Source of the DNA: Alloacidobacterium sp.
GTDB lineage: Bacteria; Acidobacteriota; Terriglobia; Terriglobales; Acidobacteriaceae
Length of the DNA: 64,000 nt
NCBI GenBank assembly: GCA_035547425.1
Contig: DASZUU010000050.1
Coordinates: forward strand, 26,645 to 90,644
Reading direction: 5' to 3'
Part shown: positions 1 to 64,000 of the stretch, piece by piece
Position numbering within the stretch: position 1 is the first letter of the stretch
Layout of the letters: the number at the start of each line of letters is the position of its first letter
Position numbers and translations under genes: made by a program
The notes under the pieces: model-generated
Database searches by the model: none
Seen by the model: the letters and a program-made list of their open reading frames with translations, nothing else
What the model was told of the DNA's origin: nothing

Positions 1-444
1 ACGATGGTCTTTTCCTCGCCAAGCGACTGGATAAGTTGGATAGAGCTCTCGCGGCCTACAGTGAGCGGAAGAACGGCGTGCGGGAACAGAACTGTGTCCC
101 GCACCGGGAGAACGGATAGAACCCGCCCTTCCGGGCGATCTTCGCGCTGTCTTGGGTCGCTCGGATGAATGACGCTGAGAAAGTCGCTAGCCATGAGTGC
201 CTTCTTATCAGATTATATGATCTGAATGCAATTAATCTAACTATTTGATTCCATACATGCCAGAAAGTCGCAAAACCGATAGACCAGCTTACAAGATTGA
301 TAAATAAGCACTTAAATCAAACCCTTTCTGTTTGCCCAATTGTTGCGCCTATTTACTCTTTTGGATGCAGATACGCAGCCCGGGCATACAGGTTCCTCAC
401 CAGCTTTTCATCGGCGCCGTCGCGACAGAGTTGATATGAAGAAG

Positions 445-1311
445 CTAGGGTGTAGGACGCTGGGCGGCCCGGTAACGCCCTAATTCTTTCACCATGGAAC
501 AGTGCCGGCGAAGCAATTCCAGGGGAACATCGGCTCGGGTCTGCGGAGCAAGCTGGTAGTCGGCGTAAAAAACATATTGCCAGGGCTGGCCTTGTACCGG
601 GCGCGATTCGATCTTGGTAAGGTTGGTTCCCTGCCCGGCAAAGACTTCCAGGGCGGCCACCAGCGTCCCGGGCCGGTTTTCCACGGTAAAGGCGAGGCTC
701 ACTTTGTCGGCTTCCGGGTTTACGGAGACGTCCCGGCGGCGGCGAATGTGAAAGAAGCGGGTGTAGTTCTCAGGATTGTCTTCGATACCGGCGGCGAGGA
801 TTTCTCCCCGGTAATAGGCAGCGGCGCGAGCGCTGGCAATCGCCGCATACGCGGGCTTTGCCAGCTCCATAATGTGCTTGACGCTGCCGGCAGTGTCATA
901 GAAAGGAACAGCTTCTGCCCGGGGGTGCTCTAAGAAAAAACGACGGCACTGCGCCAGGGCCACGGGATGCGAATGAATACGCTCAATTTGTTCCAGGGAT
1001 GTACCGGGAATAGCGATCAGGTTATGCCGGATCCGAAGGAGCGTTTCACTTTCGATGGCCACATCGTGGCTCAACAGCAGGTCATAGTGTTCAACGACGG
1101 AACCGGCGAGGCTGTTTTCTATCGGGATGACAGCAGAATCGACTTCACCGCTGGAGAGCGCGCAAAAAACATCGGCGGAAAGCGAGCACGGCAGAATGGT
1201 TGCCTGCGGAAACAGATTGGATGCTGCCTCATGGCTGAATGAGCCGGGTTCCCCTTGTATTGCCACCTGCATTTGCTGCTTTTCCTCCAAAGGTTTCTGG
1301 TTCGACGGCAA
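445..1311 (-). CDS. pheA: Prephenate dehydratase
   Basis: VAIQGEPGSFS, PIENS, HSHPVALAQC and DNPENYTRF motifs plus a C-terminal ACT domain (LTKIESRP). The true start may be the later Met (MQVAIQ). Confidence 0.95.
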   Translation of the reverse strand: MPSNQKPLEEKQQMQVAIQGEPGSFSHEAASNLFPQATILPCSLSADVFCALSSGEVDSAVIPIENSLAGSVVEHYDLLLSHDVAIESETLLRIRHNLIAIPGTSLEQIERIHSHPVALAQCRRFFLEHPRAEAVPFYDTAGSVKHIMELAKPAYAAIASARAAAYYRGEILAAGIEDNPENYTRFFHIRRRRDVSVNPEADKVSLAFTVENRPGTLVAALEVFAGQGTNLTKIESRPVQGQPWQYVFYADYQLAPQTRADVPLELLRRHCSMVKELGRYRAAQRPTP

Positions 1312-1388
1312 CCCAAAAGGCCATCAAGCGCAACATATCACACCGTAAGCCAATTCAGGCTGCAGGCAACGAGATAAGGAGAACGCGG

Positions 1389-1541
1389 ATGCTTTGGACA
1401 ATTTTTGTAATTCTTCTGGTGTTGTGGCTGGTGGGTCTGGTGAGTTTCCATGCGATAGGCTGGTATATCCACATCCTGCTGGTCCTCGCACTGGTCGTAT
1501 TGCTGATCCAGCTTATCAGCGGCAGGCGGCCGGTAGTTTAA
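1389..1541 (+). CDS. Small membrane protein, lmo0937/DUF5670-like (50 aa)
   Basis: MLWTIFVILLVLWLVGLVSFHAIGWYIHILLVLALVVLLIQLISGRRPVV, with AAGGAG SD upstream of ATG 1389. The ORF track starts it too early. Confidence 0.85.
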   Translation: MLWTIFVILLVLWLVGLVSFHAIGWYIHILLVLALVVLLIQLISGRRPVV

Positions 1542-1613
1542 GCCGTAGTGTGTAACTTCCATCCAAGCCGGTTTCGGTCTATATAGCTGAAACCGGTTTC
1601 AAAAGAGGCTTTT

Positions 1614-1910
1614 ATGAATAAGGACCAAGTGAGCGGAAAATTGGATCAGGCCGCCGGAAAAGTGAAGGAGAAAGTTGGCGGAGCCGTAGGAAACCAGCGC
1701 CTGGCAAATGAAGGATTAGCCGATCAAATAAAGGGCGCCGCGAAAGAAACGTGGGGGAACGCAAAAGATGTAGCCCACGACAATGCTGAGGCAGAACGAA
1801 GAGAATCGGAAGCGCATGCAAATGACACCCGAGACCGCATCTCGAACAAGGTGCAGGATATGAAAGAACGGGTAAACGAAAAGATCGAGCAGCATCGACG
1901 GCCTGCCTAG
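1614..1910 (+). CDS. CsbD family stress protein
   Basis: MNKDQVSGKLDQAAGKVKEKVG...EGLADQIKG pattern; AAGAGG SD. Confidence 0.9.
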   Translation: MNKDQVSGKLDQAAGKVKEKVGGAVGNQRLANEGLADQIKGAAKETWGNAKDVAHDNAEAERRESEAHANDTRDRISNKVQDMKERVNEKIEQHRRPA

Positions 1911-1920
1911 CTTCTAAACA

Positions 1921-1948
1921 AAAAAGCCCCGCCTGTCGGGGCTTTTTT
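1921..1948. terminator. Bidirectional intrinsic terminator
   Basis: aaaaagcccc-gcctgtc-ggggcttttt between convergent csbD and ubiA-like genes. Confidence 0.85.
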
Positions 1949-2810
1949 ATCGGCTGACGAGCAAAGCGGCGGCCATGAAAATGAAAAAAACGACAGAGAT
2001 GATGCCGTTCATGGTGAAGAATGCGGCATTGAGGCGGCGCAGGTCCGTTGGGGAAACGATGGAGTGCTCATAGAGCAGCAGAGCCGCGACGATGGCAATG
2101 CCCACTAGGGCAACGGGGCCAAGCGAAAACAGGTGAACCAGCCAAAGCAGCAGCCCCAGCATGATAAGGTGCATCGTTCGCGTGGCCCAGAAAGCGCCGC
2201 GAATTCCGATAGCGGACGGGATGCTGTTCAGCCCATGCGCACGGTCATGCTGGGCGTCCTGGCAGGCATAGAGCACATCGAACCCCGCCACCCAGAAAAG
2301 CACTGCGGCGGTAAGCACGAGGATCCGCGCGTCCAGCGACCCGCGGATGGCGATCCATGCAGCGCTGGGAGCGATGCCCAGGGAAAGTCCGAGAACCAGG
2401 TGCGACCAGCGGGTAAACCGCTTGGTGTAGGAATACAGCAGAATGATGGCCAGCGCTACAGGTGAAAGCCAGAGAGCCAGGCGATTCAGTTGCGCTGCCG
2501 CCAGGATAAACACCAGCGACATGAAAATAGTGAAGGCCGCGACAAAACCGCGCGAAAGATGACCGGCGGGGATGGCACGCATCTGCGTGCGCGGGTTCGC
2601 AGCATCCAGGTCGGCATCTGCCCAGCGGTTAAATGCCATGGCGGCGGACCGGGCTGTCACCATGCAAACGATAATCCATACAAGCTGCATGGGGTGCGGC
2701 CAGCCATGCGCGGCAAGCATAGCTCCGGTCAAAGCAAAAGGCAGAGCAAAAATCGAATGCTCCCACTTGATCATTTCAAGAGTCGTACCAACGCTGCGCA
2801 ACAATGACAT
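1947..2810 (-). CDS. ubiA: UbiA family prenyltransferase (4-hydroxybenzoate/menaquinone-type)
   Basis: MIKWEHSIFALPFA, FNRWADADLDAANPRT and DVLYACQD Asp-rich motifs; multi-TM. Confidence 0.9.
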   Translation of the reverse strand: MSLLRSVGTTLEMIKWEHSIFALPFALTGAMLAAHGWPHPMQLVWIIVCMVTARSAAMAFNRWADADLDAANPRTQMRAIPAGHLSRGFVAAFTIFMSLVFILAAAQLNRLALWLSPVALAIILLYSYTKRFTRWSHLVLGLSLGIAPSAAWIAIRGSLDARILVLTAAVLFWVAGFDVLYACQDAQHDRAHGLNSIPSAIGIRGAFWATRTMHLIMLGLLLWLVHLFSLGPVALVGIAIVAALLLYEHSIVSPTDLRRLNAAFFTMNGIISVVFFIFMAAALLVSR

Positions 2811-2852
2811 TCTTTATAAAAGCTCCCTCGTATAGTTTAAGGCAAAACAAAA

Positions 2853-2880
2853 GCGGCCTCGCCGCGATGGACGAGGCCGC
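2853..2880 (-). terminator. Intrinsic terminator after the BON gene
   Basis: 9-bp stem gcggcctcg/cgaggccgc followed by a T-rich tract on the minus strand. Confidence 0.65.
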
Positions 2881-2898
2881 CAATTGCGCCGCGCAAAG

Positions 2899-3690
2899 TT
2901 ATTTCTTTTCGGGCTGATTGGCTACTACAAGATTGTTGGTGACATGGAAGACGCCCGGGACAGAGTTTGCGCGAATGCCGGCGGCATCCTTGTCTCCCTG
3001 GTTATCGACTACGCCATAGAGCGTCACATTCCCGTTCTGCACCGAGATGCGGATCGGCTTGCCGGGATCGATAGCATATTTGTTCAAGCTGGGGAAGCCA
3101 TAAACCGAGCGAAATACAGCGATGCGTATGCGATCATCCATCGGCGAAACAGGGTCGACCTGAATGTCGTTGACGACATCCTTGACGCCCTTGGTGTTGG
3201 CAGCCACGGCAGCAGCCGAATCGGCATCTACCGGGCCATAGGCGTGACCGCCCAGGGTGACCACGCCATTCTGCACCTGAACAGAAATCGCATTGAAGGC
3301 AGTGGTTCCATAGCCAACGCGATCATACTCGATGGCTTTGAGCAGCTTGTTCTGAAGCTCCGCGTCCGAAACTTCAGGACCGGCAACTTCGATTTCGTTT
3401 TCAACGCCCTTCACATTCTTGATGCGGTGAACCCGCTTATCAACGTCAACCTTCTGGTCATAGACGTCAACTGTACCGGTAAGGGTGACAATTGAGTTGG
3501 AAACCGAAGCCTTTACGTTCTTAAACTGCGATTTATTCAGCGCTTTGTTCTGAACGTCCGCAAGAATTTGATTGTCTTTACCCGCATCCTGGGCTACTGC
3601 CGTCATGGAGCGAGGAGCAATCGTAGAAGGCGAAATCGCCAATAAAACTAATGCCAAAACGGGACCCAGACTGCGCGTTACATGCTTCAT
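2899..3690 (-). CDS. Secreted multi-BON domain protein
   Basis: Signal peptide (MKHVTRSLGPVLALVLLA) and three repeats of the VTLxG...GVxxVxNxL BON pattern; GGAG SD before ATG 3690. Confidence 0.88.
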   Translation of the reverse strand: MKHVTRSLGPVLALVLLAISPSTIAPRSMTAVAQDAGKDNQILADVQNKALNKSQFKNVKASVSNSIVTLTGTVDVYDQKVDVDKRVHRIKNVKGVENEIEVAGPEVSDAELQNKLLKAIEYDRVGYGTTAFNAISVQVQNGVVTLGGHAYGPVDADSAAAVAANTKGVKDVVNDIQVDPVSPMDDRIRIAVFRSVYGFPSLNKYAIDPGKPIRISVQNGNVTLYGVVDNQGDKDAAGIRANSVPGVFHVTNNLVVANQPEKK

Positions 3691-3828
3691 GTTTTGCTCT
3701 CCTGGCTCCTGCGTGGGTTTTACAACTACATGGTCGTCAGGCAGCCCTCTGTAGTGTTCGGACACATTTTACTCAAAATTGGTTGCGGGATCGTTGCAAA
3801 TTTGTGTAGCCGGCGACGAATGGCGTTC

Positions 3829-6800
3829 CTAGCGGTAACGACGGTGCACTTTGAACATCATGCTGAATACGCCGGACTCGTCGCGTACCGCCAAAACGGA
3901 GACAGTGGGCGTGACATTGATCTCTGCCTGGATCAATTGCTGCGCGGTAGAGTTGATATTGGTGGCGTAGGTCAGGGTTGCGTTTTGCGAAACCTGCTGC
4001 GCAACCGTAATGCGAGCCGTCGAGTTGCCCACCGAGCCGACCCAGGATGGGTCGATCTTTACGCTGCCGCCGCCAAAGAGCTTCTGGATGCGGCTGCTGA
4101 TGGTGGCATTGAGCGCGCCGCCGAGCAGGGCGTCCGCCGCGGTATTCACCCCGGCTTGCTGCGCCTGCATGGAATAAATCTGCTGCTCTTCCTGCGTGCG
4201 CCCCATGGCAAGCAGCGAGAAGATATCCTGCTGCGAGAGCGGCGGCTCGGAGCGGAAGGTGGGGGAAAGATTATCCGGCGTTCCATGCAATCCAATGGTG
4301 ATGTCGTAATCTTCCACACGCGCGGTTGCATCTAGATCGATGGTCGGCTCGATTTTGACCGGATTACTGAAATAGATGTCCCCGTGCTGGAGCTGATATT
4401 TCGTCCCCGCAAAGGTCGCGCTTCCCTCGGTTACAGTGATGTGCCCAAGAACGGAAGGCTGCGCCACGGTTCCGCGCACGCGCAGGTCCACATCGCCGGC
4501 CAGCTTTGCGAATGAATTCTGGAAGTCGAGCTCCGGCGATGAGGTCACATGGATATCGAGCCGAACGTGGCTTGAGAACGCGTTTGGATCGGGAGGCGGC
4601 GTCACGCCGCTCGATGGGCCGCTGAAGCTGGCGAAATCGAGGTTCGGACTTATTGTGAAGCGAGTCAGAAGCACACTTCCGCCCAACAGCAGATTGTCCT
4701 GAGTTCCTTGCAGGCGCAGCTTCGTATTGATCATGGAACTGATGCCGGTCGGGTATCGAATGCGTATATCGTTGCCGGTTACAGTCAGATCGGTATAGAT
4801 GCCCTGCTGATAGGTCACGTATCCGGTAACACTCACGCGGCCGCCGCCGGTTGTCCCGGTAAGGCTGGTTACCTGCAGCTTGTCCTGATTAAACGTAAGA
4901 GTGCCGTTCAATTGGCTGAGGCCGTTGGGAAAGTTTTCCATGCTGACGCCAACGTTTGCCAGTTTTACCTGCCCGGTAAGGTCAGGGCGCTCAAACGTGC
5001 CTCCGGCATCCATGCTGAATGTCATCTGGCCGGAAGACGTCACATTGGGATTGAGCGTTTGCAGAAGCTTCAGATTGACGGAGCCCTGCGTTTTTACATC
5101 CATCCGGTGATTGGTGCGAAATACTCCGAGCTGTCCCTGCGCGCGTAGATCGGTATCGTCGCCCACGATGTGTAGAGGATCGAGCGAGAGAATGCCGTTG
5201 CTCAATTGAGCATGCAATGGGCCTTCGCTCTTAAGCGGCACATTGGCAAGCGCTACGGAGAACTGGCTGATCTGTGCATCGCCTTTCAGCAGGCGCGGCG
5301 TCCGCAAAGGACCGCTGACGGTAACGACGCCCGCAATCGAGGAATGTCCCTTGACCCCCTGCACCTGGAACATTTCTAGAAATGAATCGATATCGAGATT
5401 TGCGAGCGTAGCCCGCGCTGTCGCTGTATAGTCTCCGCTGAGCGCGGTCTGCCCATTGATCTGTACAGAAGCAGAACCTAAACGCCCATTCGCCGCAAAA
5501 AGCAATTGCTGCCGATCCGTATGCGCTTCGAGATCGAAGGTTCCATTTTGCTGCGGCCCGACGATGATTTTGGTCAGGTGCGCGTTTGCCTGCAGATTGG
5601 GATTGTCGACGGTGCCGGAACCTTTCGCAGAAAAGGCTAGCTGTCCGCTGATGGGATACTTCGCGCTCTTGAAGTGCTCGAAATGGCTCAGGTCAAATCC
5701 TCTGCCTTCTGCTTCAAAATGGAATTGCTTCGAGCGGATGCCGTATCCTCCATCTCCGGTAACCTGCCCGCCATTCTGCAGAAGAGTAAGCTTCGACACG
5801 CCGATCTCATCGCCGGCAAACTTCAGGTCTGCATTGAGGCTGCGGTAATGCTCGCCATAGGCATCTCCGCCCTGAACGGCAAGGTGTCCGCCGCCGTTGA
5901 GATTGTTAAGCTGGCCTCCGGCATGCGCGTTCAGGTTTACGGTGCCGGTTACCGGAAAATTCTGGCTCGCCATAATGAGAACGTCGCTGAGTTGCGCGTC
6001 TTTTACCTGCACGTCTGCGTTTATGGTGGATTGATCGTCGAAGGCATTGCGCCGCGCCGAAATCGCATGGGCATGCACCTGGCCTGAGGCGTGAATGGAT
6101 GTCTTGCCGCGTGTCAGAGTGGCGTTCTGAACCGCGATGAGCCGTGCCGAGTATTCGGCATCCGCTTCCAGCGAATCCCAGTGAATCGTCTGCGCTGCCG
6201 GAGCAGCCGGAGGATTTGCAGGCGCATGAACCGCCGGACTTGCAGGCGCTGCGGAGGTTGCCGATTGCGGCAGGATGACATCGAAATTGTTGGCAACCAG
6301 ATGCCCTTTCACATCGGGATCAGGCAGGCTGCCGCTTACAATTCCGTGAAACTGCGCCTGTCCTTGAAGATGAATCGGCAGCGCCTGCACGCCCTTCTTT
6401 CCGTTGGAAGAAACACCGAGAGCGGCGAGGGCCTCATCGAATTCGCCGAGGTTTGTTGTTTGCAGATCAGCCTGCAGCGTAGACGGGCGGCTGATGGGAT
6501 AGACTCCCAGCCCTCCGGAAACTTCAATTTGCGAAGCCGGTGTTTGCGCCTGCAATTGCTTGATCTGCACGCTGCCGTTCTTCTGAAAATAGGTTGCGTC
6601 GAGAAAGCCGGAGAGCGGCACTTCGTTTGCCGGCGCGGGCATGGCTGGCGTGAGCGTGACGCTGGCGCGCGCGGCCAGGTCGGATGCGTTGCCCGTCCAG
6701 CTCACGCTCGCGCTGCCGGATGCCACTGTGTCAAAGCCTAGCTCGTCAAATTGGCGCGGCGCAACCATGGACATGACAGTGCGCATGGTGATGCCTCGGA

Positions 6801-7968
6801 TCTTTGCATCGATGGAACCGCGCCTGACCAGCGCCACCGACGGCTGCGCAAGATTCATGCCCAGCCAGTTTGCGATGCGCATCTCCGCATCGACACTGCC
6901 CCCGCGCCGGATGCGCGCGCGTACTTTCGACAGCACAAGGTCTGACTGGTTGGCCTGCAGTTGCGTATCGACATCGACGCCCTGAATGAAGACTGTGCCG
7001 ACATGATAAGCGGCGTCTACAACGCCGGCTGTGCCGTCAATGGAAAATAGTGTCTTCGTTCCCTGTCCTTTCAGATCAAGACTGGCGATGCCCCTGTCCA
7101 CGCCGTCAATGGGCACCAGCGCCATGACTTCGCGAACATCCACCTTGCCCTGCGCGGCGAGATTCCACTGTGGATTGGAAAAGTCCTGCACCGATGCGCT
7201 GGCCTTGAGGGTTGACTCGCCCGTTTGAAGCTGCATCTGCGTCAGGTTTAATGTATTGCGGCCCATGTCGACCGATAGATCGAGCTTTGATTGGATCGGG
7301 GCCAGCCTGCCGCGCTGCGCGGTCACGTCAGCTGCGTGCAGCGTTGCCCGGTAATGATCGTTCTGCGGCGCATAGGTAACGACCACCCCCAGATCGTTCG
7401 CCGCCAGATTGAACGGAGTGGCGCGTTGGTTGATAAGCGCCACGCCGTCCCGGATTTCTGTCCTGCCTACCTGGAGATCGAAAATCGTGTCCTTGATGGG
7501 CTTGCCCGTCTGCTTTGTTTTCGGCACCGGCTGGTTGGTTGAGCCATCGGGATACACAATGATGTGAATCACCGGACGATCGGCTTCCAGGTAATTCAGA
7601 TCGATCCTGGGGTGGACAAAGGAAAGAATTTTGACCCGCACATAAATACGATCCACATGGGCATAAGGCACTTCATTGGGAGCTTCGAGGCCATGAATGG
7701 TCAGGCCATCGGCCTCGAAGGCAAGATGGCGGAGCGACCACTGGAAGGCGCGCAACTCCACTCTTCCGCCGGTTGCCTGTTCCATGGTTGCGATCAGCTT
7801 TTGGCGCACCAGGTTCTCAAACTCCGGCGTTGAAGCGTACCAGGCGATTCCGCCAATCAGGAGCAGCAAAATGACAAAGACGACAGCCAGCACGCGCAGC
7901 CAGACGCGCTTCCGCGGCTGCGGAGCAGGCGAAGCCGCGGGCGGCGGAGATAACGACAGCGAGCTCAT
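3829..7968 (-). CDS. tamB: Translocation and assembly module TamB
   Basis: 1379 aa, N-terminal TM anchor, beta-rich body, C-terminal DUF490-like region (LSPTFRSEPPLSQQDIFSLL). Confidence 0.88.
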   Translation of the reverse strand: MSSLSLSPPPAASPAPQPRKRVWLRVLAVVFVILLLLIGGIAWYASTPEFENLVRQKLIATMEQATGGRVELRAFQWSLRHLAFEADGLTIHGLEAPNEVPYAHVDRIYVRVKILSFVHPRIDLNYLEADRPVIHIIVYPDGSTNQPVPKTKQTGKPIKDTIFDLQVGRTEIRDGVALINQRATPFNLAANDLGVVVTYAPQNDHYRATLHAADVTAQRGRLAPIQSKLDLSVDMGRNTLNLTQMQLQTGESTLKASASVQDFSNPQWNLAAQGKVDVREVMALVPIDGVDRGIASLDLKGQGTKTLFSIDGTAGVVDAAYHVGTVFIQGVDVDTQLQANQSDLVLSKVRARIRRGGSVDAEMRIANWLGMNLAQPSVALVRRGSIDAKIRGITMRTVMSMVAPRQFDELGFDTVASGSASVSWTGNASDLAARASVTLTPAMPAPANEVPLSGFLDATYFQKNGSVQIKQLQAQTPASQIEVSGGLGVYPISRPSTLQADLQTTNLGEFDEALAALGVSSNGKKGVQALPIHLQGQAQFHGIVSGSLPDPDVKGHLVANNFDVILPQSATSAAPASPAVHAPANPPAAPAAQTIHWDSLEADAEYSARLIAVQNATLTRGKTSIHASGQVHAHAISARRNAFDDQSTINADVQVKDAQLSDVLIMASQNFPVTGTVNLNAHAGGQLNNLNGGGHLAVQGGDAYGEHYRSLNADLKFAGDEIGVSKLTLLQNGGQVTGDGGYGIRSKQFHFEAEGRGFDLSHFEHFKSAKYPISGQLAFSAKGSGTVDNPNLQANAHLTKIIVGPQQNGTFDLEAHTDRQQLLFAANGRLGSASVQINGQTALSGDYTATARATLANLDIDSFLEMFQVQGVKGHSSIAGVVTVSGPLRTPRLLKGDAQISQFSVALANVPLKSEGPLHAQLSNGILSLDPLHIVGDDTDLRAQGQLGVFRTNHRMDVKTQGSVNLKLLQTLNPNVTSSGQMTFSMDAGGTFERPDLTGQVKLANVGVSMENFPNGLSQLNGTLTFNQDKLQVTSLTGTTGGGRVSVTGYVTYQQGIYTDLTVTGNDIRIRYPTGISSMINTKLRLQGTQDNLLLGGSVLLTRFTISPNLDFASFSGPSSGVTPPPDPNAFSSHVRLDIHVTSSPELDFQNSFAKLAGDVDLRVRGTVAQPSVLGHITVTEGSATFAGTKYQLQHGDIYFSNPVKIEPTIDLDATARVEDYDITIGLHGTPDNLSPTFRSEPPLSQQDIFSLLAMGRTQEEQQIYSMQAQQAGVNTAADALLGGALNATISSRIQKLFGGGSVKIDPSWVGSVGNSTARITVAQQVSQNATLTYATNINSTAQQLIQAEINVTPTVSVLAVRDESGVFSMMFKVHRRYR

Positions 7969-8738
7969 GCGCCTCCTCCCTCATCGTCGTCATTGGAATT
8001 GCTGCTCTGGCCGTAGCGGGAATCAAGTATCTGCACGCTGCCCTGTTCCCGCAGGCTCTGCAACCAATCGCGCAGCATCCCATTGACCTGCTGCTGCAGC
8101 AGGATTTCGCGAATGCGCGGCGACACGCTCTCAAGCGTGGGAGGCTTTTGTTTTTGCTTTTGAAAGGCAGGAACGACGGTCTCTTCGTAATATTTCTGAA
8201 TATCCTGCCGCGAGATGCGAATGCTGGTGCCGAAACGCAGATCGATGAATTTCAAAATCTCCAGCCGCTGGCGCCAACGATCTTCCACTTCCTGCTCGGT
8301 TAATTCATGGGTATGCAGGAATGTGTTCCAGCCTTCATCCGTTTCGCAATGAAACTGCTTGCAGGCAGGCAGTTGTTTGCGCAAGTCGGCAAGAGATTTG
8401 CGGAGTTCATCATCCGTCACCTGGTATTTGATCTGCTGCTGATCTTTCATTTGCCGCAGGATGAGCGCGCGGGAGATGATCCGCCGCGCAGCGCGCACAT
8501 CGCTGTTCCGCTCAGCGGGAAGGCTGATGGACTGCAGCACCGCCATACGAAGTTCCTCGCGAATATCGCTTTCGAGCACCACTTCGCCGTTCACAATTGC
8601 GATGACACGATCGAGTACGATCGGCTTGCTCCCCGTATCGACGGCGGACGGCGCCTGCTGCGCGATGGCGCCGGCGCACAAGGCCCATGCCAGCACGGCC
8701 AGCGCGAGATACCGTCGAAATGGCGCGAAGAGCATCAT
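7965..8738 (-). CDS. SurA N-terminal domain chaperone
   Basis: Signal peptide, LDRVIAIVNGEVVLESD motif; overlaps both neighbours. Confidence 0.8.
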   Translation of the reverse strand: MMLFAPFRRYLALAVLAWALCAGAIAQQAPSAVDTGSKPIVLDRVIAIVNGEVVLESDIREELRMAVLQSISLPAERNSDVRAARRIISRALILRQMKDQQQIKYQVTDDELRKSLADLRKQLPACKQFHCETDEGWNTFLHTHELTEQEVEDRWRQRLEILKFIDLRFGTSIRISRQDIQKYYEETVVPAFQKQKQKPPTLESVSPRIREILLQQQVNGMLRDWLQSLREQGSVQILDSRYGQSSNSNDDDEGGGA

Positions 8739-11700
8739 CAGAATGCCTGTCCAATGCTGAAGAAAAAGTTAAAGTGTCCCGCCTGGCCGACATGCGGATT
8801 CTCTGTCGGATTTGTCGGGTTCGAATAATCGAAGATCACCGGATAAATCGGCGGATTCAGGTTGTAGCTGAAGTCAAGGCGCAGAGGCCCAATCGGCGTG
8901 TGATAACGCGCGCCGATGCCGACGGCATGAGAAAAATAATCGAAGCTGCAGGTTCCCGCGCCGCCCGTGCTCGAGCGTTGATGCGGCACCTCCTGATCGG
9001 CTGGATTCAGGTCTTTGCACGTGTCCCGATGCGGCTGCCGAACCCGGATAAAGCTTGGCCAGATCGAGGAAGCATTCTCAAAAACGTTGCCCATATCGTG
9101 AAAGAGGACAAAGCCAAGACTGTTGCCAACGTACGGCAAAACAGGATTGGGCATGCGCAGTTCCGTACTATTGATGAATGCTCCGGCGCCCCCGATAGGG
9201 AATCCCGTCTCTGAATCGCGCGGCCCGGCGCCGTTAATGCCGAAGCCGCGATGCGATTGCGCGCCGCCCGCATAGAGGCGTTCCGGCAGTGGAATCAGTT
9301 TTGCATCGCCCTCGCCATAAGAGCGCTCGGATGCGATCCGCGTGCTCCGAGCCAGCACCCAGTTCTTCATCTCGCCAAACCGGTAATAGCTCGCGTTCGT
9401 TCCGTCGATACGATTGAAATTTGCCTGGGAGCCGAAGTGTGAATCGGCCCACGATTCCTGAACGGTGTTATAAGTGCCGCTGGTCGCATCCAGCGGCGTC
9501 GGCGTCCGCGTATCGCGTATCCACGTAATGCCGGGGCCGCCGACGCGCACAGGCTGCGAAACCAGCGGAATTTCATCGGGCGCCACCTGCACCGTATTGG
9601 GGTCGACCTTAACGCGGCGATAGCTGAAGAGATAGATCAATGTATTCGGCTTGTTGACGTGATGCGTCACACGCAATGAGCCTTCCAAACGGGACGATGC
9701 ATAAGTCGTCACGTCCTGCGCATTGGTATAGCCGCCGGAAACAATCGCATCGAACTTGGGATTATCGAAGAGGTGCGGATTAGAAAAGATCAGCTGCACC
9801 CGTTGTTCGAGCGATCCATAAGTGGTGTTGAGAGATACGGATTTGTCCGTGCCTCGCAGGTTAATGCGCGATACGTTGAACAGCACGGCAGGCGTGACTC
9901 CGGTATTGCCGTTCGGATTGCAGTTGTAATCGCTTGGATTAATGCCCAGCTTAATAAGCGCCGTTGGATTCAGGCAGTTGCTCTGCGGGTTTCCCGTCTG
10001 CGCCTGGAAACCGAAGCCGTAACTGAGGTCCCAGCGCCGCGCTTCCGTAAATTGGACAAGAACATTTTTGCGCAGCTCATCGCCCTGGGGATTTTGTATC
10101 GCCGTATTGACCTGGTTAAAAAGCGTCAGGTCATAGAGCTTGCGCTGCGTTTCCAAAAGCGCGGTCTGGTTCAGCGGATCACCTGGATGAATCAGAACCC
10201 GGTCTTCGACAGTACTGGGCCGGGTATAGTGCAGCCCGGAGATCAAAACCCGATTCACGAATATCTGATCCCCTTCCGAAATGTTCATCGTGATATCGAT
10301 CAGGTTAGGGTCTTTCGAGGACGGCTGCTGCACCATGTCTACTGTGGCATTGCTGAATCCATGACTGAGATAGTAGGTCAGGATCGCATCGCGGTCCTGC
10401 GTGACATTCAGCGAAGAATAAGGCTGGCCGGATTGCGTATTCAGCAGCGGAGTCAAGGTGGAAAGCTGTACCTGCTTCTCGCCGTTAATCACATAGGCTC
10501 CGATACGCTGCTGCACGCCTTCTTCGATGACATAATTCACGCTGAGCTCGGCTACCTTGAGCTTTTGTCCGCCTGCGCTGTCCCTGTCTTTTACCTCCGG
10601 CGTAACTTTCACATTGCTGAAGCCGTTGCTCTGATAAAGAGCCGTAATGGAATTCACGTCCGCCTGCGCCAGCGCCTGACTATAGAGCCCGTGGCGATCT
10701 ACGACAGAAGCAGCCTGCACACTCAGCCGCTGCCGTATTAAAGTGCTGTCGAAATACTTGTTTCCCTGCACCGAGACGGCGACGACTTTATGCTTCATCC
10801 CCAGATCAACATGAAAGGTGATCAACGAGTGCTGCGGATCGTTCACTTTTTCTTCATGCGTCACCTTGACATTAAAGTACCCGTCGCGCTGGAAATAGTC
10901 TCGAATGCGCCGGTCCCCTTCATTCAACAGATCTTCATCTACCGTGCCCTCTTCATACACAGGGACAAGATTGCGTATTTTTCCTTTGCTCAAGGAGGCG
11001 CCGTTGACGTTGATCTGAACGATAGGGCCTCGTTGAGCCGAGAAGCCGTAATCCAGGTGATTCACCGGAGGCTGGTAATCGCGGGAATTCAGCTTGAGGC
11101 TCGCTTCCAGGTGGTCCTGCTTCTGATAATTCTTGCGCAGTCGAGAGATGGCGCGGCTTACCGTGTCGCGGTTGACCTTTGAATTCTCCTTCAGCTTCCC
11201 TTTTTTGCGAAACTGCTCGACGGTCATGCCGCTATCGCCCTGCACGGTCACATTGCCGACGCGAGCCTGTTTGCCCTGCTCAATCTGAAAGGCCACATTG
11301 ACCTGCGAGTTGGAATTGTCAATCGTGGTGCTGGCAAAAATTTTGACCTGGTAATAGCCGTTTTCTTCGAGCGTCTGTTGCAGCAGTTTTTGCGCCTGCA
11401 TCAGCTTGTTATCGCTGAAAACTGTTCCGGGATTCATGCGCGTGGAGCGCTCCAGCACGCCGGAGAGTCGCGTGCTCTTGATCCCTTCTACCGTAATGCG
11501 CCCGATGAAAAGATTCTGCACGCCGTTAAAAATAATGGTGACCGCATCGCCGTGGCGCAATCCTTCTACCGAGATTGTTTTGTAAAGGCCTGTTTCGTAA
11601 AGACGGCGCAGGCTTTCCCGCACCTTCATCGGATCGAGCGGCTGATGAGGCTGCAGTGCCAGCTGTTGCGGCAGCGGAGCCAGCCGGTCGGCATCGATGC

Positions 11701-11893
11701 CTTCAAACTGCACCGCCTCCACCTGCAACCCCGTCCAGCTCTGCAGCGTTATATCCTGCGGCTTATCCTGGGCGGCGGGAACCGGCTGTTGCGCTTGTCC
11801 CGCGGCAAGCGACAGGGCTGTAAAAAAAACGACGAAAGCCACGCAGACAGCTCTGCGGCAAGCGCTTTTACAGGATTTGCAGCAAAAAACCAA
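8738..11893 (-). CDS. Omp85 family (BamA/TamA-like) outer membrane protein with multiple POTRA domains
   Basis: Signal peptide, POTRA-like repeats, L6 motif SHRGF (GGAQSHRGFG), C-terminal GPLRLDFSYNLN...FFFSIGQAF. Confidence 0.9.
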   Translation of the reverse strand: MVFCCKSCKSACRRAVCVAFVVFFTALSLAAGQAQQPVPAAQDKPQDITLQSWTGLQVEAVQFEGIDADRLAPLPQQLALQPHQPLDPMKVRESLRRLYETGLYKTISVEGLRHGDAVTIIFNGVQNLFIGRITVEGIKSTRLSGVLERSTRMNPGTVFSDNKLMQAQKLLQQTLEENGYYQVKIFASTTIDNSNSQVNVAFQIEQGKQARVGNVTVQGDSGMTVEQFRKKGKLKENSKVNRDTVSRAISRLRKNYQKQDHLEASLKLNSRDYQPPVNHLDYGFSAQRGPIVQINVNGASLSKGKIRNLVPVYEEGTVDEDLLNEGDRRIRDYFQRDGYFNVKVTHEEKVNDPQHSLITFHVDLGMKHKVVAVSVQGNKYFDSTLIRQRLSVQAASVVDRHGLYSQALAQADVNSITALYQSNGFSNVKVTPEVKDRDSAGGQKLKVAELSVNYVIEEGVQQRIGAYVINGEKQVQLSTLTPLLNTQSGQPYSSLNVTQDRDAILTYYLSHGFSNATVDMVQQPSSKDPNLIDITMNISEGDQIFVNRVLISGLHYTRPSTVEDRVLIHPGDPLNQTALLETQRKLYDLTLFNQVNTAIQNPQGDELRKNVLVQFTEARRWDLSYGFGFQAQTGNPQSNCLNPTALIKLGINPSDYNCNPNGNTGVTPAVLFNVSRINLRGTDKSVSLNTTYGSLEQRVQLIFSNPHLFDNPKFDAIVSGGYTNAQDVTTYASSRLEGSLRVTHHVNKPNTLIYLFSYRRVKVDPNTVQVAPDEIPLVSQPVRVGGPGITWIRDTRTPTPLDATSGTYNTVQESWADSHFGSQANFNRIDGTNASYYRFGEMKNWVLARSTRIASERSYGEGDAKLIPLPERLYAGGAQSHRGFGINGAGPRDSETGFPIGGAGAFINSTELRMPNPVLPYVGNSLGFVLFHDMGNVFENASSIWPSFIRVRQPHRDTCKDLNPADQEVPHQRSSTGGAGTCSFDYFSHAVGIGARYHTPIGPLRLDFSYNLNPPIYPVIFDYSNPTNPTENPHVGQAGHFNFFFSIGQAF

Positions 11894-12012
11894 TCGGTCC
11901 CCTCGAAATATGCTTCGAAATTCTAGGATGCAAGCCTTGTGGTTCCCGGCAGACGGTTTTCTCTGCTTCAGGATAAAGCGCTCTCCACTTTTTATACTAA
12001 TCAGTGACCCTT

Positions 12013-13047
12013 ATGAACGAGACGACACTCTCACAGTTTAGCGATAGATATTCGCGCCAGATTCTGTTTCCGGGAATCGGCGCAGAAGGACAGCAAAAGC
12101 TTGCCGCGGCGCATGTAGCTATCGTTGGCTGCGGAGCCACAGGCGCGGCAGCGGCAAGTCTGCTAGCCAGAGCCGGAATTGGAACGCTCACCCTTATCGA
12201 CCGCGATTATGTAGAAGAAAGCAATCTACAGCGGCAGGTATTGTTCGATGAAGAAGACGCGCGGCTCGCGCTTCCGAAAGCTGAGGCGGCGCGCCGCAAA
12301 ATTGCTCTTTTTAACAGCGAAATTAAAGTTCGTGCGCACATCGCGGACCTCGTCCCCGACAATATTTATGAATTATTAAGCGAAGCTCAGCTCGTTCTCG
12401 ATGCGACGGACAATTTTGAAACCCGCTATCTGCTGAACGATTACGCCGTTGAGCAGAACAAGCCGTGGATCTATGCTGCCGCCATCGGCGCTTATGCCGT
12501 TACGATGAATATTCTTCCCGGAGAGACGGCATGCCTGGCCTGTATCTTTCCCAAGCCTCCCTCGGGCGCTGTAGAAACCTGTGACACCGCCGGCATCCTC
12601 AATCCCGCAGTCAATCTTGCCGCTTCTGTGGAAGTAGCCGAGGCGCTCAAGTTGTTGACCGGAGCAAAAGACAAACTGCGGCGCACCCTTCTTTCCTTCG
12701 ATCTCTGGAGCAATGAGCGGTCGGAAGTGTCCACCGCGCGGCCTCGTCCCGATTGCGAGGTCTGCAGCGAGCGAAATTTTGCTCACCTGCGCGGCGAGGG
12801 GCGTCCTCATATCACGCTTTGCGGGCGCAACTCCGTGCAGATTCACGAGCACCATCGACCGGTAGATTTTGCCGAGATGCAAGCAAGGCTTCAGCCGCAC
12901 GGCAATGTGCGCTTTAACAACCTGTTGTTGCGGTTTGAGCGGGGCGAGCACACCATTACGCTTTTTGCCGACGGACGCGCCCTCATCCAGGGCACCACGG
13001 ATATCACCCTGGCTCGCAGTCTTTACGCGCGCTATATCGGTTCCTGA
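12013..13047 (+). CDS. ThiF/MoeB family adenylyltransferase
   Basis: RYSRQILF, VGCGATG, DRDYVEESNLQRQ, DATDNFETR, CxxC pairs. Confidence 0.92.
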   Translation: MNETTLSQFSDRYSRQILFPGIGAEGQQKLAAAHVAIVGCGATGAAAASLLARAGIGTLTLIDRDYVEESNLQRQVLFDEEDARLALPKAEAARRKIALFNSEIKVRAHIADLVPDNIYELLSEAQLVLDATDNFETRYLLNDYAVEQNKPWIYAAAIGAYAVTMNILPGETACLACIFPKPPSGAVETCDTAGILNPAVNLAASVEVAEALKLLTGAKDKLRRTLLSFDLWSNERSEVSTARPRPDCEVCSERNFAHLRGEGRPHITLCGRNSVQIHEHHRPVDFAEMQARLQPHGNVRFNNLLLRFERGEHTITLFADGRALIQGTTDITLARSLYARYIGS

Positions 13048-13200
13048 TGCAACCATTCCCGCCCCTTCGCCTTCTTACCCATAGCCTTCAAAAGCCCTTA
13101 ATTACTGGACGTTGGAATGAATCTGGCAATACCGACGAAATCCGAAAAAGAATTGACGGGAAGAGGAAAGCGTGGAATTTTCAAGACAGGTGATCTGCGG

Positions 13201-13836
13201 ATGAACGCAAGACCGATGCAGGAACAAAAACCGATCCAACATATGCGCAGAAACCCCCCGATCGCAGGCGAAGCTGAAGCGATAGCCAAAGCACAGGCCG
13301 GCGATGCTCAATCATTTGAAATGCTCTACTCATTGCACAAACGGCGCGTGTACTCGCTCTGCCTGCGCATGCTTGGCAATGTGGCTGAGGCTGAAGACCT
13401 GACGCAGGAAGCATTTCTTCAGCTGTATCGCAAAATCGGAACCTTTCGCGGCGACTCGGCATTTTCGACATGGCTGCACCGGCTGGCGGTTAACGTGGTC
13501 CTTATGCACCTTCGCAAAAAAGGCCTCCCGCAGGTGTCGCTGGAAGAAGCGCTCGAGCCTTCGCAGGAAGATGGTCCCCGCAAAGACATCGGTGAGCGCG
13601 ATCTAATGCTTCACGGCTCTCTCGATCGTGTCGCCCTGGAGCGCGCTGTAGAAAATCTGCCTCCAGGCTATAGGCTGGTTTTTGTGCTGCATGACGTTGA
13701 GGGATATGAGCACAATGAAATCGCAGACATGCTGAGCTGCTCCATCGGCAACAGCAAGTCGCAACTGCATAAAGCGCGTATGAAACTGCGCGATCTTCTC
13801 CGCACCGGACAGCGGAAAGAGGAGTCGATTGCATGA
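13201..13836 (+). CDS. ECF RNA polymerase sigma factor
   Basis: [35 protein letters not shown] region 2 and [21 protein letters not shown] region 4. Start codon uncertain (13117/13201/13216). Confidence 0.92.
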
Positions 13837-14123
13837 GTGACGCGCACAATAAGTTAAGTGGAAAATCAATGAATTGCGCGGAATTTCAAGAAAGATTACC
13901 CGAACTGTTTGAATCGGGCGCAAATGTCAGCCAGGAAGAGCACGTGCTCGGCTGCGAAAATTGCGCGTCCCTGGTGCGCGATCTGGAATATATCGCCGCT
14001 CAGGCAAAATTACTGCTGCCTATCCATGATCCCAGCCCTAAAGTCTGGAATTATATTGAATCGGCAATTCAGAACGAGCATGCAGAACAGAAGATTCCTG
14101 AGCATTCCGGCAAGCGGTCATAG
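13833..14123 (+). CDS. Zinc-binding (ZAS) anti-sigma factor, soluble
   Basis: 4-nt overlap with the sigma gene; [10 protein letters not shown]...HVLGCENC (HxxxCxxC); no TM segment. Confidence 0.82.
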
Positions 14124-14147
14124 CCTTACCCCTCTGCCGTTCTTATA

Positions 14148-14723
14148 ATGCAGGAACGCATGGAGATGAAGACTCAACTGCCGGCCAGCGTTTCGCGTAT
14201 CGTGCTCGTGGGATTCATGGGCGCCGGGAAATCAACCATCGGCGCTTTACTCGCACAGCAGTTGCAGTGGAACTTTCTCGACGCGGATCAGGTTCTGGAA
14301 TCACGCCTGCAGATGACAATCGCCCAGATTTTTGACCAGCGGGGCGAGAAGGAATTCCGTCGCCTCGAAAGCCTGCTCATTCACGAGCTGGCCGCTCAGG
14401 ATCGCCTGGTGCTCGCGCTCGGCGGCGGCGCCATGGAAACGGAAGCGACACGCGAATTGATCCTTCAATCTCCTGACACCTGCGTCATTTTCCTCAAGGC
14501 GCCGCTGGAAGTCATGATCGCGCGCTGCGAACAGCAGCCGGGAGCCGCAATCCGCCCGGTCCTCAATGACCGCGAACGGCTGCTCCAGCGTTTTCAAAGC
14601 CGCCTGCCCCACTACGAGCGGGCGCATCTCGTGATCGAAACTGCGCAGTTGACCATACAGGAAACCTCACACCAGATTGTTGCAGCACTCAGCGCCTCAC
14701 TGAAGGAAAACGCGCCTGCATGA
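14148..14723 (+). CDS. aroK: Shikimate kinase
   Basis: GFMGAGKSTIG P-loop, FRRLE, LGGG, IRPVL. Confidence 0.93.
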   Translation: MQERMEMKTQLPASVSRIVLVGFMGAGKSTIGALLAQQLQWNFLDADQVLESRLQMTIAQIFDQRGEKEFRRLESLLIHELAAQDRLVLALGGGAMETEATRELILQSPDTCVIFLKAPLEVMIARCEQQPGAAIRPVLNDRERLLQRFQSRLPHYERAHLVIETAQLTIQETSHQIVAALSASLKENAPA

Positions 14724-15796
14724 GCGAAAACTCCAGCCCACGAGTCCGTACCTTGCGCAGTGACATCACATTTGCCTTCGCTCTGGCCATCGGCCTTTAT
14801 CTCGCATGGTTCGTGCGCGATGTTCTTGTCCTCATATACGTGAGCGCCCTGTTTGCCGTGGTTCTGGCCCCCGTGCTGCGGGGCATTATGAAGCTCCATA
14901 TCGGCAACTGGAAGCCCGGACGGGGCACAGCCATTCTGATCTTGTTCCTGATCGTCGCTGTTTTCGTCACTCTCTTCGCGATGTTCGCTCTGCCTCCCGT
15001 GGTGCGGGACATCCGCGAGTTCATCAGCGAGCTGCCCACTCGCGGGCCGCAGCTGCTTTCGCGCGTGCGCCGCATCCCCATGATGCAGCGAGTTAATATA
15101 GACGCATTGAACGCCAAGCTCCAGGATTTTGCCGCAAATTTTGCTACCTATCTGCTGCTTTCCATACGCCACTGGGCAAGCAAGCTCTTCGACATCATCA
15201 CGACTATCGTTCTCACTGTGTATTTCATGCTCGAAGGCGATACCGCATACCGCTGGATTCTGAGCTTCTTCCCTGTCGGCATGCGCCAGCGGCTCGATGT
15301 GACTCTGGGCCGCGCCGAAGCGCGCATGGGGAAATGGCTTCTGGGCCAGGGCACTCTCATGCTGATTCTCGGCGTATCCAGCACCATTCTCTTCGTCGCG
15401 CTCGATATTCGCTACGCCTATGCGCTCGGCGTGCTCATGGGGCTCTTCAATATCATCCCCATTGCCGGTGCAGTGATTACGGTGACGCTGGCGATTCTGG
15501 TTGCCGCCATCGACTCCTGGGGCCGCGTCATCGGGGTGGTAATTTTTTACGCCATCTATGCCCAGGTAGAAACCTCTTACCTCACCCCGCGCATCATGCG
15601 CTCCAGCGTCGATCTGCCCGGGCTCGCCGTCATCGTCGCCCTGCTTCTCGGTTCCGCCTTCGACGGTATCGTAGGCGCCATGGTGGCCGTGCCTACGGCG
15701 GTACTTGTGGCCGTGCTGCTGGATGAATACGCCGTGCAGACCGAACCGATCATCGCCGCGCCCAAGCCCGTCGAGCCGGCAAAATCCATTCTTTAA
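14720..15796 (+). CDS. AI-2E family transporter
   Basis: Multi-TM, FNIIPIAG, YLTPRIM, GIVGAMVAVP motifs. Confidence 0.88.
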   Translation: MSENSSPRVRTLRSDITFAFALAIGLYLAWFVRDVLVLIYVSALFAVVLAPVLRGIMKLHIGNWKPGRGTAILILFLIVAVFVTLFAMFALPPVVRDIREFISELPTRGPQLLSRVRRIPMMQRVNIDALNAKLQDFAANFATYLLLSIRHWASKLFDIITTIVLTVYFMLEGDTAYRWILSFFPVGMRQRLDVTLGRAEARMGKWLLGQGTLMLILGVSSTILFVALDIRYAYALGVLMGLFNIIPIAGAVITVTLAILVAAIDSWGRVIGVVIFYAIYAQVETSYLTPRIMRSSVDLPGLAVIVALLLGSAFDGIVGAMVAVPTAVLVAVLLDEYAVQTEPIIAAPKPVEPAKSIL

Positions 15797-15900
15797 GAAA
15801 AACTTTCCCTTGGGCGCAGGCACGCCTGCAATCGGTCCATCCGCTTGATATCATGAGGAGTGGTTCCAACCGCACAATTTCCTTCCGGACGAGTAGATCG

Positions 15901-16893
15901 ATGATGCCGGCAGCTCCTGCTTCTTCTGTCGTTGAAGAAAGCGCCGTCGCGCCCGTCGAGAAAACTGCTTTGCCCCATCCGCATTTGCAAGCCGGCGAAA
16001 CCGCTTCCCGCATTGCCGACTACGCCGAGTTATTCAAGTTCCGCGTTACCGCGCTAGTCGTCATGACAGCCTGGGCCGGCTTTTACCTCGGATCCATGCG
16101 CAGCGGCATCAGCAGCGTGCAGCCGGGGCTGATTGCCGCCCTGCTGGGCATCGGACTGGTTTCCGCCGGGTCGGCAGCTCTCAATGAAGCACTGGAGCGC
16201 AAGCTGGACGCGAAGATGATCCGCACCTCGCAGCGCCCCATGGCCTCCGGACGCATCAGCCTGCCGCATGGCCTTTTGCTTGGCCTGCTTGCCATGGTTT
16301 CCGGCGCCGTCTGGCTGACCTACGCCACAAACGTCATTACCGGAACGCTGACGCTCATCACCGCATTCAGCTACGTAGCGATCTATACCCCGCTCAAGCG
16401 TCACACCACATTGGCTACGTTTATCGGAGCTTTTCCCGGAGCCATGCCTCCGCTCCTTGGCTGGACTGCCGCGCGCGGCGTGATCGAATGGCCCGCAGTC
16501 GCGCTCTTCGCGATTCTCTTCGTCTGGCAGTTTCCGCATTTTATGGCCATTGCCTGGCTCTACAAGGAAGATTACGGCCGCGCCGGCATTCGCATGCTTC
16601 CCGTAGTGCAGCCCGATGGCTGGTCCACCGTGCTCGAAGCCCTGATATACGCCATCATCATGATTCCGGTGAGCCTGCTGCCGGTATATCTGCAGATCGC
16701 CGGAAAAGTCTACGGCGCGACCGCCCTGCTGCTGGGCCTCGTATACCTCGGCTACACCATTCGCTTTGGCCGCATTACGCGGGCACGCAGCACGGTGGAA
16801 TCGAAAATGTACGCCCGCGATCTGCTGAAGGTGAGTGTCATTTATCTTCCAGTGCTGCTCACCGTACTCATGCTCAACGCAATCGGGAAATAA
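15901..16893 (+). CDS. cyoE: Heme O synthase (protoheme IX farnesyltransferase)
   Basis: LNEALERKLDAKMIRTSQRPM, YTPLKR, GAFPGAMPPLLGW, WQFPHFMAIAW. Confidence 0.95.
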   Translation: MMPAAPASSVVEESAVAPVEKTALPHPHLQAGETASRIADYAELFKFRVTALVVMTAWAGFYLGSMRSGISSVQPGLIAALLGIGLVSAGSAALNEALERKLDAKMIRTSQRPMASGRISLPHGLLLGLLAMVSGAVWLTYATNVITGTLTLITAFSYVAIYTPLKRHTTLATFIGAFPGAMPPLLGWTAARGVIEWPAVALFAILFVWQFPHFMAIAWLYKEDYGRAGIRMLPVVQPDGWSTVLEALIYAIIMIPVSLLPVYLQIAGKVYGATALLLGLVYLGYTIRFGRITRARSTVESKMYARDLLKVSVIYLPVLLTVLMLNAIGK

Positions 16894-16917
16894 CAAACAG
16901 CCCTTAAAGAAGTACCT

Positions 16918-17913
16918 ATGGCAACAACGACACAATACGAGAAGATGGACGCGAAGACCCCGATCCATCAGCCTGCGCCCATTTCGCTGCAGCAACTGAC
17001 GCACAACTACGGCTCACGTCTTGCGCTCGATCACCTGACCTTCGATGTGCGGCCTGCGGAAATCTTCGGCCTGCTCGGCCCCAACGGCAGCGGCAAAACG
17101 ACACTCTTCCGCATCCTCTCCACGCTGATGGTCCCCACCGGCGGCCACGCCTATCTGCATGGCTTCGACGCAGCCACAGAGCCCAACAAGGTGCGTCAGC
17201 AGACAGGCATTGTCTTTCAGGCCCGCAGCCTCGACATCAAGCTCACAGTCGCCGAAAACCTTAAGCACCAGGGCCACCTTTACGGATTAAAAGGCACGTA
17301 CCTCAAGCGTCGTACGGAAGAAGTGCTCGCGCGCGTTGGCTTGTCTGATCGCGCGAAGGATACCGTCGAAACGCTCTCCGGAGGCATGCAGCGCCGCGTC
17401 GAACTAGCCAAGGGGCTGATTCACTCCCCTTCCATCCTGTTGCTCGATGAGCCGTCCACCGGCCTCGATCCCGGCGCGCGCCGCGACGTATGGCAATACC
17501 TGCGCATGCTGCGCGACGAGGAAGGCGTCTCCATACTGGTAACAACCCACCTGATGGAAGAAGCAGAACACTGCGACCGGCTCGCTATTCTGAGCGAAGG
17601 CAAGCTGGTGGCGCTTGGCTCGCCCTTTGAGCTGAAATCCGAGATTGGCGGCGACGTGGTGACCTTTGAAACCGCCGGCCCGGAAGCCGCCGAAACGCTT
17701 TCGCAAAAAATCGCCAACCGCTTCATTCTTTCACCTACCGTGCTTGGCAACACCGTTCGGCTCGAACGCAAGGACGGCCACAAATTCGTTACCGAAGTCG
17801 TCGAAGGCTTTCCCGGCCTGGTGGAAGGCATCTCGGTATCCAAGCCCAGCCTGGAAGACGTCTTCATCCAGCGAACCGGTCATCGCTTCTGGACCGAAAA
17901 GGAGTCGGAATAA
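16918..17913 (+). CDS. ABC transporter ATP-binding protein (ABC-2 type)
   Basis: GPNGSGKTT, LSGGMQRR, LLLDEPSTGLD, TTH. Confidence 0.95.
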   Translation: MATTTQYEKMDAKTPIHQPAPISLQQLTHNYGSRLALDHLTFDVRPAEIFGLLGPNGSGKTTLFRILSTLMVPTGGHAYLHGFDAATEPNKVRQQTGIVFQARSLDIKLTVAENLKHQGHLYGLKGTYLKRRTEEVLARVGLSDRAKDTVETLSGGMQRRVELAKGLIHSPSILLLDEPSTGLDPGARRDVWQYLRMLRDEEGVSILVTTHLMEEAEHCDRLAILSEGKLVALGSPFELKSEIGGDVVTFETAGPEAAETLSQKIANRFILSPTVLGNTVRLERKDGHKFVTEVVEGFPGLVEGISVSKPSLEDVFIQRTGHRFWTEKESE

Positions 17914-17915
17914 TC

Positions 17916-18746
17916 ATGGCTACCATTGCTGCCGCCGCTCCCGCGCATCGCATGCAACAGCCGCAGAAAGTCGGCATCTGGACCCCGGCTTACACCCTCT
18001 GGCTGCGCGAAATCGTCCGCTTCTACCGCCAGAAGGCGCGCGTTGTCGGCGTGATCGCTTCCCCGCTGCTCTTCTGGTTTGTGCTCGGCTCAGGCTTTGC
18101 CCACAGCTTCCATAACGGCAGCACCGGCTCCGACGCCTATCTCGGCTACTTCTTTCCCGGCGCCGTCGTCATGATCGTGCTCTTCACCGCGATCTTCAGC
18201 ATGATGTCGCTCATCCAGGACCGCAACGAAGGTTTCCTGCTATCGGTTCTCGCCGCACCTGTCAGCCGCTCTTCCATCGTGCTTGGAAAAGTACTAGGCG
18301 GCGCAACACTCGCGGCCATTCAGGGCATCGTCTTTCTCGTCTTTACGCCGCTCATCGGCGTGCATCCAGGCTTGTCCGCAATCGCCGTCAGCATCGCGGC
18401 CATCATCATGATCAGCTTTGAGCTGACAGCCCTCGGCTTCGCCATTGCGTGGCCCATGGATTCGCCGCAGGCCTTCCACGCCATCGTCAACCTCATCCTG
18501 CTCCCGCTCTGGATGCTCTCCGGCGCCATCTTCCCCGCCGGCGGCGCTTCCGGATGGCTGCGAATTCTGATGGAGATCAATCCGCTCACTTACGGAGTGG
18601 ATGCGCTGCGCAACGCGCTTTTCCCCACGCAGGCAACTACGTATTCGCTTGGCGTGAACCTTATCGTCACGCTTGCATTCTGCGCCGTCACGTTCGCCGC
18701 ATCCTGGGCCATCGTGAACCGGCGCACCCATCAACCCGCAGCATAG
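17916..18746 (+). CDS. ABC-2 type transporter permease
   Basis: Six TM segments, NPLTYGVDALR motif. Confidence 0.92.
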   Translation: MATIAAAAPAHRMQQPQKVGIWTPAYTLWLREIVRFYRQKARVVGVIASPLLFWFVLGSGFAHSFHNGSTGSDAYLGYFFPGAVVMIVLFTAIFSMMSLIQDRNEGFLLSVLAAPVSRSSIVLGKVLGGATLAAIQGIVFLVFTPLIGVHPGLSAIAVSIAAIIMISFELTALGFAIAWPMDSPQAFHAIVNLILLPLWMLSGAIFPAGGASGWLRILMEINPLTYGVDALRNALFPTQATTYSLGVNLIVTLAFCAVTFAASWAIVNRRTHQPAA

Positions 18747-18755
18747 AGAAAAAGA

Positions 18756-19289
18756 ATGGAAGAGACACCAGGCAGCCGCGCTCCAATCGCTACGATCATT
18801 GGCATCAGTATCGTTGCCATATTTTTCCTTTTGTGGCTCGTTTACATACACCCGCCGTCGCAGGAATATGCTTCGCGCCTGCTTTTCTTACCAGCGCTCA
18901 ATGCTCTGTTCAACGCCATGAGCGCGGTCGCGCTCCTCGTCGGCTTCTCGTATATTCACAAGCGCAATATTCCCGCGCATAGGGCGTCCATGCTAACCGC
19001 CTTCGCGTTCTCGGTACTTTTCCTGATCACGTACACGACCAATCACGCGCTCCATGGCGAAATGCGTTTTCCCGGACACGGCGCTGCCCGCACTTTTTAT
19101 CTGGCACTGCTCATCAGCCACATACTGCTCTCGGTTGCTGCGCTGCCCATGATCCTGATTACCTTCTTCTTCTCGCTTTCGGGGCGGTTCCCGCAGCATA
19201 AGAAGATCGCGCGATTTACATTTCCTGTCTGGCTGTATGTTTCTGTAACCGGAGTCATTGTGTATGCCATGCTGGCAACCTGGCGATGA
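18756..19289 (+). CDS. DUF420 / CtaM-like membrane protein
   Basis: LPALNALFN, HRASML, LISHILLS, HKKIARFTFPVWLYVSVTGVIVY. Confidence 0.88.
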   Translation: MEETPGSRAPIATIIGISIVAIFFLLWLVYIHPPSQEYASRLLFLPALNALFNAMSAVALLVGFSYIHKRNIPAHRASMLTAFAFSVLFLITYTTNHALHGEMRFPGHGAARTFYLALLISHILLSVAALPMILITFFFSLSGRFPQHKKIARFTFPVWLYVSVTGVIVYAMLATWR

Positions 19290-19322
19290 CACGGCTCTGC
19301 AACTGAGGTAAATTTCAAAGAA

Positions 19323-19637
19323 ATGCCGCTTGTAACCGAACAATCGCCGGAGCAACAGCCGCTGGCTCACAGCAATGAAGAGAGCCTGCCTGCGCCGGAG
19401 CAAGGCGATGGCACCCGGCAGCTTCTGCAATCGGGGTTCGGCACACTAGCGGTAGGACTTCTTGCCGCTGCCCTCGCCCAGTTTGCCTTCGGCGGCATAG
19501 GCCCGCAGGGACCGCACACAAATTCCGGATGGCTCGCCCTCATTGTGGCCATGATGTGCCTGCCCTTCGGTTCCTTGGTCACGCTCCTGGGAGTCGCCAA
19601 GTGGCTCAGGAACCGGAAACTGAAAGCACAATCCTAG
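19323..19637 (+). CDS. Hypothetical 2-TM membrane protein
   Basis: GAGG SD, two hydrophobic helices, in line with the upstream operon. Confidence 0.65.
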   Translation: MPLVTEQSPEQQPLAHSNEESLPAPEQGDGTRQLLQSGFGTLAVGLLAAALAQFAFGGIGPQGPHTNSGWLALIVAMMCLPFGSLVTLLGVAKWLRNRKLKAQS

Positions 19638-19690
19638 AAAGCTCTTCCCGCCAAACATTTCCTGCCCGCGCCTAGTAAACTGGAAGCAGC

Positions 19691-20749
19691 ATGATTCCAA
19701 CACTTGAATGGACCCCGGAAGGCGTCCGCTTCCTCGACCAGACGAAGCTTCCGCTTGAAGAAACCTATGTGCTTGCCGCCAGCTATCAGCAGGTAGCCGA
19801 CATCATCACGACCATGGTTGTGCGCGGCGCCCCGGCTATCGGCGTTTCCGCCGCTATGGGCGTTGCCCTGGGCGTCAAGCAGAGCAAAGCCGCTGCCATT
19901 GCCGATCTGGCAAAAGAATTCGACACCATCTGCAATACTCTCGCCGCCACGCGCCCCACGGCTGTCAACCTGTTCTGGGCAATCGCTCGCATGCGCGACC
20001 GCTTTTCCGCTCTTGCAGCCCAGCCCGGCATCACTCGCGAAGCCATCGCCGAAGCGCTGACAAAAGAAGCGCTGCTGATGTACGACGAAGACATTGCCGC
20101 CTGCAAAACCATGGGCGCAAACGGGGCCGCGCTTCTGCCGCAATCCGGCGGCGTGCTTACCCACTGCAACGCCGGCGCTCTGGCCACTTGCGGCTACGGT
20201 ACGGCTCTTGGCGTAATTCGCGCTGCCGTCGAACGCGGACACAACATCCACGTCTATGCCGATGAAACACGTCCCTTCCTGCAGGGCGCGCGTCTGACCG
20301 CATGGGAGTTGATGCACGATAACATTCCGACGACAGTCCTTTGCGACAACATGGCCGCCAGCCTCATGCGCCAGGGAAAAATTCGCGCCGTGGTGGTGGG
20401 CGCTGACCGCATTGCCGCGAACGGCGACGTAGCCAACAAGATCGGCACCTATAACGTTGCCATCCTCGCAAAAGAGCACGGAATTCCGTTCTATGTGGCC
20501 GCGCCGTGGTCCACCATTGATCTCGCAACCGCCACCGGAGACGAGATTCCCATCGAGCAGCGCGCACAGGTAGAAGTGACGCACCACGCGGGAAAGCAGT
20601 TGACGCCTCACGGTGTCGGCATCGAGAATCCGGCATTCGACGTCACGCCTGCGAAGTATGTGACCGCAATTATCACCGAACGCGGCGTTTTGCACGCGCC
20701 CTATGCCGAATCGCTGATGGCGCTGGAAGCTGCTCCGGTATCAAACTAA
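19691..20749 (+). CDS. mtnA: S-methyl-5-thioribose-1-phosphate isomerase
   Basis: [52 protein letters not shown]. Confidence 0.96.
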
Positions 20750-20766
20750 ACAGCAGATACAAGAAA

Positions 20767-20800
20767 GCCCTGTAATCCCGATCGGATTACAGGGCCTTTT
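20767..20800. terminator. Intrinsic terminator between mtnA and the convergent cassette
   Basis: 12-bp perfect stem gccctgtaatcc/ggattacagggc followed by Ts. Confidence 0.8.
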
Positions 20801-20813
20801 GATTTTGAAGTTT

Positions 20814-21341
20814 TTAGAGGGCTTCTGCGAGTACCGGGAAGAGTAGGTACTGGTTGGTTTCGTAGAGAGCCAGCAGCCGTCGCGTCATCAGGTAATAGGA
20901 AGCAGCTGCCTGATGCACATAAAACGGAATCCGAAGCTGACCGCGGCGCAAGCGGGAATTCCAACGAACCCGGCGAATGGCGCGCTTCAGCAGAACAGAG
21001 TCATGGCGGATGCGCTCAGAAACGATAATTGCCTGATCGTAGTTCCAGTTCCGCACATATGCGGCGAGGGCGATCATCAGGTCAGCATTCTTTTCCATGC
21101 GACGCAGCCCTTCCGTGCCGCCTACGAGCCCCCAGATTTCATCTGGTTCCAGGCGAAGCTGATTCTTTTCCGGATTCAGGTGATCGAGCGCAACTAGCTC
21201 CAGACCACGCATGTGCATCGGCTCAATCGAGGTGACCAACGTTTGCCAATCTTTGGATAGCAGCTTCCGCGATCGAATTTGCGCATAGGCCAGCGCAACA
21301 ATCGCTACTACCCCAAACACACTCAGCGCAATATATCCCAT
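20814..21341 (-). CDS. Hypothetical protein with N-terminal TM anchor (cassette gene 3)
   Basis: 175 aa, hydrophobic residues ~3-20, helical basic C-terminal domain; starts 9 nt after the 7-TM gene stop. Confidence 0.8.
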   Translation of the reverse strand: MGYIALSVFGVVAIVALAYAQIRSRKLLSKDWQTLVTSIEPMHMRGLELVALDHLNPEKNQLRLEPDEIWGLVGGTEGLRRMEKNADLMIALAAYVRNWNYDQAIIVSERIRHDSVLLKRAIRRVRWNSRLRRGQLRIPFYVHQAAASYYLMTRRLLALYETNQYLLFPVLAEAL

Positions 21342-21350
21342 AGGCAGCCT

Positions 21351-22124
21351 TCAGTGCTTCTCAACCTTCTTAACGTGGCTCAATTCTGACTGCAACTGCT
21401 GATGCAGGTTATTTAGATACGCCTGCATATCAGGAGATAGTGTACGACGTTCCGGCTCCGGACGCCACAAAGAAATTATCCAATAAATGGTGACGAAAAG
21501 ATATGTGAAAGTTCGTAAATAATCGAGTGCTACACCGTGCCAACTAGCCCCAAAATGGCTATATGCTGCTTCTGCGAGTAAATCGACAGTAGACCATACC
21601 GCCCATCCTTGAGCGAGAAGCATAACGTAGCTCGTTGGAAATAAACCCAGTTGCGTCGAAACAACAAGCAGACAGGCACATAGCTCGACATTCAACATTG
21701 CCGAGAAAAGCGTTCCCTTCTCTATCCAGGAATCAAGGGAGTTGGAGAAAACAGGGTGAATAATATAGGCGATAGCAGCTGCAATCGCAGCGCCTGCTAT
21801 TCCAAACAGGATAAATCTGACTCTCGCCTCTTTAACCCAGGCACCGGCAGGTCTTAACGCTACTCTCGCCAATTCATAAACTACGCCAATTTGCAGCGCC
21901 AGATCCAGACATGATGCTGTCCAGTAAATTTGATTATATCGTGCAGCACTGCCATATTGATAAGCAATAAAAAGCAAAATCGTTCGTACAGCATTGAATC
22001 CAATGAACGATGTAAAAATCGGAAATAACCTCCACCGTCCCCTAAAAACAAGGACACATAGGAGGATCAAATGCTCCGCAAAGCCAGCCGCCCATATGAT
22101 TGATGCGGTGAGAGAAAGATTCAC
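21351..22124 (-). CDS. Hypothetical 7-TM membrane protein (cassette gene 2)
   Basis: 257 aa, seven hydrophobic segments, hydrophilic helical C-tail; AT-rich codon use. Confidence 0.85.
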   Translation of the reverse strand: MNLSLTASIIWAAGFAEHLILLCVLVFRGRWRLFPIFTSFIGFNAVRTILLFIAYQYGSAARYNQIYWTASCLDLALQIGVVYELARVALRPAGAWVKEARVRFILFGIAGAAIAAAIAYIIHPVFSNSLDSWIEKGTLFSAMLNVELCACLLVVSTQLGLFPTSYVMLLAQGWAVWSTVDLLAEAAYSHFGASWHGVALDYLRTFTYLFVTIYWIISLWRPEPERRTLSPDMQAYLNNLHQQLQSELSHVKKVEKH

Positions 22125-22177
22125 ATTACGATCTTACTCTTGAAAGTCAATCCATAAATTACAAGAATCGGAACTTG

Positions 22178-22435
22178 CTACCCGATCACTACCACTGACT
22201 GCTTCGGGCGAGGATCAGTACCGCTGATGCTGGCTACTACCACCGACTGCTTCGGGCGAGGATCAGTGCCGCTGATGCTGGCCGTCTGAGTCGTATTCTG
22301 AGGCTGAACCAGAACCATCGAAGTGGTGCTCTTCGGATGCATCTCACTATTTGGGGTCGAAGCAAAAGCCTGGTAAGAAACGGAAAAAACGAGGGTGGGC
22401 AAACCAAGGGACAGAACGCGGACCAAACGATTCAT
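22178..22435 (-). CDS. Secreted precursor peptide with two tandem 16-aa repeats (cassette gene 1)
   Basis: AAAGGAG SD, Sec-type signal ending A-F-A, then ASISGTDPRPKQSVVV x2. Confidence 0.8.
   Translation of the reverse strand: MNRLVRVLSLGLPTLVFSVSYQAFASTPNSEMHPKSTTSMVLVQPQNTTQTASISGTDPRPKQSVVVASISGTDPRPKQSVVVIG
22187..22282. repeat. Tandem repeat, 2 x 48 bp
   Basis: Units 22187-22234 and 22235-22282 match at 45/48 nt. Confidence 0.95.
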
Positions 22436-22882
22436 GACAAAATCTCCTTTAATAAAGCACTGCTCCTGACGAGCATCTGCTATAGCCTATGATGGGCGTG
22501 GAACTCCTACAAGCAATTCATGCATGTGAAATGCCAATTTTTTTTGAAGCCGAACCCTTTTATAAACAATAAGTTGTTGCACATCTGTACAAGTTTGGTT
22601 TAGACTCTACTTACATCTTTAGTAACTCATTGTGGTAACCTGTTGCTCCTAATGAAGTTATTTGAGTCATTCATTCCGGTAATATTTAGCCGGATGAAAC
22701 TTTTTTCCTATCCGGTGTTCTTGCCGACCGAACAAAAATTTTTTCTGCTCATCTGCTTTTTCAAAGCAAAATTTGCTCATCGAAGGAAGTTTCGTCCCGA
22801 TAGGCGAGAAGAAATTACGCAAGATTGGTATTTTTTCAAAGCCAAATGGACAAAATTTGTTTGTTTTGGAAGCGTTTCCCCT

Positions 22883-23179
22883 CTACTGAATCCAGCCGGC
22901 ATACGGATACAGGAGCAGAAAGAAAATCATCGCCAGCGCCATCACGTCCATATAAAGCAGCAGCAAAACCCCGCCGTGATAAAAACTCCAGCGCATCTGC
23001 AGGCAGCGGCTTGTATCGTAGGTCCCGTAAAGCGCAAGAATGGTAGGAACCAGCAGGAACGCTGAAGGCCGCGCATTCGGAAACCCGGAAAGGACAAATG
23101 CCAGAATCAGGCTGCCGAGGACTAAAATGGTTCCGCGCAACAGCGACCGCGCTCGAAAATTGAAAACTGCCGGGGGCAT
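22883..23179 (-). CDS. Small 3-TM hypothetical membrane protein
   Basis: 98 aa, strongly hydrophobic with three helices. Confidence 0.7.
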
Positions 23180-23193
23180 TGAAAACGACCGCT

Positions 23194-23898
23194 ATGTCTA
23201 CTTTATCCAATTCCAGCACGCCAATGATCGGCAAACTTGATGACACAACAAAAAGAGAGCGCATTGTCCGCCGCGTGGCCCGCGAGCTGCGCGACGGCTA
23301 TTACGTGAATCTCGGCATCGGCATGCCCACCCTGGTTGCCAACCATGTTCCTCCCGGAATCGAAGTTGTGCTGCAGTCGGAAAACGGTATGCTCGGCGTC
23401 GGCCCCTACCCTGTCGCCGGCGAAGAAGACCCCGACCTTATTAATGCGGGAAAAGAAACGATCACCGAATTGCCCGGCACCGTGTATTTTTCCAGCGCGG
23501 ACTCGTTCGCCATGATCCGCGGCGGCCATATCGATCTCAGCATCCTCGGAGCCATGGAGGTCGACAAGGAAGGCAATCTCGCCAACTGGATGATCCCCGG
23601 CAAAATGGTCAAAGGCATGGGCGGCGCCATGGATCTGGTCGCCGGCGCCCGCCGTGTCATCGTCGCCATGGAACACACCACTAAAGACGGCAAGCCAAAA
23701 ATCCTCAAGCGCTGCACACTGCCCATCACCGGCCTCAAAGTTGTTCACACCATCGCCACCGAAATGGCCTGGATCAGCGTTACCCCGGATGGCCTCGTGC
23801 TGGAAGAGATTGCGCCCGGCCTGAGCGTTGAGGACGTGCAACATGCCACCGAAGCTCCTCTCAAAATCAGCAGCCAACTGCGCGAGATGGTGATCTAA
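23194..23898 (+). CDS. scoB: 3-oxoacid CoA-transferase subunit B
   Basis: [16 protein letters not shown] (catalytic Glu), GMGGAMDLV. Start at 23194 or 23224. Confidence 0.93.
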
Positions 23899-23904
23899 AG
23901 AAGC

Positions 23905-24240
23905 ATGCCTTCTTTTCGATCGAGACCTCTGGCCATTGTGGCCATGGCCCTTCTCGTTACCGGCGCGTCCGCGTGGCTCATCTTTGGCTCCAATGTAATT
24001 GATTGCGACCGGCTGGCTCCATTGACGATTCTGGCCGTGCTCGCAGCTTTTATCATTGCGCTCTGCTTTCGGCTGCTTGCCCGGGCCAATAGCCGCGCGC
24101 ATACATGGCTGCTCGTCTTCGCCCTGCTCCTTGCTGCCGCTTCCCTCTTTGAAAATGTGCGCTTTGTAAGGGTTCATCGCGCCGTGTGCCGCCAGCTTCA
24201 GCAGCAGATGGACCAATTTAAAAATCAGCCCGGCATATAA
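23905..24240 (+). CDS. Hypothetical 3-TM membrane protein
   Basis: Three hydrophobic helices; starts 6 nt after scoB. Confidence 0.65.
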   Translation: MPSFRSRPLAIVAMALLVTGASAWLIFGSNVIDCDRLAPLTILAVLAAFIIALCFRLLARANSRAHTWLLVFALLLAAASLFENVRFVRVHRAVCRQLQQQMDQFKNQPGI

Positions 24241-24267
24241 AAATCTCCGCCCCGCCAATTATTTTCA

Positions 24268-24305
24268 TTGACAGCCTCTATAGGCATAGATTATCTATGC
24301 CTATA
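24268..24305 (+). promoter_or_regulatory. -35 hexamer plus perfect palindromic operator upstream of padR
   Basis: TTGACA at 24268-24273; tataggcataga-tta-tctatgcctata at 24279-24305. Confidence 0.7.
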
Positions 24306-24311
24306 ACTCAT

Positions 24312-24638
24312 ATGCCTAAGACAGACATGCCTCCCGGCGCTCTCACTCTTCTCATCCTTCGCGTTCTTCAATCCGGTTCCCTGCACGGATACGCCATCGC
24401 GCAGCGCATTCACGTGCTCTCAAGCGAAGTCCTCGCGGTGGAAGAAGGCTCCCTCTATCCGGCGCTGCAAAAGATGCTGCTGAAAGGCTGGGTCACGGCG
24501 GAATGGGGTATTTCGGGAACCAACCGCAAGGTCCGCTTCTATCGCCTGACAGCCGCAGGCCGCAAGCAGCTTCAGTCTGAAGTCGCCAATTACGATCGCG
24601 TAACCGAAGCGATTCAAACCATCCTGCGCACCGCCTGA
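24312..24638 (+). CDS. PadR family transcriptional regulator
   Basis: LHGYAIAQRI, EEGSLYPAL, KFYRLT-like VRFYRLTAAGRKQL. Confidence 0.93.
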   Translation: MPKTDMPPGALTLLILRVLQSGSLHGYAIAQRIHVLSSEVLAVEEGSLYPALQKMLLKGWVTAEWGISGTNRKVRFYRLTAAGRKQLQSEVANYDRVTEAIQTILRTA

Positions 24639-24649
24639 GGAGGTTCCTT

Positions 24650-27169
24650 ATGGGTGAATTTTTTCGTCGGCTTCGCTATCTTCTGCAGCGCAACCGCTTT
24701 GATCGTGAATTGGAAAATGAAATGGAATTCCACCGCGAGATGGCCGCGCGCGAGGGGCGCAAAAACTTCGGCAACGATCTGCGGCTCCGCGAGCAATCGC
24801 GCGAGGCATGGGGCTGGGTGTGGATCGATCGCCTGCTACAGGACCTGCGCTACGCCGCGCGCATCCTGTGGCGCTCGCCGGGGTTCACCCTGACGGCAAT
24901 CTTTGTACTGGCTCTCGGCATCGGCGTCAGCGTAACAGCATTCAGTCTGCTCAATATTTTAGTGCTGAAGATGCTGCCGGTGCGCGATCCCGCATCGATT
25001 GTTCGCCTGCAGCGTCGTTCCCCGGAAATCACGACTGCCGATACGCCGTACCTTTCGTTTCTCTTCTATAAAAATCACACAAAAACGCTCTCCGCCATGT
25101 TCGCCGTCATGGGATCGCCTTCCATGGAGTTGAATGATGACCTGCAACCTGTATCCGTCAACTATGTAACCTCAAACTACTTCACGGAATTAGGTACGCA
25201 GGTTGCTGCCGGGCGTCTCTTCCTCTCCTCACAGGACGAATCTGCAAATGCGCCACCCATCGTTGTGCTGAGTCATGGGCTATGGGAACGCCGTTTTAAC
25301 AGCGATCCCGGCATTGTCGGAAAGGTCATCCGGTTGAACGGCAAACCGGCGACGGTGATCGGTGTCGCAGCAAAAAATTACGCCAGCAATTCCGGCCAAT
25401 ACCCAGACCTGTGGTTGCCGATCACACAGGAATCCTATTTCGTAGAAGGAAGCAACGCGATCACGGATGCCGTAGGCGGAGCGGCTGTTCGCATGTGGGG
25501 ACGGCTTGCGCCAGGCATCACCGCCAAAGTAGCGGAGCAGGAGTTGCTCACGCTCACTAACGAATTGCGCAAGCAGTATCCAAAGCTCATCTGGGACAAG
25601 GAATATATCCGCAGCGATCCCGGCAGTCACCTCCTGGTGCTGGAGCCGCAGATGATCCCTGTCTTCAGTATGATCGGCGCTCTCGTGCTGCTCATCTTTA
25701 TCGTCGCCTGCGCCAATCTCGGCGGATTGATGATGGCGCGTGGCGTTGCCCGCGAGCATGAAATCAGCATCCGGCTCGCTATCGGAGCCGGCAGGATGCG
25801 CATCTTCAGGCAGTTGTTTACCGAGAGCCTGCTGCTGGCGATGCTTGCTTCCGTCATCGGCCTGACGTTGAGCTATACCGGCCTGCGCATCATGAACGCC
25901 ATCTACGGAGACGACAAATCCACCTGGATGACCTTTGCGCCCGACTGGCGCGTGATGTTGTTTACCGTGGGCATGGCTCTTTTTGCAGCTCTTCTTTTCG
26001 GACTGGCTCCCGCATTGCAAATGGCGAGGCAGCGCCAGCGCAAAACAATCGCGCGGCAAATTCTGGTGAGCATTCAAATCACTGCCAGTTGCATCCTGCT
26101 CATCGTATCCGGCCTGCTGGTGCACGCAGTACATCACACTCTGTATTCCGACCCGGGCTTCGGCTACGAGCAGGTGGTTTCCATTACACCCGGACTCGAT
26201 AGTCATGGATATAAACCTGAAGCGGCGCGCGCCTATATAGAACAGCTACGGACGCGGCTGCTTGGCCTTCCCGGAGTGACCTCCGTAGCTTTGTCAAAAG
26301 AATCGCTGTTAGGAAATGGCTTTACCTCCTACATCACGACGGATATAGGAGGCCATCCCGTCAATATTTATCCCAACTCGGTCGATCCGCCTTTCTTCAA
26401 AACAATGGGAATTCCACTGCTTCGTGGACGCAATCTGTTGCCGGGTGAAAAACAGGCGGTCATTGTCAGCGAATCGCTGGCACGTCGCCAGTGGCCGGGT
26501 CAGGAGGCATTAGGAAAGAAATTCGGAGATAACAAGGACGTTGTCGTTGGCATAGCGGGAAATGCCCGCATCAAAGCCTTGAATGATGGCGAAGCTGTTG
26601 AGGCTTACTGGGCGGCACAACCGGAAGACCTCGCAGCCATGAGCGTATTGGTAAAAACCGCCGGTGCTCCGGAAGGATTGGTTCCCGAGACGAAATCAAT
26701 CGTCAAGTCGCTTGACCCCAAGCTCTTCCCCTACATCTGGCTGCTGAAGACCGGCTTCCGCGACAGCACGCAGTTGCTGGAGAACACGGCTCTCGCAGCC
26801 ACCATTCTGGGATTACTGGCAACGCTGCTTGCCGCTGTAGGCATCCTGGGCTTGGTCACGTATGCAGTTTCACAGCGCAACAAGGAAATTGCCATTCGCA
26901 TTGCCCTCGGAGCCAAGCCGCAGCATGTGCTCTTCGCCATCTTGCGCCAGTTCGTGCTTCCCGTCGTAACGGGAGCGATTGCCGGAACAGCCGCCACGGC
27001 ATTCGTATCGCGATTCCTGCACAAAATTCTTTACGGCATCAGCAATCTCGACCCCGCCGGATACGCAGGCGGCATTGGCGTCCTGATGGTGATCGCTCTG
27101 ATTGCTGCTCTGCTTCCCGCCCGCCGCGCCCTGCGGGTCGATCCTGTCCGCGCCCTGCACGAAGAATAA
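24650..27169 (+). CDS. ADOP-type duplicated ABC permease (MacB/FtsX)
   Basis: DRELENEMEFH, LLQDLRYAARILWRSPGFT, IACANLGGL, REISIRLAIGA, QRNKEIAIRIALGA, PARRALRVDP; no ATPase adjacent. Confidence 0.92.
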   Translation: MGEFFRRLRYLLQRNRFDRELENEMEFHREMAAREGRKNFGNDLRLREQSREAWGWVWIDRLLQDLRYAARILWRSPGFTLTAIFVLALGIGVSVTAFSLLNILVLKMLPVRDPASIVRLQRRSPEITTADTPYLSFLFYKNHTKTLSAMFAVMGSPSMELNDDLQPVSVNYVTSNYFTELGTQVAAGRLFLSSQDESANAPPIVVLSHGLWERRFNSDPGIVGKVIRLNGKPATVIGVAAKNYASNSGQYPDLWLPITQESYFVEGSNAITDAVGGAAVRMWGRLAPGITAKVAEQELLTLTNELRKQYPKLIWDKEYIRSDPGSHLLVLEPQMIPVFSMIGALVLLIFIVACANLGGLMMARGVAREHEISIRLAIGAGRMRIFRQLFTESLLLAMLASVIGLTLSYTGLRIMNAIYGDDKSTWMTFAPDWRVMLFTVGMALFAALLFGLAPALQMARQRQRKTIARQILVSIQITASCILLIVSGLLVHAVHHTLYSDPGFGYEQVVSITPGLDSHGYKPEAARAYIEQLRTRLLGLPGVTSVALSKESLLGNGFTSYITTDIGGHPVNIYPNSVDPPFFKTMGIPLLRGRNLLPGEKQAVIVSESLARRQWPGQEALGKKFGDNKDVVVGIAGNARIKALNDGEAVEAYWAAQPEDLAAMSVLVKTAGAPEGLVPETKSIVKSLDPKLFPYIWLLKTGFRDSTQLLENTALAATILGLLATLLAAVGILGLVTYAVSQRNKEIAIRIALGAKPQHVLFAILRQFVLPVVTGAIAGTAATAFVSRFLHKILYGISNLDPAGYAGGIGVLMVIALIAALLPARRALRVDPVRALHEE

Positions 27170-27197
27170 AAAAGCGCCCGGCATCCGGGCGCTTTTT
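27169..27197. terminator. Bidirectional intrinsic terminator
   Basis: aaaaagcgcccgg-cat-ccgggcgcttttt. Confidence 0.9.
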
Positions 27198-27214
27198 ACG
27201 ATGAAAGCGAATGC

Positions 27215-28174
27215 TTAGTGGACCACCGATTGAAAGAGCGGCGATTGCAACAGGCTGGAGAACTGGCTGTCGGAAGCCGCAAAGCGAACCTGCAGAATTC
27301 CCGAGTTCGAATCAATGGTCGTACTATCGATAGCCGACTTCTCGACGGTTGTGCCGCTGACCTTCTTGTACATGGCCGCCGCATTCAGCAGCGATGACAT
27401 GGTTGCCGCGGTGAAAGTATCGGGCGTCACCACATCGAGATTGAACTTCACCCCATTGTTGAAGTTCATGGTGTAGCGCGACCCGATCAGGCGCTTCTTC
27501 ACCGTCTCATAGTCGGCCAGCTGAGCCGCTTCGCCCAGCACGCCGCGCATCATCATCTGCGTGCCCTTCTGGTCCAGGATGCTCCAGATCGGTTCGTTAT
27601 CCACGTTGGCCATCTGCTGCATCATCGAATCGTTGCTCAGAAAGCTCGGAGTCAGGCCGTCGCGCGCGTCGAGGGCAAACTTGATCGAATCGCTTGAGCC
27701 AAAGACCATCGTCGTCGGATTCAGGAAGCTGACCAGCATCCCGCTCTCGCCCATGGGATAAATCAGGTTGTCGCGGAGCTTGGTGGCTTTCACCTTCTTC
27801 TTCTTGAAGTTCGCAAGAATATCGGGCAGAGAGAATTGCCCTTCCGCCAGGCCCACGATCTTCGTGCTGTCGCCGCCGCCTGCCGTGCGGAATGCTGCAA
27901 AAGCCAGCTCGTCGATATCGTGATTATCGTTGAGGCCGGAATTCTTCAGGGCCGTTTCCAGCTGCTTCAGCTCCGGCGGAAGCACGCGCGCCTTCAGGTT
28001 CATGGCAGCTTCCGAGTTCTGCATGGCGCGATAATCGACAACGATAATTTGTTGCACGTCTTTGGGAATCGCTGCGCGGGCGTCGCCGCTCAGTTGCGCG
28101 GCCATCACTGGCAAGGATGCAATGGTGCTGAGAGCAAGCGTAGCTGCCAGCGCAAGATGGGTACGAAACTTCAA
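27215..28174 (-). CDS. Secreted hypothetical protein
   Basis: TTG start with GGAGG SD, signal peptide (MKFRTHLALAATLALSTIASLPVMAA), strong codon bias. Confidence 0.8.
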   Translation of the reverse strand: MKFRTHLALAATLALSTIASLPVMAAQLSGDARAAIPKDVQQIIVVDYRAMQNSEAAMNLKARVLPPELKQLETALKNSGLNDNHDIDELAFAAFRTAGGGDSTKIVGLAEGQFSLPDILANFKKKKVKATKLRDNLIYPMGESGMLVSFLNPTTMVFGSSDSIKFALDARDGLTPSFLSNDSMMQQMANVDNEPIWSILDQKGTQMMMRGVLGEAAQLADYETVKKRLIGSRYTMNFNNGVKFNLDVVTPDTFTAATMSSLLNAAAMYKKVSGTTVEKSAIDSTTIDSNSGILQVRFAASDSQFSSLLQSPLFQSVVH

Positions 28175-28249
28175 ATGTCTACCTCCGGGTGCAACTTCAT
28201 TCTGTCTCACCCAAGTATCTGCTGGAGAGGCCAAATATGCCTGTCCTTG

Positions 28250-29191
28250 TTATTTTAGACTGGCGCGTTCCCGTTCCGGTACGGGCCATGGGATAGGTTG
28301 CTCGATCCTTCGCTCCAGAATCTTCGCCTCGGGATCGAATCCATGTAATTGACGCACCCACTCGCTATCCTGCTCATAGGCCGCTTCCGGAAGCAGCCCG
28401 ATCAGTTCCCCGCGCACCGGCTGCGTACGATGCCGTTCTGCCTGTCTCTTGACCGCCGCATAAGCATCGGCCACCGAGGTTTGCCGGAAATCCGTGATAT
28501 TCATAGAGATCTGCGCCATCCCATGCGCCAGTACCCCCATCGCCTTCACCCCGGAAAGCCCTCCCGCCGAAGCCCGAATCTCCTTGGCAATGGCCCTGGC
28601 TGTCGTCACATTATCAGTATCGAGATAAATGTTGTAGGCAATCAGAAAACGCCGCGCGCCTACCGCTGAGGCTCCCGCCGTCGGGTGCAGATCGGGGCCG
28701 CCTACATCCGGACGCCGAGTGACATCCTTGCGCACAGCGTCGCGCAGCCCTTCAAATTGCCCCCGGCGCACATCTTCCAGCAACGCGCGGTCAGGACGCG
28801 CTGCGGCAGCTTCATAAAAATAAACCGGGATGTGATACCGCTTCCAGATTTCCATCCCCGCCTGCCGCGCCAGCAAGGCGCACTGTTCAAGCGAAACGCC
28901 GCGCACCGGCACAAACGGAATCACGTCCGCCGCCCCGATACGGGGATGCACTCCTTGCTGTGTCGTCAGGTCGATCAGCTCGGAAGCTCGCCCCGCCGCG
29001 CGCACCGCTGCTTCCACCACCGCTGCCGGAGTACCGGCAATGGTCACAACGGAACGGTTATGGTCTGCATCCAGCGACCAGTCGAGCAGCGAAACGCCAT
29101 CCATCTGCATAGCCGCAACGATCGACGCGACTTTGTACGAGTCTGCGCCTTCGGAGAAGTTCGGCACGCATTCGATCATGGCCTCGCTCAT
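28250..29191 (-). CDS. ftcD: Glutamate formimidoyltransferase
   Basis: IECVPNFSEG, DADHNRSV, GVHPRIGAADVIPFVP, FLIAYN; no cyclodeaminase domain. Confidence 0.92.
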   Translation of the reverse strand: MSEAMIECVPNFSEGADSYKVASIVAAMQMDGVSLLDWSLDADHNRSVVTIAGTPAAVVEAAVRAAGRASELIDLTTQQGVHPRIGAADVIPFVPVRGVSLEQCALLARQAGMEIWKRYHIPVYFYEAAAARPDRALLEDVRRGQFEGLRDAVRKDVTRRPDVGGPDLHPTAGASAVGARRFLIAYNIYLDTDNVTTARAIAKEIRASAGGLSGVKAMGVLAHGMAQISMNITDFRQTSVADAYAAVKRQAERHRTQPVRGELIGLLPEAAYEQDSEWVRQLHGFDPEAKILERRIEQPIPWPVPERERASLK

Positions 29192-29201
29192 TTCCTGCTC
29201 C

Positions 29202-29951
29202 TTACCGCCACCACGTATAACCAATCTGGAACTGCACGCTGGCATTGACGCCTGGGTTGCGGTCGCCCAGCGATGCGCTGGAAATATGGATGGCATTCGC
29301 GCCGAATGTGATGGATTGGCGCGGCTTCACGAAATAGTGAAATCCGACGCCGAATTGTGGCGTGAAATTCCATACGCTGGTCCCGCCCGGCTGGCCATGC
29401 GGCATCTGAATATCCGGCGGATACTTGTGATTCGTCCAGATCAAGCCGCCTGCGCCCTGCGCAAAGGGCGCAAGGCGCCTTGCCGGCTTGAAGTTCCACC
29501 GCAGAATAATCGGCGTAATGCTGACACCCGTAAAAGTGCCGCCGTTTACCGGCAGCAACACATCCCCGGTCTGCCCCTGGTATTCATAGGGCGTTTCCTG
29601 GTAATGCGGAGCAGGCGTGAACGACTGCCAGTAAGGCATCAGTTCACCCGCGTATTCAAATTGTCCGCGCAGAAAGCCCGGCAGATGCTCATCGGTGATC
29701 ACCTTGCCCAGGCGTACACCTGCGCTGGTAAAGCTGAAGTCGGAGCGATCTCCGATGCCGACGCCGCCCTGAAAAAACGCGCCGAACTCCCACGGGCGCA
29801 TCGCCAGCACGTCCGATGCCGGTTTTTCATTTGCCGGAGCCGGGGTTTGCGCAAAGGCCGAAAGCGAAAGCAGACTGGAGGCCGCAAAAACAAGGGAAGG
29901 AAGAATTTTTTTCAGCATAGTGATGTGCGTGCTCTTCTTCTGATGCTCCAT
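29202..29951 (-). CDS. PagL-like acyloxyacyl hydrolase / outer membrane beta-barrel
   Basis: Signal peptide, alternating beta strands, HISSASLGDRNPGVN (His-x-Ser) near the C-terminus. The start may be 29918. Confidence 0.75.
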   Translation of the reverse strand: MEHQKKSTHITMLKKILPSLVFAASSLLSLSAFAQTPAPANEKPASDVLAMRPWEFGAFFQGGVGIGDRSDFSFTSAGVRLGKVITDEHLPGFLRGQFEYAGELMPYWQSFTPAPHYQETPYEYQGQTGDVLLPVNGGTFTGVSITPIILRWNFKPARRLAPFAQGAGGLIWTNHKYPPDIQMPHGQPGGTSVWNFTPQFGVGFHYFVKPRQSITFGANAIHISSASLGDRNPGVNASVQFQIGYTWWR

Positions 29952-30020
29952 GCAAAATGATGTTTCAACATAAAAGGAAGGCCGCCACTCGGGCGGCCCT
30001 CAATTCTCTGTGTGACCGCG

Positions 30021-30767
30021 TTAACCTGCCACTTCTTCCATCTGCGCCGCATCCATGTCGAAATTGGAATAGACGTTCTGCACATCGTCGTGGTCTTCCA
30101 GCGCCTCAAGCAGGCGAATCATCTGCGCTGCCGTCGAGCCTTCGAGCTTCGTGTACGTCGAGGCGATCATCGTCACCTCCGACATCACCGTCTCGATGCC
30201 CGCATCGCGAATCGCCTGCGCCACCGCTTCATATGCGGCAGGCTCGGTCATAATCTCCCACGTATCGCCTTCGTCGTTCAGGTCGTCGCCGCCCGCTTCC
30301 AGCACAATGTTCATCAGCTTCTCTTCATCGGCAGCCGTTTTTGCAACTGCGATAATGCCCTTCTTGCTGAACATGAACCGCACCGAGCCCGACTCGCCGA
30401 GGTTGCCGCCGTTCTTTGAGAATGCGTGGCGAATTTCGCTCACCGTGCGGTTGCGATTGTCGGTCGTCGTTTCCACAATGACCGCGACGCCGCCCGGGCC
30501 ATAGCCCTCAAACGTAATCTCTTCATAGACCGCGCCGGGAAGTTCGCCCGTACCGCGCTGGATGGCGCGCTTGATATTGTCTGCCGGCATGTTCTCGGCT
30601 TTGGCAGCGGCAACAGCGGTGCGCAACCGCGGGTTTCCGTCAGGATCGCCGCCAGCCTTGGCTGCGATGGTGATTTCTTTGATCAGACGCGTGAAGATCT
30701 TGCCGCGCTTGGCGTCAAGAGCCCCTTTTTTATGCTTAATTGTCGCCCATTTTGAATGGCCAGACAT
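30021..30767 (-). CDS. yebC: YebC/PmpR family protein
   Basis: [22 protein letters not shown]-like [17 protein letters not shown]. Confidence 0.96.
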
Positions 30768-30896
30768 GGGAAACCTCGGAAGCTGTTTTGTTTTCAGTTT
30801 GCGGCGAAATGCTTGAAAACAGGAATGGTTTTGAGCGATCCCCGCAACTTGTAAGTATAGCAGGGTGTTATGGCCCTATGTATAGCCATTCACTCC

Positions 30897-31897
<1,001 letters not shown>

Positions 31898-32133
31898 AAT
31901 TTGCGGCATCCGCCAAAACCGCCCGCATTTGCGATTAGAATAAGCAGGTAGAGTTTCCGGGTGAGAAGGACTGAATCGGTGTAGAAAGCGGCTCCCGCGC
32001 ACAGCATATTTATGACCGTGTCCTGCGGTCATAACAGAGATACGACTCCAGTAAAAATTTAACGCGCTGTTTAAACGGCGGGACGTGCTATGCGCTTTTC
32101 ATGCGCATACAGTTATGAGAGAGAGGTAGTTGG

Positions 32134-34509
32134 ATGGATCAAGACCGGTGGGTTCTGCTCATCGCGAGCGAAGTTGGAGGCACCGACTCCGTTTCCGACC
32201 GCGCCATGGAGCGCCTGATCGAGGCAATCGAAAAAGAAAATTACCGCGTCGTGCGCACCTCGACGCCTGAAGATGGACTCGCGCTGGTCAACTCTGACCC
32301 TTCGATGAGCGCCGTGCTCCTCGACTGGGACCTCGCCGAAAACAATCAGTTCGATGAGCGCGCTGCCCTGCGCATCATCCGCGCCGTGCGCCGCCGCAAC
32401 AAGAAGCTGCCCATCTTCCTCATCGCCGACCGCACCCTCGTCAGCGAGCTTCCCCTCGAAGTGGTCAAGCAGGTGCACGAATACATCCACCTCTTCGGCG
32501 ACACCCCCGCCTTCATCGCCAATCGCGTCGATTTTGCCGTCGAGCGCTACCACGAGCAGCTATTGCCGCCGTACTTCCGCGAGCTGGTGAAATACACCGA
32601 TCAAGGCGCTTACTCGTGGGACGCTCCCGGGCACATGGGCGGCGTTGCTTTCCTGAAGCACCCCGTCGGCATGGAGTTCCACAAGTTCTTCGGCGAAAAC
32701 CTTCTGCGCTCCGATCTCGGCATCTCCACCTCGCAACTCGGCTCCTGGCTCGACCACATCGGCCCTCCGGCGGAATCCGAGCGCAACGCCGCCCGCATCT
32801 TCGGTGCCGATTGGACCTTCTACGTCCTCAACGGCTCTTCGACCTCGAACCAGATCGTCGGCCACGGCGTCATTGCGCAGGACGAGATGGTATTAGCCGA
32901 TCTCAACTGCCACAAGTCCATCTGCCACTCGCTCACCGTCACCGGAGCGCGGCCCGTCTACTTCAAGCCCACCCGCAACGGCTTCGGCATGATCGGCCTC
33001 GTGCCGCTCGCGCAGTTCCGCCCGGAAAACATTCAGAATCTGATTGCCAAAAGCCCATTTGCAACCGGAGCAGTTTCAAAAGACCCCGGCTACGCCGTCG
33101 TCACCAACTCCACCTATGACGGCTTCTGCTATCACGTAAACAGCGTCGTCGAGCAGCTCGCCAAATCCGTTCCGCGCGTGCATTTCGATGAAGCCTGGTA
33201 CGCCTACGCCAAGTTCCATCCGCTCTATCGCGGACGTTTTGCCATGGACGTGCCCGACGAAATGCCCGAGCGCCCGCTGCTCTTCGCCACGCAGTCCACG
33301 CACAAAATGCTGCCCGCATTTTCCATGGCGTCGATGATCCACGTGAAGTTGAGCCACCGCGCGCCGCTCGAGTTCGATCAGTTCAACGAATCGTTCATGA
33401 TGCACGGAACGACCTCGCCCTTCTATCCCATGATCGCCTCCATCGACGTGGCCACCGCCATGATGGACGAGCCCGCAGGCTCGACGCTGATGACCGAAAC
33501 CATCCAGGACGCCATCAGCTTCCGCAAAGCCATGGCATCCGTAGCCCACCGCCTCAGGGCGGAAGAAGGCGGAAACGGATGGTTCTTCGGCATGTTCCAG
33601 CCCGACTACGTAAAGGACGCGGCCAACGGCGAAATCTTCCGCTTCGAAGATGCTCCCGATGATCTGCTCTCGCAATCGGCGCAATGCTGGACGCTGAAGC
33701 CCGGAGAGTCGTGGCACGGCTTCCGCGACGAGGACATCGCCGACGACTACGTGCTGCTCGACCCCACCAAGGTCACCATCCTCACGCCCGGCATCGACGC
33801 GCAGGGGAACCTGGCCGACTGGGGCATTCCGGCCACCATCCTCACCGCCTTCCTCGACGCTCGCCGCGTGGAAATCGCGCGTACCGGCGACTACACCATC
33901 CTGACCCTCTTCTCTGTCGGCACCAGTAAAGGCAAGTGGGGCAGCCTGCTCGAAACCCTCTTCGAGTTCCGCCGCCTCTACGATCAGGAAGCATCATTGA
34001 ACGAAGCGCTGCCCCAGCTTGTCGCCAAGTATCCCGAGCGCTATGGCACCACCGACCTCAAGCAGCTCAGCGACGAGATGCACGCGGCCATGAAAGAACT
34101 GAATCTTCCCGGCCTGTTGCAGGAAGCCTTCGATGTGGAAGCAAATCCGGTCATGACGCCCGCACAGGCCTACCAGCGCCTCATCCGCGAAGGCACAGAA
34201 AAAGTCCGCCTTACCGAAATGGCCGGACGCATTCCTGCCGTCATGCTCGTGCCTTATCCTCCCGGCATTCCCATCAGCATGCCCGGCGAGCGCCTCGGCG
34301 ATGCCGATAGCCCTGTCATCCGGTTTCTGCTGGCGCAGGAAGAATTCAGCAAGCGCTTCCCCGGCTTCGAGCGCGAAGTGCACGGCATCGAAGTCGATCC
34401 CGAAGGCAACTTCTGGATGCGCGGCGTAGTGGAAACTCCCGGCAAAAAAACGAATGGGAAAAAGCCGCGCACGCATCCCTCCTCGCGCGCGGCAAAAACC
34501 TCGCTCTAA
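32134..34509 (+). CDS. Orn/Lys/Arg decarboxylase (AdiA-like, PLP-dependent, N-terminal wing domain)
   Basis: WDAPGHMGG, NGSSTSNQIV, NCHKS, HFDEAW, TQSTHK (PLP Lys), PYPPGIP. Confidence 0.92.
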   Translation: MDQDRWVLLIASEVGGTDSVSDRAMERLIEAIEKENYRVVRTSTPEDGLALVNSDPSMSAVLLDWDLAENNQFDERAALRIIRAVRRRNKKLPIFLIADRTLVSELPLEVVKQVHEYIHLFGDTPAFIANRVDFAVERYHEQLLPPYFRELVKYTDQGAYSWDAPGHMGGVAFLKHPVGMEFHKFFGENLLRSDLGISTSQLGSWLDHIGPPAESERNAARIFGADWTFYVLNGSSTSNQIVGHGVIAQDEMVLADLNCHKSICHSLTVTGARPVYFKPTRNGFGMIGLVPLAQFRPENIQNLIAKSPFATGAVSKDPGYAVVTNSTYDGFCYHVNSVVEQLAKSVPRVHFDEAWYAYAKFHPLYRGRFAMDVPDEMPERPLLFATQSTHKMLPAFSMASMIHVKLSHRAPLEFDQFNESFMMHGTTSPFYPMIASIDVATAMMDEPAGSTLMTETIQDAISFRKAMASVAHRLRAEEGGNGWFFGMFQPDYVKDAANGEIFRFEDAPDDLLSQSAQCWTLKPGESWHGFRDEDIADDYVLLDPTKVTILTPGIDAQGNLADWGIPATILTAFLDARRVEIARTGDYTILTLFSVGTSKGKWGSLLETLFEFRRLYDQEASLNEALPQLVAKYPERYGTTDLKQLSDEMHAAMKELNLPGLLQEAFDVEANPVMTPAQAYQRLIREGTEKVRLTEMAGRIPAVMLVPYPPGIPISMPGERLGDADSPVIRFLLAQEEFSKRFPGFEREVHGIEVDPEGNFWMRGVVETPGKKTNGKKPRTHPSSRAAKTSL

Positions 34510-34514
34510 AACAG

Positions 34515-34542
34515 AAAGGCCTCCGAATTTCGGAGGCCTTTT
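34515..34542. terminator. Bidirectional intrinsic terminator
   Basis: aaaggcctccga-att-tcggaggccttt. Confidence 0.88.
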
Positions 34543-34545
34543 CCC

Positions 34546-35742
34546 TTAAGCTGCTTTCGCTAAATACCCGTTCGGATCGAGCACATATTTCTTCGCCGCT
34601 CCCTTGTCGAAATCGGCATAGCCCTCCGGCGCATCATCCAGGTTGATGACGGTTGCGTTCACAATCTTCGCAATCGGCAGCCGGTCATGCAGAATCGCCT
34701 GCATCAGCTGGCGGTTGTACTGCAGCACCGGAGCCTGCCCCGTATGGAAATGCAGCGACCTCGACCATCCTTTACCAAAACGAATCTTCAGTATGCCCTT
34801 CTTCGCATCTTCATTCGGCGCGCCCGGATCTTCCACGACATACAGCCCTGGAATACCGATGCCGCCCGCGACAAACGTAATGCCCATCAGCTGATTCAGG
34901 ACGCTTGCCGGAGCCGCCTCATTGGGATTGCCGTGCGCACTGGCTTCAAACCCGACCGCATCGATGGCCGCATCCACCTCCGGCACGCCGACAATCTGCT
35001 CGATCTGCTCGGAAAGATTGTCATGCTTGCCGATATCGATCGTCTCGTAGCCCATCTTTCTCGCGTGCGCCAGGCGCTCCGGATTCTTGTCGCCGACAAT
35101 GATGACCGCCGCGCCAAGAATATAGGCCGAGGCCGCAGCCGCAAGTCCCACCGGCCCTGCGCCCGCCACATACACAATCGATCCCACTTCGACACCCGCC
35201 GACTTCGCCCCGTGATATCCCGTCGGCAAAATATCGGAGAGCATCGTCAGGTCTTTGATCTTCGCCATCGCCTGCTCTTTGTCCGGAAACTTCAGCAGGT
35301 TGAAATCGGCATACGGAACCAGCACATACTGCGCCTGACCGCCGGCCCATCCGCCCATATCCACGTAACCGTAAGCGCCGCCCGGCTGCTGCGGATTCAC
35401 ATTCAAACAAACACCGGTATGCCGCTCGCGGCACGCGCGACAGCGTCCGCAGGCAATATTGAAGGGCACCGAAACCAGGTCGCCGACGTTAATGAACTCA
35501 ACGTCCTTTCCTTTTTCGATCACCTCGCCGGTAATCTCATGCCCCAGAATCAGCCCTTTCGGCGCCGTCGTGCGGCCTCGCACCATATGCTGGTCCGAGC
35601 CGCAGATATTCGTCGAAACGATCTTCAGGATAGCCCCGTGCTCGATGGGCTTTCCCTGCGGCGTTTGCATTTTTGGATAATCGATCGATTGGACCTCAAC
35701 CTTGCCGGGGCCCATGTAAACAACACCACGATTTGTGGCCAT
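34546..35742 (-). CDS. fdhA: Glutathione-independent formaldehyde dehydrogenase
   Basis: STNICGSDQHMVRGRT, GHEITGE, CGRCRAC, LSDILPTGYHG; GGAGG SD before ATG 35742. Confidence 0.93.
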   Translation of the reverse strand: MATNRGVVYMGPGKVEVQSIDYPKMQTPQGKPIEHGAILKIVSTNICGSDQHMVRGRTTAPKGLILGHEITGEVIEKGKDVEFINVGDLVSVPFNIACGRCRACRERHTGVCLNVNPQQPGGAYGYVDMGGWAGGQAQYVLVPYADFNLLKFPDKEQAMAKIKDLTMLSDILPTGYHGAKSAGVEVGSIVYVAGAGPVGLAAAASAYILGAAVIIVGDKNPERLAHARKMGYETIDIGKHDNLSEQIEQIVGVPEVDAAIDAVGFEASAHGNPNEAAPASVLNQLMGITFVAGGIGIPGLYVVEDPGAPNEDAKKGILKIRFGKGWSRSLHFHTGQAPVLQYNRQLMQAILHDRLPIAKIVNATVINLDDAPEGYADFDKGAAKKYVLDPNGYLAKAA

Positions 35743-35763
35743 GGTTCCTCCTTGTGCATGCGT

Positions 35764-35834
35764 AAATTTGTCATCCTGCGCGTTATGGCCGGCTGTCATC
35801 CTGACGCTGAGGTACGAAGCGGAAGGACCTGCTT
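35764..35834. repeat. REP-like element (GTCATCCTG...GAAGGACCTGC family)
   Basis: Two tgtcatcctg starts and gaaggacctgctt, intercistronic. Confidence 0.7.
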
Positions 35835-35853
35835 CCAATATGGCTACTACCCT

Positions 35854-36264
35854 TTAGAACGCCTTCGCGCCCGCCTCCGCCACAGCATGATCCTGCTCAC
35901 CCGACCCGCCGCTGACGCCAATCGCGCCCACAACCTGGTTGCCGGCCTTTAGCGGAATTCCACCCGCAAAAATCATCACCTTGCCGTTATTCGAAGCGTG
36001 AATGCCGAAAAACTGCCCGCCGCTCTGCGAATGCTGCGCCAGGTCTTTCGTCGAAATATCGAATGCACGCGACGTAAACGCCTTCTTCTGCGCAATATCG
36101 ATGCTCCCCAGCCACGCGCCTTCCATGCGGATGAAGGCCACAAGATTTGCGCCTTCATCGGCCACGGCAATATTCATCGGCTGCCCAATCTCCTGGGCTT
36201 TCTTCTCTGCGGCTGCAATCACACGACGCGCCGCTTCTAACGTCACTTTCTTTTCCTGTGTCAT
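35854..36264 (-). CDS. GlcG/HbpS family heme-binding protein
   Basis: IAQKKAFTS, FAGGIPL, VGAIGVSGGSGEQDHAVA. Confidence 0.9.
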   Translation of the reverse strand: MTQEKKVTLEAARRVIAAAEKKAQEIGQPMNIAVADEGANLVAFIRMEGAWLGSIDIAQKKAFTSRAFDISTKDLAQHSQSGGQFFGIHASNNGKVMIFAGGIPLKAGNQVVGAIGVSGGSGEQDHAVAEAGAKAF

Positions 36265-36396
36265 GTTTTCCTCTTTCGCGCGCGCCACGGCGCGTTCCAT
36301 CCTAGTGGGATGCATTAGACCCGAATCCGGAGATGAAAGCCAAATAAAAAGGCCTCCGCCCAGCGGAAGCCCTTTTACCTATGCTGCAAAACTGCG

Positions 36397-36699
36397 TTAC
36401 TTCACCTTGGCAAAGATAATCAGCAGCGTGAACAGTGCCAGCGATTCGATAAACGCCAGGCCGAGAACCAGCACCAGCTGAATTCCCGCGCGTGCTCCAG
36501 GATTGCGGGCGAGAGCCTCAGCCGCCGATCCGGCCACGCGGCCCTGTCCCAGTCCGCAAAGACCGGAAGCGATAGCCATGCCGATGCCGGCGCCGATCGG
36601 CACCCAGCTGGGGGCGGAGCTGCCGCCGGATTGAGCGAACGCGGGCGATGCCATGCAAAGCACAGCCAGCGTCATGAAGATGTATTGCAGTTTGCGCAT
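36397..36699 (-). CDS. atpE: ATP synthase F0 subunit c
   Basis: GLGQG, ARNPG, LAFIESL. Confidence 0.96.
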   Translation of the reverse strand: MRKLQYIFMTLAVLCMASPAFAQSGGSSAPSWVPIGAGIGMAIASGLCGLGQGRVAGSAAEALARNPGARAGIQLVLVLGLAFIESLALFTLLIIFAKVK

Positions 36700-36830
36700 T
36701 TCTATTTCTCCTTGCTTCCTTCAAAATGTGCCGTCAGTGGGTGGTTGAGGCTCACCGTGCTGGCCCCCTCACGCTCACGGCCCGCTTTACCGAAGTGGAA
36801 GCAGAACTCCGGCTGCGAAACTATATTAGA

Positions 36831-36863
36831 TTGTCATCCTGAGCGCAGCGAAGGACCTGCTTT
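36831..36863. repeat. REP-like element between atpB and atpE
   Basis: ttgtcatcctgagcgcagcgaaggacctgcttt. Confidence 0.75.
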
Positions 36864-36897
36864 GAATCAGCTGCGGCGCAGAACAACTCTAAAAAAC

Positions 36898-37644
36898 TCA
36901 ATGCCCCTCATGCGCCGCCGTGGCTTCCGCCAGATAAATCATCGCCAGCAGCATGAACACATACGCCTGAATCAACGCAACCCCAAAGTGCAGCCCCAGG
37001 AAAATCACCGGAATGCCGATCGGAACCAGCGAGAAGAAGACCAGCGTCAGCAAATCGCTGGCAAACATGTTGGCGTAAAGACGAACCGTCAGCGACATGA
37101 TGCGGGCCAGGTTCGAAATAATCTCAATCGGGAACATCAGCGGCGCAATCCACCAGATCGGCCCCATAAAGTGCTTCAGGTAGCCAATCGGTCCCTGCGT
37201 GCGCACGCCGAACCAGTTGTAATAAATAAACGTAACCAGCGCGATACCCAGCGGCACCACCGGATCAGCCGTCGGCGTCTCGATCCCCGGCAGCAGTCCC
37301 ATCACATTGCACAGCAGCACAAAAACAAGAATCGTCGTCACAAACGGCATATGCGACTCATATCCATGAGCTCCCATTACCGACTGCGCCTGCTCATCCA
37401 CAAAGCCGTGAATCATCTCCGCCAGATGCTGCACGCTGCCCGGCTTCTCCACGCTCAGCGTTGCGCGCACAATGAGAAAGAAAATCACCAGCGCCGCCGC
37501 CACCACAAGTTCCAGCGTCAGTGCATTGTTGATGGGGTGCGTCGGGTGATAGGGATGAATGCCGATTCTGTTCAGCAACGCGGTAATCGACGCGCCGAAA
37601 AGCTTGTTGAGCAGACCTGTAAGTGCCAGAAGTAAGCTGTGCAT
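36898..37644 (-). CDS. atpB: ATP synthase F0 subunit a
   Basis: PIEIISNLARIMSLTVRLYANM, IQAYVFMLL. Confidence 0.96.
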   Translation of the reverse strand: MHSLLLALTGLLNKLFGASITALLNRIGIHPYHPTHPINNALTLELVVAAALVIFFLIVRATLSVEKPGSVQHLAEMIHGFVDEQAQSVMGAHGYESHMPFVTTILVFVLLCNVMGLLPGIETPTADPVVPLGIALVTFIYYNWFGVRTQGPIGYLKHFMGPIWWIAPLMFPIEIISNLARIMSLTVRLYANMFASDLLTLVFFSLVPIGIPVIFLGLHFGVALIQAYVFMLLAMIYLAEATAAHEGH

Positions 37645-37704
37645 GACTTCCTGAAAATCGAGTTGCGTAATTGTAATGGAGAAAATCTACCGCGGTATAT
37701 CGTG

Positions 37705-38118
37705 CTAGTTTCGGATCATCCGCACCGCTTCCGCCGTCAAGGCAAAAACACCCAGCCCCAGACCGGCCACCAGCGCATAAACCGAACCATGCAAACACCT
37801 TAGACTAACATAAAGGATGGCTCCCGCGAAGAGCAGCCGCAGCACAAAACTGCTCGCCACCCGCCCTGTTCCCGGGCCTGCCTGCGAATTGTCCAGCCGC
37901 GCATTGATAAACGCCACCAGCCGCTGCCACTCCCATAAGCCTGTCGCCGATATCACCGCCCCCGCCGCCAGCAGCAGCCCCGTCTGCCAACCATAGATCA
38001 CGGTCAGTGCGACCGCCAGCACCAGGCCGCCAATCGCCGTCACCTTCAGTGCCCGGCGCAGCGCCACTTTCAGGTCAGCATCAGAAAAATTCAAAACCGG
38101 CTGGCTGTTCTCCGTCAC
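37705..38118 (-). CDS. atpI: ATP synthase I chain (AtpI)
   Basis: Four TM helices upstream of atpB; the GTG start at 38118 overlaps the atpZ stop (GTGA). Confidence 0.75.
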   Translation of the reverse strand: MTENSQPVLNFSDADLKVALRRALKVTAIGGLVLAVALTVIYGWQTGLLLAAGAVISATGLWEWQRLVAFINARLDNSQAGPGTGRVASSFVLRLLFAGAILYVSLRCLHGSVYALVAGLGLGVFALTAEAVRMIRN

Positions 38119-38378
38119 TTCTGCTCTTTCTCCGACGACGCCACCAGCCGGAAAATCTGCACAAACCCGGCCACCGCGCCCAAAATAATTCCAGCCAGAT
38201 ACATCCAGCCCTGGTGCAGCCACTTATCCAAAGCCGCCCCCGCCACCCATCCAACAAACACCGCCGCCGGCAAAATAAACGCGATCTGCGTCAGCTTCTC
38301 CGCCTTTAGCAGCGTTCCCATGCCGCCGTCATCGGGCCTCGTTCCATGCTTCCTCGGCGGAGGATTATTGAATGCCAT
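38115..38378 (-). CDS. atpZ: AtpZ/AtpI family F0 accessory protein
   Basis: GWVAGAALDKW...IILGAVAGF pattern. Confidence 0.82.
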   Translation of the reverse strand: MAFNNPPPRKHGTRPDDGGMGTLLKAEKLTQIAFILPAAVFVGWVAGAALDKWLHQGWMYLAGIILGAVAGFVQIFRLVASSEKEQK

Positions 38379-38531
38379 ACCGAAGGTTGTTATATCACCC
38401 GGGGAAGGGCACAAAAAAGCGGATGGCTGAAAGACGCCAAAGAGCGGTCAGCGGAAAACTGCCGGTAAATCTATGCGCCTTTCAGCCACCCGCTATACTG
38501 ACATTTACCACTAAACCACAGAGGCACCCAC

Positions 38532-40226
38532 GTGTTTGAATCCGAGTTCGAGCGGAATCTCTTTGCCCTCCGCCGCGACAAGTTGAACCAGATCACCGCT
38601 CTCGGCCAGCAGGCCTACCCTAACCAGTACATCGCCACCCACACCATCCCGGAAATCTGGGCGAAATACCGCGAAGCCACCGCCGAAGCCCTCGAAGCCA
38701 ACCGCATCGAAGTCTCCGTCGCCGGACGCCTCATGGCCATCCGCGGCCAGGGCAAGGCCGGATTCGCCCATCTCCAGCAAAACGGCGAGCGCCTGCAAAT
38801 CTACGTCCGCAAGGATGACGTCGGCGAGCCGGCCTTCCAGCTCTACAAGCTCCTCGACCTCGGCGACCACATCGGCGTCACCGGCTATCTTTTCCGCACC
38901 CGAACCGGCGAGCTCTCCGTACACGTCCAGACCATCACCTTCCTCTCCAAGGCCATGCTCGCGCTGCCGGAAAAATATCACGGCCTCGCCGATGTCGAGC
39001 TGCGTTACCGCCAGCGCTACGTCGATCTCTTCATGAATAGCGTGCTCAACGAAGGCGGCCTCGACGAGATCAACGTCCGCAGCGTCTTCATCAAGCGCGC
39101 CCAGGTGCTCAAGGCCATCCGCAATTTCTTCGACGCCCGCGGCTACATCGAAGTGGAAACGCCCATGATGCAGCCCATCGCCGGAGGAGCAGCCGCGCGC
39201 CCCTTCGTCACGCACCACAACACGCTCGACATGGACCTCTTCCTTCGCATCGCGCCCGAGCTGTATCTCAAGCGCCTTGTCGTCGGCGGACTCGACCGCG
39301 TCTACGAAATCAACCGCAACTTCCGCAACGAAGGCATCTCCACCCAGCACAACCCCGAGTTCACCATGCTTGAGTTCTACCAGGCTTACGCGAACTACCA
39401 CGACCTGATGGATTTGACTGAGGAGTTGGTTGCCTACGTCGCCCAGGAAGTAAATGGGACGACAGTTACGCATTTTATGCCCTCTAAGGATCCACGTCGC
39501 AACGAGGAAATTGTTGAGATTGATCTTGCAAAGTGGCAACGGTTGACTATGCGCGAAGCAATCATGAAATGGTGGAAAGGAGAAGACGGCCCTTGTCCTA
39601 CTGCCTTAACTTTTCAGAATGCTGAGTCCTATGTTCATTGGATAGAGAGTGTCTTATCATCTGATCACATTGGAGCCCAGTGGCTTGAGCAGCTTAGAGA
39701 TGGAAAGACTCCCAACTTTTCACCTCCAAATCTAAAAATTATCCATTACATTCTCGGGAAGATGCACTGGGAACCACTTCGTCGTGGCGCTCCGCTGGGA
39801 AAGTCGATTGCTGAACTTTTTGAGTTCATCGCCGAACCATATCTCATCCAGCCCACAATCATCTACGACTTCCCGCTAGCCGTCTCGCCGCTCTCCAAGC
39901 AAAAGCCCGACGAGCCGGACTGGGTCGAGCGCTTCGAGTTCTATATTGGCGGATTTGAAGTAGGCAACGCCTTCAGCGAGTTGAACGACCCCGAAGAACA
40001 GCGCAAGCGCTTCGAAGATCAGCTCAAGCAGCGCGAACACGGCGACGACGAAGCCCACCAGATGGACGAAGACTACGTCCGAGCCCTCTCCTACGGCCTG
40101 CCGCCCACCGGAGGCGAAGGCATCGGCATCGACCGCCTCACCATGCTCCTCACCGGAGCGCGCTCCATCCGCGACGTCATCCTCTTCCCCCTGCTCCGCC
40201 CCCAACAGGCCGACAAGGACGAATAG
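38532..40226 (+). CDS. lysS: Lysine--tRNA ligase (class II)
   Basis: OB-fold, [37 protein letters not shown]; enlarged AT-rich insertion domain. Confidence 0.97.
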
Positions 40227-40281
40227 GTAATCTGAAATCAAATGAAAACGGCATGGCTTTACGCCATGCCATAAAAAAATT

Positions 40282-40436
40282 AAGCCACAAAAAATTTGTC
40301 ATCCTGAGCGAAGCGTAGCGGAGTCGAAGGACCTGCTTTTTCTCCTCCTCCGCGAAGGCTCCCAAAGTCAAGCCACAAAAAAATTTGTCATCCTGAGCGA
40401 ACCCTAAGCGTAGTGAAGGGGAAGTCGAAGGACCCG
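40282..40436. repeat. Tandem pair of REP-like elements
   Basis: aagccac(A6/A7)tttgtcatcctgagcgaa at 40282 and 40370, each ending gtcgaaggacc. Confidence 0.85.
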
Positions 40437-40562
40437 CGCGAGCAATGCTCGTGCGAATCGTTGTGAAGCAACGACCCCACTCATTTCAGATAGAGTGTAA
40501 GCTGCTGAGTGAAGCAGAAGGACCCCGCCTCACGCACCTTCAAAAAGTCAGGAAAAAGTCAC

Positions 40563-41435
40563 TTAACCCTCCCCCCGCAAATACCCCAAGAACGCCTGCT
40601 GCACCCGATTCAGCGAGCGCCCCCGCAGCACCACCGCAACAATCGTGCGAAAAGCCTTCTGGTCCGCAATCCGCACAAACGTCCTGTCCTCCGCTCCATC
40701 CACCGCCATCTCCGGCACAATCGACACGCCCACGCCCGCCGACACCATTCCCAGCAAGCTGCTGAACTGCCCGCTCTCAAAAGCCACCCGCGGATTCACC
40801 CGCGCCCGCTGGCAAGCCGACACAGCAATATCGTGAAAGCAGTGGCTGTCGCGCAGCAGCACAAACGGCTCCGTCCGTAGGTCGCCCAGCGAAATCTCTT
40901 TTCGCTTCGCCAGCGAATGATCGCGCGGCAGCACCGCATACAATCGCTCCTTGTGCAGCGGAATCATCTCAAACTCACGATGCTTCAGCGGCAGCGACAT
41001 GACTGCCAAATCCAGCGAGAGATTGCGCAAGCCCTCCACCAGAATCGGCGTCGTCTCTTCAACAATCCTCAGTGACGCATCCGAAAACTTCTGCATAAAC
41101 CCGGCCACGCGCGAAGGCATAAAGTACGGCGCAATCGTCGGAATCACCCCAACCGCAATGCTTCCCTTCGTGTCCTTGCGCTCGCAGTCCACCTCCGAGC
41201 GCGCCGCCTCTACCTCCTGCAGAATGGCCCGGGCGCGCACCAGAAACACCTTGCCGGCGTCCGTCAATCGCACCCGCCGCCCCAGACGGTCAAAGAGCCG
41301 CGTGCCCAGTTCATCCTCCAGCTTCGACACCTGCTGCGAGAGCGAAGGCTGGGCCACATGGCAATGTTCGGCAGCACGGCTGAAGCTGCCGCTCTCGGCT
41401 ATCGCGCATATGTAGCGAAGTTGATGAAATTCCAT
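40563..41435 (-). CDS. oxyR: LysR family regulator, OxyR-like
   Basis: LysR HTH (CHVAQPSLSQQ) and FVLLRDSHCFHDIAVSAC, with Cys-x8-Cys matching the OxyR redox pair. Confidence 0.8.
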   Translation of the reverse strand: MEFHQLRYICAIAESGSFSRAAEHCHVAQPSLSQQVSKLEDELGTRLFDRLGRRVRLTDAGKVFLVRARAILQEVEAARSEVDCERKDTKGSIAVGVIPTIAPYFMPSRVAGFMQKFSDASLRIVEETTPILVEGLRNLSLDLAVMSLPLKHREFEMIPLHKERLYAVLPRDHSLAKRKEISLGDLRTEPFVLLRDSHCFHDIAVSACQRARVNPRVAFESGQFSSLLGMVSAGVGVSIVPEMAVDGAEDRTFVRIADQKAFRTIVAVVLRGRSLNRVQQAFLGYLRGEG

Positions 41436-41479
41436 AGCTGTTGCCTATAGCTTACATCCCGGCAATACAGCCCTCCTAT
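41434..41479. promoter_or_regulatory. LysR/OxyR-type binding boxes
   Basis: ATAG-N7-CTAT at 41434-41448 and ATAC-N7-CTAT at 41465-41479. Confidence 0.6.
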
Positions 41480-41793
41480 ATCGCCTCACGAAGCGCTCCG
41501 CGAATGCCTGTCAAGCCCCTCTATCTTCATTTTTCTTCCAACCCGCACATTCCAAAGCGAATTTAGCCCACGCAGGTTGGCATAGTATTTCCACTGAATT
41601 CGCTACAATAGAGATAGGAACAAAAACGGCCTGCGCTCAAGCGCAAGCCATCCTGTAGAATCAAACACTTACCACTAAACCCTCTACTATCAAATAGTAG
41701 CGCCGCTCGCAAACAATCCTCTTTCTTGTCAGGAATTTACAGGAGAGGGGAGGTTTCGATTGAGGGTATGTCTGTATATCCCTGGTGTCAGCG

Positions 41794-42069
41794 CTACACC
41801 ATTTGGTGAACGCGCTTGGCAGCCGAATCGTAAACGCTTCCGGCGGTATCGATGGCATCTTCGACTACATTCCTTCCTGCTTTATAAGCTTTGGTGGCGT
41901 GGTCGCTAATCGTGTCCGCAGCATCTTTTACGTAGTCAGAGGCATCTTCAAGCCGCCGGCGGACTTGTTTTCTCGTCTTTTCGCCGGTTTGTGGCGCGTA
42001 CAGGAGCGCGACGGCTGCACCTGCTGCAACTCCAATGGTAAAAACGGTCCAGAATTTCACTGCGTTCAT
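41794..42069 (-). CDS. YtxH domain protein
   Basis: GVAAGAAVALLYAPQTGEKTRK. Confidence 0.9.
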   Translation of the reverse strand: MNAVKFWTVFTIGVAAGAAVALLYAPQTGEKTRKQVRRRLEDASDYVKDAADTISDHATKAYKAGRNVVEDAIDTAGSVYDSAAKRVHQMV

Positions 42070-42284
42070 GTTTCGCTCCTATGCGTAAAGTCTACCCGCA
42101 TTGAGATACGCCTTCTCCCTCAGAGGTTGCTGGTAATCGAATGCTCGACAGTTGCGTCTATTAAAATAAAAGAGTTAGCTTTTCCAATAAGCAGATTACG
42201 AATGACCGATTGCTTTTTCTTTTTCCCGGATCATCCAACACGCTTTTTCCAGAATGCGCTTCCACTTCCATCCGGAATCAGCAG

Positions 42285-43853
42285 ATGAGCAAAACCCAAA
42301 CCGCCATTATTATCGGGGCTGGTCCTGCTGGGCTTACTGCGGCGTTGGAGTTCCTTCGTCGCTCGGATATCCGTCCTATTGTGCTTGAAGCCAGCCAGGA
42401 AATCGGCGGCATCTCGCGGACTGTGCGGTACAAAGGCAACCGCATGGATATCGGCGGACACCGGTTCTTCTCGAAATCTGATCGTGTCATGGATTGGTGG
42501 GCGGAACTGATGCCTATCAGCGCGGAAGAAAACGGCAATGGCGATCATTCCATTCATTATCAGAATAAAAAGCGAACCGTTTCGACTTCGGAAGCAGCAG
42601 ACGATCCTGACCTGGTAATGCTGGTGCGTCCGCGCAAAAGCCGCATTTATTTCCTGCGCACTTTCTTTGATTACCCCTTAAGCCTGAGCGGCAAAACGCT
42701 GCACCAACTGGGCCTATGGCGCATGCTGAAGATTGGCGCGAGCTACATACGTGCGCGCCTCTTTCCCCGCAAGCAGGAAGACACGCTCGAAGACTTCCTG
42801 ATCAATCGCTTTGGCGAAGAACTTTATCTCACTTTTTTTAAATCGTATACAGAAAAGGTCTGGGGAGTTCCCTGCGACCACATCAGTGCAGCCTGGGGAG
42901 CACAACGCATCAAGGGCTTATCGCTGCGCAGCGCAATCGCCCATTTTTTCCAGAAGACATTCAACCGCAAGCGGATGAATGATATTTCGCAGAAGGAGAC
43001 GGAAACTTCGCTCATAGAGAAGTTTCTCTATCCTAAATATGGTCCGGGACAACTTTGGGAACACGTGGCCCAATTGGTGACAGAAAAGGGCGGCTGTGTG
43101 CAGCTTGGCTGGCGCGTTAACAAGCTCCACGTAGAGAATGACCGCATTGTCGGGGTAGAAGCGGCGAATGCTGCAGGCGAAGCACGCCGATATGCTGCCG
43201 ATTATGTCTTCTCTACCATGCCGGTGCGCGAGCTGATCAACAGCCTGGATGTGTCCGTTCCCGATGAGATTCGAGCCATTAGCGATGGTCTGGTTTACCG
43301 CGACTTCCTTACCGTCGGTTTGCTGGTGAACAAGCTGCTTGTGACAGAGCCCAACGGCTCGCCGCTGAAGGATACGTGGATCTATATTCAGGAGCCGGAT
43401 GTCCAAGTGGGACGGCTCCAGATATTCAATAACTGGAGTCCCTATCTGGTGGCCGATCCCAGCAAGGTCTGGATCGGTCTCGAATATTTTTGTTACGACT
43501 CCGACGCGTTGTGGCACATGACCGATGACGACATTAAGAAGTTTGCTATAGCCGAAGTTGAAAAGATCGGCATTCTGAAATCATCGGATGTAATCGATGC
43601 TCATGTTGTTCGCGTGCCAAAAACATATCCGGCATATTTTGGCACGTATGACCGCTTCGACGAGATCATTCGCTATATGGGCCGCTTCGAGAATCTCTTC
43701 CTTGTTGGCCGCAACGGCATGCACAAGTACAACAATCAGGACCACTCCATGCTGACCGCCATGACCGCAGTGGACAACATCATTGCCGGCAATATGGATA
43801 AAAGCGGACTCTGGGAAATCAACACTGAACAGGAATATCACGAAGAGAAGTAG
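42285..43853 (+). CDS. FAD-dependent oxidoreductase (protoporphyrinogen oxidase/amine oxidase-like)
   Basis: [41 protein letters not shown]. Confidence 0.85.
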
Positions 43854-43894
43854 CGAACCGTGCATAATCATCGGCCGCGGGCGTATGCTGGAGT

Positions 43895-44740
43895 GTGATC
43901 CTGCGCCGGGTATTTCTAATCGCTTCTTTGATTGCCGTCTTCTGCACGGTCGTCTCTGCACAAAGCTCGCCTGCGGATAAGCCGCTGGGCGCATCGGCGC
44001 AATCTACGCCAGCCTATCTCAAGAATGCGGGTATCGATCAGAACCTTAATCATTCCCTGCCCTTGAGCGATCACTTTCAGGACGAGAATGGCAACGATGT
44101 CGCGTTAGGCAGCTACTTCGGGCAAAAGCCGGTCGTGATGGCATTGGTGTACTACAAATGCGGGATGCTCTGCCCCCAGGTTTTGCATGGCCTGGGAAAC
44201 GCCTTGAAGCAAACAGGACTCCATCCGGGGCATGAGTATGAGGTAGTCATTGCCAGCATCGATCCCACTGACAAGCCAGCCGATTCCGTGGAAGCAAAGC
44301 AGCATTTCCTGTCGATGCTGGGCAATCCAGAGGCGGGCAGCAGCGTGCATTTCCTGACCGGCCCGCAGCAGTCCATTACCGATCTCGCACAGGCTACCGG
44401 CTTCCACTATGTGCGCGTACCGGGGCCGGATGGCAAGATGGATCAGTTCGCCCATTCGAGCGTGATCATGATTGCTACGCCGGATGGCCGTATGTCGAAG
44501 TACCTTTCAGGAGTGGAATATCAGCCGCGGGACGTTCGCCTGGCGCTGGTAGAGGCGAGCAACCATAAGATCGGTTCACTGTCCGATATCATCCTGCTCT
44601 ATTGCTGCAACTACACGCCAAGCCAGGGGCGATATACGGTAGCGGTTATGCGTGTGCTGGGGCTGGCTGCAATGGGCTCAGTGTTTATGTTGGTGTTCGT
44701 GGTGTATCTACTGGGGAAAAAGCCGCGTCAGACGGTATAA
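43895..44740 (+). CDS. SCO1/SenC family copper chaperone with C-terminal TM
   Basis: CGMLC (CxxxC), FAHSS (His ligand), C-terminal helix. Confidence 0.88.
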   Translation: MILRRVFLIASLIAVFCTVVSAQSSPADKPLGASAQSTPAYLKNAGIDQNLNHSLPLSDHFQDENGNDVALGSYFGQKPVVMALVYYKCGMLCPQVLHGLGNALKQTGLHPGHEYEVVIASIDPTDKPADSVEAKQHFLSMLGNPEAGSSVHFLTGPQQSITDLAQATGFHYVRVPGPDGKMDQFAHSSVIMIATPDGRMSKYLSGVEYQPRDVRLALVEASNHKIGSLSDIILLYCCNYTPSQGRYTVAVMRVLGLAAMGSVFMLVFVVYLLGKKPRQTV

Positions 44741-44741
44741 G

Positions 44742-45002
44742 CTAACGAGCAGCTCGAACCGGCTTCCGCTGCCGGGGCTTCACTTCGCTATCTTCAGCAG
44801 TCTGAATACCCCCTGATTGCCGGTCCATCCAATCGTCCAATCGCGACTTTTTGAAACGCCAGCGATTTCCAAGCTTAAATGCAGGAATAAAGCTCTCAGA
44901 AGCATATTTATAGAGCGTATCCGGGCTGATTCCTAAATAATCGGCTGCCTGCCGAATATCCATAACTTCCCTGACTTCAATGCGCGCTGCTGCTGTTTTC
45001 AT
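44742..45002 (-). CDS. Excisionase-like HTH (HTH_17) DNA-binding protein
   Basis: MDIRQAADYLGISPDTLYKY...IPAFKLGNRWRFKKSRLDDWM. Confidence 0.85.
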   Translation of the reverse strand: MKTAAARIEVREVMDIRQAADYLGISPDTLYKYASESFIPAFKLGNRWRFKKSRLDDWMDRQSGGIQTAEDSEVKPRQRKPVRAAR

Positions 45003-45221
45003 AGAACAAGCCCTCGTGGATGCAGTTTGCACGGATAAGGTAAAGACCCGGCTCTGTGCTTATATCGTGTTTTCTAGTCTTTATTCAAGAAGTTTTCGCT
45101 AACTTTATGGTTTGTTTCGGGTTTCATATTGCGCCCTTTATAACAGCACTCGATAATAACGAACTTGGTTCATTTCCCGGAATAGATCAAGCAGTACATG
45201 AATATATTTTCGCAACTAAAA

Positions 45222-45252
45222 GAAATAGTTAGGCTTGTAGCCTAACTATTTC
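45222..45252 (-). terminator. Intrinsic terminator after pfkA
   Basis: 13-bp perfect stem gaaatagttaggc/gcctaactatttc followed by tttt on the minus strand. Confidence 0.75.
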
Positions 45253-45272
45253 ATGTTAATGATTGCAATTAA

Positions 45273-46307
45273 TTAAACGCTTGGCTCTAATCCATCAAGA
45301 ATCTGGAGGAAGTTCTCGGTAACCGTGCGGTTCTTGGAGATCGCTTCCGCTATCGGAATATCCTTGATTTCGGTGCCGCGCAGAACGACCAATCGGCCAA
45401 AATTGCCCTGGTGGACCAGGTCGATAGCCGCCAGGCCATAACGGGTGGCAAGCATACGATCGTAAGCCGTGGGAGTACCGCCGCGCTGTGTGTGTCCCAG
45501 GTTGACGGAGCGCGTCTCATAGCCGGTTTTCTCTTCAATGGCTTCTGCCAGCGCCTGACCGATTCCGCTGAGGCGGGCGTGACCGAAGGAATCAACCTTG
45601 GTACCGAGTGTGGCTTGTCCGCCGCCGGGCAGCTTTGCTCCTTCAGCGACCACGACAATACCGTATTTCTTGCCATGATCGTGGTTGTATTTGAGGAGAG
45701 CGCAGACATGGTCAAGATCGATCGGCTTTTCGGGAACGAGCACCACATGAGCATCGCCGGCTACACCAGCAGTCAAAGCAATCCACCCCGCATCGCGGCC
45801 CATGACTTCGCAAACGATGACACGGTTGTGAGCTTCGGCAGTTGTGTGCAGGCGGTCAATTGCCTCAGTCGCAATGGAGACAGCTGTATCGAAACCAAAG
45901 CAGGCATCCGTGCCGTATAGATCGTTATCAATCGTCTTGGGCACGCCTACGCCCGGAACGCCAGCCTGGATGAGTGCATTGGTTACCGATTGAGTATCGT
46001 CACCGCCAATGGCAATCAGGGCATCGATATTGTTGGCCTTCAGTGTGGCTACGCACTTCTCAATGCCGCCTTCGATCTTGCGAACGTTGGTGCGGGAGGT
46101 GCGAAGAATTGTGCCGCCCTGGTCCAGAATGCCATCGATAGATTTCAAGGTTAGCGGAACCGTGTTATTTTCCAGTACGCCGCGCCAGCCTTCAAGAAAA
46201 CCGATACATTCATCGCCATAGTGAAGAATGCCCTTCTTGACAACTGCATGGATGACGGCATTCAGGCCGGGACAATCTCCGCCGCCTGTAAGCAAACCAA
46301 TTCGCAT
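45273..46307 (-). CDS. pfkA: 6-phosphofructokinase
   Basis: LTGGGDCPGLN, IGGDDT, PKTIDND, EVMGRDAGW, LGHTQRGG. Confidence 0.95.
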   Translation of the reverse strand: MRIGLLTGGGDCPGLNAVIHAVVKKGILHYGDECIGFLEGWRGVLENNTVPLTLKSIDGILDQGGTILRTSRTNVRKIEGGIEKCVATLKANNIDALIAIGGDDTQSVTNALIQAGVPGVGVPKTIDNDLYGTDACFGFDTAVSIATEAIDRLHTTAEAHNRVIVCEVMGRDAGWIALTAGVAGDAHVVLVPEKPIDLDHVCALLKYNHDHGKKYGIVVVAEGAKLPGGGQATLGTKVDSFGHARLSGIGQALAEAIEEKTGYETRSVNLGHTQRGGTPTAYDRMLATRYGLAAIDLVHQGNFGRLVVLRGTEIKDIPIAEAISKNRTVTENFLQILDGLEPSV

Positions 46308-46525
46308 CTTTCTGTAACCTCCAAAATTACTCGGGAATGTTCCCTTCACGAAAATCGCGTAGCAACTCTCCACTCGATCATATTCGCTGTATGCGGCAGG
46401 TTACAAATATGAAGCAGCAGATTTTGCTGGCGCAAATATCCGAACATACGTTAATAAATTAAAGCAATGCTTCGCTGCTCGACTTTTCTCTCCGGTTGTT
46501 CACTTTTCTTCGGCAGATATAGATT

Positions 46526-48298
46526 CTAGTCTGCATAAAATGCAGAGATTTGCGCCGCATACTTCTGATTTATGATGCGGCGTTTAAGCTTGAGGCTTGG
46601 TGTCAGTTCGTCCCCTGCAACGGACCATTCTTCGGGAACGATATCGAATCGCTTAATTGTTTCAAACTGAGCAAGCGAGCTGTTCACTTTATCGACAATT
46701 GCCTGATAGTGCGCTTTCACGGTCTGATTTTCAACCAGCTCCCGGCGTGTTGCAGCGTTGATTCCCTGCTGCTTCGCCCAGTCTTCGAGGACCGCAAAAT
46801 TTGGCGAGATAAGCGCGCTTAGGAACTTGTGCTTGTCTCCAACTACAGCTGCCTGGCTAACAAACAAAAATGCCTTGAGCTTGTTTTCGATAGGCTGAGG
46901 CGCGATCAGTTTTCCGCCCGAGGTCTTCAGCAACTCTTTTTTGCGATCTGTGATGTAAAGGAAGCCATCCTCATCGATGCGGCCAATATCGCCGGTTCGG
47001 AACCAGTGGTCTGCATCGAAGGATTCGGCAGTCTCTGTGGGCTTGTGCCAGTAACCGGGAAATACATTCGGACCGCGGACCAGCAGTTCGCCGTCAGCCT
47101 CAATACGGCATTCAACATTAGGAAGCGGCTTACCGACAGAGCCTATTCTGTAGGCGTTGCTAGTGTTGATAGAAAGAACAGGCGAAGTTTCCGTTAAGCC
47201 ATACCCTTCGAGAATACGGATTCCTACATTCGCAAACCAACCGGCTGTGTCCATCCCGAGAGGAGCTCCGCCTGCAATGTAATAACGCACGCGACCACCG
47301 AAGCCTTGGCGAATTTTTTCAAATACCAGCTTGTCTGCCAGCTTCCAGCTAAGAGATGCAGGGGTTTTACCCTCGAGTATGTCTTCTTGATGCTTTTGTC
47401 CTGTGCGGATTGCCCAATTGAAGATTCGCTTTTTCGTAGACGAAGCGGATGCCTGACGTTCTGCCTCCTGCCGTACCTTTTCAAAGACGCGCGGCACGGC
47501 AACCGCAACTGTTGGGCGTATCTCTTTCAGCGCTGCCGGGAGCTTTTCGAAGCTGGGACAATAAGCTACGGTTGCCTGCCTGGTATAAATTGCATAATCC
47601 AGATGACGGGCGGTGACATGGGAGAGCGGCAAGAAGGAGATGCAGGAATCTTCCGGAGAAATATCAAAACCCGCAAGCGAATAATTTAAATTTGAGGCGA
47701 TGTTACCGTGCGTCAGCATCACGCCTTTAGGCTCGCCCGTAGTGCCCGACGTATAGATGAGGGTGGCGAGATCGATGGGAGCAACATCATACGCAGTGCG
47801 ATCGAAAGCAACATCGCGCTCTGCGCCTCTCAGGTCAGCATCCTTCAGCAGCGACGACATCAGCACTGCGTCAGCCACTCCTGCATCATCCATGATGACG
47901 ATGCGTTCTATGCTGGTTTTATCGCGTACAGCAGCTACTTTGTCATATTGTTGCCGGGACGATACGACAGCAACACGAGCGCCGGAATCGGCGAGCAGCA
48001 AACCTATCTGTTCCGATGTCAAAGTGGGATAAATGGGAACATCGACTGCGCCTATGGAGAGAGCAGCGAAATCCGTAACCGCCCACTCCCAGCTATTTTC
48101 AGCAAGGATGGCGACGCGGTCGCCTTTTTGGATTCCCCATTCTGAAAGCTTTTCCGCAAAAGCGCGAACCCGTTGATATATCTGGACGCTGGACAGGGGT
48201 TGCCATTTACCTGCCGCATCCACATATAAGACAGCGCGTGCGCGTGACCCGGTAGCTGCCAGGAAGAAGACATCGTTGAGTGTTTTGAGTTCGGGCAC
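46526..48298 (-). CDS. Long-chain fatty acid--CoA ligase
   Basis: YTSGTTGEPKG, GYGLTE, FRTGD, RKKELLKTSGGK; probable GTG start at 48298. Confidence 0.92.
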   Translation of the reverse strand: MPELKTLNDVFFLAATGSRARAVLYVDAAGKWQPLSSVQIYQRVRAFAEKLSEWGIQKGDRVAILAENSWEWAVTDFAALSIGAVDVPIYPTLTSEQIGLLLADSGARVAVVSSRQQYDKVAAVRDKTSIERIVIMDDAGVADAVLMSSLLKDADLRGAERDVAFDRTAYDVAPIDLATLIYTSGTTGEPKGVMLTHGNIASNLNYSLAGFDISPEDSCISFLPLSHVTARHLDYAIYTRQATVAYCPSFEKLPAALKEIRPTVAVAVPRVFEKVRQEAERQASASSTKKRIFNWAIRTGQKHQEDILEGKTPASLSWKLADKLVFEKIRQGFGGRVRYYIAGGAPLGMDTAGWFANVGIRILEGYGLTETSPVLSINTSNAYRIGSVGKPLPNVECRIEADGELLVRGPNVFPGYWHKPTETAESFDADHWFRTGDIGRIDEDGFLYITDRKKELLKTSGGKLIAPQPIENKLKAFLFVSQAAVVGDKHKFLSALISPNFAVLEDWAKQQGINAATRRELVENQTVKAHYQAIVDKVNSSLAQFETIKRFDIVPEEWSVAGDELTPSLKLKRRIINQKYAAQISAFYAD

Positions 48299-48379
48299 AA
48301 GAAATATCCAGACTGACTCGACCAATCTAACGGAGCAGCAGGAAATTGCCAAGCCGCTCTTTCGTTTTCCGGTTAAGTC

Positions 48380-49591
48380 TCATTTCGGCGGATCAGCATC
48401 GTCAGGATGAGAACGCGTTGATTCGACGCGCATGTCATGGAAGATTTTTTCCAGCTTATCCTTCATGCTTTTGTACTTCTTATAAGCATCGATTTCTTGG
48501 TTTGCAGCTTCAGTATTGCCCTGGCGGCGATACAAAGCGGCTAATCGATAGTGAGCAACATAGTTTGTCGGATCGATTTCGATAGCATGTTTCAGTAATT
48601 GCTCCGCTTTCTGATTCTGATTCATGGAAACAAGCAGTTTAGCCAGCTCCAGATCTATATCGCTGTCATCAGGCTGCAACTCGTAAGCGCGGGATTCATA
48701 GTCATAGGCAGTCTTTGTGTCTTCTCGCTTTGAAGCGATGATCCCCAGCATGAGCATGGCTTTGGCATTAGCTGGGTTTTTGGCCAATGATGCTTTAAAT
48801 TCCGCCTCTGCCTGGGATCGTAAAGCATCTTCTGTCGAGTTATAGAGCAGCTCACCCAACTCAAAATCCGCATCGGAAAGATTCGGATTGATGCGCAGTG
48901 CTTCGCGATAATTTGCAATAGCTGCGGCCTGATCGTCATGCCTTGCCAGCTCGCGCGCCATGATCTGATGCATCTGCGCGCTATCGGGCGCGGCAAGCGC
49001 CATGGTCAGCATTGTCTTCTCCGCCAGATCAGAATACAGACGATAGGCAGTGTATAGGAGCGAGACATTCGTTGGTTGCGCCGCCAGTAAAGTTGATGTC
49101 ACTGTCGCTGCTTTTTCGAGTTCGCCTGTGGCGCTATAGCTGTCGATCAACGCAAGTCCCACATCGTTCTTAAACTTTTCTTCTGTCAACTGGGGAAATG
49201 CGGCCTCCAGATCCCTTTGACCCGCCGTAGTATTTTTCATATGCATTTCGGCCAAGCCAAGGAGAGCACGAATCTTCCACAAAGTCGGCTGTTGCTGAAC
49301 AGCGGCGCTTAAGTGCGGAACTGCTCCGGCCGCATCGCCACGAAAGAACAGAAGCACGCCTAGATTTCCCTGGGCGTCGGCATTCTGAGGATCGAGCGAT
49401 ACGATGGATTGAAATTCTGGAATCGCAAGATCAGGCCGCTTTTCCTGCAAATACGCATGCGCTTTCTGCGAGTGCAGTTGAATTTCCTGTTGCGTTTTAT
49501 TCTCTGCCTGCGAAAACGAGACAATAGAGGTAAAAATCAAAATCAATCCGCAGCAAAGAAAGCGTGGTTTGGCGACGGTCATAGCATTCAA
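48380..49591 (-). CDS. Secreted tetratricopeptide repeat protein
   Basis: Signal peptide and multiple TPR-like helices. Confidence 0.85.
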   Translation of the reverse strand: MNAMTVAKPRFLCCGLILIFTSIVSFSQAENKTQQEIQLHSQKAHAYLQEKRPDLAIPEFQSIVSLDPQNADAQGNLGVLLFFRGDAAGAVPHLSAAVQQQPTLWKIRALLGLAEMHMKNTTAGQRDLEAAFPQLTEEKFKNDVGLALIDSYSATGELEKAATVTSTLLAAQPTNVSLLYTAYRLYSDLAEKTMLTMALAAPDSAQMHQIMARELARHDDQAAAIANYREALRINPNLSDADFELGELLYNSTEDALRSQAEAEFKASLAKNPANAKAMLMLGIIASKREDTKTAYDYESRAYELQPDDSDIDLELAKLLVSMNQNQKAEQLLKHAIEIDPTNYVAHYRLAALYRRQGNTEAANQEIDAYKKYKSMKDKLEKIFHDMRVESTRSHPDDADPPK

Positions 49592-49611
49592 ATCATATAC
49601 AGTGCAGAGGT

Positions 49612-49646
49612 TAAAAAAGAAAGAGACGGCACGGAATGCCGTCTCT
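49612..49646 (-). terminator. Intrinsic terminator between the TonB receptor and TPR genes
   Basis: 10-bp stem agagacggca/tgccgtctct followed by ttctttttt on the minus strand. Confidence 0.75.
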
Positions 49647-49669
49647 CAGGACTACAGGGAGGTTCAAAA

Positions 49670-52600
49670 TCAGAAGGACACGCGAGCGGTTAACTGCATC
49701 GTACGTCCACCCACGGTTGTGGAGTTGATTTGCTGTGAAAAGAGCGTTTCAGGAAATGGCTGTCCAGGAGCTGCACCCGACAAGCTGCTTTGAGGCACCC
49801 CAAAGCTCGGATGATTGAATGCGTTGGTTGCATCAGCACGCAACTGGAATTTCAGATTTTCCCAGATGGAAAAGCTCTTACCTAACGATAAATCTACTCG
49901 GTTCAGGCCGGGGCCGTAGAGGCTATTACGCCGTACGTTTCCAAAGGTGCCATTCAGCGGCTGAGAAAATGCCGCTGGGTTATACCATTCGTAAATCGTA
50001 CGATGCCTTGGAACAGGATTAATGCCCGTAGCATTCGGATACTGTGAACCGGATAAGGCGAAATTGTTATTGGCTGCAAGAGGAGTAAATGGATTACCGG
50101 TGGATAAAACCAGTGTACCTGCCAACTGCCAGCCCCCAATCGCACTATCCAGCCAGTGATTGCTGTTGAGATACCGTCTGCCTATACCAAAAGGAAGATC
50201 GTAAACAGCATATCCTTTGAAGGCGTTACGTACATCGAAGTTCGAGCTGCCGTAATTTGCCGATGGATCATAAGCATTTTGATATAACTGATCGCCCGAA
50301 CGGCTGCCCCACCCCGATGAATCCTGGTCATCGAGCATATGCGACCAGACATAGTTGAAATTAAAGCTAAGGCCGGAGGTAAATCTTTTTGTTATAGAAG
50401 CTTGTAGTGAATTGTAGTTTGAGATTGCGTTGTTTGTGCTTCCTTGAATGGTTCCATAATTCGGATTCGGACGATCGCCGCTATCATTTTGCGATAGCTT
50501 GCTTTCGGGCACTTGATTGATGTCTACAGGAAAGTTCAGGTTCAAGCCATGACTGCCGACGTAGGCTATTTCACCCACCATATTGGTGCCAATCGAACGC
50601 TGAACTGCAAAGTTCCATTGATAGATTTTAGGAATGGGCGTATGGAATTGATTGTAATCGGCATTTGTTCCATTGAAGCGGGCTGGATCAGTCGATGCAG
50701 CAGTATAAGGCAGGTTAGCGCCATCGCTATCAAGTAGCACAACCGGTGTGATGCCGTTGGTTTGGTCAGAGATGCTGCCCGAAGAAGCTACCGAATTCCC
50801 CATACCCGCGCCATAGGTATCCAGGCTCCAGTTATAGGCATAAATACCAAAGCCGCCCCGGATGGTGGTAGTAGGAACCGGCAGCCATGAAAAGCCAACG
50901 CGCGGAAGCACTGTGTCATAGACGTCGGCCTGTAAAGCGTGGCGTCCATGTGCCCCTGTTTCACCAAACCAGTAGGCGCCGAGCGTGTTTGTGGCAGGAT
51001 TGATAACTTCCGGATCAAAAACTGCCATATTGTTGCGTACTTCATTCCATCCATGGCGAATCTGATAACGAAGACCAAGATTAATCGTTAAGTTTGGCTT
51101 GACCTTGAAATCATCCTGGACAAACATCTGAATATCTTTCAGTCGGCCACCATATTCAGGTGATACCTTTGCGTTCCAGTTATTTGCCTGACCGAGAAGG
51201 AAATCTGCATAGTTTAAGCCTGTAGATGTATCAGGCGAGGCAACACCATTTGAATCCAGCTTCCAGTTTTGCGTGTACTGACCGCTGAAATTCATCGTTC
51301 CGGCATTCGTGTTACCCCACGCCGTGGAGTTGTCGCGATAAATCAGCATCTCTCCGCCGAAGTGAAGAATATGTTTGCCGCGAATCATTGTTACGACATC
51401 GGAGGGATCAAAGACATGCTCTTTATAGACAGCGTTGGCGCTGGGCTGAATCCACGCATAAGGATATGGAGGCCCAAACTGGATCGCAGGAAAATCGTCG
51501 GCTTTCGCAAATTCCCAGCCCAGTTGCGAGGCATAACCTTTATTCAAGGCAAGATCGCCAAAAAAATTGCCTTGCCATGTATATCCCAGCCTGGCTTCAT
51601 TGATCGTGGTAGAACTGATGTTCCAAACATCGGTGATTTGTGCGTTGTTGTTATCCACATCGCCGGACTGGCAGCCGATTGGGCAAGCAGTAACTGAGTT
51701 TGGATACACAACGGGAGTATCGCTCTGGGTATCCGACATTGTCAGACGGTTGTTCGGAGTAATGTCGTAATCGAGGCGACCAAAAAACTTTCTATACGGC
51801 GTGGACTGGGGCAGGCTGGAATAGAAATTATTCTGCAACAGACCAACAGAGTTTAGATTTCCCGGAACAAACATTCCGCCTGCGATGTGGTTGTCAGGCG
51901 TGGGGTAAAACTTCTGGAAAGCAGCAGCCACAGAGTCGAACATGGATGCCGGGATGGCATTGGAACCATATTCCTCGAGGAACGATTTACGAATCGGATA
52001 CGGATTGCCTTTCGCATCATGTCCAATGGTCTGCGTAGTGGGATCGTAGATCAGCGGCTGACCGGTGAAATCACCAGCTAAAACACTGGCGGTCGGTACC
52101 GTATTGTAAGAATTGCTCGCCGAACCATGATCGATTGTCTGGTCATAGTTGAAGTAAAAGAACATCTTCCGGCGAAGAATTGGCCCGCCGATTGAACCGC
52201 CAAAATTGTTATAGCGAAGAAACGGAACAGTTACCTTGTTGCCGAAGCCATAGTTTGCGGCATTCAAGGTGTCGTTTTGAAAATAGTCGTAAGCAGAGCC
52301 ATGGAATTGGTTGGTGCCGCCCTTACTAATCTGATTGAAAACGACTCCGCCGATACCGTACTGAGCTGAAAATGCAGAGGTCGAAATCTGTAGCTCCGAA
52401 ACGGTTTCCATAATGGCAGGGTTCGCGTTCTGGCTATGCGACAATGTTGTCGATGCGCCGTCGGCAAGAACATTGCTGTAAGGAAGGTTGCCGTTTACCG
52501 CCACAACCTGTCCCGGATTGGATGAGCCTTGGCTGCCCTTTGGAGTTCCGGATGCCCCGGGCAGCAAAATGGTGAAGTTTTCCCAATCCTGACCGACCTG

Positions 52601-53038
52601 AGGCAACTGAGACATGGACTTGTAATCCAGTGTCGTCGATTGTTCGCCATTTTCAGTTTTTAGCAGAGGCACATCGGTGTTGACGACTACGGATTGGCTG
52701 ATAGAGCCGATCTTCAGTTGCGCGTTTACGGTCGTAAACCCCACTTGAAGAGTAATCGGGCCGCGCACCAGTTGTTCAAAGCCATCTTTGGAAAAAGTGA
52801 CTTTGTAATTCCCTGTCACGATTGAAGATGTGTCGAATAGTCCTTCACTGTTCGTTACAAAGTCTTTGGAAACGCCGGTGTCAACATTTAAGACCGAGAC
52901 TTTTACGTCAGGGATTAATGCCCCGGTCGTATCGGTAACTGTTCCGCGAATGTCTCCGGCATTCATGCTCTGCGCAAAGCCATTTACTGCCGAAAGAACT
53001 AACGCAAGCGCAAAACAGCCGCGAATGATCTTCCACAT
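49670..53038 (-). CDS. TonB-dependent receptor with N-terminal carboxypeptidase-regulatory-like domain
   Basis: GDIRGTVTDTTGA, FSAQYG, KGGTNQFHGSAYDY, C-terminal RTMQLTARVSF; GGAGG SD. Confidence 0.92.
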   Translation of the reverse strand: MWKIIRGCFALALVLSAVNGFAQSMNAGDIRGTVTDTTGALIPDVKVSVLNVDTGVSKDFVTNSEGLFDTSSIVTGNYKVTFSKDGFEQLVRGPITLQVGFTTVNAQLKIGSISQSVVVNTDVPLLKTENGEQSTTLDYKSMSQLPQVGQDWENFTILLPGASGTPKGSQGSSNPGQVVAVNGNLPYSNVLADGASTTLSHSQNANPAIMETVSELQISTSAFSAQYGIGGVVFNQISKGGTNQFHGSAYDYFQNDTLNAANYGFGNKVTVPFLRYNNFGGSIGGPILRRKMFFYFNYDQTIDHGSASNSYNTVPTASVLAGDFTGQPLIYDPTTQTIGHDAKGNPYPIRKSFLEEYGSNAIPASMFDSVAAAFQKFYPTPDNHIAGGMFVPGNLNSVGLLQNNFYSSLPQSTPYRKFFGRLDYDITPNNRLTMSDTQSDTPVVYPNSVTACPIGCQSGDVDNNNAQITDVWNISSTTINEARLGYTWQGNFFGDLALNKGYASQLGWEFAKADDFPAIQFGPPYPYAWIQPSANAVYKEHVFDPSDVVTMIRGKHILHFGGEMLIYRDNSTAWGNTNAGTMNFSGQYTQNWKLDSNGVASPDTSTGLNYADFLLGQANNWNAKVSPEYGGRLKDIQMFVQDDFKVKPNLTINLGLRYQIRHGWNEVRNNMAVFDPEVINPATNTLGAYWFGETGAHGRHALQADVYDTVLPRVGFSWLPVPTTTIRGGFGIYAYNWSLDTYGAGMGNSVASSGSISDQTNGITPVVLLDSDGANLPYTAASTDPARFNGTNADYNQFHTPIPKIYQWNFAVQRSIGTNMVGEIAYVGSHGLNLNFPVDINQVPESKLSQNDSGDRPNPNYGTIQGSTNNAISNYNSLQASITKRFTSGLSFNFNYVWSHMLDDQDSSGWGSRSGDQLYQNAYDPSANYGSSNFDVRNAFKGYAVYDLPFGIGRRYLNSNHWLDSAIGGWQLAGTLVLSTGNPFTPLAANNNFALSGSQYPNATGINPVPRHRTIYEWYNPAAFSQPLNGTFGNVRRNSLYGPGLNRVDLSLGKSFSIWENLKFQLRADATNAFNHPSFGVPQSSLSGAAPGQPFPETLFSQQINSTTVGGRTMQLTARVSF

Positions 53039-53153
53039 ATTAGCCTCCTGAAAGGTACTGCACATATAGGTTTTCGTTCTTCTATGAAGCTCACGAAAAC
53101 TGTTCTTGTTAAGCTGCGATTATGCGCGACGCCGGACAAACAATTTTCTGAAG

Positions 53154-53165
53154 ACAACCGATTGT
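53154..53165. promoter_or_regulatory. Candidate LacI-family operator
   Basis: ACAACCGATTGT, a CG-centred palindrome in the divergent TonB/GH30 promoter region. Confidence 0.5.
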
Positions 53166-53305
53166 TTAAAAACGATATTCCGGCGAACAGTTGTAAATGA
53201 AAACAACTTATGTATATGCTTGTCAAGCAAATTATTTCCTGACGCCTTTCAGGCAAACCTTTGTCTAAGAGGTTATAGATTCGGGAGTTTGAGAGGCCCA
53301 TCATC

Positions 53306-54718
53306 ATGGATCACACGAATCGCCGCACCTTTCTAAAGCTCGCAGCCCTGACTGCTTCGGCAACATTTACAGTTCGCGCCTTCCCTGATACATCGACCAG
53401 GCCAGCGGGAGTTCGAGCCTGGCGCACTACAGATAAACAGCGTTTTGCAGCTATCGGAGCTCCGGAATGGAGGGAAAACGAGGCAATCTCAGCGATGAGT
53501 ATTCGGCTTGACCCGGATCAGCGCTATCAGCAAATCCTGGGATTTGGCGCAGCGCTGACAGACGCTTCCTGTTATCTACTGGAACAGCTCGATCCGGCAA
53601 AACGCAAAGCATTGCTTGAGGAGTGCTTTGGTGCATCCGGTTTGCGCATGTCCGTGGCGCGAACGACTATCGGCTCGAGCGACTATTCACTGAACGCTTA
53701 TACCTACGATGACACGCAACAACCTGATCCAGACCTGAAGCACTTCAGCATCGATCACGATCGCAAATATATACTTCCAGTGCTGCAGGAAGCGCAACGG
53801 GTAAATCCTGACCTGTTCTACTTTTCCTCACCATGGAGCCCGCCCGCATGGATGAAGGCTGGAAACACGCTTCTCGGCGGCTCAATGCGCAATCGATATT
53901 TTGCTTCTTATGCGCAATATTTTGTGAAGTTTCTTCAGGAATATGCAGCCAGCGGAGTGAAAATACGCGCGGTTACTGTCCAAAACGAAGTCGATACAGA
54001 TCAGGATGGAAGAATGCCGCAGGCTCTATGGGGGCAGGAATACGAGATGGCTTTTGTAAAAGAACATCTTGGACCTGCCCTTCAGAAAAACCGTTTAGAT
54101 ACAAAGATATGGATTATCGATCACAACTATAACCTTTGGGGCAGGGCTGTCGATGAACTGAGCGATCCGGATGTCTACAAATATGTAGACGGCGTCGCGT
54201 GGCATGGATACTACGGACCGCCATCGGCGATGACTCGTGTTCACGATATGTTTCCAGATAAAAATGCATATTGGACAGAAGGTGGCCCTGACTATAAATC
54301 GCCGGATTACGCTACGGATTGGGCTAAATGGTCCAGCACATTCACGGGAATTCTGCGCAACTGGGCGCGCTGTATCGTAAGTTGGAACCTGGTATTAGAT
54401 GAAAATGGCAAGCCTAATATTGGCCCCTTCGATTGTGGCGGTGTAGTGACACTAAATTCAAAGACTCAAGAGATCACGCGTAGCGGTCAATACTGGGCTT
54501 TCGCGCATTATTCGAAAGTAATAAAACCAGGAGCCTATGTGATTGCATCATGGGGGGAGCTAAAAGGCATTGAACACATTGCGTTGAAAAACCCCGATGG
54601 CAGCCATGTTTTGATTCTTACCAATACCGGCAGCGAGCAGACATTGCAATGCGCATTGCATCAGAAGTCGCTATCTGTCACCGTACCTCCAGATTCAGTG
54701 ACGACTCTTACCTGGTAA
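53306..54718 (+). CDS. Glycoside hydrolase family 30 (Tat-exported; GH30_3 beta-1,6-glucanase-like)
   Basis: NRRTFLK Tat signal, GFGAALT, VQNE (acid/base), WTEG (nucleophile), DHNYN. Confidence 0.88.
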   Translation: MDHTNRRTFLKLAALTASATFTVRAFPDTSTRPAGVRAWRTTDKQRFAAIGAPEWRENEAISAMSIRLDPDQRYQQILGFGAALTDASCYLLEQLDPAKRKALLEECFGASGLRMSVARTTIGSSDYSLNAYTYDDTQQPDPDLKHFSIDHDRKYILPVLQEAQRVNPDLFYFSSPWSPPAWMKAGNTLLGGSMRNRYFASYAQYFVKFLQEYAASGVKIRAVTVQNEVDTDQDGRMPQALWGQEYEMAFVKEHLGPALQKNRLDTKIWIIDHNYNLWGRAVDELSDPDVYKYVDGVAWHGYYGPPSAMTRVHDMFPDKNAYWTEGGPDYKSPDYATDWAKWSSTFTGILRNWARCIVSWNLVLDENGKPNIGPFDCGGVVTLNSKTQEITRSGQYWAFAHYSKVIKPGAYVIASWGELKGIEHIALKNPDGSHVLILTNTGSEQTLQCALHQKSLSVTVPPDSVTTLTW

Positions 54719-54722
54719 AAAA

Positions 54723-55802
54723 TCAGCGCAGATTCTTTCGCGAGGAGCGCTGCGCTGATACTTTCTTCTCTTTACTCGGAGGGGCGGTCGATTCTCTTAC
54801 GACGAGCCGGGGTTTCACTGCCACTTCTTCGGAAGAAACAGATTTCTGCTGTAAGCGCTCCAGGAGGAGTTTCGCGGCCAGTTTTCCCATCTCATGCAGA
54901 GGCTGCCGGATAGTAGTGAGACTTGGGGTCTGGAATCCAGCCTGCGGCACATCATCGAAACCAATCACGGAAATATCATTCGGCACCCGAAGCCCCGCAT
55001 CATGCAATGCTCGAATAGCGCCTATCGCGGCCATATCATTGAAGCAGGCGATCGCGGTGAAGCGCTGATGATTAGCCAGCAACTGCTGCACCACCGGGTA
55101 TCCCAGCTCGGGAGATGTCAGATCTTTGGTAAGTTGGATTGTCAGTTCGGGACGAACAACCAATCCTAAGTCGCGCGCTACTTTTACCATTGCCTGCCAG
55201 CGCACATCCGAGTCGGAGCTGTATGGTTGTCCACGCATAAAAGCAATTGTGCGATGACCAAGATCATAAAGATGGCGCACTGAAAGCTCGGCAGCAGCAT
55301 TGTGATCAAGAACGACATTCGTAACATCCTTGATTTTGCTGTGCCCCGCGACAGCGATAGCCGGGACACCCAGCTTATGACCCAGGTGCGTATCAATAGC
55401 GATAATTCCCTCTGCCCCGCGGCTTACCAGCATATGTGGGTATTGTTCAATAAGGTCAGCACGATGCCGATGATGCGCGATGAAATAGAAATAATTTTCT
55501 TCGAGAAGATGATCTCCAATTCCACTCATCACTTCTGTGTGATATCCGTCTGCCAATACAGGAACAAGAATGCCGATGGTCATCGTCCGGCGGTTTCTCA
55601 GGGAGCGGGCGACGAAGCTGGGCTGGTAATTGAATTTTCGCGCCGCCGAACGAATACGTTCCCTTGTTGCCTCTGGAATCGATCGGCCAGGCACGTTATT
55701 CAGCACTACAGAAACAGTGGCTGGATCGAGGTTTAAATGTGACGCCAGAACCTTCAATGTCACAGGTTCGGCGGAATGGTCTGTTTCTCTCTTCTTACTC
55801 AT
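54723..55802 (-). CDS. LacI family transcriptional regulator
   Basis: TLKVLASHLNLDPATVSVVLN HTH, GFDD, PSLTTIRQP. Confidence 0.93.
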   Translation of the reverse strand: MSKKRETDHSAEPVTLKVLASHLNLDPATVSVVLNNVPGRSIPEATRERIRSAARKFNYQPSFVARSLRNRRTMTIGILVPVLADGYHTEVMSGIGDHLLEENYFYFIAHHRHRADLIEQYPHMLVSRGAEGIIAIDTHLGHKLGVPAIAVAGHSKIKDVTNVVLDHNAAAELSVRHLYDLGHRTIAFMRGQPYSSDSDVRWQAMVKVARDLGLVVRPELTIQLTKDLTSPELGYPVVQQLLANHQRFTAIACFNDMAAIGAIRALHDAGLRVPNDISVIGFDDVPQAGFQTPSLTTIRQPLHEMGKLAAKLLLERLQQKSVSSEEVAVKPRLVVRESTAPPSKEKKVSAQRSSRKNLR

Positions 55803-55954
55803 CAGGATTGACCGCTACCCCACACAAAGTCCAACTTTCTTTCAGCTTATCGTACAGCGGCAAATTCCCTCTTATGAGTACAAACATCATCTGCTCCCGC
55901 TCTGCTTCATTGGGCCAAAGCAGCGTGATGGGTGTCAAGATATTTATTAAATAA

Positions 55955-55966
55955 ACAAACGTTTGC
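55955..55966. promoter_or_regulatory. Candidate LacI-family operator upstream of the lacI-type gene
   Basis: ACAAACGTTTGC, same ACAANCGNTTG pattern as the 53154 site. Confidence 0.5.
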
Positions 55967-55981
55967 CTCATTAAGATAACT

Positions 55982-57214
55982 TCACAGCTGCAGGCGAACT
56001 TTACAGCGTGTTAAGGCCGCGGCAATCCCAAGCATAGCTATTGTGAAGACAACGGATCGTATTACTCCATGCCACCCCATCGTCCAATGCTGCTCAAAAT
56101 ATGTAAGACCGATAGCGGAAACCGCGAAGTAGTAGAGATCCGGGAGTAGATATGTGAGTAAAGTATTAGCGCCTGCCGGATAGACAAAAAAGGCCCAGCG
56201 AATGTGCTTCTTCACATCGCAAATCCAATAAAGTAACGTAAACGACGCCACAGCTGCCGCAATGCTGTAGAGGCTCCATGTAGGAGTGGCGCGAATCTTG
56301 GAAATGCCGAGAGGTGTCAGCAGCTTACCGGCTATCAGCGAAATCGCTGCAAATCCTAACGCTAAAAATACTCTCCGGGGAAGATTTTGCCATCTATATT
56401 CGCCCAGGAAGATCACCGAGGTGACGATGCCGGCCATGGTAATCGACGCCATGGCCCCGCTATCCAAGGGCCAGATATAAAGCGGTAAATGCTTCGGCAG
56501 CACTATCCATTTGTCTACACATAAGGCGTTGAAGGTGACTAGCGCGATTAACCATATCAACGGGCTCCATAGCCAGCGCCGGGTAGAAATATAGAGGACT
56601 GAAACGGCGAAATAGGTGTAACCGATCAAACCCAATATCTCAGGGTAGGAGCCGTCAATCCATCCGGGATCGCCTGTGGGCGTTGTGCGGCGAAAGATGG
56701 CGTACATAAAGATGACTATGGCGAGGCCGATGACGCGGAGCAGTCGGTGCGCTACCGCCCTCGGTTCCGGGCCGGTGTACACACTGAGGTACAGCACTGC
56801 GCCGGAGAGCGCAATGAGCGCCCAGACGCTGCCGCTTATGCCCATCCGGGCTGGATCGGCCTTTTCGGCATTTGCCAGGATGAGCCCAAGAACGATGAGG
56901 CTGGCGGACCTGACAATGACATGCCACCATAATCCGCGTACAGTTCCTTTCTTTAGCCGCTGCCTGAAAGCGAGCGGCATCGAGAGACCGATGATGAAGA
57001 GGAAGAAAGGATAGACCATGTCTACGTAGGTCATGGCATCCTGACTGGCCTTGGCATGGTAGGTCCACCATGGAAGGCCGTGAACGCTGGCCAGGTCGTT
57101 GACGAAGATCATGACCGCAATCGTAAGCCCGCGGAAGATGTCGATGGAGGCTAGGCGGGGTGCTGAAGGTTTCTTTATCGTCGCAGAGGAAGGTATTGCT
57201 GCCATAGTTGTCAC
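55982..57214 (-). CDS. HGSNAT-like / DUF5009 (NagX-like) membrane acyltransferase
   Basis: RLASIDIFRGLTI, TYVDMVYPFFLFIIG, GISKIRATP; multi-TM. Confidence 0.85.
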   Translation of the reverse strand: MTTMAAIPSSATIKKPSAPRLASIDIFRGLTIAVMIFVNDLASVHGLPWWTYHAKASQDAMTYVDMVYPFFLFIIGLSMPLAFRQRLKKGTVRGLWWHVIVRSASLIVLGLILANAEKADPARMGISGSVWALIALSGAVLYLSVYTGPEPRAVAHRLLRVIGLAIVIFMYAIFRRTTPTGDPGWIDGSYPEILGLIGYTYFAVSVLYISTRRWLWSPLIWLIALVTFNALCVDKWIVLPKHLPLYIWPLDSGAMASITMAGIVTSVIFLGEYRWQNLPRRVFLALGFAAISLIAGKLLTPLGISKIRATPTWSLYSIAAAVASFTLLYWICDVKKHIRWAFFVYPAGANTLLTYLLPDLYYFAVSAIGLTYFEQHWTMGWHGVIRSVVFTIAMLGIAAALTRCKVRLQL

Positions 57215-58395
57215 TGGGGGCCACCTTGTGTCGAGGGAGTGGGCTGCAGCAGGCCGGCATCGATGGTGTCCAGCAGCGTGCCGGAAGGATCATCGGCATA
57301 GTCCCAGAACATGATGCCTCCCAGGTTATGCTCGATTACATAGGTACACTTCAACCGGAGCGATTCCGTGTCTTCGTAGGAGACGAACGTCTTCTGCGCG
57401 GGACTGTAGAGGTATGGTACGGATGAGGCTGCATCCCAATACCGGTTAAAGCCGTGACCCAGCATTCCGGCGGTGATGCTGCTGTAGGAGGCAAAGGCAT
57501 TGGGAACAGGCTTGCCTGGCTGATAGAGGCCGTTGCTTGCGGCCGGCACATCTCCCCAAACATGGCCGTAGAAGGGCACACCGAGTATGATCCTGGCGGC
57601 GGGCACACCTGCCTTCTCGAAGTCCCGGACAGACTGATCGACTGATATCTTCTTGGGGTCTGCGGGATTGGTGTAGAGCGGGGCGTGATGGCCAGTGATC
57701 TTGTCGGAGTCAGGCTCGTAGTAGTCGTAGGCCATCAAGTTGACCGTGTCTACATACTTCTGCACCTCTCCCATTTCCGTGTGGTCCAGAAACTCGCTGG
57801 ATGCTCCGGCGGCGATGGAGAGCAGCAGCTTACGGTGTCCGGTCTTCTCTTCGCGGTCGAAGCGATCTCGGAGCTCCTTCAGCAAAAGAGTGTAGTTGTG
57901 CTTATCTTCCGGGCGGAAGCGATTCCCGGCTCCGATGAGGCCGGGATATTCCCAGTCGATATCGAGGCCGTCGAGCTGGTACTTGCCGATGAATGCTACG
58001 ACGCTATCGATGAATTGTCGGCGGCTCTGCTTCGTGAGAGCCATGTCAGAGAAGTTCCCTGACCAAAGCCATCCGCCTACAGATACCAGCACTTTGAGCG
58101 AGGGATTCTGCTGCTTGAGCGCCACCAGCGTCGGGATGTTCTGCTCATCTTCCGGAAAGCCGTTCACGATTCGGCCATTCTGCAGGTTGGCGAAGGCATA
58201 GTTGATGCGCGTCAGCTTACGCGCTGCGACATCTCCGGGTTGAAGGCGTTGATGCTGCGGGAAGACATAGGCAATGACTTCGTGGCTCGCAGCGGCAAAG
58301 CTCCCTGCCGGCAGAAAGAGGCTCATCAGACAGGCTAAAAGAAGCGCAGGCTTGTACCGCAACGCGGTATTCAGTGAAGTTCCCTGTTGTCTCAA
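57211..58395 (-). CDS. GH18 chitinase
   Basis: INYAF, SVGGW, LDGLDIDWEYP (DxxDxDxE), LMAYD, IMFW; signal peptide. Confidence 0.94.
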   Translation of the reverse strand: MRQQGTSLNTALRYKPALLLACLMSLFLPAGSFAAASHEVIAYVFPQHQRLQPGDVAARKLTRINYAFANLQNGRIVNGFPEDEQNIPTLVALKQQNPSLKVLVSVGGWLWSGNFSDMALTKQSRRQFIDSVVAFIGKYQLDGLDIDWEYPGLIGAGNRFRPEDKHNYTLLLKELRDRFDREEKTGHRKLLLSIAAGASSEFLDHTEMGEVQKYVDTVNLMAYDYYEPDSDKITGHHAPLYTNPADPKKISVDQSVRDFEKAGVPAARIILGVPFYGHVWGDVPAASNGLYQPGKPVPNAFASYSSITAGMLGHGFNRYWDAASSVPYLYSPAQKTFVSYEDTESLRLKCTYVIEHNLGGIMFWDYADDPSGTLLDTIDAGLLQPTPSTQGGPQ

Positions 58396-58429
58396 GGTTC
58401 GCTCCCGTTAAGATTGCTAAATTATACGA

Positions 58430-60241
58430 ATGCGAACGCGGATTCCAGTTCTTCTATGCGCAGTATGGGTGGCAACGGCCTGTTTTGGACAAGTGCGCGT
58501 GCTGGTGGATCAGGTTGGTTATGAGGCTATGGCTCCGAAGCAGGCGCTGATCGAAGGCACATCCGGCGATCATCCACAGACGTTCGCTCTGGTCGATACC
58601 GAGACAGGACAGACTGTGCTCGATGGCAAGCTGACGGAAGCGGGCGAAGTGCATGCATGGAAGGGCCGCGTATTCTGGCTGGCGGACTTTTCGTCATGGC
58701 AGAAGACTGGACATTACGCGCTTAAGGTTGGCGAAGCATCTTCCTGCACATTCGACATCAATCATGATCTGCTGGAGCGCAGCACACTTTCCAACGTGAT
58801 CTATTACTTCAAAGGGCAGCGTTCGAGCGGGCTGATCGATCAGGCGGACAGGCATCTGCGGTTGCCGGATGGATCCGGATATGTGGATGCGCACGGCGGC
58901 TGGTATGACGCGACCGGCGATTACGGCATCCATCTCTCGCATCAGAATCTGACTTCGTACTTCAATCCGCAGCAGGTTCCGCTTACGGCATGGAGTTTGC
59001 TGAAGAGCTACCTCGTGCTGGTTTCGCGTCACGATGACAACTTCAGTGAATATGAGCGCCGTCTGCTGGACGAAGGGCTTTTTGGCGCGGACTTTCTGGT
59101 GCGCATCAAGCGTCCGAATGGGTCATTCTTCGAGAGCATTAACGGTCCGGGCAAAGATAAGCTGCCGCAGGATCGCGAGATCGGCAATCCGAACTGGCGC
59201 ACGCAGATCAAAACGAATGCGAATGACTCGACGGAGAAGCAACTGCGGATCACAGGACCGCATGTGTATGAGGCGAGCTTTCGGTCGGGCGGCGGCATGT
59301 CGATTGCAGCGCTGGCGCTGGCCAGCACGATGCCGGCGGAAGGCGATTTCCCTCGCAGCACATATTTGATGACGGCGGAAGATGCATTCGATTTTCTCGA
59401 CAAACATAATGCAGAACTGCTGAACGATGGTAAAGAGAATATCCTTGACGACTACTGCGCGCTGATGGCGGCCACGGAGCTGTATCGCGCGAGCAAGCTG
59501 CCGAAATACAGGGCGGCTGCCGATGCCCGCGCCGCGCACCTGATGGCCCGGCTTACCAGCGAGGGCCGTTTCCACGACTATTGGCGGGCTGACGATGGCT
59601 CGCGGCCTTACTTTCATCCTTCGGATGCGGGGCTTCCGGTGGTGAGCCTGCTGGAGTACGCGCAGGTTGCGGACTCGAATGCGAAGGCGAAGGTGCGTGA
59701 TGCGGTGAAGCGATCGTTGAGCTTCGAGCTTGCGGTTGCGTCTGAGGTGAACAATCCTTTCGGTTATGCGCGCCAACTGGTGCGCATGGGCGACGGCACG
59801 GTGAGGACGGCGTTTTTCTTTCCGCACGATACGGAGGCTGCTCCGTGGTGGCAGGGCGAGAATGCTCGGCTGGCTTCACTGGCGGCTGCGGCGCGCATGG
59901 CTGCACCCCTTTTCGATGATGATCCGGCATTCCAGAAGCAACTGGAGCAGTATGCGTGGAACCAGCTGCATTGGATTCTGGGGCGGAATCCGTTCGATGC
60001 AAGCATGCTGATGGGGAGCGGCCACGGCAATGCTCCTTATATGTTCTTCAACTCTTATAAGTACACCAGTGCTCCGGGAGCGATCATCAACGGCATCACG
60101 GCTGCTTCAGACGACGAGGACGGCATTGCCTTCAATGAGGGCTATGCGGTGACAGGCAAGGATGATGATTGGCGGTGGACTGAGCAGTGGCTTCCTCATG
60201 CGGCCTGGTACTTGTATGCCGTGAGCCTGCCGCATCGATAA
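58430..60241 (+). CDS. GH9 glycoside hydrolase, exo-beta-glucosaminidase-like subgroup
   Basis: Signal peptide, YYFKGQR, GGWYDATGD, WILGRNPFD, WRWTEQWLPH. Confidence 0.82.
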   Translation: MRTRIPVLLCAVWVATACFGQVRVLVDQVGYEAMAPKQALIEGTSGDHPQTFALVDTETGQTVLDGKLTEAGEVHAWKGRVFWLADFSSWQKTGHYALKVGEASSCTFDINHDLLERSTLSNVIYYFKGQRSSGLIDQADRHLRLPDGSGYVDAHGGWYDATGDYGIHLSHQNLTSYFNPQQVPLTAWSLLKSYLVLVSRHDDNFSEYERRLLDEGLFGADFLVRIKRPNGSFFESINGPGKDKLPQDREIGNPNWRTQIKTNANDSTEKQLRITGPHVYEASFRSGGGMSIAALALASTMPAEGDFPRSTYLMTAEDAFDFLDKHNAELLNDGKENILDDYCALMAATELYRASKLPKYRAAADARAAHLMARLTSEGRFHDYWRADDGSRPYFHPSDAGLPVVSLLEYAQVADSNAKAKVRDAVKRSLSFELAVASEVNNPFGYARQLVRMGDGTVRTAFFFPHDTEAAPWWQGENARLASLAAAARMAAPLFDDDPAFQKQLEQYAWNQLHWILGRNPFDASMLMGSGHGNAPYMFFNSYKYTSAPGAIINGITAASDDEDGIAFNEGYAVTGKDDDWRWTEQWLPHAAWYLYAVSLPHR

Positions 60242-60428
60242 GAGTATCCCCCTCCTCTCTGCATTTTTCTCCCTTCATTTGTTTTCAATAGTCTAGCGGG
60301 ATCAATTTCCCTGCTATCTTGTTGATTCTGTTTACGTTAGCAGATTCTAGCGTTGGCCTCTCGGCACGTTTTCGGGGACGGATTTCTGAAGGCCGGAACG
60401 AGGACCGACGTGTTCCGGCCTTCGTGAT

Positions 60429-61181
60429 TTACATGGCAACGGCGAGAAAGCGGAGGCGTACGTAATCGGCAGTCCATTTGCCGAGATCATCGCAAAGGAC
60501 GGGCTTGAGCAAATGTACCGATGCGTCTAAAGCAGATTCGCGTTCGGCTGACGGAAGCTGCTCAAAGAGTCCGCGGCGGAAGGTTTCGAGCCAGCCGCGC
60601 ATGCCGGTTTCGGGCAGCGGCGTGGGGCGCGGGATCAACTCAATGTAATGCACATCGAAGCCATGATGGCGGAGGCGCGCCTCGTATGCGGCTGGAGTTG
60701 GGAAATAGTTGTGCTCGACCTCGACGGCATTGATTCCATATTTTGCAAAGACGGCAAGCAAAGCGACTTGAATGGCGGCAATGTTTCCGTGTCCTCCCAT
60801 TTCGGCAACGAAGCGGCCGCCCGGCTTGAGCGCGCGATGCACGCCGGCAAGAACCGTGTCCTGGTTGCGCATCCAGTGCAGAGCAGCATTGGAGAAGACG
60901 GCATCGAATTCATGATCGAAGTCGAGCGCGTCGGCGCTCATTATTTGGGCGTCGATGCCCTGCGCCTGCGCGGCGGCAACCATGCTGGCGGAGCTATCGA
61001 TACCTCTGACGCGCGCTCCTGCGGCTGCAAGCTTTGCAGTGAGAGCGCCGTCGCCACAGCCGAGGTCGAGAATACGCTCATTGGGTCGAGGATCGAGGAG
61101 ATCGACGACACCTCCGGCGAGATCGGCTACGAAACGTCCATTCCGCGCATATTGAGTTGCGTTCCATGTTTGCTCTGTCAT
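60429..61181 (-). CDS. Class I SAM-dependent methyltransferase
   Basis: ILDLGCGDG, FDAVFSNAALHWM, ADYVRLR. Confidence 0.92.
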   Translation of the reverse strand: MTEQTWNATQYARNGRFVADLAGGVVDLLDPRPNERILDLGCGDGALTAKLAAAGARVRGIDSSASMVAAAQAQGIDAQIMSADALDFDHEFDAVFSNAALHWMRNQDTVLAGVHRALKPGGRFVAEMGGHGNIAAIQVALLAVFAKYGINAVEVEHNYFPTPAAYEARLRHHGFDVHYIELIPRPTPLPETGMRGWLETFRRGLFEQLPSAERESALDASVHLLKPVLCDDLGKWTADYVRLRFLAVAM

Positions 61182-61213
61182 GGGTTCATTGTAGATTGAA
61201 TCGGATTTTTATC

Positions 61214-61243
61214 TTTGTGGCTTCGCTCAGGGGCTCAGAATGG
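61214..61243 (-). repeat. Degenerate REP-like element
   Basis: Reverse complement reads cattctgagcccctgagcgaagccacaaa, sharing ctgagcgaag and aagccacaaa with the 40.3-kb copies. Confidence 0.5.
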
Positions 61244-61257
61244 GTGACCCGGTTTTT

Positions 61258-61950
61258 CTAAACCCGTAATGTGCGGCGCTCGATCAGTTTCTGGTAGCGC
61301 TCGCCTTTGAGGATGCGCTTGACGTAGATGCCCGGGGTGATGATGTGGTCGGGATCAATCTGGCCGGGCTCTACCAACTCCTCCACTTCGGCGATGGTGA
61401 TTTTTGCGGCGGTTGCCATCATCGGGTTGAAGTTGCGCGCGGTCTTGCGATAGACGAGGTTTCCGGCAGTATCGCCTTTCCATGCCTTGATAAGCGCAAA
61501 GTCGGCTTTCAGCCAGCGTTCCAAAATGTAGGGACGACCATCAAACTCACGTGTATCTTTACCTTCAGCCACGAGTGTACCGACGCCTGCGGGTGTGTAG
61601 AAGGCGGGGATTCCGGCGCCGCCTGCGCGGATGCGCTCGGCGAGGGTGCCCTGAGGAACGAGGTTGAGGTTCAGCTCGCCGCGCAAGACTTTGCTTTCGA
61701 GGAGCTTGTTTTCGCCTACATAACTGCCGGTATGTGAGGCGATCATATTTTTTTCCAGCATGCGGCCCATGCCGAAACCGTCAACGCCCATGTTGTTGCT
61801 GATAGTATGCAGGCCGCTGATATCGCGGCGCACAAGCGCTTCGATAAGATTTTCGGGAATGCCGCAGAGGCCAAAGCCGCCGATCATGATGGTTGCGCCG
61901 CTGGGGATGTCTTTGACGGCCTCATCGGAGCTTGCAACAACTTTTTTCAA
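61258..61950 (-). CDS. scoA: 3-oxoacid CoA-transferase subunit A
   Basis: GGFGLCGIPENLI, ISNNMG, PQGTLAERIRAGGAGIPAF; TTG start with GGAG SD. Confidence 0.93.
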   Translation of the reverse strand: MKKVVASSDEAVKDIPSGATIMIGGFGLCGIPENLIEALVRRDISGLHTISNNMGVDGFGMGRMLEKNMIASHTGSYVGENKLLESKVLRGELNLNLVPQGTLAERIRAGGAGIPAFYTPAGVGTLVAEGKDTREFDGRPYILERWLKADFALIKAWKGDTAGNLVYRKTARNFNPMMATAAKITIAEVEELVEPGQIDPDHIITPGIYVKRILKGERYQKLIERRTLRV

Positions 61951-62112
61951 ACTGTTCTCTCCTGCGATGCTAAAGCACGGAGCAGGATACTCGAATGGTT
62001 GCCGATACGCCAAGCGCAGCAGATTTAGCGTGTATGGCAAATTGATCTTCACAAACACAGCGGTTTGTGCGGTACGATGAACATCGTACCTGGATCATTG
62101 GAGGATAAGGAA

Positions 62113-62514
62113 ATGCTGAAGGGGTTTCGTGATTTTATTCTGCGGGGCAATGTCGTGGATCTGGCCGTGGCGGTGGTGATTGGCGCAGCCTTTACCGGCA
62201 TCGTCAACTCATTGGTCAAAGACATCATCAATCCACTGATTGCGGCTATTTTCAAGAAGCCGGATTTTTCCTATCTCGTCCTGGAGATTAACGGCGGTAA
62301 AATTACTTACGGCAATTTTTTGAACCAGCTGATCTCGTTCCTGCTGATCGCTGCCTCTGTGTATTTTCTGTTTGTGCTTCCGGTAAACAAGCTGATGGCG
62401 CGCTTCTTTCCTGCGAAGGCCGAGCCGCCGAAGACGCATCCATGCCCGCAATGCCTCAGCGATATTCCGCTGGAAGCGAAGCGGTGCTCGCATTGTGCGC
62501 AGCTGGTGGCTTAA
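62113..62514 (+). CDS. mscL: Large-conductance mechanosensitive channel with C-terminal CxxC-CxxC
   Basis: FRDFILRGNVVDLAVAVVIGAAF, YGNFL; C-tail CPQC...CSHC. Confidence 0.95.
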   Translation: MLKGFRDFILRGNVVDLAVAVVIGAAFTGIVNSLVKDIINPLIAAIFKKPDFSYLVLEINGGKITYGNFLNQLISFLLIAASVYFLFVLPVNKLMARFFPAKAEPPKTHPCPQCLSDIPLEAKRCSHCAQLVA

Positions 62515-62663
62515 GTCTGCACGACGATTCGGTTTGTGCGCGGCATAGCGTCCGCGCACTATTGTTTTTGCGGCCATTGCAGTATCTTTTGATTTTTGTC
62601 AACTGGGCGACATTATTTGCAGGTACAGTATCACGATAACCATTTATTTATGGAGGAATCCCG

Positions 62664-63620
62664 ATGCCGCTCCCAACCGATGAAAAAGCACTTGCCCTGG
62701 GCCACGAAATATTAGAGACATTCGATAAAGCTTTTCATGGGCCGTATCCCGGCTTTCGCGCAGCCCATGCAAAGGGGGCTCTGCTCACGGGGAAATTTGT
62801 GCCCGCGGCAGAAGCTCGTTCACTGACGCGCGCTCCCCATATCGAGCGCGAGTCTACGCCGATTTCGGTTCGATTCTCCGACTCAGCGGGGATTCCAACC
62901 ATTGCCGATAATGATCCGCAAGGCGCAGGGCCGCGAGGATGCGCGATTCGCTTTCACCTGGCGGAGCATGTGCATACAGACATCGTAAGCCACTCGACGA
63001 ATGGCTTCCCGGTGCGCACGGCGGAAGAGATGGTGGAATTTGTCAAGGCGCTTATCGCTTCAGGGCCGGATACTCCGCATCCGACGCCGGTGGAGACGTT
63101 TTTAGGAACGCACCCGGCGGCGCTGGCTTTTGTGCAGACGCCAAAGCCGATTCCTACGAGCTTTGCGAAAGAGAATTTTTTCGCGGTCAGCGCATTCAAG
63201 TTCACGAACAAAGAGGGGGTTTCGCGGTACGGGCGATATCGCGTGCTTCCTGAACTGGGGACGGAGTATCTGGATGCGGACGCTGCGGCGGCCAAAGCTC
63301 CGAATTTTCTTTTCGACGAATTGACGCAGCGGCTGGCGAGCGGGCCGATAAGATTTCAGATATTCATACAGCTGGCGGAAGAGGGCGATGTAACCGACAA
63401 TGCCACGATTCACTGGCCGGATGACCGCAAGCTGCTGAAGTTTGGCGAGATCACGCTGGATGCATTGGCTCCGAACAACGAGGCGGAGCAGAGGCAGATT
63501 ATCTTCGATCCGATTCCTCGCGTAGATGGGATCGAGGCTTCGGCGGATCCACTTTTTGAGCCCCGGGCAACGGTGTATCTGATGAGCGGACGGCGGAGAC
63601 GCTCGGCGGGACAGCACTGA
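62664..63620 (+). CDS. Catalase-related peroxidase (SrpA-like)
   Basis: RAAHAKG, VRFS, R...Y proximal motif (RATVY); GGAGG SD. Confidence 0.9.
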   Translation: MPLPTDEKALALGHEILETFDKAFHGPYPGFRAAHAKGALLTGKFVPAAEARSLTRAPHIERESTPISVRFSDSAGIPTIADNDPQGAGPRGCAIRFHLAEHVHTDIVSHSTNGFPVRTAEEMVEFVKALIASGPDTPHPTPVETFLGTHPAALAFVQTPKPIPTSFAKENFFAVSAFKFTNKEGVSRYGRYRVLPELGTEYLDADAAAAKAPNFLFDELTQRLASGPIRFQIFIQLAEEGDVTDNATIHWPDDRKLLKFGEITLDALAPNNEAEQRQIIFDPIPRVDGIEASADPLFEPRATVYLMSGRRRRSAGQH

Positions 63621-63738
63621 GTTTTGGGTCGATTGATCCCCCCTTCGTTCCTCAGAGCCAGGATCGAGCAGACGCGTTTACGGTCTGCCGAATTCTCAAT
63701 CCACTTGGGGTAGAGTCCTGGAACGCAGAGAGAAGCCG

Positions 63739-63837
63739 ATGCAGCACATCATTGCCGGGGCGGTCATGACGGCGATGGCGTGCTCCGTCGGCATGTGGCT
63801 TAAGGATGCTCTCATCGCTTCATGCGATCGTTCATAG
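63739..63837 (+). CDS. Candidate 32-aa hydrophobic peptide (not in the ORF track)
   Basis: MQHIIAGAVMTAMACSVGMWLKDALIASCDRS, purine-rich gagagaag upstream. Confidence 0.4.
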   Translation: MQHIIAGAVMTAMACSVGMWLKDALIASCDRS

Positions 63838-64000
63838 TGTAATCTTTCTGTTTACATCTTCCTTCGTCAAGGAGCAGCCCTCTTGAACCGTCGCGCTCTT
63901 GCCAGTTGCCTCTGCCTTTCCGCGCTTGCGATTTCACTGCCTGCGCAAAATTCCGATACGTCGTCGCCGGTTTTCGGTTATCGCGATTTTTCTGCACAGG

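What the first reader, a model, noticed from the sequence alone, without database searches (positions are those of the whole stretch)
20814..22435. Candidate peptide-signalling cassette: secreted precursor + 7-TM receptor-like protein + membrane-anchored partner
Seen: three co-oriented, tightly spaced genes with no recognisable catalytic motif, closed by a strong terminator at 20767-20800. (1) An 85-aa peptide with a strong SD, a Sec signal ending AFA, a low-complexity spacer and two identical ASISGTDPRPKQSVVV cores. (2) A 257-aa protein with seven hydrophobic segments that carry polar or charged residues (E/H, N, D/Q/E), plus a helical cytoplasmic tail. (3) A 175-aa protein with a single N-terminal TM and a soluble helical domain. 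Inference: a pheromone or quorum-type ligand-receptor-effector module with no histidine kinase, no Rgg/PlcR regulator and no RiPP maturase, so it fits none of the peptide-signalling classes I know. My recollection is that similar unannotated trios recur in Acidobacteriaceae, but I have not verified this.
Basis: partly seen in the sequence, partly recalled or inferred. Interest (0 to 1): 0.9.

Follow-up and report, generated by a model that had tools for sequence, protein, structure and literature searches.

The report
Exported repeat peptide, 7TM protein, partner
Soil Acidobacteriaceae carry an undescribed three-gene unit: an exported proline-rich peptide made in many copies, a fast-evolving seven-helix membrane protein and a conserved membrane-anchored partner, which most likely acts as a peptide-sensing device but is untested.

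Summary
g1 (22435-22178) encodes a Sec signal peptide, a spacer and two identical 16-residue cores. g2 (22124-21351) is a seven-helix membrane protein with a cytoplasmic C-terminal helix. g3 (21341-20814) has one membrane helix and a cytoplasmic helical domain. A hairpin terminator closes the unit.

None of the three matches Pfam, NCBIfam, PADLOC, PHROGs or PDB, by sequence or by fold.

The trio is conserved. g2 sits directly upstream of g3 in 32 of 32 testable related loci. A proline-rich signal-peptide gene precedes g2 in 31 of 31. The peptide is multiplied either as 2-14 in-frame cores or as 3-5 tandem small genes.

Cores within one gene stay identical in protein while their DNA has diverged (pN/pS 0.11; one gene has 73 silent and 0 replacement differences).

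g2 evolves about three times faster than g3 and the neighbouring housekeeping genes, mostly on its periplasmic side. A second, paralogous cassette lies elsewhere in the same genome.

A conserved sigma-54-type promoter motif precedes g1.

The best reading, at about 45%, is a peptide ligand, a kinase-less 7TM receptor and a cytoplasmic transducer. Binding, release of the peptide and the output are all unshown.

The parts
22619..22660 (-). Conserved upstream blocks (TAACT ... GTTACC ... GTTACTAA), candidate activator-binding sites
   Evidence: These blocks are conserved in the alignment of 7 orthologous upstream regions, which are otherwise poorly conserved. Function is inferred only.
22565..22578 (-). 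Conserved near-palindrome AACAA-N-TTGTTGTT (here AACAACTTATTGTT), about 30 nt upstream of the -24 element; IHF-like or operator-like
   Evidence: Conserved block. Genome-wide copies occur at chance level, so no regulon could be inferred.
22521..22536 (-). Sigma-54-type -24/-12 promoter motif TGGCATTTCACATGCA (GG-N10-GC), 86 nt upstream of the g1 ATG
   Evidence: This is the only match in the 64-kb window. The motif sits at the same place in 7 of 7 D-class orthologs. The genome encodes 8 sigma-54 activators, none of them adjacent.
22178..22435 (-). g1: 85-aa precursor = Sec signal peptide (res 1-25) + spacer (26-51) + two identical 16-aa cores ASISGTDPRPKQSVVV (52-67, 68-83) + IG
   Evidence: Orthologs carry 2-13 cores. 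Purifying selection on the cores is shown.
22187..22282 (-). The two 48-nt core units; they differ at 3 bases, all silent
   Evidence: Read directly (ggc/ggt, tcg/tca, gta/gtg).
21351..22124 (-). g2: 257-aa seven-helix inner-membrane protein, N-terminus out, C-terminus in, with a cytoplasmic helix 8
   Evidence: AlphaFold2 model. There is no family or fold match. The family has 1813 clusters in metagenomes.
20814..21341 (-). g3: 175-aa protein with an N-terminal membrane anchor and a cytoplasmic helical bundle; highly conserved
   Evidence: It lies directly after g2 in 32 of 32 testable loci.
20764..20798 (.). Bidirectional intrinsic-terminator hairpin between g3 and the convergent mtnA gene

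Best explanation
The three genes form a self-contained module that is specific to Acidobacteriaceae.

Proposed mechanism, step by step:
1. A sigma-54-type promoter drives g1-g2-g3.
2. g1 is exported by Sec. Its repeated 16-18-residue units each have a proline-kinked polar head (G-T/S-D-P-R-P-K) and a short hydrophobic tail.
3. The units are probably cut apart after the Ala that ends each unit. That site looks like a signal-peptidase site (V-V-A|G/S).
4. The freed peptide is the specific periplasmic ligand of g2, a stand-alone seven-helix membrane protein.
5. g2 passes the signal through its conserved cytoplasmic face (ExxR at the inner end of helix 3, WRPEP after helix 7, and helix 8) to g3, a conserved membrane-anchored cytoplasmic helical protein.
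6. g3 acts on an unidentified cytoplasmic target.

Shown:
- the gene structure, Sec signal, predicted topology and conservation of the trio;
- multiplication of the peptide and purifying selection on every core;
- duplication and co-divergence of whole cassettes;
- fast evolution of g2.

Inferred:
- cleavage between units;
- peptide-g2 binding and g2-g3 contact;
- any signalling output;
- activity of the sigma-54 promoter.
For: 1. Linkage. g2 lies directly upstream of g3 in 32 of 32 testable loci. A proline-rich signal-peptide ORF lies 30-96 nt upstream of g2 in 31 of 31. More distant family members show the same layout.
2. High peptide dosage reached in two independent ways. Some loci have 2-14 in-frame cores; others have 3-5 tandem whole genes (L037, L042, L044-L046). 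This is typical of secreted signals or products, not of stoichiometric subunits.
3. Every core is constrained. pN/pS is 0.11 overall. In L021, five units are identical in protein with 73 silent and 0 replacement differences. In L008, pS is 0.53 and pN 0.017. Cores still differ between species, so all copies track one partner.
4. g2 is the variable partner. It is 56-60% identical between species, against 80-88% for g3 and 86-90% for mtnA. Its periplasmic side is less conserved than its cytoplasmic side: 0.69 vs 0.79, p=0.006.
5. Whole cassettes duplicated. The D and G paralogs sit in the same genomes, each with its own peptide class, g2 and g3. The g2 and g3 trees agree, and peptide class needs the minimum of 7 changes on them. 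This fits insulated, specific pathways.
6. The g3 domain is cytoplasmic and the g2 cytoplasmic tail is conserved.
7. In the window's class, the signal-peptide site, the internal junctions (VVA|G, LVA|G/S, AVA|G) and the Ala C-terminus define the same unit phase.
8. Contigs from RNA libraries cross the g1/g2 and g2/g3 junctions. This evidence is weak.
Against: - There is no binding, processing or response data.
- g2 and g3 have no recognisable output domain, and no regulator is encoded at this locus. The XRE regulator seen beside distant cassettes is absent from this genome.
- Only Sec export is encoded, so the peptide may never leave the periplasm.
- The resemblance of g2 to GPCRs and rhodopsins is generic: best Foldseek E-value 0.05, TM-score at most 0.46.
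- The conservation gradient is modest. It is not significant in the G class or within the membrane helices alone.
- Peptide class following the g2 tree is also expected from simple linkage.
- In the G class the natural C-terminus does not coincide with the proposed Ala cleavage position.
Confidence: 0.45

Rival explanations
1. Peptide maturation or sorting machine. g1 is a multi-core substrate (RiPP-like). g2, with g3, is a membrane enzyme that cuts, modifies, lipidates or anchors the cores on the periplasmic side. The product is a secreted or envelope-bound natural product, not a signal sensed by the producer.
For: - Multi-core precursors and tandem precursor genes next to their processing genes are typical of RiPP loci.
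- Single-core variants end in a hydrophobic tail after a D-P-R/E-P motif (L029, L037, L039, L050). This superficially recalls C-terminal sorting signals.
- Unit junctions look like cleavage sites.
Against: - There is no match to any protease, transferase, exosortase, CPBP or radical-SAM family.
- Only P35, Y63, E84 and W215 are near-invariant across the family, and E84 lies at the cytoplasmic end of helix 3. No conserved Cys/His/Ser set faces the periplasm.
- The leader is a plain Sec signal peptide.
- g2 evolves faster than its neighbours, which is unusual for an enzyme.
- The large conserved domain of g3 is cytoplasmic, away from the peptide.
Confidence: 0.2
2. An envelope complex or periplasmic protective peptide with no signalling role. 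The peptides are abundant periplasmic or membrane-surface components, for example for stress protection. g2 and g3 would be their membrane dock or an unrelated membrane function co-expressed under sigma-54 control.
For: - Only Sec export is encoded.
- Each unit is amphipathic, with a polar head and a hydrophobic tail.
- The module is a chromosomal core feature, vertically inherited and nearly universal in one bacterial family.
- Sigma-54 promoters often serve stress and nutrient responses.
Against: - Strict identity of all cores within a gene, combined with species-specific change and a co-diverging, fast-evolving g2, points to specific recognition rather than bulk physical properties.
- Paralogous cassettes with unrelated core sequences coexist in one genome.
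Confidence: 0.2
3. A bacteriocin-like peptide with its immunity proteins. g1 is an exported antimicrobial proline-rich peptide, and g2 and g3 protect the producer.
For: - Small exported peptides in tandem copies beside a polytopic membrane protein resemble class II bacteriocin and immunity loci.
- g2 evolves fast.
- Copy number varies between close relatives.
Against: - No exporter across the outer membrane and no processing ABC transporter is present.
- The locus is syntenic with housekeeping genes and vertically inherited.
- Cores are under purifying, not diversifying, selection.
- g3 is as conserved as housekeeping proteins.
- There is no hit in defence or phage libraries.
Confidence: 0.1

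Closest known systems
Yeast alpha-factor precursor MFalpha1 with the 7TM receptor Ste2, and fungal Kex2-processed repeat proteins (PMC7329392)
   Same: - A signal peptide is followed by tandem identical peptide units in one precursor.
- Copy number varies between relatives.
- The partner is a seven-helix membrane protein with the N-terminus outside and the C-terminus inside.
   Different: - That system is eukaryotic.
- Its units are separated by dibasic Kex2 sites; here junctions are Ala-type (VVA|G).
- Ste2 couples to G proteins, and no G protein is involved here.
- There is no sequence or significant fold similarity.
- Here the ligand and receptor genes are in one operon.
Sensory rhodopsin II with its transducer HtrII
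   Same: A stand-alone prokaryotic 7TM sensor without an enzymatic domain works through a separate membrane-anchored helical partner whose main domain is cytoplasmic.
   Different: - g2 has no retinal-binding Lys in helix 7.
- The Foldseek match is generic only (TM-score 0.42-0.48).
- g3 has one membrane helix and no HAMP or methyl-accepting domain.
Gram-positive peptide quorum systems (AgrD/AgrB/AgrC/AgrA; Sec-exported Phr/Rap, SHP/Rgg, PapR/PlcR)
   Same: A small ribosomal peptide is encoded beside its membrane or cytoplasmic sensor. Phr-type peptides also use a Sec signal peptide and are cut outside the cell.
   Different: - There is no histidine kinase, AgrB-type protease, oligopeptide permease link, or RRNPP/Rgg regulator.
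- The host is diderm.
- The precursor is multi-core.
- The sensor candidate is a domain-less 7TM protein.
Multi-core RiPP precursors (cyanobactin PatE, microviridins, graspetides) and Sec-signal RiPPs (bufferins); from my own knowledge
   Same: Several identical or similar cores lie in one precursor. Bufferins also carry a Sec signal peptide.
   Different: The cassette contains no maturase (MNIO, ATP-grasp, protease, radical SAM) and no RiPP recognition element.
Related cassettes flagged earlier in this scan (e1-968460, e1-3866207, e1-5175825)
   Same: The same kind of unit was seen in other Acidobacteria: an exported proline-rich peptide (single or tandem-repeat), a seven-helix protein and a helical membrane partner.
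   Different: - Those are unpublished AI notes, not a described family.
- One of them carries an adjacent XRE regulator with operators. That regulator is absent here.
- This clade instead has a conserved sigma-54-type promoter.

Membership tests
Sec-dependent signal peptide (type I signal peptidase substrate) | Basic n-region, hydrophobic h-region of 10-15 residues, and small residues at -3/-1 (AxA) | tested here: met
   MNRLVR / VLSLGLPTLVFSV / SYQAFA|S, read. The same architecture is present in all orthologs. No dedicated predictor (SignalP) was available.
Sigma-54-dependent promoter | TGGCAC-N5-TTGCW with GG and GC exactly 10 nt apart, upstream of the gene; dependence on RpoN and an activator | tested here: inconclusive
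   The sequence motif with correct spacing is present and conserved in 7 of 7 orthologs. One such match per 64 kb is expected by chance. Activity and the cognate activator are untested; there are 8 candidate activators, none adjacent.
Agr-type peptide quorum sensing | AgrB-family membrane protease (PF04647) and a histidine-kinase receptor (HisKA/HATPase_c) | tested here: not met
   No Pfam or NCBIfam hit at E<=1 for g2 or g3.
RiPP biosynthetic cluster | A precursor with a leader recognised by a maturase or RRE encoded in the cluster | tested here: not met
   No maturase, RRE or protease domain is found in g2, g3 or their neighbours. The leader is a Sec signal peptide.
PEP-CTERM / exosortase sorting | C-terminal PEP motif, then a full membrane helix and a basic cluster, plus an exosortase (PF09721) with conserved Cys/Arg/His | tested here: not met
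   g2 has no PF09721 hit and no conserved Cys. Multi-core peptides have no membrane helix. The tails of single-core variants are 10-14 residues long and lack a basic cluster.
Microbial rhodopsin | Bac_rhodopsin fold with a retinal-binding Lys in helix 7 | tested here: not met
   There is no Pfam hit. Helix 7 (LDYLRTFTYLFVTIYWIISLW) has no Lys. Foldseek TM-scores are at most 0.48 and E-values at least 0.05.
7TMR-DISM / other bacterial 7TM receptors with fused output modules | 7TMR-DISM_7TM domain (PF07695) fused to a kinase, cyclase or phosphatase module | tested here: not met
   There is no Pfam hit. Family members are stand-alone proteins of about 230-360 aa with no fusions.
Eukaryote-type GPCR | Significant 7TM fold or sequence similarity and coupling to heterotrimeric G proteins | tested here: inconclusive
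   The topology is the same (N-terminus out, C-terminus in, helix 8). Foldseek gives only weak generic matches: probability up to 0.97 but TM-score at most 0.46 and E-value at least 0.05. No G proteins are known in the host.
CPBP/Abi-type bacteriocin immunity proteases | PF02517 with the EExxxR, FxxxH and HxxxN motifs | tested here: not met
   There is no hit, and the motifs are absent from alignment A1.
Anti-phage defence systems or phage genes | A match to PADLOC or PHROGs models | tested here: not met
   Searches found nothing at E<=0.01.

The most novel reading that the evidence does not exclude
This would be a bacterial counterpart of the eukaryotic 'polyprotein pheromone plus 7TM receptor' arrangement. 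A Sec-exported multi-copy proline-rich peptide would be read by a kinase-less, GPCR-shaped inner-membrane receptor. That receptor would signal through a dedicated membrane-anchored helical transducer. It would be a new class of bacterial peptide signalling. It is confined to, and nearly universal in, Acidobacteriaceae, with two or more insulated channels per genome.
Probability: 0.35. Interest if true: 0.9.

Novelty: categorically new. Interest (0 to 1): 0.78.

Why it matters
Acidobacteriaceae are among the most abundant soil bacteria, and almost nothing is known about how they sense or communicate. This cassette is nearly universal in the family, with 1813 sequence clusters in metagenomes, yet none of its three proteins belongs to a described family.

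If the peptide is a ligand for the 7TM protein, this would be a new kind of bacterial transmembrane signalling: no kinase, a GPCR-like topology and polyprotein ligand precursors. It would also supply orthogonal peptide and receptor pairs.

Even if the function proves different, the cores are a clean natural example of protein-level constraint on tandem repeats. They stay identical in protein while their DNA diverges to a pS of about 0.5. A cultured carrier with 12-13-core precursors, Alloacidobacterium dinghuense, makes the question directly testable.

Tried and rejected
- **The search for related loci with the diverse g2 alignment.** It failed because no conserved stretch was available. I used the g3 alignment instead.
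- **Fold and sequence searches.** Foldseek on PDB for g2 and g3 and profile searches of PDB sequences gave nothing significant. PADLOC and PHROGs also gave nothing.
- **XRE regulator.** I looked in the window's own genome for the XRE regulator that accompanies distant cassettes. It is absent.
- **Regulon search.** I searched the genome for the conserved upstream near-palindrome and for sigma-54 motifs. Hits are at chance level. A copy near a two-component sigma-54 activator on contig C29 is not distinguishable from chance.
- **Attenuator between g1 and g2.** A conserved hairpin there, as in bacteriocin operons, is not supported. Fold energies are not better than shuffles in most loci; only the paralog cassette and L038 have a strong hairpin.
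- **'Swappable specificity cassette'.** I reject it. The g2 and g3 trees are congruent, and low GC of g2 is a family-wide trait. g2 diverges in place rather than being exchanged.
- **E17/H18 as functional polar residues.** They are not conserved.
- **Expression level from public RNA runs.** Only a few low-depth contigs were found.
Full report
**1. Observation**

On the minus strand the window holds three co-oriented ORFs:
- g1, 22435..22178, 85 aa;
- g2, 22124..21351, 257 aa, with a GTG start;
- g3, 21341..20814, 175 aa.

The gaps between them are 53 and 9 nt.

g1 has a GGAG 9-12 nt before its ATG. Its signal peptide is classical: MNRLVR / VLSLGLPTLVFSV / SYQAFA|S. A 26-residue spacer follows, then two identical ASISGTDPRPKQSVVV units. 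The two 48-nt units differ at three bases, all silent.

A hairpin with a 12-15 bp stem at 20764-20798 closes the unit. It also serves the convergent mtnA gene.

The AlphaFold2 model of g2 (pLDDT 82.5, pTM 0.75) has seven membrane helices plus a C-terminal helix at residues 231-256. The basic loops (RGRWR after helix 1, KEARVR before helix 4, WRPEPERR after helix 7) place the N-terminus outside and the C-terminus inside.

The g3 model (pLDDT 84) has one N-terminal membrane helix followed by RSRK, then a helical bundle. That bundle is therefore cytoplasmic.

**2. No known family**

- Pfam and NCBIfam at E<=1 give nothing meaningful for any of the three proteins. PADLOC and PHROGs give nothing either.
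- Profiles of g2 and g3 find no PDB sequence.
- Foldseek against PDB gives no significant match. For g2 the best E-value is 0.05 and TM-scores are at most 0.46, with generic rhodopsin and GPCR bundles. For g3 the best E-value is 0.47.
- All database homologs are labelled 'hypothetical'.
- Three literature searches found no description.

**3. The trio is conserved**

A profile of g2 finds 1813 clusters (50% identity) among 1.84 billion proteins. Nearly all listed members are stand-alone proteins of about 250-260 aa.

In an even sample of 301 Acidobacteriota genomes, 24 carry the family. Of these, 21 belong to the window's own family, with 1-5 copies per genome and no fusions to other domains. 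Within the genus, 9 of 11 genomes have the ortholog, and the two that lack it are about 60% complete.

Searching species-representative genomes with the g3 alignment returned 33 loci. These come from Alloacidobacterium, Pseudacidobacterium, Silvibacterium, Terracidiphilus, strain TAA 166 and others.
- g2 lies immediately upstream of g3 in 32 of 32 loci where this can be tested.
- A signal-peptide ORF rich in proline lies 30-96 nt upstream of g2, whole or cut by a contig end, in 31 of 31 testable loci.
- Several MAG contigs actually end inside the repeat array.

More distant members of the g2 family often show the same layout. Some of these also have an XRE regulator beside them (L017, L018). 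That regulator is absent from this genome.

**4. The peptide**

Peptide multiplicity is reached in two ways:
- in-frame tandem cores, from 2 in the window up to 12 in Alloacidobacterium dinghuense;
- tandem duplication of whole small genes, 5 copies in TAA 166, Silvibacterium bohemicum and L042, and 3 in L045 and L046.

The core classes differ widely:
- G-[ST]-[DN]-P-[RE]-P;
- FGPGGG-x-P-x-PIG;
- GPGDPSPIGH;
- A-P-x-P-x-P;
- FGGNPHPQ;
- STPAPAPGP.

All share small residues followed by P-x-P, then a short hydrophobic tail.

Within a gene the units are kept identical at the protein level while the DNA has diverged. Over 19 arrays, pS is 0.31 and pN is 0.034, a ratio of 0.11. In L021, five units are identical in protein and all differ in DNA, with 73 silent and 0 replacement differences (pS 0.48). 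In L008, pS is 0.53 and pN 0.017.

Since cores differ between species, arrays must turn over, and each copy is then held by selection. In the window's class the whole 16-17-residue unit is constrained. In the G-type classes only the core is constrained and the tail varies.

**5. Unit boundaries**

This applies to the window's class and is an inference.
- In L021, L008, L025 and L022 the first unit starts right at the predicted signal-peptidase site (..HA|GITG, ..YA|GITG).
- Internal junctions are VVA|G, LVA|G/S or AVA|G.
- The ORF ends in Ala in 6 of 7 arrays. In 4 of 7 it ends at exactly the linker position that is Ala.

These junctions obey the -3/-1 rule of type I signal peptidase. This suggests that the units are released as separate 16-18-residue peptides. 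In the G class the natural C-terminus (..IG or ..NG) does not fit this phase, so the rule is not general.

**6. Evolutionary pattern**

Between the window and its orthologs:

| Protein | Identity |
|---|---|
| g2 | 56-60% |
| g3 | 80-88% |
| mtnA | 86-90% |
| upstream 98-aa protein | 78-84% |
| next CoA-transferase subunit | 84-87% |

g2 therefore evolves about three times faster than its surroundings.

Positions on the periplasmic side of g2 are less conserved than those on the cytoplasmic side: 0.69 vs 0.79, Mann-Whitney p=0.006. The trend is not significant in the paralogous class, nor within the membrane helices alone.

The same genome has a second cassette on another contig (L013 2956-4562), next to hemL. 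It has two FGPGNGIPCPIGRGG cores, a g2 that is 42% identical and its own g3.

The trees of g2 and g3 agree in every supported clade, and peptide class needs only the minimum number of changes on both. So whole cassettes were duplicated long ago and co-diverge. There is no sign that g1-g2 are swapped relative to g3. The low GC of g2 (45.6% here, against about 57-59% in the flanks) is a family-wide trait.

**7. Regulation**

The 447-nt AT-rich region upstream of g1 contains TGGCATTTCACATGCA at 22521-22536 on the minus strand, a -24/-12 sigma-54-type motif with correct spacing. It is the only match in the window. It is conserved at the same position in 7 of 7 orthologs, inside an otherwise poorly conserved region. 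A near-palindrome (22565-22578) and GTTAC-type blocks (22619-22660) are conserved alongside it.

Other cassette classes lack the motif and have different conserved upstream elements. The genome encodes eight sigma-54 activators, none near either cassette. Promoter activity is untested.

Contigs from RNA libraries, including one from a declared RNA-Seq root metatranscriptome, cross the g2/g3 and g1/g2 junctions at 100% identity. This is weak support for co-transcription, because DNA carry-over cannot be excluded.

**8. Interpretation**

The data show a self-contained module in which the exported peptide and the 7TM protein are the specific, co-diverging pair. g3 is the conserved cytoplasmic component.

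The reading that fits most observations has three parts:
- a periplasmic peptide ligand;
- a kinase-less seven-helix receptor;
- a membrane-anchored transducer.

It accounts for:
- the high and tunable peptide dosage;
- selection on every core;
- species-specific cores;
- a receptor-like topology with a variable outer face and a conserved inner face;
- paralogous insulated cassettes.

I give this reading about 45%.

The rivals are:
- a maturation or sorting machine for a multi-core product (about 20%);
- a non-signalling envelope or periplasmic peptide system (about 20%);
- a bacteriocin with immunity proteins (about 10%).

None can be excluded without experiments. Each is weakened by specific findings:
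- there is no catalytic-type conservation facing the periplasm;
- there is no outer-membrane exporter;
- selection on the cores is purifying rather than diversifying;
- the cassette shows core-genome synteny.

**9. Novelty**

No published family or system matches. The closest analogies are functional ones:
- yeast alpha-factor with Ste2, and fungal Kex2-processed repeat proteins (PMC7329392);
- sensory rhodopsin II with HtrII;
- Sec-exported Phr-type peptides.

Every membership test for a known family failed or was inconclusive.

Earlier AI notes in this scan flagged related cassettes in other Acidobacteria. They are leads, not independent evidence.
- the tallies of synteny;
- the two modes of peptide multiplication;
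- the pN/pS measurements;
- the rate contrast between g2 and g3;
- the congruent trees;
- the sigma-54 motif;
- the restriction to one bacterial family.

Noticed in passing
G000 contig C2, locus L013:2956-4562 (outside the window): The same genome holds a second, paralogous cassette: a precursor with two FGPGNGIPCPIGRGG cores, a g2 paralog (42% identical) and a g3 paralog, followed by hemL. The g1-g2 spacer there has a strong hairpin (z -3.3).
   Followed up: partly
window 22883-23179 (- strand): A 98-aa membrane protein ([13 protein letters not shown]...) has no family match. It is conserved directly upstream of the D-class cassette in every ortholog of the genus (78-84% identity). It is probably just syntenic, because the paralog cassette lacks it.
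   Followed up: partly
L019, L024, L027, L028, L031 (contig ends): Several MAG contigs end inside the g1 repeat array. These tandem repeats are assembly breakpoints, so g1 is likely to be under-annotated in public genomes.
   Followed up: no
L051:3769-4134: The g1 homolog of this long-read MAG appears frameshifted. The signal peptide is in one frame and three MPGPNPYPPASAVA repeats are in another. This is probably an indel error.
   Followed up: no
L052:1957-4132 (G175 contig C28): A distant cassette has six VPIGPVHLPPPSAMAA units followed by two tandem g2-family genes instead of g2 plus g3.
   Followed up: no
L017:2175-4980 and L018:1395-4180: Distant cassettes carry an adjacent 270-aa XRE-type HTH regulator, plus single-copy Cys/Pro-rich peptides such as TDPEPPCPTCLPGQAPPPP. 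This regulator has no homolog in the window's genome.
   Followed up: partly
window 22134-22140 and orthologs (9-10 nt upstream of the g2 start): The motif GTAAGAT (GTAATAT in some D-class orthologs) precedes the g2 start codon in most D-class and all G-class cassettes, in place of a canonical GGAGG. It may be an unusual translation-initiation element.
   Followed up: no
G000 contig C52:98829-98879: A very good sigma-54 promoter match (TGGCACAACGATTGCT) has an AACA..TGTT element 22 nt upstream. No convincing ORF lies downstream.
   Followed up: no

What the first reader, a model, noticed from the sequence alone, without database searches (positions are those of the whole stretch)
22187..22282. 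Duplicated peptide core differs only at synonymous sites
Seen: the two 48-bp units differ at exactly three positions, all third codon positions and all silent (Val GTG/GTA, Ser TCA/TCG, Gly GGT/GGC). Inference: the duplication is old enough to have diverged, yet the 16-aa sequence is under purifying selection. This is what a multi-core precursor releasing several copies of a bioactive peptide would look like (as in fungal alpha-factor or multicore RiPPs). The PK/QS boundary and Pro-rich DPRP motif are candidate processing or recognition sites. Three changes is a small sample.
Basis: partly seen in the sequence, partly recalled or inferred. Interest (0 to 1): 0.72.

Follow-up and report, generated by a model that had tools for sequence, protein, structure and literature searches.

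The report
Repeated exported peptide beside 7TM protein
A soil Acidobacterium (genus Alloacidobacterium) encodes a small exported protein made of identical copies of a 16-residue proline-rich peptide, kept identical by selection while the DNA drifts; it always sits in front of two uncharacterised membrane proteins, which points to a peptide-plus-membrane-partner system of unknown function.

Summary
Window 22187-22282 (minus strand) is two 48-bp units differing at three third-codon, silent transitions. They lie in an 85-aa ORF (22178-22435) with a strong Shine-Dalgarno site and a Sec-type signal peptide.

The small sample generalises. Syntenic Alloacidobacterium orthologues carry 2-12 units around an invariant G[ST]DPRP core. 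Over 15 arrays, variable nucleotide columns by codon position are 22/26/149, with dS up to about 0.9-1.5 and dN 0.01-0.09 in arrays of three or more units.

The window's "two units" is probably a collapsed assembly. In four independent metagenomes, unit k-mers are 3-8x deeper than the flanks and contigs break inside the array.

The gene is the first of a three-gene cassette: peptide, a 257-aa 7TM protein and a 175-aa single-pass helical protein. All 32 homologues of the 7TM gene whose flanks I read, almost all in Acidobacteriaceae, have such a gene beside it. That gene encodes a signal peptide plus a Pro-rich (PxP) peptide, as in-gene repeats, tandem mini-genes or a single copy. No component matches Pfam, NCBIfam, PADLOC or PDB.

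Best reading (about 0.55): a multi-copy precursor or presenter of a short peptide that partners the 7TM module, probably cut after the Ala at each junction. No RiPP maturase and no Kex2-like sites are present. Function is untested.

The parts
22178..22435 (-). 85-aa ORF (stop codon included): Sec signal peptide, 26-aa spacer, two 16-aa units, then IG. This is the precursor or presenter of the Pro-rich peptide.
   Evidence: Syntenic orthologues with 2-12 units. A phmmer search of 1.84 billion representative proteins finds only about 11 relatives, all with the same architecture.
22444..22449 (-). Shine-Dalgarno site AAGGAG, 8 nt upstream of the ATG.
   Evidence: Read. All eight orthologous upstream regions keep AAGGAG or AGGAG 6-9 nt before the start codon.
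22361..22435 (-). Signal peptide, aa 1-25: MNRLVRVLSLGLPTLVFSVSYQAFA. It has n, h and c regions; the predicted cut follows A-F-A.
   Evidence: Read. A (-3,-1) rule was applied by script. No dedicated signal-peptide predictor was available.
22283..22360 (-). Spacer, aa 26-51 (STPNSEMHPKSTTSMVLVQPQNTTQT). It is poorly conserved and absent in several orthologues.
22235..22282 (-). In the register suggested by orthologues, the unit is SISGTDPRPKQSVVVA, preceded by Ala.
22187..22234 (-). Repeat unit 2. It has the same peptide and three silent differences from unit 1.
22166..22187 (-). Weak hairpin followed by a T-run, overlapping the stop codon. It could be a partial terminator or attenuator between the peptide gene and the 7TM gene.
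   Evidence: Consensus scan only. Function not tested.
21351..22124 (-). p257: a 7-TM membrane protein with a C-terminal cytoplasmic helix, inferred N-out/C-in. It starts 54 nt after the peptide gene's stop.
   Evidence: AF2 gives pLDDT 82.5 and pTM 0.75, with helices 5-27, 35-57, 60-93, 96-121, 129-159, 166-191, 197-220 and 231-256. Foldseek finds only weak 7TM look-alikes (E >= 0.05, TM <= 0.46). No Pfam, NCBIfam, PADLOC or PDB-sequence match. It is always next to a Pro-rich signal-peptide gene.
20814..21341 (-). p175: an N-terminal TM helix plus an all-helical domain, inferred cytoplasmic. It starts 9 nt after p257.
   Evidence: AF2 gives pLDDT 86.4. Foldseek and PDB searches give nothing significant. 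It is paired with p257 in 19 of 20 loci from genomes of the order (Terriglobales).
20764..20798 (.). Strong bidirectional hairpin (15 pairs) that closes the cassette against the convergent mtnA gene.

Best explanation
The ORF encodes a Sec-exported mini-polyprotein. Its functional unit is a single peptide of about 16 residues, proline-rich, with an invariant G[ST]DPRP core followed by a short hydrophobic tail ending in Ala. The unit is repeated in tandem (2 in the window as assembled, probably 5 or more in the real genome, up to 12 in relatives) to raise the dose of one and the same peptide.

The peptide is the cognate partner of the two co-encoded membrane proteins, as ligand, substrate or small subunit. 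These are a 7-TM protein with fast-evolving periplasmic loops (p257) and a single-pass protein with a cytoplasmic helical bundle (p175).

Proposed course of events:
1. Sec export and removal of the signal peptide.
2. Cleavage after the Ala at each unit junction (..h-x-A|..) by an enzyme with signal-peptidase-I-like specificity or by another envelope protease.
3. Binding of the peptide at the periplasmic face of p257, with p175 relaying to or acting on the cytoplasmic side.

What is shown: the gene, its selection pattern, the conserved cassette, and the repeated independent amplification of the peptide.

What is inferred: cleavage, binding and the downstream effect.
For: 1. A real, translated gene. 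It has AAGGAG plus ATG and a signal peptide, both conserved in all orthologues.
2. Every residue of every unit is under purifying selection while silent sites drift.
   - Within-array dS is 0.2-0.87 against dN 0.01-0.07 in 9 Alloacidobacterium arrays.
   - Most unrelated-sequence arrays of the wider family show the same pattern. L082 has dS 1.55 and dN 0.04. In L075, two identical 10-aa units differ at 7 of 10 third positions.
   - Pooled variable columns by codon position are 22/26/149, chi-square p about 3e-35.
3. The functional unit is one short peptide.
   - Relatives carry it as a single copy (L068-L080).
   - Others carry it as 3-4 tandem mini-genes, each a signal peptide plus a peptide of about 15-22 aa (L066, L067, L099).
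   - Others carry it as in-gene arrays of 2-12.
4. The register is consistent.
   - In 6 proteins the predicted signal-peptidase cut (..AHA|GITG..) yields the same N-terminus as every ..VVA|GITG.. junction.
   - 65 of 68 units are preceded by Ala, with V/L/A/S/T/I at -3.
   - 12 of 14 proteins end in Ala.
5. Obligate genetic linkage.
   - All 32 p257 homologues whose flanks I read (20, 12) have an adjacent gene for a signal peptide plus a Pro-rich peptide. This includes a second, different cassette in this same genome (G000:C2, peptide NFGPGNGIPCPIGRGG x2).
   - 19 of the 20 loci also carry p175.
6. p257 is a 7-helix bundle and evolves much faster within the genus (55-62% identity) than p175 (81-88%) or mtnA (about 88-90%). 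Its predicted periplasmic loops are its most variable parts, as expected if it tracks a fast-changing peptide.
Against: - No protease, kinase or transcription factor is recognisable in this cassette, so neither processing nor signal output has a candidate enzyme.
- The fold matches of p257 to rhodopsins and GPCRs are not significant (best E 0.05, TM <= 0.46).
- Variable outer loops are common in membrane proteins generally.
- The bacterium is presumably diderm, and no route for the peptide across the outer membrane is evident.
- The short hydrophobic stretch before each junction (VVVA) is far shorter than a signal-peptide h-region. Signal peptidase I itself may therefore not cut there.
- Units within one array are not independent observations for the Ala(-1) rule.
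- No transcript or peptide data exist. The only RNA-like runs are of guessed type and give tiny contigs.
Confidence: 0.55

Rival explanations
1. It is an unprocessed structural or multivalent envelope protein. The repeat protein stays intact in the periplasm or on the surface as an extended Pro-rich (polyproline-II-like) rod or spacer. Alternatively it acts as a multivalent ligand that clusters several p257 molecules. Copy number sets its length or valency, not the peptide dose.
For: - Pro-rich tandem repeats with variable copy number (2-12) are typical of envelope and surface proteins.
- No processing enzyme was found.
- The link to p257/p175 is equally compatible with an intact multivalent partner.
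Against: - Single-copy forms and tandem mini-genes whose mature products are about 15-22 aa show that one unit suffices.
- Structural repeats usually tolerate substitutions, whereas here all 16-17 positions are held (dN/dS about 0.02-0.1).
- The repeat register is in phase with the signal-peptide cut and the stop codon.
- Unit length varies from 10 to 28 aa across the family with no shared hydrophobic periodicity.
Confidence: 0.2
2. It is a Sec-exported antimicrobial or toxic peptide (bacteriocin-like, reminiscent of PRP-motif proline-rich antimicrobial peptides), and p257 and p175 are its membrane immunity proteins. Amplification raises toxin dose.
For: - A small exported peptide lies directly upstream of membrane proteins of no known family.
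- Peptide sequences differ strongly between genera and between paralogous cassettes in one genome.
- There are several cassettes per genome.
- The peptide has a PRP/PxP core.
Against: - The locus is vertically inherited at a fixed, syntenic place between housekeeping genes (mtnA, a CoA-transferase subunit) throughout the genus.
- There is no exporter, lysis gene or mobility gene nearby.
- The unit has net charge of only +1 and is not amphipathic.
- PADLOC and Pfam give no immunity-type hit, including no CPBP/Abi match.
Confidence: 0.12
3. It is a cis-acting regulatory leader: a SecM/VemP/MifM-like export-monitoring arrest peptide. Its signal peptide and Pro-containing motif would stall the ribosome and so control translation of the downstream membrane-protein genes.
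For: - The architecture is a signal peptide plus PxP/PPP motifs directly upstream (45-55 nt) of a membrane-protein gene.
- A weak hairpin overlaps the stop codon.
- Many family members contain PPP or PPG.
Against: - Up to 12 copies serve no purpose for a single arrest site.
- The window's own unit (DPRPK) has no consecutive prolines.
- Selection covers all positions of the unit, not just a C-terminal arrest motif.
- Tandem mini-genes each have their own start and signal peptide.
- The downstream genes are not Sec or YidC components.
Confidence: 0.05
4. It is an assembly artefact or a non-coding tandem repeat that is open by chance.
For: The window comes from a short-read MAG, and the array is mis-assembled in copy number.
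Against: - The same locus exists in the complete genome of A. dinghuense, with 12 in-frame units.
- It also exists in at least 20 independent metagenomes.
- The codon-position bias of 22/26/149 cannot arise in non-coding DNA.
Confidence: 0.01

Closest known systems
Yeast alpha-factor precursor (MFalpha1) with its 7TM receptor Ste2, and fungal Kex2-processed repeat proteins (KEPs; PMC7329392)
   Same: A signal peptide is followed by tandem identical copies of a short peptide. The peptide works with a seven-helix membrane protein. Copy number varies between species.
   Different: - There is no homology.
- There are no dibasic Kex2 sites or Ste13 dipeptides; the junctions are h-x-Ala.
- The organism is a bacterium using the Sec pathway.
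- The 7TM gene lies in the same operon-like cassette.
- The 7TM fold match to GPCRs is not significant.
- There is no G-protein; a single-pass helical protein is present instead.
Multicore RiPP precursors (for example cyanobactin PatE and multi-core microviridins or graspetides; sponge multicore peptides, PMC10945851)
   Same: One gene holds several identical or near-identical cores separated by conserved junction residues.
   Different: - No maturase, RRE or leader peptide is present.
- The N-terminus is a Sec signal peptide.
- No modifiable residue pattern (Cys, or Ser/Thr-Cys) is conserved.
- The neighbours are two membrane proteins without enzyme motifs.
Polyubiquitin genes (PMC10457151 discusses their evolution)
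   Same: Head-to-tail units have identical amino-acid sequence and differ almost only at synonymous sites. The gene is a polyprotein whose unit is the functional product.
   Different: The sequence is unrelated, the units here are 16 aa against 76 aa, the protein is exported, and no processing protease is known.
Gram-positive peptide pheromone systems (Agr: AgrD/AgrB/AgrC, with the integral membrane protease MroQ maturing the peptide, PMC9388083; Phr/Rap)
   Same: A small precursor gene is encoded next to polytopic membrane proteins that process or sense it. Specificity groups diversify rapidly.
   Different: - There is no histidine-kinase, AgrB, CPBP/Abi or RNPP domain here.
- The precursors here are tandem multi-copy.
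- The host is diderm.
Insect apidaecin-type multipeptide precursors (proline-rich antimicrobial peptides with PRP motifs). This comparison rests on my own knowledge and was not tested.
   Same: One secreted precursor carries tandem copies of a short Pro-rich peptide containing P-R-P.
   Different: Those precursors are eukaryotic and the peptides strongly cationic, with dipeptidyl and dibasic processing sites. No antimicrobial activity is known here.

Membership tests
Multicore RiPP precursor | A dedicated modifying enzyme or RRE-containing maturase is encoded in the same cluster. | tested here: not met
   Pfam, NCBIfam and PADLOC scans of the four cassette ORFs give nothing. The flanking genes are mtnA, a CoA-transferase subunit, PadR and an ABC permease.
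Multicore RiPP precursor | An N-terminal leader (not a Sec signal) guides the maturase. | tested here: not met
   The N-terminus has the n-h-c layout of a Sec signal peptide with an A-x-A site. This rests on a rule-based reading; no SignalP was available.
Multicore RiPP precursor | Several cores are separated by conserved recognition or cleavage sequences. | tested here: met
   There are 2-12 identical units with a conserved h-x-Ala junction.
Multicore RiPP precursor | The core is post-translationally modified. | not testable with these tools
   This needs mass spectrometry.
Alpha-factor / Kex2-processed repeat proteins | A signal peptide is followed by tandem copies of one short peptide. | tested here: met
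Alpha-factor / Kex2-processed repeat proteins | Dibasic (KR/RR) Kex2 sites lie between the units. | tested here: not met
   No dibasic pair occurs in any DPRP-family unit. The junction is ..V-V-A|[GSA]...
Alpha-factor / Kex2-processed repeat proteins | The cognate receptor is a GPCR (Ste2/Ste3). | tested here: inconclusive
   The adjacent p257 has 7 TM helices plus a C-terminal helix. However, the best Foldseek hits to rhodopsins and GPCRs have E >= 0.05 and TM <= 0.46, and there is no sequence similarity.
Export-monitoring arrest peptides (SecM, VemP, MifM, ApdA/ApdP) | The peptide lies directly upstream of a Sec, YidC or SecDF gene and carries one C-terminal arrest motif. | tested here: not met
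   The downstream genes are p257 and p175, which are not Sec components. The motif occurs 2-12 times. The window's unit lacks consecutive prolines.
Agr-like or Phr-like bacterial peptide pheromone systems | An adjacent AgrB/AgrC, histidine kinase or RNPP receptor is present. | tested here: not met
   No such domains are found in p257 or p175. Neither fold shows a kinase or TPR domain.
PEP-CTERM / exosortase-type sorting signal (considered because distant relatives read ..GTDPEP plus a hydrophobic tail) | An exosortase with conserved Cys/Arg/His is present, and the C-terminal signal ends in a basic cluster. | tested here: not met
   p257 has no invariant Cys in 28 sequences and no exosortase Pfam hit. 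The tails end in ..G[LFA] without Arg or Lys.

The most novel reading that the evidence does not exclude
The cassette is a bacterial peptide-ligand / 7TM-receptor system, a prokaryotic counterpart by analogy of alpha-factor/Ste2. A Sec-exported polyprotein is cut at Ala junctions into many copies of a Pro-rich peptide. That peptide is sensed at the periplasmic face of a new family of seven-helix receptors, which signals through a single-pass helical partner. Several orthogonal peptide/receptor pairs coexist per genome and co-diversify across Acidobacteriaceae.
Probability: 0.3. Interest if true: 0.9.

Novelty: new variant of a known kind. Interest (0 to 1): 0.7.

Why it matters
Acidobacteriota are among the most abundant soil bacteria, and almost nothing is known about how they communicate or compete. 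This study finds a lineage-wide, vertically inherited cassette in which none of the three proteins belongs to a described family. Its small exported peptide has been amplified independently many times, by in-gene repeats and by gene duplication. Selection on the peptide sequence is so strict that units stay identical while nearly every silent site changes.

That polyubiquitin-like signature marks the unit peptide as the product that matters. It also gives a directly testable hypothesis with synthetic peptides: ligand, toxin or subunit of a new 7TM family.

There is a practical lesson too. Short-read MAGs collapse these arrays, so copy numbers in such windows should not be trusted.

Tried and rejected
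- Word-indexed homologue search with the 85-aa protein found only the protein itself. The exhaustive phmmer search and whole-genome searches were needed.
- Pfam, NCBIfam and PADLOC scans of all cassette proteins gave nothing. The only hits (holin E 0.07, TrbF E 0.11) are noise.
- Profile-versus-PDB sequence searches for p257 and p175 gave nothing.
- Foldseek against PDB found only non-significant generic 7TM and helical-bundle look-alikes.
- The search for related loci with the p175 alignment used patterns that were too specific and returned only the genus. It did supply organism names.
- Expression evidence was inconclusive. Runs of guessed RNA type hold only 78-219-nt contigs over the gene. 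These could equally reflect the high k-mer depth of the repeat in low-coverage DNA. No RNA runs were found for relatives.
- A regulator-like ORF lies upstream of three distant cassettes. It has no Pfam hit and no counterpart next to this cassette.
- Literature searches found no description of this cassette.
- A structural beta-solenoid or amyloid reading of the repeat was considered. It was dropped because single-unit and mini-gene forms exist and unit length is not conserved. I therefore spent the second structure prediction on p175 rather than on the repeat protein.
- An Asp-Pro / Asn-Pro self-cleavage idea (acid-labile bond) was considered. It was left aside because more distant family members lack D or N before the PxP (GIPCP, APPPTP, VPVPVPPP).

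Full report
THE OBSERVATION

On the minus strand, window 22178-22435 is an 85-aa ORF:
MNRLVRVLSLGLPTLVFSVSYQAFA|STPNSEMHPKSTTSMVLVQPQNTTQT|ASISGTDPRPKQSVVV|ASISGTDPRPKQSVVV|IG

The two 48-bp units (22235-22282 and 22187-22234) differ at three sites only: GGC/GGT, TCG/TCA and GTA/GTG. All three are third-codon transitions and all are silent. Taken alone this is a weak signal. P(3 of 3 silent) is 0.017-0.037, and the changes are also silent in one antisense frame. The coding frame is fixed by other evidence: AAGGAG 8 nt before the ATG (22444-22449), a classical n-h-c signal peptide ending A-F-A, and orthologues that keep both features.

THE WINDOW PROBABLY UNDERSTATES THE COPY NUMBER

A genuine two-unit array has no repeated 31-mer; the longest shared run is 23 nt. 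Four soil or rhizosphere DNA runs from four different studies disagree with that.
- The k=31 contigs stop at 22250/22253.
- Unit-internal unitigs are 3.2-7.7x deeper than the flanks.
- Further unit variants exist, including one lacking 3 nt at 22234.

Four of the five places shown from other public assemblies of this locus also begin inside the array; the fifth is noisy upstream of the last unit. Two same-genus assemblies are broken or N-filled at the same place. The MAG most likely collapsed an array of about five or more units.

ORTHOLOGUES TURN THREE SILENT CHANGES INTO A STRONG RESULT

The genome is an Alloacidobacterium (Acidobacteriaceae); names come. Seven same-genus genomes carry the gene at the same syntenic place. 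On the gene strand the order is: 98-aa membrane ORF, repeat gene, 257-aa ORF, 175-aa ORF. The block lies between mtnA and a CoA-transferase subunit.

These orthologues encode a signal peptide followed by 2-12 units of 15-19 aa around an invariant G[ST]DPRP. An example is A. dinghuense, with 12 x GITGSDPRPPKSSVVVA. An exhaustive phmmer search of 1.84 billion representative proteins finds only about 11 relatives, all with this architecture.

Within arrays the peptide is held constant while silent sites drift.
- In A. dinghuense, 15 of 17 third positions vary among 11 complete units, against 1 first and 1 second position (dS 0.87, dN 0.017).
- Nine arrays give dS 0.19-0.87 and dN 0.009-0.066. Much of the dN comes from the degenerate last unit.
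- Pooled over 15 arrays, variable columns by codon position are 22/26/149.
- No orthologue shows a frameshift or free divergence.

Between species the linker after the core changes (QSVVV, TSVVV, TGVVV, TGNGLV, SGGGKLV, PSSSV, GTIV). All units of one array carry the same version.

THE GENE BELONGS TO A WIDER CASSETTE

The 257-aa and 175-aa genes (p257 and p175) form a pair found in 33 of 151 sampled genomes of the order, all in Acidobacteriaceae. With the p257 profile, 18 of 301 genomes of the phylum match, nearly all in the same family and often with several copies per genome.

All 32 p257 homologues whose flanks I read have an adjacent small gene for a signal peptide plus a Pro-rich peptide with a PxP core (20, 12). 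The forms differ:
- In-gene arrays: GSDPMP x10, AVNRGPAVPVPVPPP x10, SPSAPQPIPPAGDSF x6, AAVPIGPVHLPPPSAM x6, AAVPMNPFPTGNI x5, LAMSPASPHPVPPPA x8.
- Three or four tandem mini-genes, each a signal peptide plus a short peptide such as GLCTAPPPTPHGLRK.
- A single motif followed by a roughly 20-residue hydrophobic tail (..SGGNPHPQVASVALSLGDYASIVISVFGL).

This genome itself holds a second cassette (G000:C2) whose peptide is NFGPGNGIPCPIGRGG x2. Most of these unrelated-sequence arrays again show dN far below dS; the weakest contrasts are in the youngest array (L089) and in two arrays of two or three units. So the peptide was amplified many times independently and by two different genetic routes. 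One unit is sufficient in many lineages.

THE PARTNERS

No component matches Pfam, NCBIfam, PADLOC or any PDB sequence. All database homologues are labelled "hypothetical protein".

p257: AlphaFold2 models it (pLDDT 82.5) as seven TM helices plus a C-terminal helix. By the positive-inside rule it is N-out/C-in; this is my inference. Foldseek returns only weak 7TM look-alikes such as rhodopsins and GPCRs (E >= 0.05, TM <= 0.46). That indicates generic topology, not homology.

p175: the model (pLDDT 86.4) is one TM helix plus an all-helical domain, with no significant structural relative.

Evolutionary rates: within the genus p257 is 55-62% identical, against 81-88% for p175 and about 88-90% for mtnA. 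The predicted periplasmic loops of p257 are its most variable segments and its cytoplasmic loops the most conserved. This fits a protein that tracks a fast-changing exported peptide, but it is not specific to that explanation.

REGISTER AND POSSIBLE PROCESSING

In six family members the repeats begin exactly at the predicted signal-peptidase site (..AHA|GITGSDPRP..). That N-terminus is identical to the one that a cut at each ..VVA|GITG.. junction would give.

Over 14 proteins and 68 units:
- The residue before a unit is Ala in 65.
- The -3 residue is V/L/A/S/T/I in 65.
- 12 of the 14 proteins end in Ala.

The unit is therefore best written x3-G-[ST]-D-P-R-P-...-h-h-A; in the window, SISGTDPRPKQSVVVA.

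The h-x-A| junction obeys the (-3,-1) rule of type I signal peptidase. Whether that enzyme or another envelope protease cuts there is inference. The hydrophobic stretch is much shorter than a signal-peptide h-region. There is precedent for integral membrane proteases maturing bacterial peptide signals (MroQ in the S. aureus agr pathway; abstract of PMC9388083).

INTERPRETATION

The best-supported reading (about 0.55) is a Sec-exported mini-polyprotein. It delivers many identical copies of a short Pro-rich peptide, which is the cognate partner of the p257/p175 membrane module. What that module does is unknown; it could sense, be protected from, or assemble with the peptide.

Rivals:
- An intact multivalent or structural Pro-rich envelope protein (0.2).
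- A bacteriocin-like peptide with two immunity proteins (0.12).
- A SecM/VemP-like arrest leader (0.05).
- An artefact (0.01, and only the copy number is artefactual).

COMPARISON WITH KNOWN SYSTEMS

It works most like fungal alpha-factor/KEP precursors with a 7TM receptor. Its evolutionary signature is that of polyubiquitin. It is not a member of either, nor of multicore RiPPs, Agr/Phr systems, arrest peptides or PEP-CTERM/exosortase systems; at least one defining feature failed in each case (see the membership table). I found no publication on the cassette.

Two earlier notes of this scan, on other Acidobacteria, describe the same kind of cassette. They agree with this report, but they are AI notes and not independent evidence.

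VERDICT

The "multi-core precursor" idea is supported in its general form: one short peptide, many copies. It is not supported as a RiPP or with the proposed processing sites. The wider finding is an undescribed peptide-7TM-1TM cassette of Acidobacteriaceae with untested function.

Noticed in passing
G000:C2:~9700-11560 (locus L065, about 1208-1441 of the upstream extract): The same genome holds a second, paralogous cassette. It has a signal peptide plus NFGPGNGIPCPIGRGG x2, then a p257 paralogue (41% identity) and a p175 paralogue (57%). The genome therefore carries two different peptide/7TM pairs. Genome G011 has the same pair.
   Followed up: partly
L066 (G065:C1) and L067 (G137:C43), upstream of p257: There are four tandem mini-genes, each encoding its own signal peptide plus a peptide of about 15 aa (GLCTAPPPTPHGLRK or GLCTAPPPTPTGLAGSK). 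This is amplification by gene duplication rather than by in-gene repeats. L099 has three such mini-genes downstream of its p257 (..MASDGGPIPCPPGRKCK).
   Followed up: partly
window 22883-23179 (-): A 98-aa ORF with about three hydrophobic helices is conserved at 78-84% identity upstream of the peptide gene in all Alloacidobacterium loci. It has no family match. It is separated from the peptide gene by an AT-rich gap of about 450 bp, and its start abuts the divergent CoA-transferase gene.
   Followed up: partly
L090, L094 and L097 (upstream of distant cassettes): Three distant cassettes share an upstream ORF with a conserved stretch (..DPGFDPxRTxxxxRMVExWG..YGYIGxxD..). It has no Pfam hit. It may correspond to the regulator that an earlier scan note (e1-968460) reported for such cassettes. 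No counterpart lies next to the cassette in this window.
   Followed up: partly
L103 (NCBI GCA_964414125.1, CAYPVM010000144.1), bases 1-110: Upstream of the last unit this assembly reads ..TSWSDPPPQQSPLPTISRPHPPPPQTLVVA. The stretch looks like degenerate or noisy repeat units. It could be an assembly error or truly divergent units.
   Followed up: no
window 22170-22290 (+ strand, frame 0): The antisense frame is also open through the repeat (TTTDCFGRGSVPLMLA x2), and the three differences are silent there too. It has no start codon or other gene signals. This is a reminder that silent differences alone do not identify the coding strand.
   Followed up: yes
window 24297-27169 (+): A PadR-family regulator gene is directly followed by an 839-aa MacB/FtsX-like permease of the kind that is expanded in Acidobacteria. 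It is not linked to the cassette in other genera.
   Followed up: no
P0013: A plant-type pectinesterase with an N-terminal array of VVVKGTEPRPKE.. units scored against the query (E 1e-4). This is a convergent Pro-rich repeat, not a relative.
   Followed up: no

What the first reader, a model, noticed from the sequence alone, without database searches (positions are those of the whole stretch)
39400..39860. AT-rich, in-frame enlarged patch inside the essential lysS gene
Seen: lysS uses almost only C-ending codons (line 39241: 40/60 GC), but about 450 bp in the middle switch abruptly to T/A-ending codons (line 39601: 23/60 GC) with no stop or frameshift. A smaller patch recurs near 39941-39965. 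The patch covers the insertion domain between motifs 2 and 3 (DLMDLTE...IQPT, 152 aa), roughly 50 aa longer than I recall for E. coli LysRS. It has no intein termini. Inference: a hypervariable surface module replaced by recombination or local hypermutation, possibly under selection from a toxin, phage protein or antibiotic targeting LysRS, or a captured extra domain.
Basis: partly seen in the sequence, partly recalled or inferred. Interest (0 to 1): 0.65.

Follow-up and report, generated by a model that had tools for sequence, protein, structure and literature searches.

The report
Swapped hypervariable arm in lysyl-tRNA synthetase
The AT-rich stretch in this soil acidobacterium's only lysyl-tRNA synthetase gene is a translated, helical surface segment imported by recombination from a distant relative; related bacteria carry dozens of unrelated versions at the same spot, which is unusual for an essential translation enzyme.

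Summary
In lysS (38532-40226, +), third-position GC falls from 0.84 to 0.42 across codons 306-437 (nt 39447-39842). This is the strongest within-gene dip among about 1,900 long ORFs of the genome. The frame stays open, and an independent assembly carries the identical patch.

The patch is a mosaic tract of about codons 294-437. The flanks are 92-97% identical to same-genus lysS. The alignable shoulders beside the variable core are only 58-65% identical to the genus but 78% identical to an enzyme from another clade. That enzyme shares a 10-residue indel and the same 73-residue variable region. An AU test rejects genus monophyly on the shoulders (p=0.0011).

Across the family I found 38 unrelated variable-region types among 166 enzymes. 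Twenty of 31 pairs with at least 95% identical flanks carry unrelated cores. Some types recur in distant clades. Rare expanded types are AT3-rich, whereas an old conserved type is not.

Low GC3 is regional and does not track amino-acid conservation. No intein, repeat, known domain or RNA element was found. alaS of the same genome shows the same pattern. What drives the swapping, neutral turnover or conflict, is unresolved.

The parts
38532..40226 (+). lysS, class II lysyl-tRNA synthetase, 564 aa. It is the only LysRS gene found in the genome.
   Evidence: ORF. Pfam tRNA-synt_2 and tRNA_anti-codon. PDB LysRS matches down to E=1.6e-157. No second lysS and no class I LysRS.
39411..39842 (+). Mosaic (imported) tract, about codons 294-437: both shoulders plus the variable core.
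   Evidence: The first and last residues that differ from the genus but agree with L031 are D294 and P436. Nucleotide identity to same-genus L005 drops from about 0.9 to 0.3-0.7 and recovers after codon 436-450. The shoulder tree and AU test agree.
39447..39842 (+). Low-GC3 block (GC3 0.42 against 0.84).
   Evidence: Maximum-likelihood change points at codons 306 and 437. The 2-lnL intervals are 304-307 and 430-442.
39477..39515 (+). Insertion of about 10 residues in a beta-hairpin ([13 protein letters not shown]). It is absent from the genus, present in L031/P0003, and present in variant form in many other clades.
   Evidence: Alignments. AF2 places strands at 312-315 and 328-331. By residue offset this is the same site as the human LysRS insertion 371-381 (inference).
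39576..39794 (+). Variable-region core (K349-P421, type 'VR8'). Predicted helices 364-375, 379-389 and 403-417, with a Pro-rich loop at 390-402.
   Evidence: VR clustering. AF2 pLDDT is about 85-93 here in the full-length model. The only homolog is in P0002/P0003.
39798..39803 (+). Conserved G423-K424 anchor directly after the variable core.
   Evidence: G423 is invariant and K424 is at least 90% conserved in alignment A1.
39941..39965 (+).
   Evidence: Codon alignment with relatives.

Best explanation
Between class II motifs 2 and 3, LysRS has a small helical insertion. In Acidobacteriaceae this element has become a cassette-like 'expansion segment'. The basal form is a conserved stretch of about 40 residues. 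Many lineages carry unrelated, longer helical versions of 55-108 residues instead.

The window's gene holds one such version, VR8 (73 residues), together with its two conserved shoulders and a 10-residue hairpin insertion. This tract of about 430 nt (codons about 294-437) was brought into an otherwise genus-typical lysS by homologous recombination with a divergent lysS allele from outside the genus. The donor lineage is unsampled.

The AT-rich third positions are a regional DNA signature of that foreign or young tract. It has not taken on the strongly C-ending codon usage of the rest of this gene.

The segment is translated and probably folds as a helical protrusion. It sits beside the part of the catalytic domain that shapes the entrance for the tRNA 3' end.

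Shown: the composition break, the open frame, the hypervariability, the phylogenetic discordance and the cross-clade sharing of types.

Inferred: homologous recombination as the mechanism, the structural position, and the reason for low GC3.

Unresolved: whether fixation of new cassettes is neutral or selected.
For: Composition: GC3 is 0.42 against 0.84 with sharp change points. This is the most extreme dip in the genome.

Mosaic structure:
- Flanks are 92-97% aa identical to the genus, but the shoulders are only 58-65%. The shoulders are 78% identical to P0003/L031, whose flanks are 80-81% identical.
- L001 shares a 10-aa indel and a homologous variable region with L031.
- In the flank tree L001 sits inside the genus clade (SH-aLRT 99), while L031 is nested in a clade of a different VR type.
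- In the shoulder-only tree L001 and L031 are sisters (99/92). The AU test rejects genus monophyly (delta lnL 46.9, p=0.0011).

Family pattern:
- There are 38 VR clusters among 166 enzymes.
- Twenty of 31 pairs with at least 95% identical flanks have unrelated VRs. Types VR2, VR8, VR9 and VR10 each occur in separate clades. The flank tree needs 45 state changes against a minimum of 38.
- Different types share no DNA similarity.
- In type VR6 the synonymous divergence of the core (0.12-0.35) is lower than that of the flanks (0.47-1.0). The cassette is therefore younger than the genes it sits in.

GC3:
- Expanded VRs dip by 0.23 on average against 0.07 for short ones (p=2e-5).
- The old, conserved VR0 type shows no dip.
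- In the flanks GC3 is independent of amino-acid conservation.
- The VR's overall GC matches the genome's non-ORF GC of 0.45.

Translation and reality: the frame is open far beyond chance, and an independent assembly has the identical patch.
Against: - No donor was found. The best match to the patch is only 64% identical, and synonymous sites are saturated. The import is therefore inferred from phylogeny and is not seen directly.
- VR8 appears old and constrained (dN 0.44, dS saturated) yet is still AT3-rich in both carriers. A simple 'not yet ameliorated' account does not fully explain this.
- The AF2 full-length model is poor in the catalytic core (mean pLDDT 68), and the patch alone folds poorly without an alignment. 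The structural position rests on alignment to solved LysRS and a paper on the human enzyme.
- The dN/dS estimates come from three sequences of one cassette type.
Confidence: 0.7

Rival explanations
1. In situ fast divergence. The segment was never imported. It is a poorly constrained loop that drifted quickly under AT-biased mutation and lost codon optimisation because errors there are harmless.
For: dN/dS is about 1 in cassette VR6. The VR's overall GC (0.46) is close to the non-ORF GC of 0.45. Flank dS within the genus is about 1, so a neutral segment would be unrecognisable between species.
Against: - The shoulders are conserved protein sequence, yet they group with another clade, and the AU test gives p=0.0011.
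- L001 shares a 10-aa indel and a homologous VR with L031.
- GC3 in the flanks does not fall at poorly conserved sites: 0.76 overall and 0.81 in this gene.
- Even invariant shoulder columns are AT3-rich in L001.
- The core dS of VR6 is lower than the flank dS.
Confidence: 0.08
2. The low-GC3 block is kept by selection at the nucleic-acid or translation level. Possibilities are a rare-codon stretch that slows the ribosome for co-translational folding, an embedded RNA or promoter, or an overlapping gene.
For: The dip recurs in many lineages with different sequences.
Against: - Short and old conserved VR types show no dip, so the position itself does not require slow codons.
- No Rfam match comes near threshold.
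- All other frames are closed.
- 130 codons is far longer than known pause clusters (own knowledge).
Confidence: 0.05
3. Remnant or active selfish element inserted in frame: a mini-intein, an RPE/MITE-like coding repeat, or a DGR target.
For: AT-rich, in frame, at a fixed site, and present in some lineages but not others.
Against: - No Hint or intein domain, and no Cys/Ser...His-Asn termini (sequence).
- At 55-108 aa it is too short for an intein (own knowledge).
- No second copy of the patch in the genome at DNA or protein level.
- VR9 is found only inside lysS in 7 genomes.
- No direct repeats flank the patch, and the single 12-nt inverted repeat is at chance level.
- No phage or plasmid match.
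Confidence: 0.03
4. Assembly chimera joining reads of two co-occurring strains.
For: The genome is a 56-contig, 94%-complete assembly. Reads could not be checked.
Against: - An independent assembly of a 99.5%-identical strain has the same patch in the same context.
- The same architecture occurs in closed single-contig genomes, for example G010.
- The frame is intact at both junctions.
Confidence: 0.02

Closest known systems
Mosaic chromosomal genes made by interspecies homologous recombination (for example penA or pbp2x; see PMC10926701, PMC3241670)
   Same: A block inside a conserved essential gene has a phylogeny and base composition different from its flanks, with breakpoints in conserved sequence.
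   Different: No drug-target logic is evident here. The replaced block is a non-catalytic surface insertion whose alternative versions are not alignable with each other. It is not a diverged copy of the same sequence. No donor was identified.
Flagellin (FliC) central hypervariable domain between conserved termini (own knowledge)
   Same: The ends are conserved, the middle is hypervariable in length and sequence, the middle is lower in GC, and it is exchanged horizontally among relatives.
   Different: Flagellin is an exposed surface antigen with an obvious selective agent. LysRS is a cytoplasmic, essential enzyme with no known antagonist that binds this surface.
[quoted passage not shown]
   Same: The structural location is the same (by offset, human 371-381 and 417-438). 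The inserts are added helical or loop elements that leave the catalytic core intact.
   Different: The known insertions are stable, clade-wide characters. Here near-identical enzymes carry unrelated inserts, and the inserts move between genera.
Rickettsia palindromic elements inserted in frame in protein genes (own knowledge)
   Same: In-frame extra peptide segments tolerated on the surface of essential proteins.
   Different: RPEs are dispersed multi-copy repeats. The LysRS segments are single-copy, specific to lysS, and not palindromic.

Membership tests
Class II (IIb) lysyl-tRNA synthetase, LysS | N-terminal OB anticodon-binding domain plus the class II D/K/N catalytic domain | tested here: met
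   PF01336 at E=1.9e-14 and PF00152 at E=4e-89. Geobacillus, E. coli and T. thermophilus LysRS structures match at E=1e-124 to 1e-157. Foldseek top hits are all LysRS.
Class II (IIb) lysyl-tRNA synthetase, LysS | Conserved motif 2 (FRNEG) and motif 3 region intact; the gene is the cell's working LysRS | tested here: met
   Motif residues are invariant in alignment A1. It is the single lysS in the genome and there is no class I LysRS. Enzyme activity itself was not tested.
Mosaic gene by homologous recombination | The internal tract has a phylogeny that conflicts significantly with the flanks | tested here: met
   Flank tree against shoulder tree. The AU test gives p=0.0011.
Mosaic gene by homologous recombination | An identifiable donor lineage with a near-identical tract | tested here: not met
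   The best match to the patch among 5.8 billion proteins is 64% identical. The core alone has no hit among 1.84 billion representatives.
Hypervariable domain under diversifying selection (flagellin-like) | Conserved flanks with unalignable alternative cores among close relatives | tested here: met
   38 VR clusters. Twenty of 31 pairs with at least 95% identical flanks differ in type.
Hypervariable domain under diversifying selection (flagellin-like) | dN/dS significantly above 1, or within-species balanced polymorphism | tested here: inconclusive
   omega is 0.66-1.21 in VR6 against 0.06-0.08 in the flanks. The sample is small. The one within-species comparison shows an identical patch.
Intein | Hint domain; N-terminal Cys/Ser and C-terminal His-Asn followed by Cys/Ser/Thr; at least about 130 aa | tested here: not met
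   No Hint or intein Pfam hit. The boundary residues do not fit (sequence). The extra length is only about 50 aa.
Diversity-generating retroelement target | A template repeat elsewhere in the genome that is near-identical to the variable region | tested here: not met
   blastn and tblastn of the patch against the whole genome find only the patch itself.
In-frame dispersed repeat (RPE/MITE-like) | Multiple copies in the genome; terminal inverted or direct repeats | tested here: not met
   Single copy. No flanking direct repeats, and only one inverted repeat at chance level.

The most novel reading that the evidence does not exclude
The variable arm is a recognition surface in a genetic conflict. 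A phage protein, a toxin or another antagonist would dock on LysRS (and on AlaRS) beside the tRNA acceptor entrance. Lineages would escape by swapping in unrelated in-frame cassettes through the conserved shoulders. Essential aminoacyl-tRNA synthetases of many bacteria would then carry immune-like, recombination-shuffled modules. Earlier unchecked notes of this scan report the same pattern in HisRS, ThrRS, TrpRS, CysRS and AlaRS of other phyla.
Probability: 0.2. Interest if true: 0.85.

Novelty: new variant of a known kind. Interest (0 to 1): 0.6.

Why it matters
Aminoacyl-tRNA synthetases are textbook examples of conserved, vertically behaving housekeeping enzymes, apart from whole-gene transfers. 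Here an essential, single-copy LysRS holds a cassette-like module. The module differs completely between enzymes that are otherwise at least 95% identical, and it crosses genus boundaries. AlaRS of the same genome does the same.

If the turnover is selected, it points to an unknown antagonist or partner acting next to the tRNA acceptor entrance. If it is neutral, it is a clean natural experiment on how new folded helical sequence is born, tolerated and codon-optimised inside a highly expressed gene.

It also matters in practice. Such patches can mislead phylogenies, marker-gene trees and codon-usage-based HGT detection.

Tried and rejected
- Dispersed repeat or template copy: blastn and tblastn of the patch against the genome found only the patch itself. 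VR9 was searched in 7 genomes and found only in lysS.
- Frameshift relation between different VR types with near-identical flanks: no DNA similarity.
- Captured domain: no Pfam or PHROG hit. No hit among 1.84 billion representative proteins. No phage or plasmid match.
- Embedded RNA: only sub-threshold Rfam noise.
- Relaxed-constraint (translational accuracy) explanation of low GC3: rejected, because flank GC3 is flat across conservation classes.
- 'Intrinsic to the position' explanation: rejected, because the old VR0 type has normal GC3.
- AU test on 95 taxa with quick trees was uninformative because the free search was worse than the constrained one. It was repeated with 31 taxa and a careful search.
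- AF2 of the patch alone gave pLDDT 47 and was not used for a fold search. The full-length model has a poor core, so no 3D contacts were read from it.
- Literature searches found no description of this LysRS feature.

Full report
**The thing itself**

The window holds a 564-aa ORF at 38532-40226 (+). It is a class II lysyl-tRNA synthetase. It has the OB anticodon domain and the class II D/K/N catalytic domain. It matches solved bacterial LysRS structures at E=1e-124 to 1e-157.

It is the only lysS in the 3.94-Mb, 94%-complete genome, and no class I LysRS is present. The organism belongs to the Acidobacteriaceae, going by source names on homologs.

**Check of the observation**

GC3 is 0.80-0.95 in the flanks and 0.35-0.55 in codons about 305-430. 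GC at positions 1 and 2 does not change. A two-change-point likelihood scan puts the block at codons 306-437, nt 39447-39842. GC3 is 0.42 inside and 0.84 outside, with a log-likelihood gain of 43.

Codon choice flips inside the block. For Ile the flanks use ATC 23 and ATT 1, while the patch uses ATT 6, ATC 2 and ATA 1. Leu, Arg, Phe, Asp and Val behave likewise.

Genome-wide, the mean GC3 of long ORFs is 0.64. lysS shows the largest internal dip of all coding-like ORFs. The frame is open across 125 AT-rich codons, which happens in 0.055% of shuffles. All five other frames are closed. The segment is therefore kept translatable.

Against Geobacillus LysRS the enzyme has about 44 extra residues at 346-412 and about 8-10 more at 316-328.

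The second 'small patch' at 39941-39965 is ordinary synonymous variation in a conserved motif. Part of it is shared with relatives.

An independent assembly of a 99.5%-identical strain has the identical patch and three mismatches elsewhere in lysS. A chimera is therefore very unlikely.

**Relatives**

In 41 related genomes every lysS aligns over residues 1 to about 365 and about 415-560. Only a few align through the middle.

Alignment shows a basal, conserved form of the region: 40 residues between the conserved W348 and the G423-K424 anchor. Six species of the same genus and many other genera have this form. The window's gene and three other species of the genus (L002, L003, L006) each carry a different, longer sequence that cannot be aligned with the others.

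All four expanded forms have GC3 of 0.42-0.47 against flanks of 0.71-0.84. Two further genes fetched from metagenomes show the same dip. One of them (P0003) has a homologous core and the other (P0016) has an unrelated one.

Over 69 family genes with DNA:
- Short cores dip by 0.07 on average (n=28).
- Expanded cores dip by 0.23 (n=30). Twenty of the 30 dip by more than 0.2 (Mann-Whitney p=2e-5; the rows are not phylogenetically independent).

**Evidence that the tract is mosaic**

- The window's flanks are 92-97% identical in protein to same-genus genes.
- The alignable shoulders of the variable core (codons about 301-348 and 422-440) are only 58-65% identical to them. Other genus members are 68-91% identical to one another there.
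- The best shoulder match (78%) is P0003/L031, whose flanks are only 80-81% identical.
- L031 also shares the 10-residue insertion: [12 protein letters not shown] against PVPKDPRRNDEIA. Its variable core is homologous, 64% identical over the patch.
- Nucleotide identity to the closest same-genus gene falls from about 0.9 to 0.3-0.7 between codons about 290 and 440, then recovers.
- The first and last residues that follow L031 and not the genus are D294 and P436.
- In a maximum-likelihood tree of the flanks the window's gene sits inside the genus clade (SH-aLRT 99). L031 is nested in a different clade whose members carry another core type.
- In a careful tree of the shoulder columns alone, with the variable core excluded, the window's gene and L031 are sisters (99/92).
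- An AU test rejects a tree that keeps the genus together (delta lnL 46.9, p=0.0011).

For L002, L003 and L006 the shoulders remain genus-like. Their replacements are confined to the core.

**Family-wide behaviour**

BLAST clustering of the cores of 166 enzymes gives 38 clusters. Twenty of 31 pairs with at least 95% identical flanks carry cores of different clusters.

Types VR2, VR8, VR9 and VR10 each occur in enzymes whose flanks are only 73-84% identical. The flank tree needs 45 changes of type, where 38 is the minimum.

Different types in near-identical genes share no DNA similarity, so they are not frameshifted versions of one another.

For type VR6, carried by three related lineages, the core has dS of 0.12-0.35 while the flanks have 0.47-1.0. 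Core dN/dS is 0.66-1.21 against 0.06-0.08 in the flanks. The cassette is therefore younger than the genes around it and evolves with little constraint or under diversifying selection.

One large clade carries a conserved 67-residue type (VR0) with normal GC3. Expansion as such does not require AT-rich codons.

**Why the patch is AT-rich**

I tested three ideas.

1. Relaxed selection at unconstrained residues. This is rejected. In the flanks GC3 is 0.74-0.78 in every conservation class (0.74-0.88 in this gene). In the window's shoulders even invariant columns have GC3 of 0.36-0.54. The signal belongs to a stretch of DNA and not to individual sites.
2. A requirement of the position, such as slow translation. 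This is rejected, because short and old types show no dip.
3. Foreign or young DNA. This fits best. The core's GC is 0.56, 0.44 and 0.38 at the three codon positions, a mean of 0.46. That is close to the genome's non-ORF GC of 0.45. Rare or singleton types dip most.

One difficulty remains. VR8 is diverged to saturation at synonymous sites between its two carriers, yet it is still 51-64% identical in protein. It therefore looks old and constrained while remaining AT3-rich. Either its home lineage has low GC3 and is unsampled, or something keeps these cassettes AT-rich.

**What it is not**

- The patch has no second copy in the genome.
- It has no flanking direct repeats.
- It has no Rfam match near threshold.
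- The core has no Pfam or PHROG hit.
- The core has no hit among 1.84 billion representative proteins.
- It has no phage or plasmid match.
- There are no intein features (sequence).
- VR9 occurs only inside lysS in the seven genomes searched.

**Structure and likely role**

In the full-length AF2 model the region is confidently helical, with pLDDT about 85-93. Helices lie at 364-375, 379-389, 403-417 and 422-433, and a Pro-rich loop lies at 390-402. The catalytic core of that model is poor, so I read no contacts from it. The helices are amphipathic and the segment is close to neutral in charge.

[quoted passage not shown] R442 and K446, just after the last insertion, hold the acceptor arm (PMC11878792).

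By residue offset (motif 2 Arg is human 323 and R265 here), the window's 10-residue insertion corresponds to human 371-381. The variable core corresponds to about 417-438, and the conserved G423-K424 follows it. This mapping is an inference. It places the arm on the tRNA-acceptor side of the active site, pointing to solvent.

**A second case in the same genome**

The second strongest GC3 dip in the genome is in alaS (G000 C12:14842-17802, z=6.8; the next gene scores 4.9). Between EERQFARVLELG and GDKAFHLYDTYG, same-genus AlaRS carry 33, 71, 72, 102, 71, 85 or (here) 124 residues of unrelated sequence. GC3 there is 0.33-0.55 against 0.66-0.82 in the flanks. This genome's insert has no homolog among 5.8 billion proteins.

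Earlier notes of this scan describe the same alaS cassette in other soil Acidobacteria. They also describe similar arms in HisRS, ThrRS, TrpRS and CysRS of other phyla. These notes are unchecked leads. I verified only the alaS pattern, and only for this genus.

**Verdict**

Hypermutation and domain capture are not supported. The proposed selective agent is untested. I found no published description.

I class it as a new variant of a known kind: a mosaic gene or hypervariable domain, here inside an essential synthetase. Interest is moderate to high.

Noticed in passing
G000 contig C12:14842-17802 (outside the window); loci L076-L092: alaS of the same genome has the second strongest internal GC3 dip in the genome (z=6.8). 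It carries a 124-residue orphan insert at a site where same-genus AlaRS carry 33-102 residues of unrelated sequence.
   Followed up: partly
window 39039-39074 (codons about 170-181, [12 protein letters not shown]): A second variable site lies in the linker between the anticodon-binding and catalytic domains. The genus has a 10-residue insertion there with normal GC3. Other family members (P0020, P0022, P0025) have 30-50 low-complexity residues at the same point.
   Followed up: no
G005:C41:58-1572 (L105) and G005:C14:695037-696593 (L106): One same-genus genome assembly holds two full-length lysS genes of different clades, about 64% identical. The second lies on a 7-kb contig. It is either a true second copy, which would be a possible substrate for gene conversion, or bin contamination.
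   Followed up: partly
G174:C1:458726-460366 (L042): This lysS match aligns full length but is interrupted by one TGA and one TAA. It could be a pseudogene, recoding or sequencing errors. I did not examine it.
   Followed up: no
window 37700-38420 (minus strand) and loci L031, L034, L100: lysS is divergently placed next to the atpI/atpB/atpE (ATP synthase) genes in this genome and in distant family members. The mosaic tract therefore sits in a syntenic, vertically inherited neighbourhood.
   Followed up: no
About 0.7 such pairs are expected by chance in 800 nt, so I take it as chance.
   Followed up: yes
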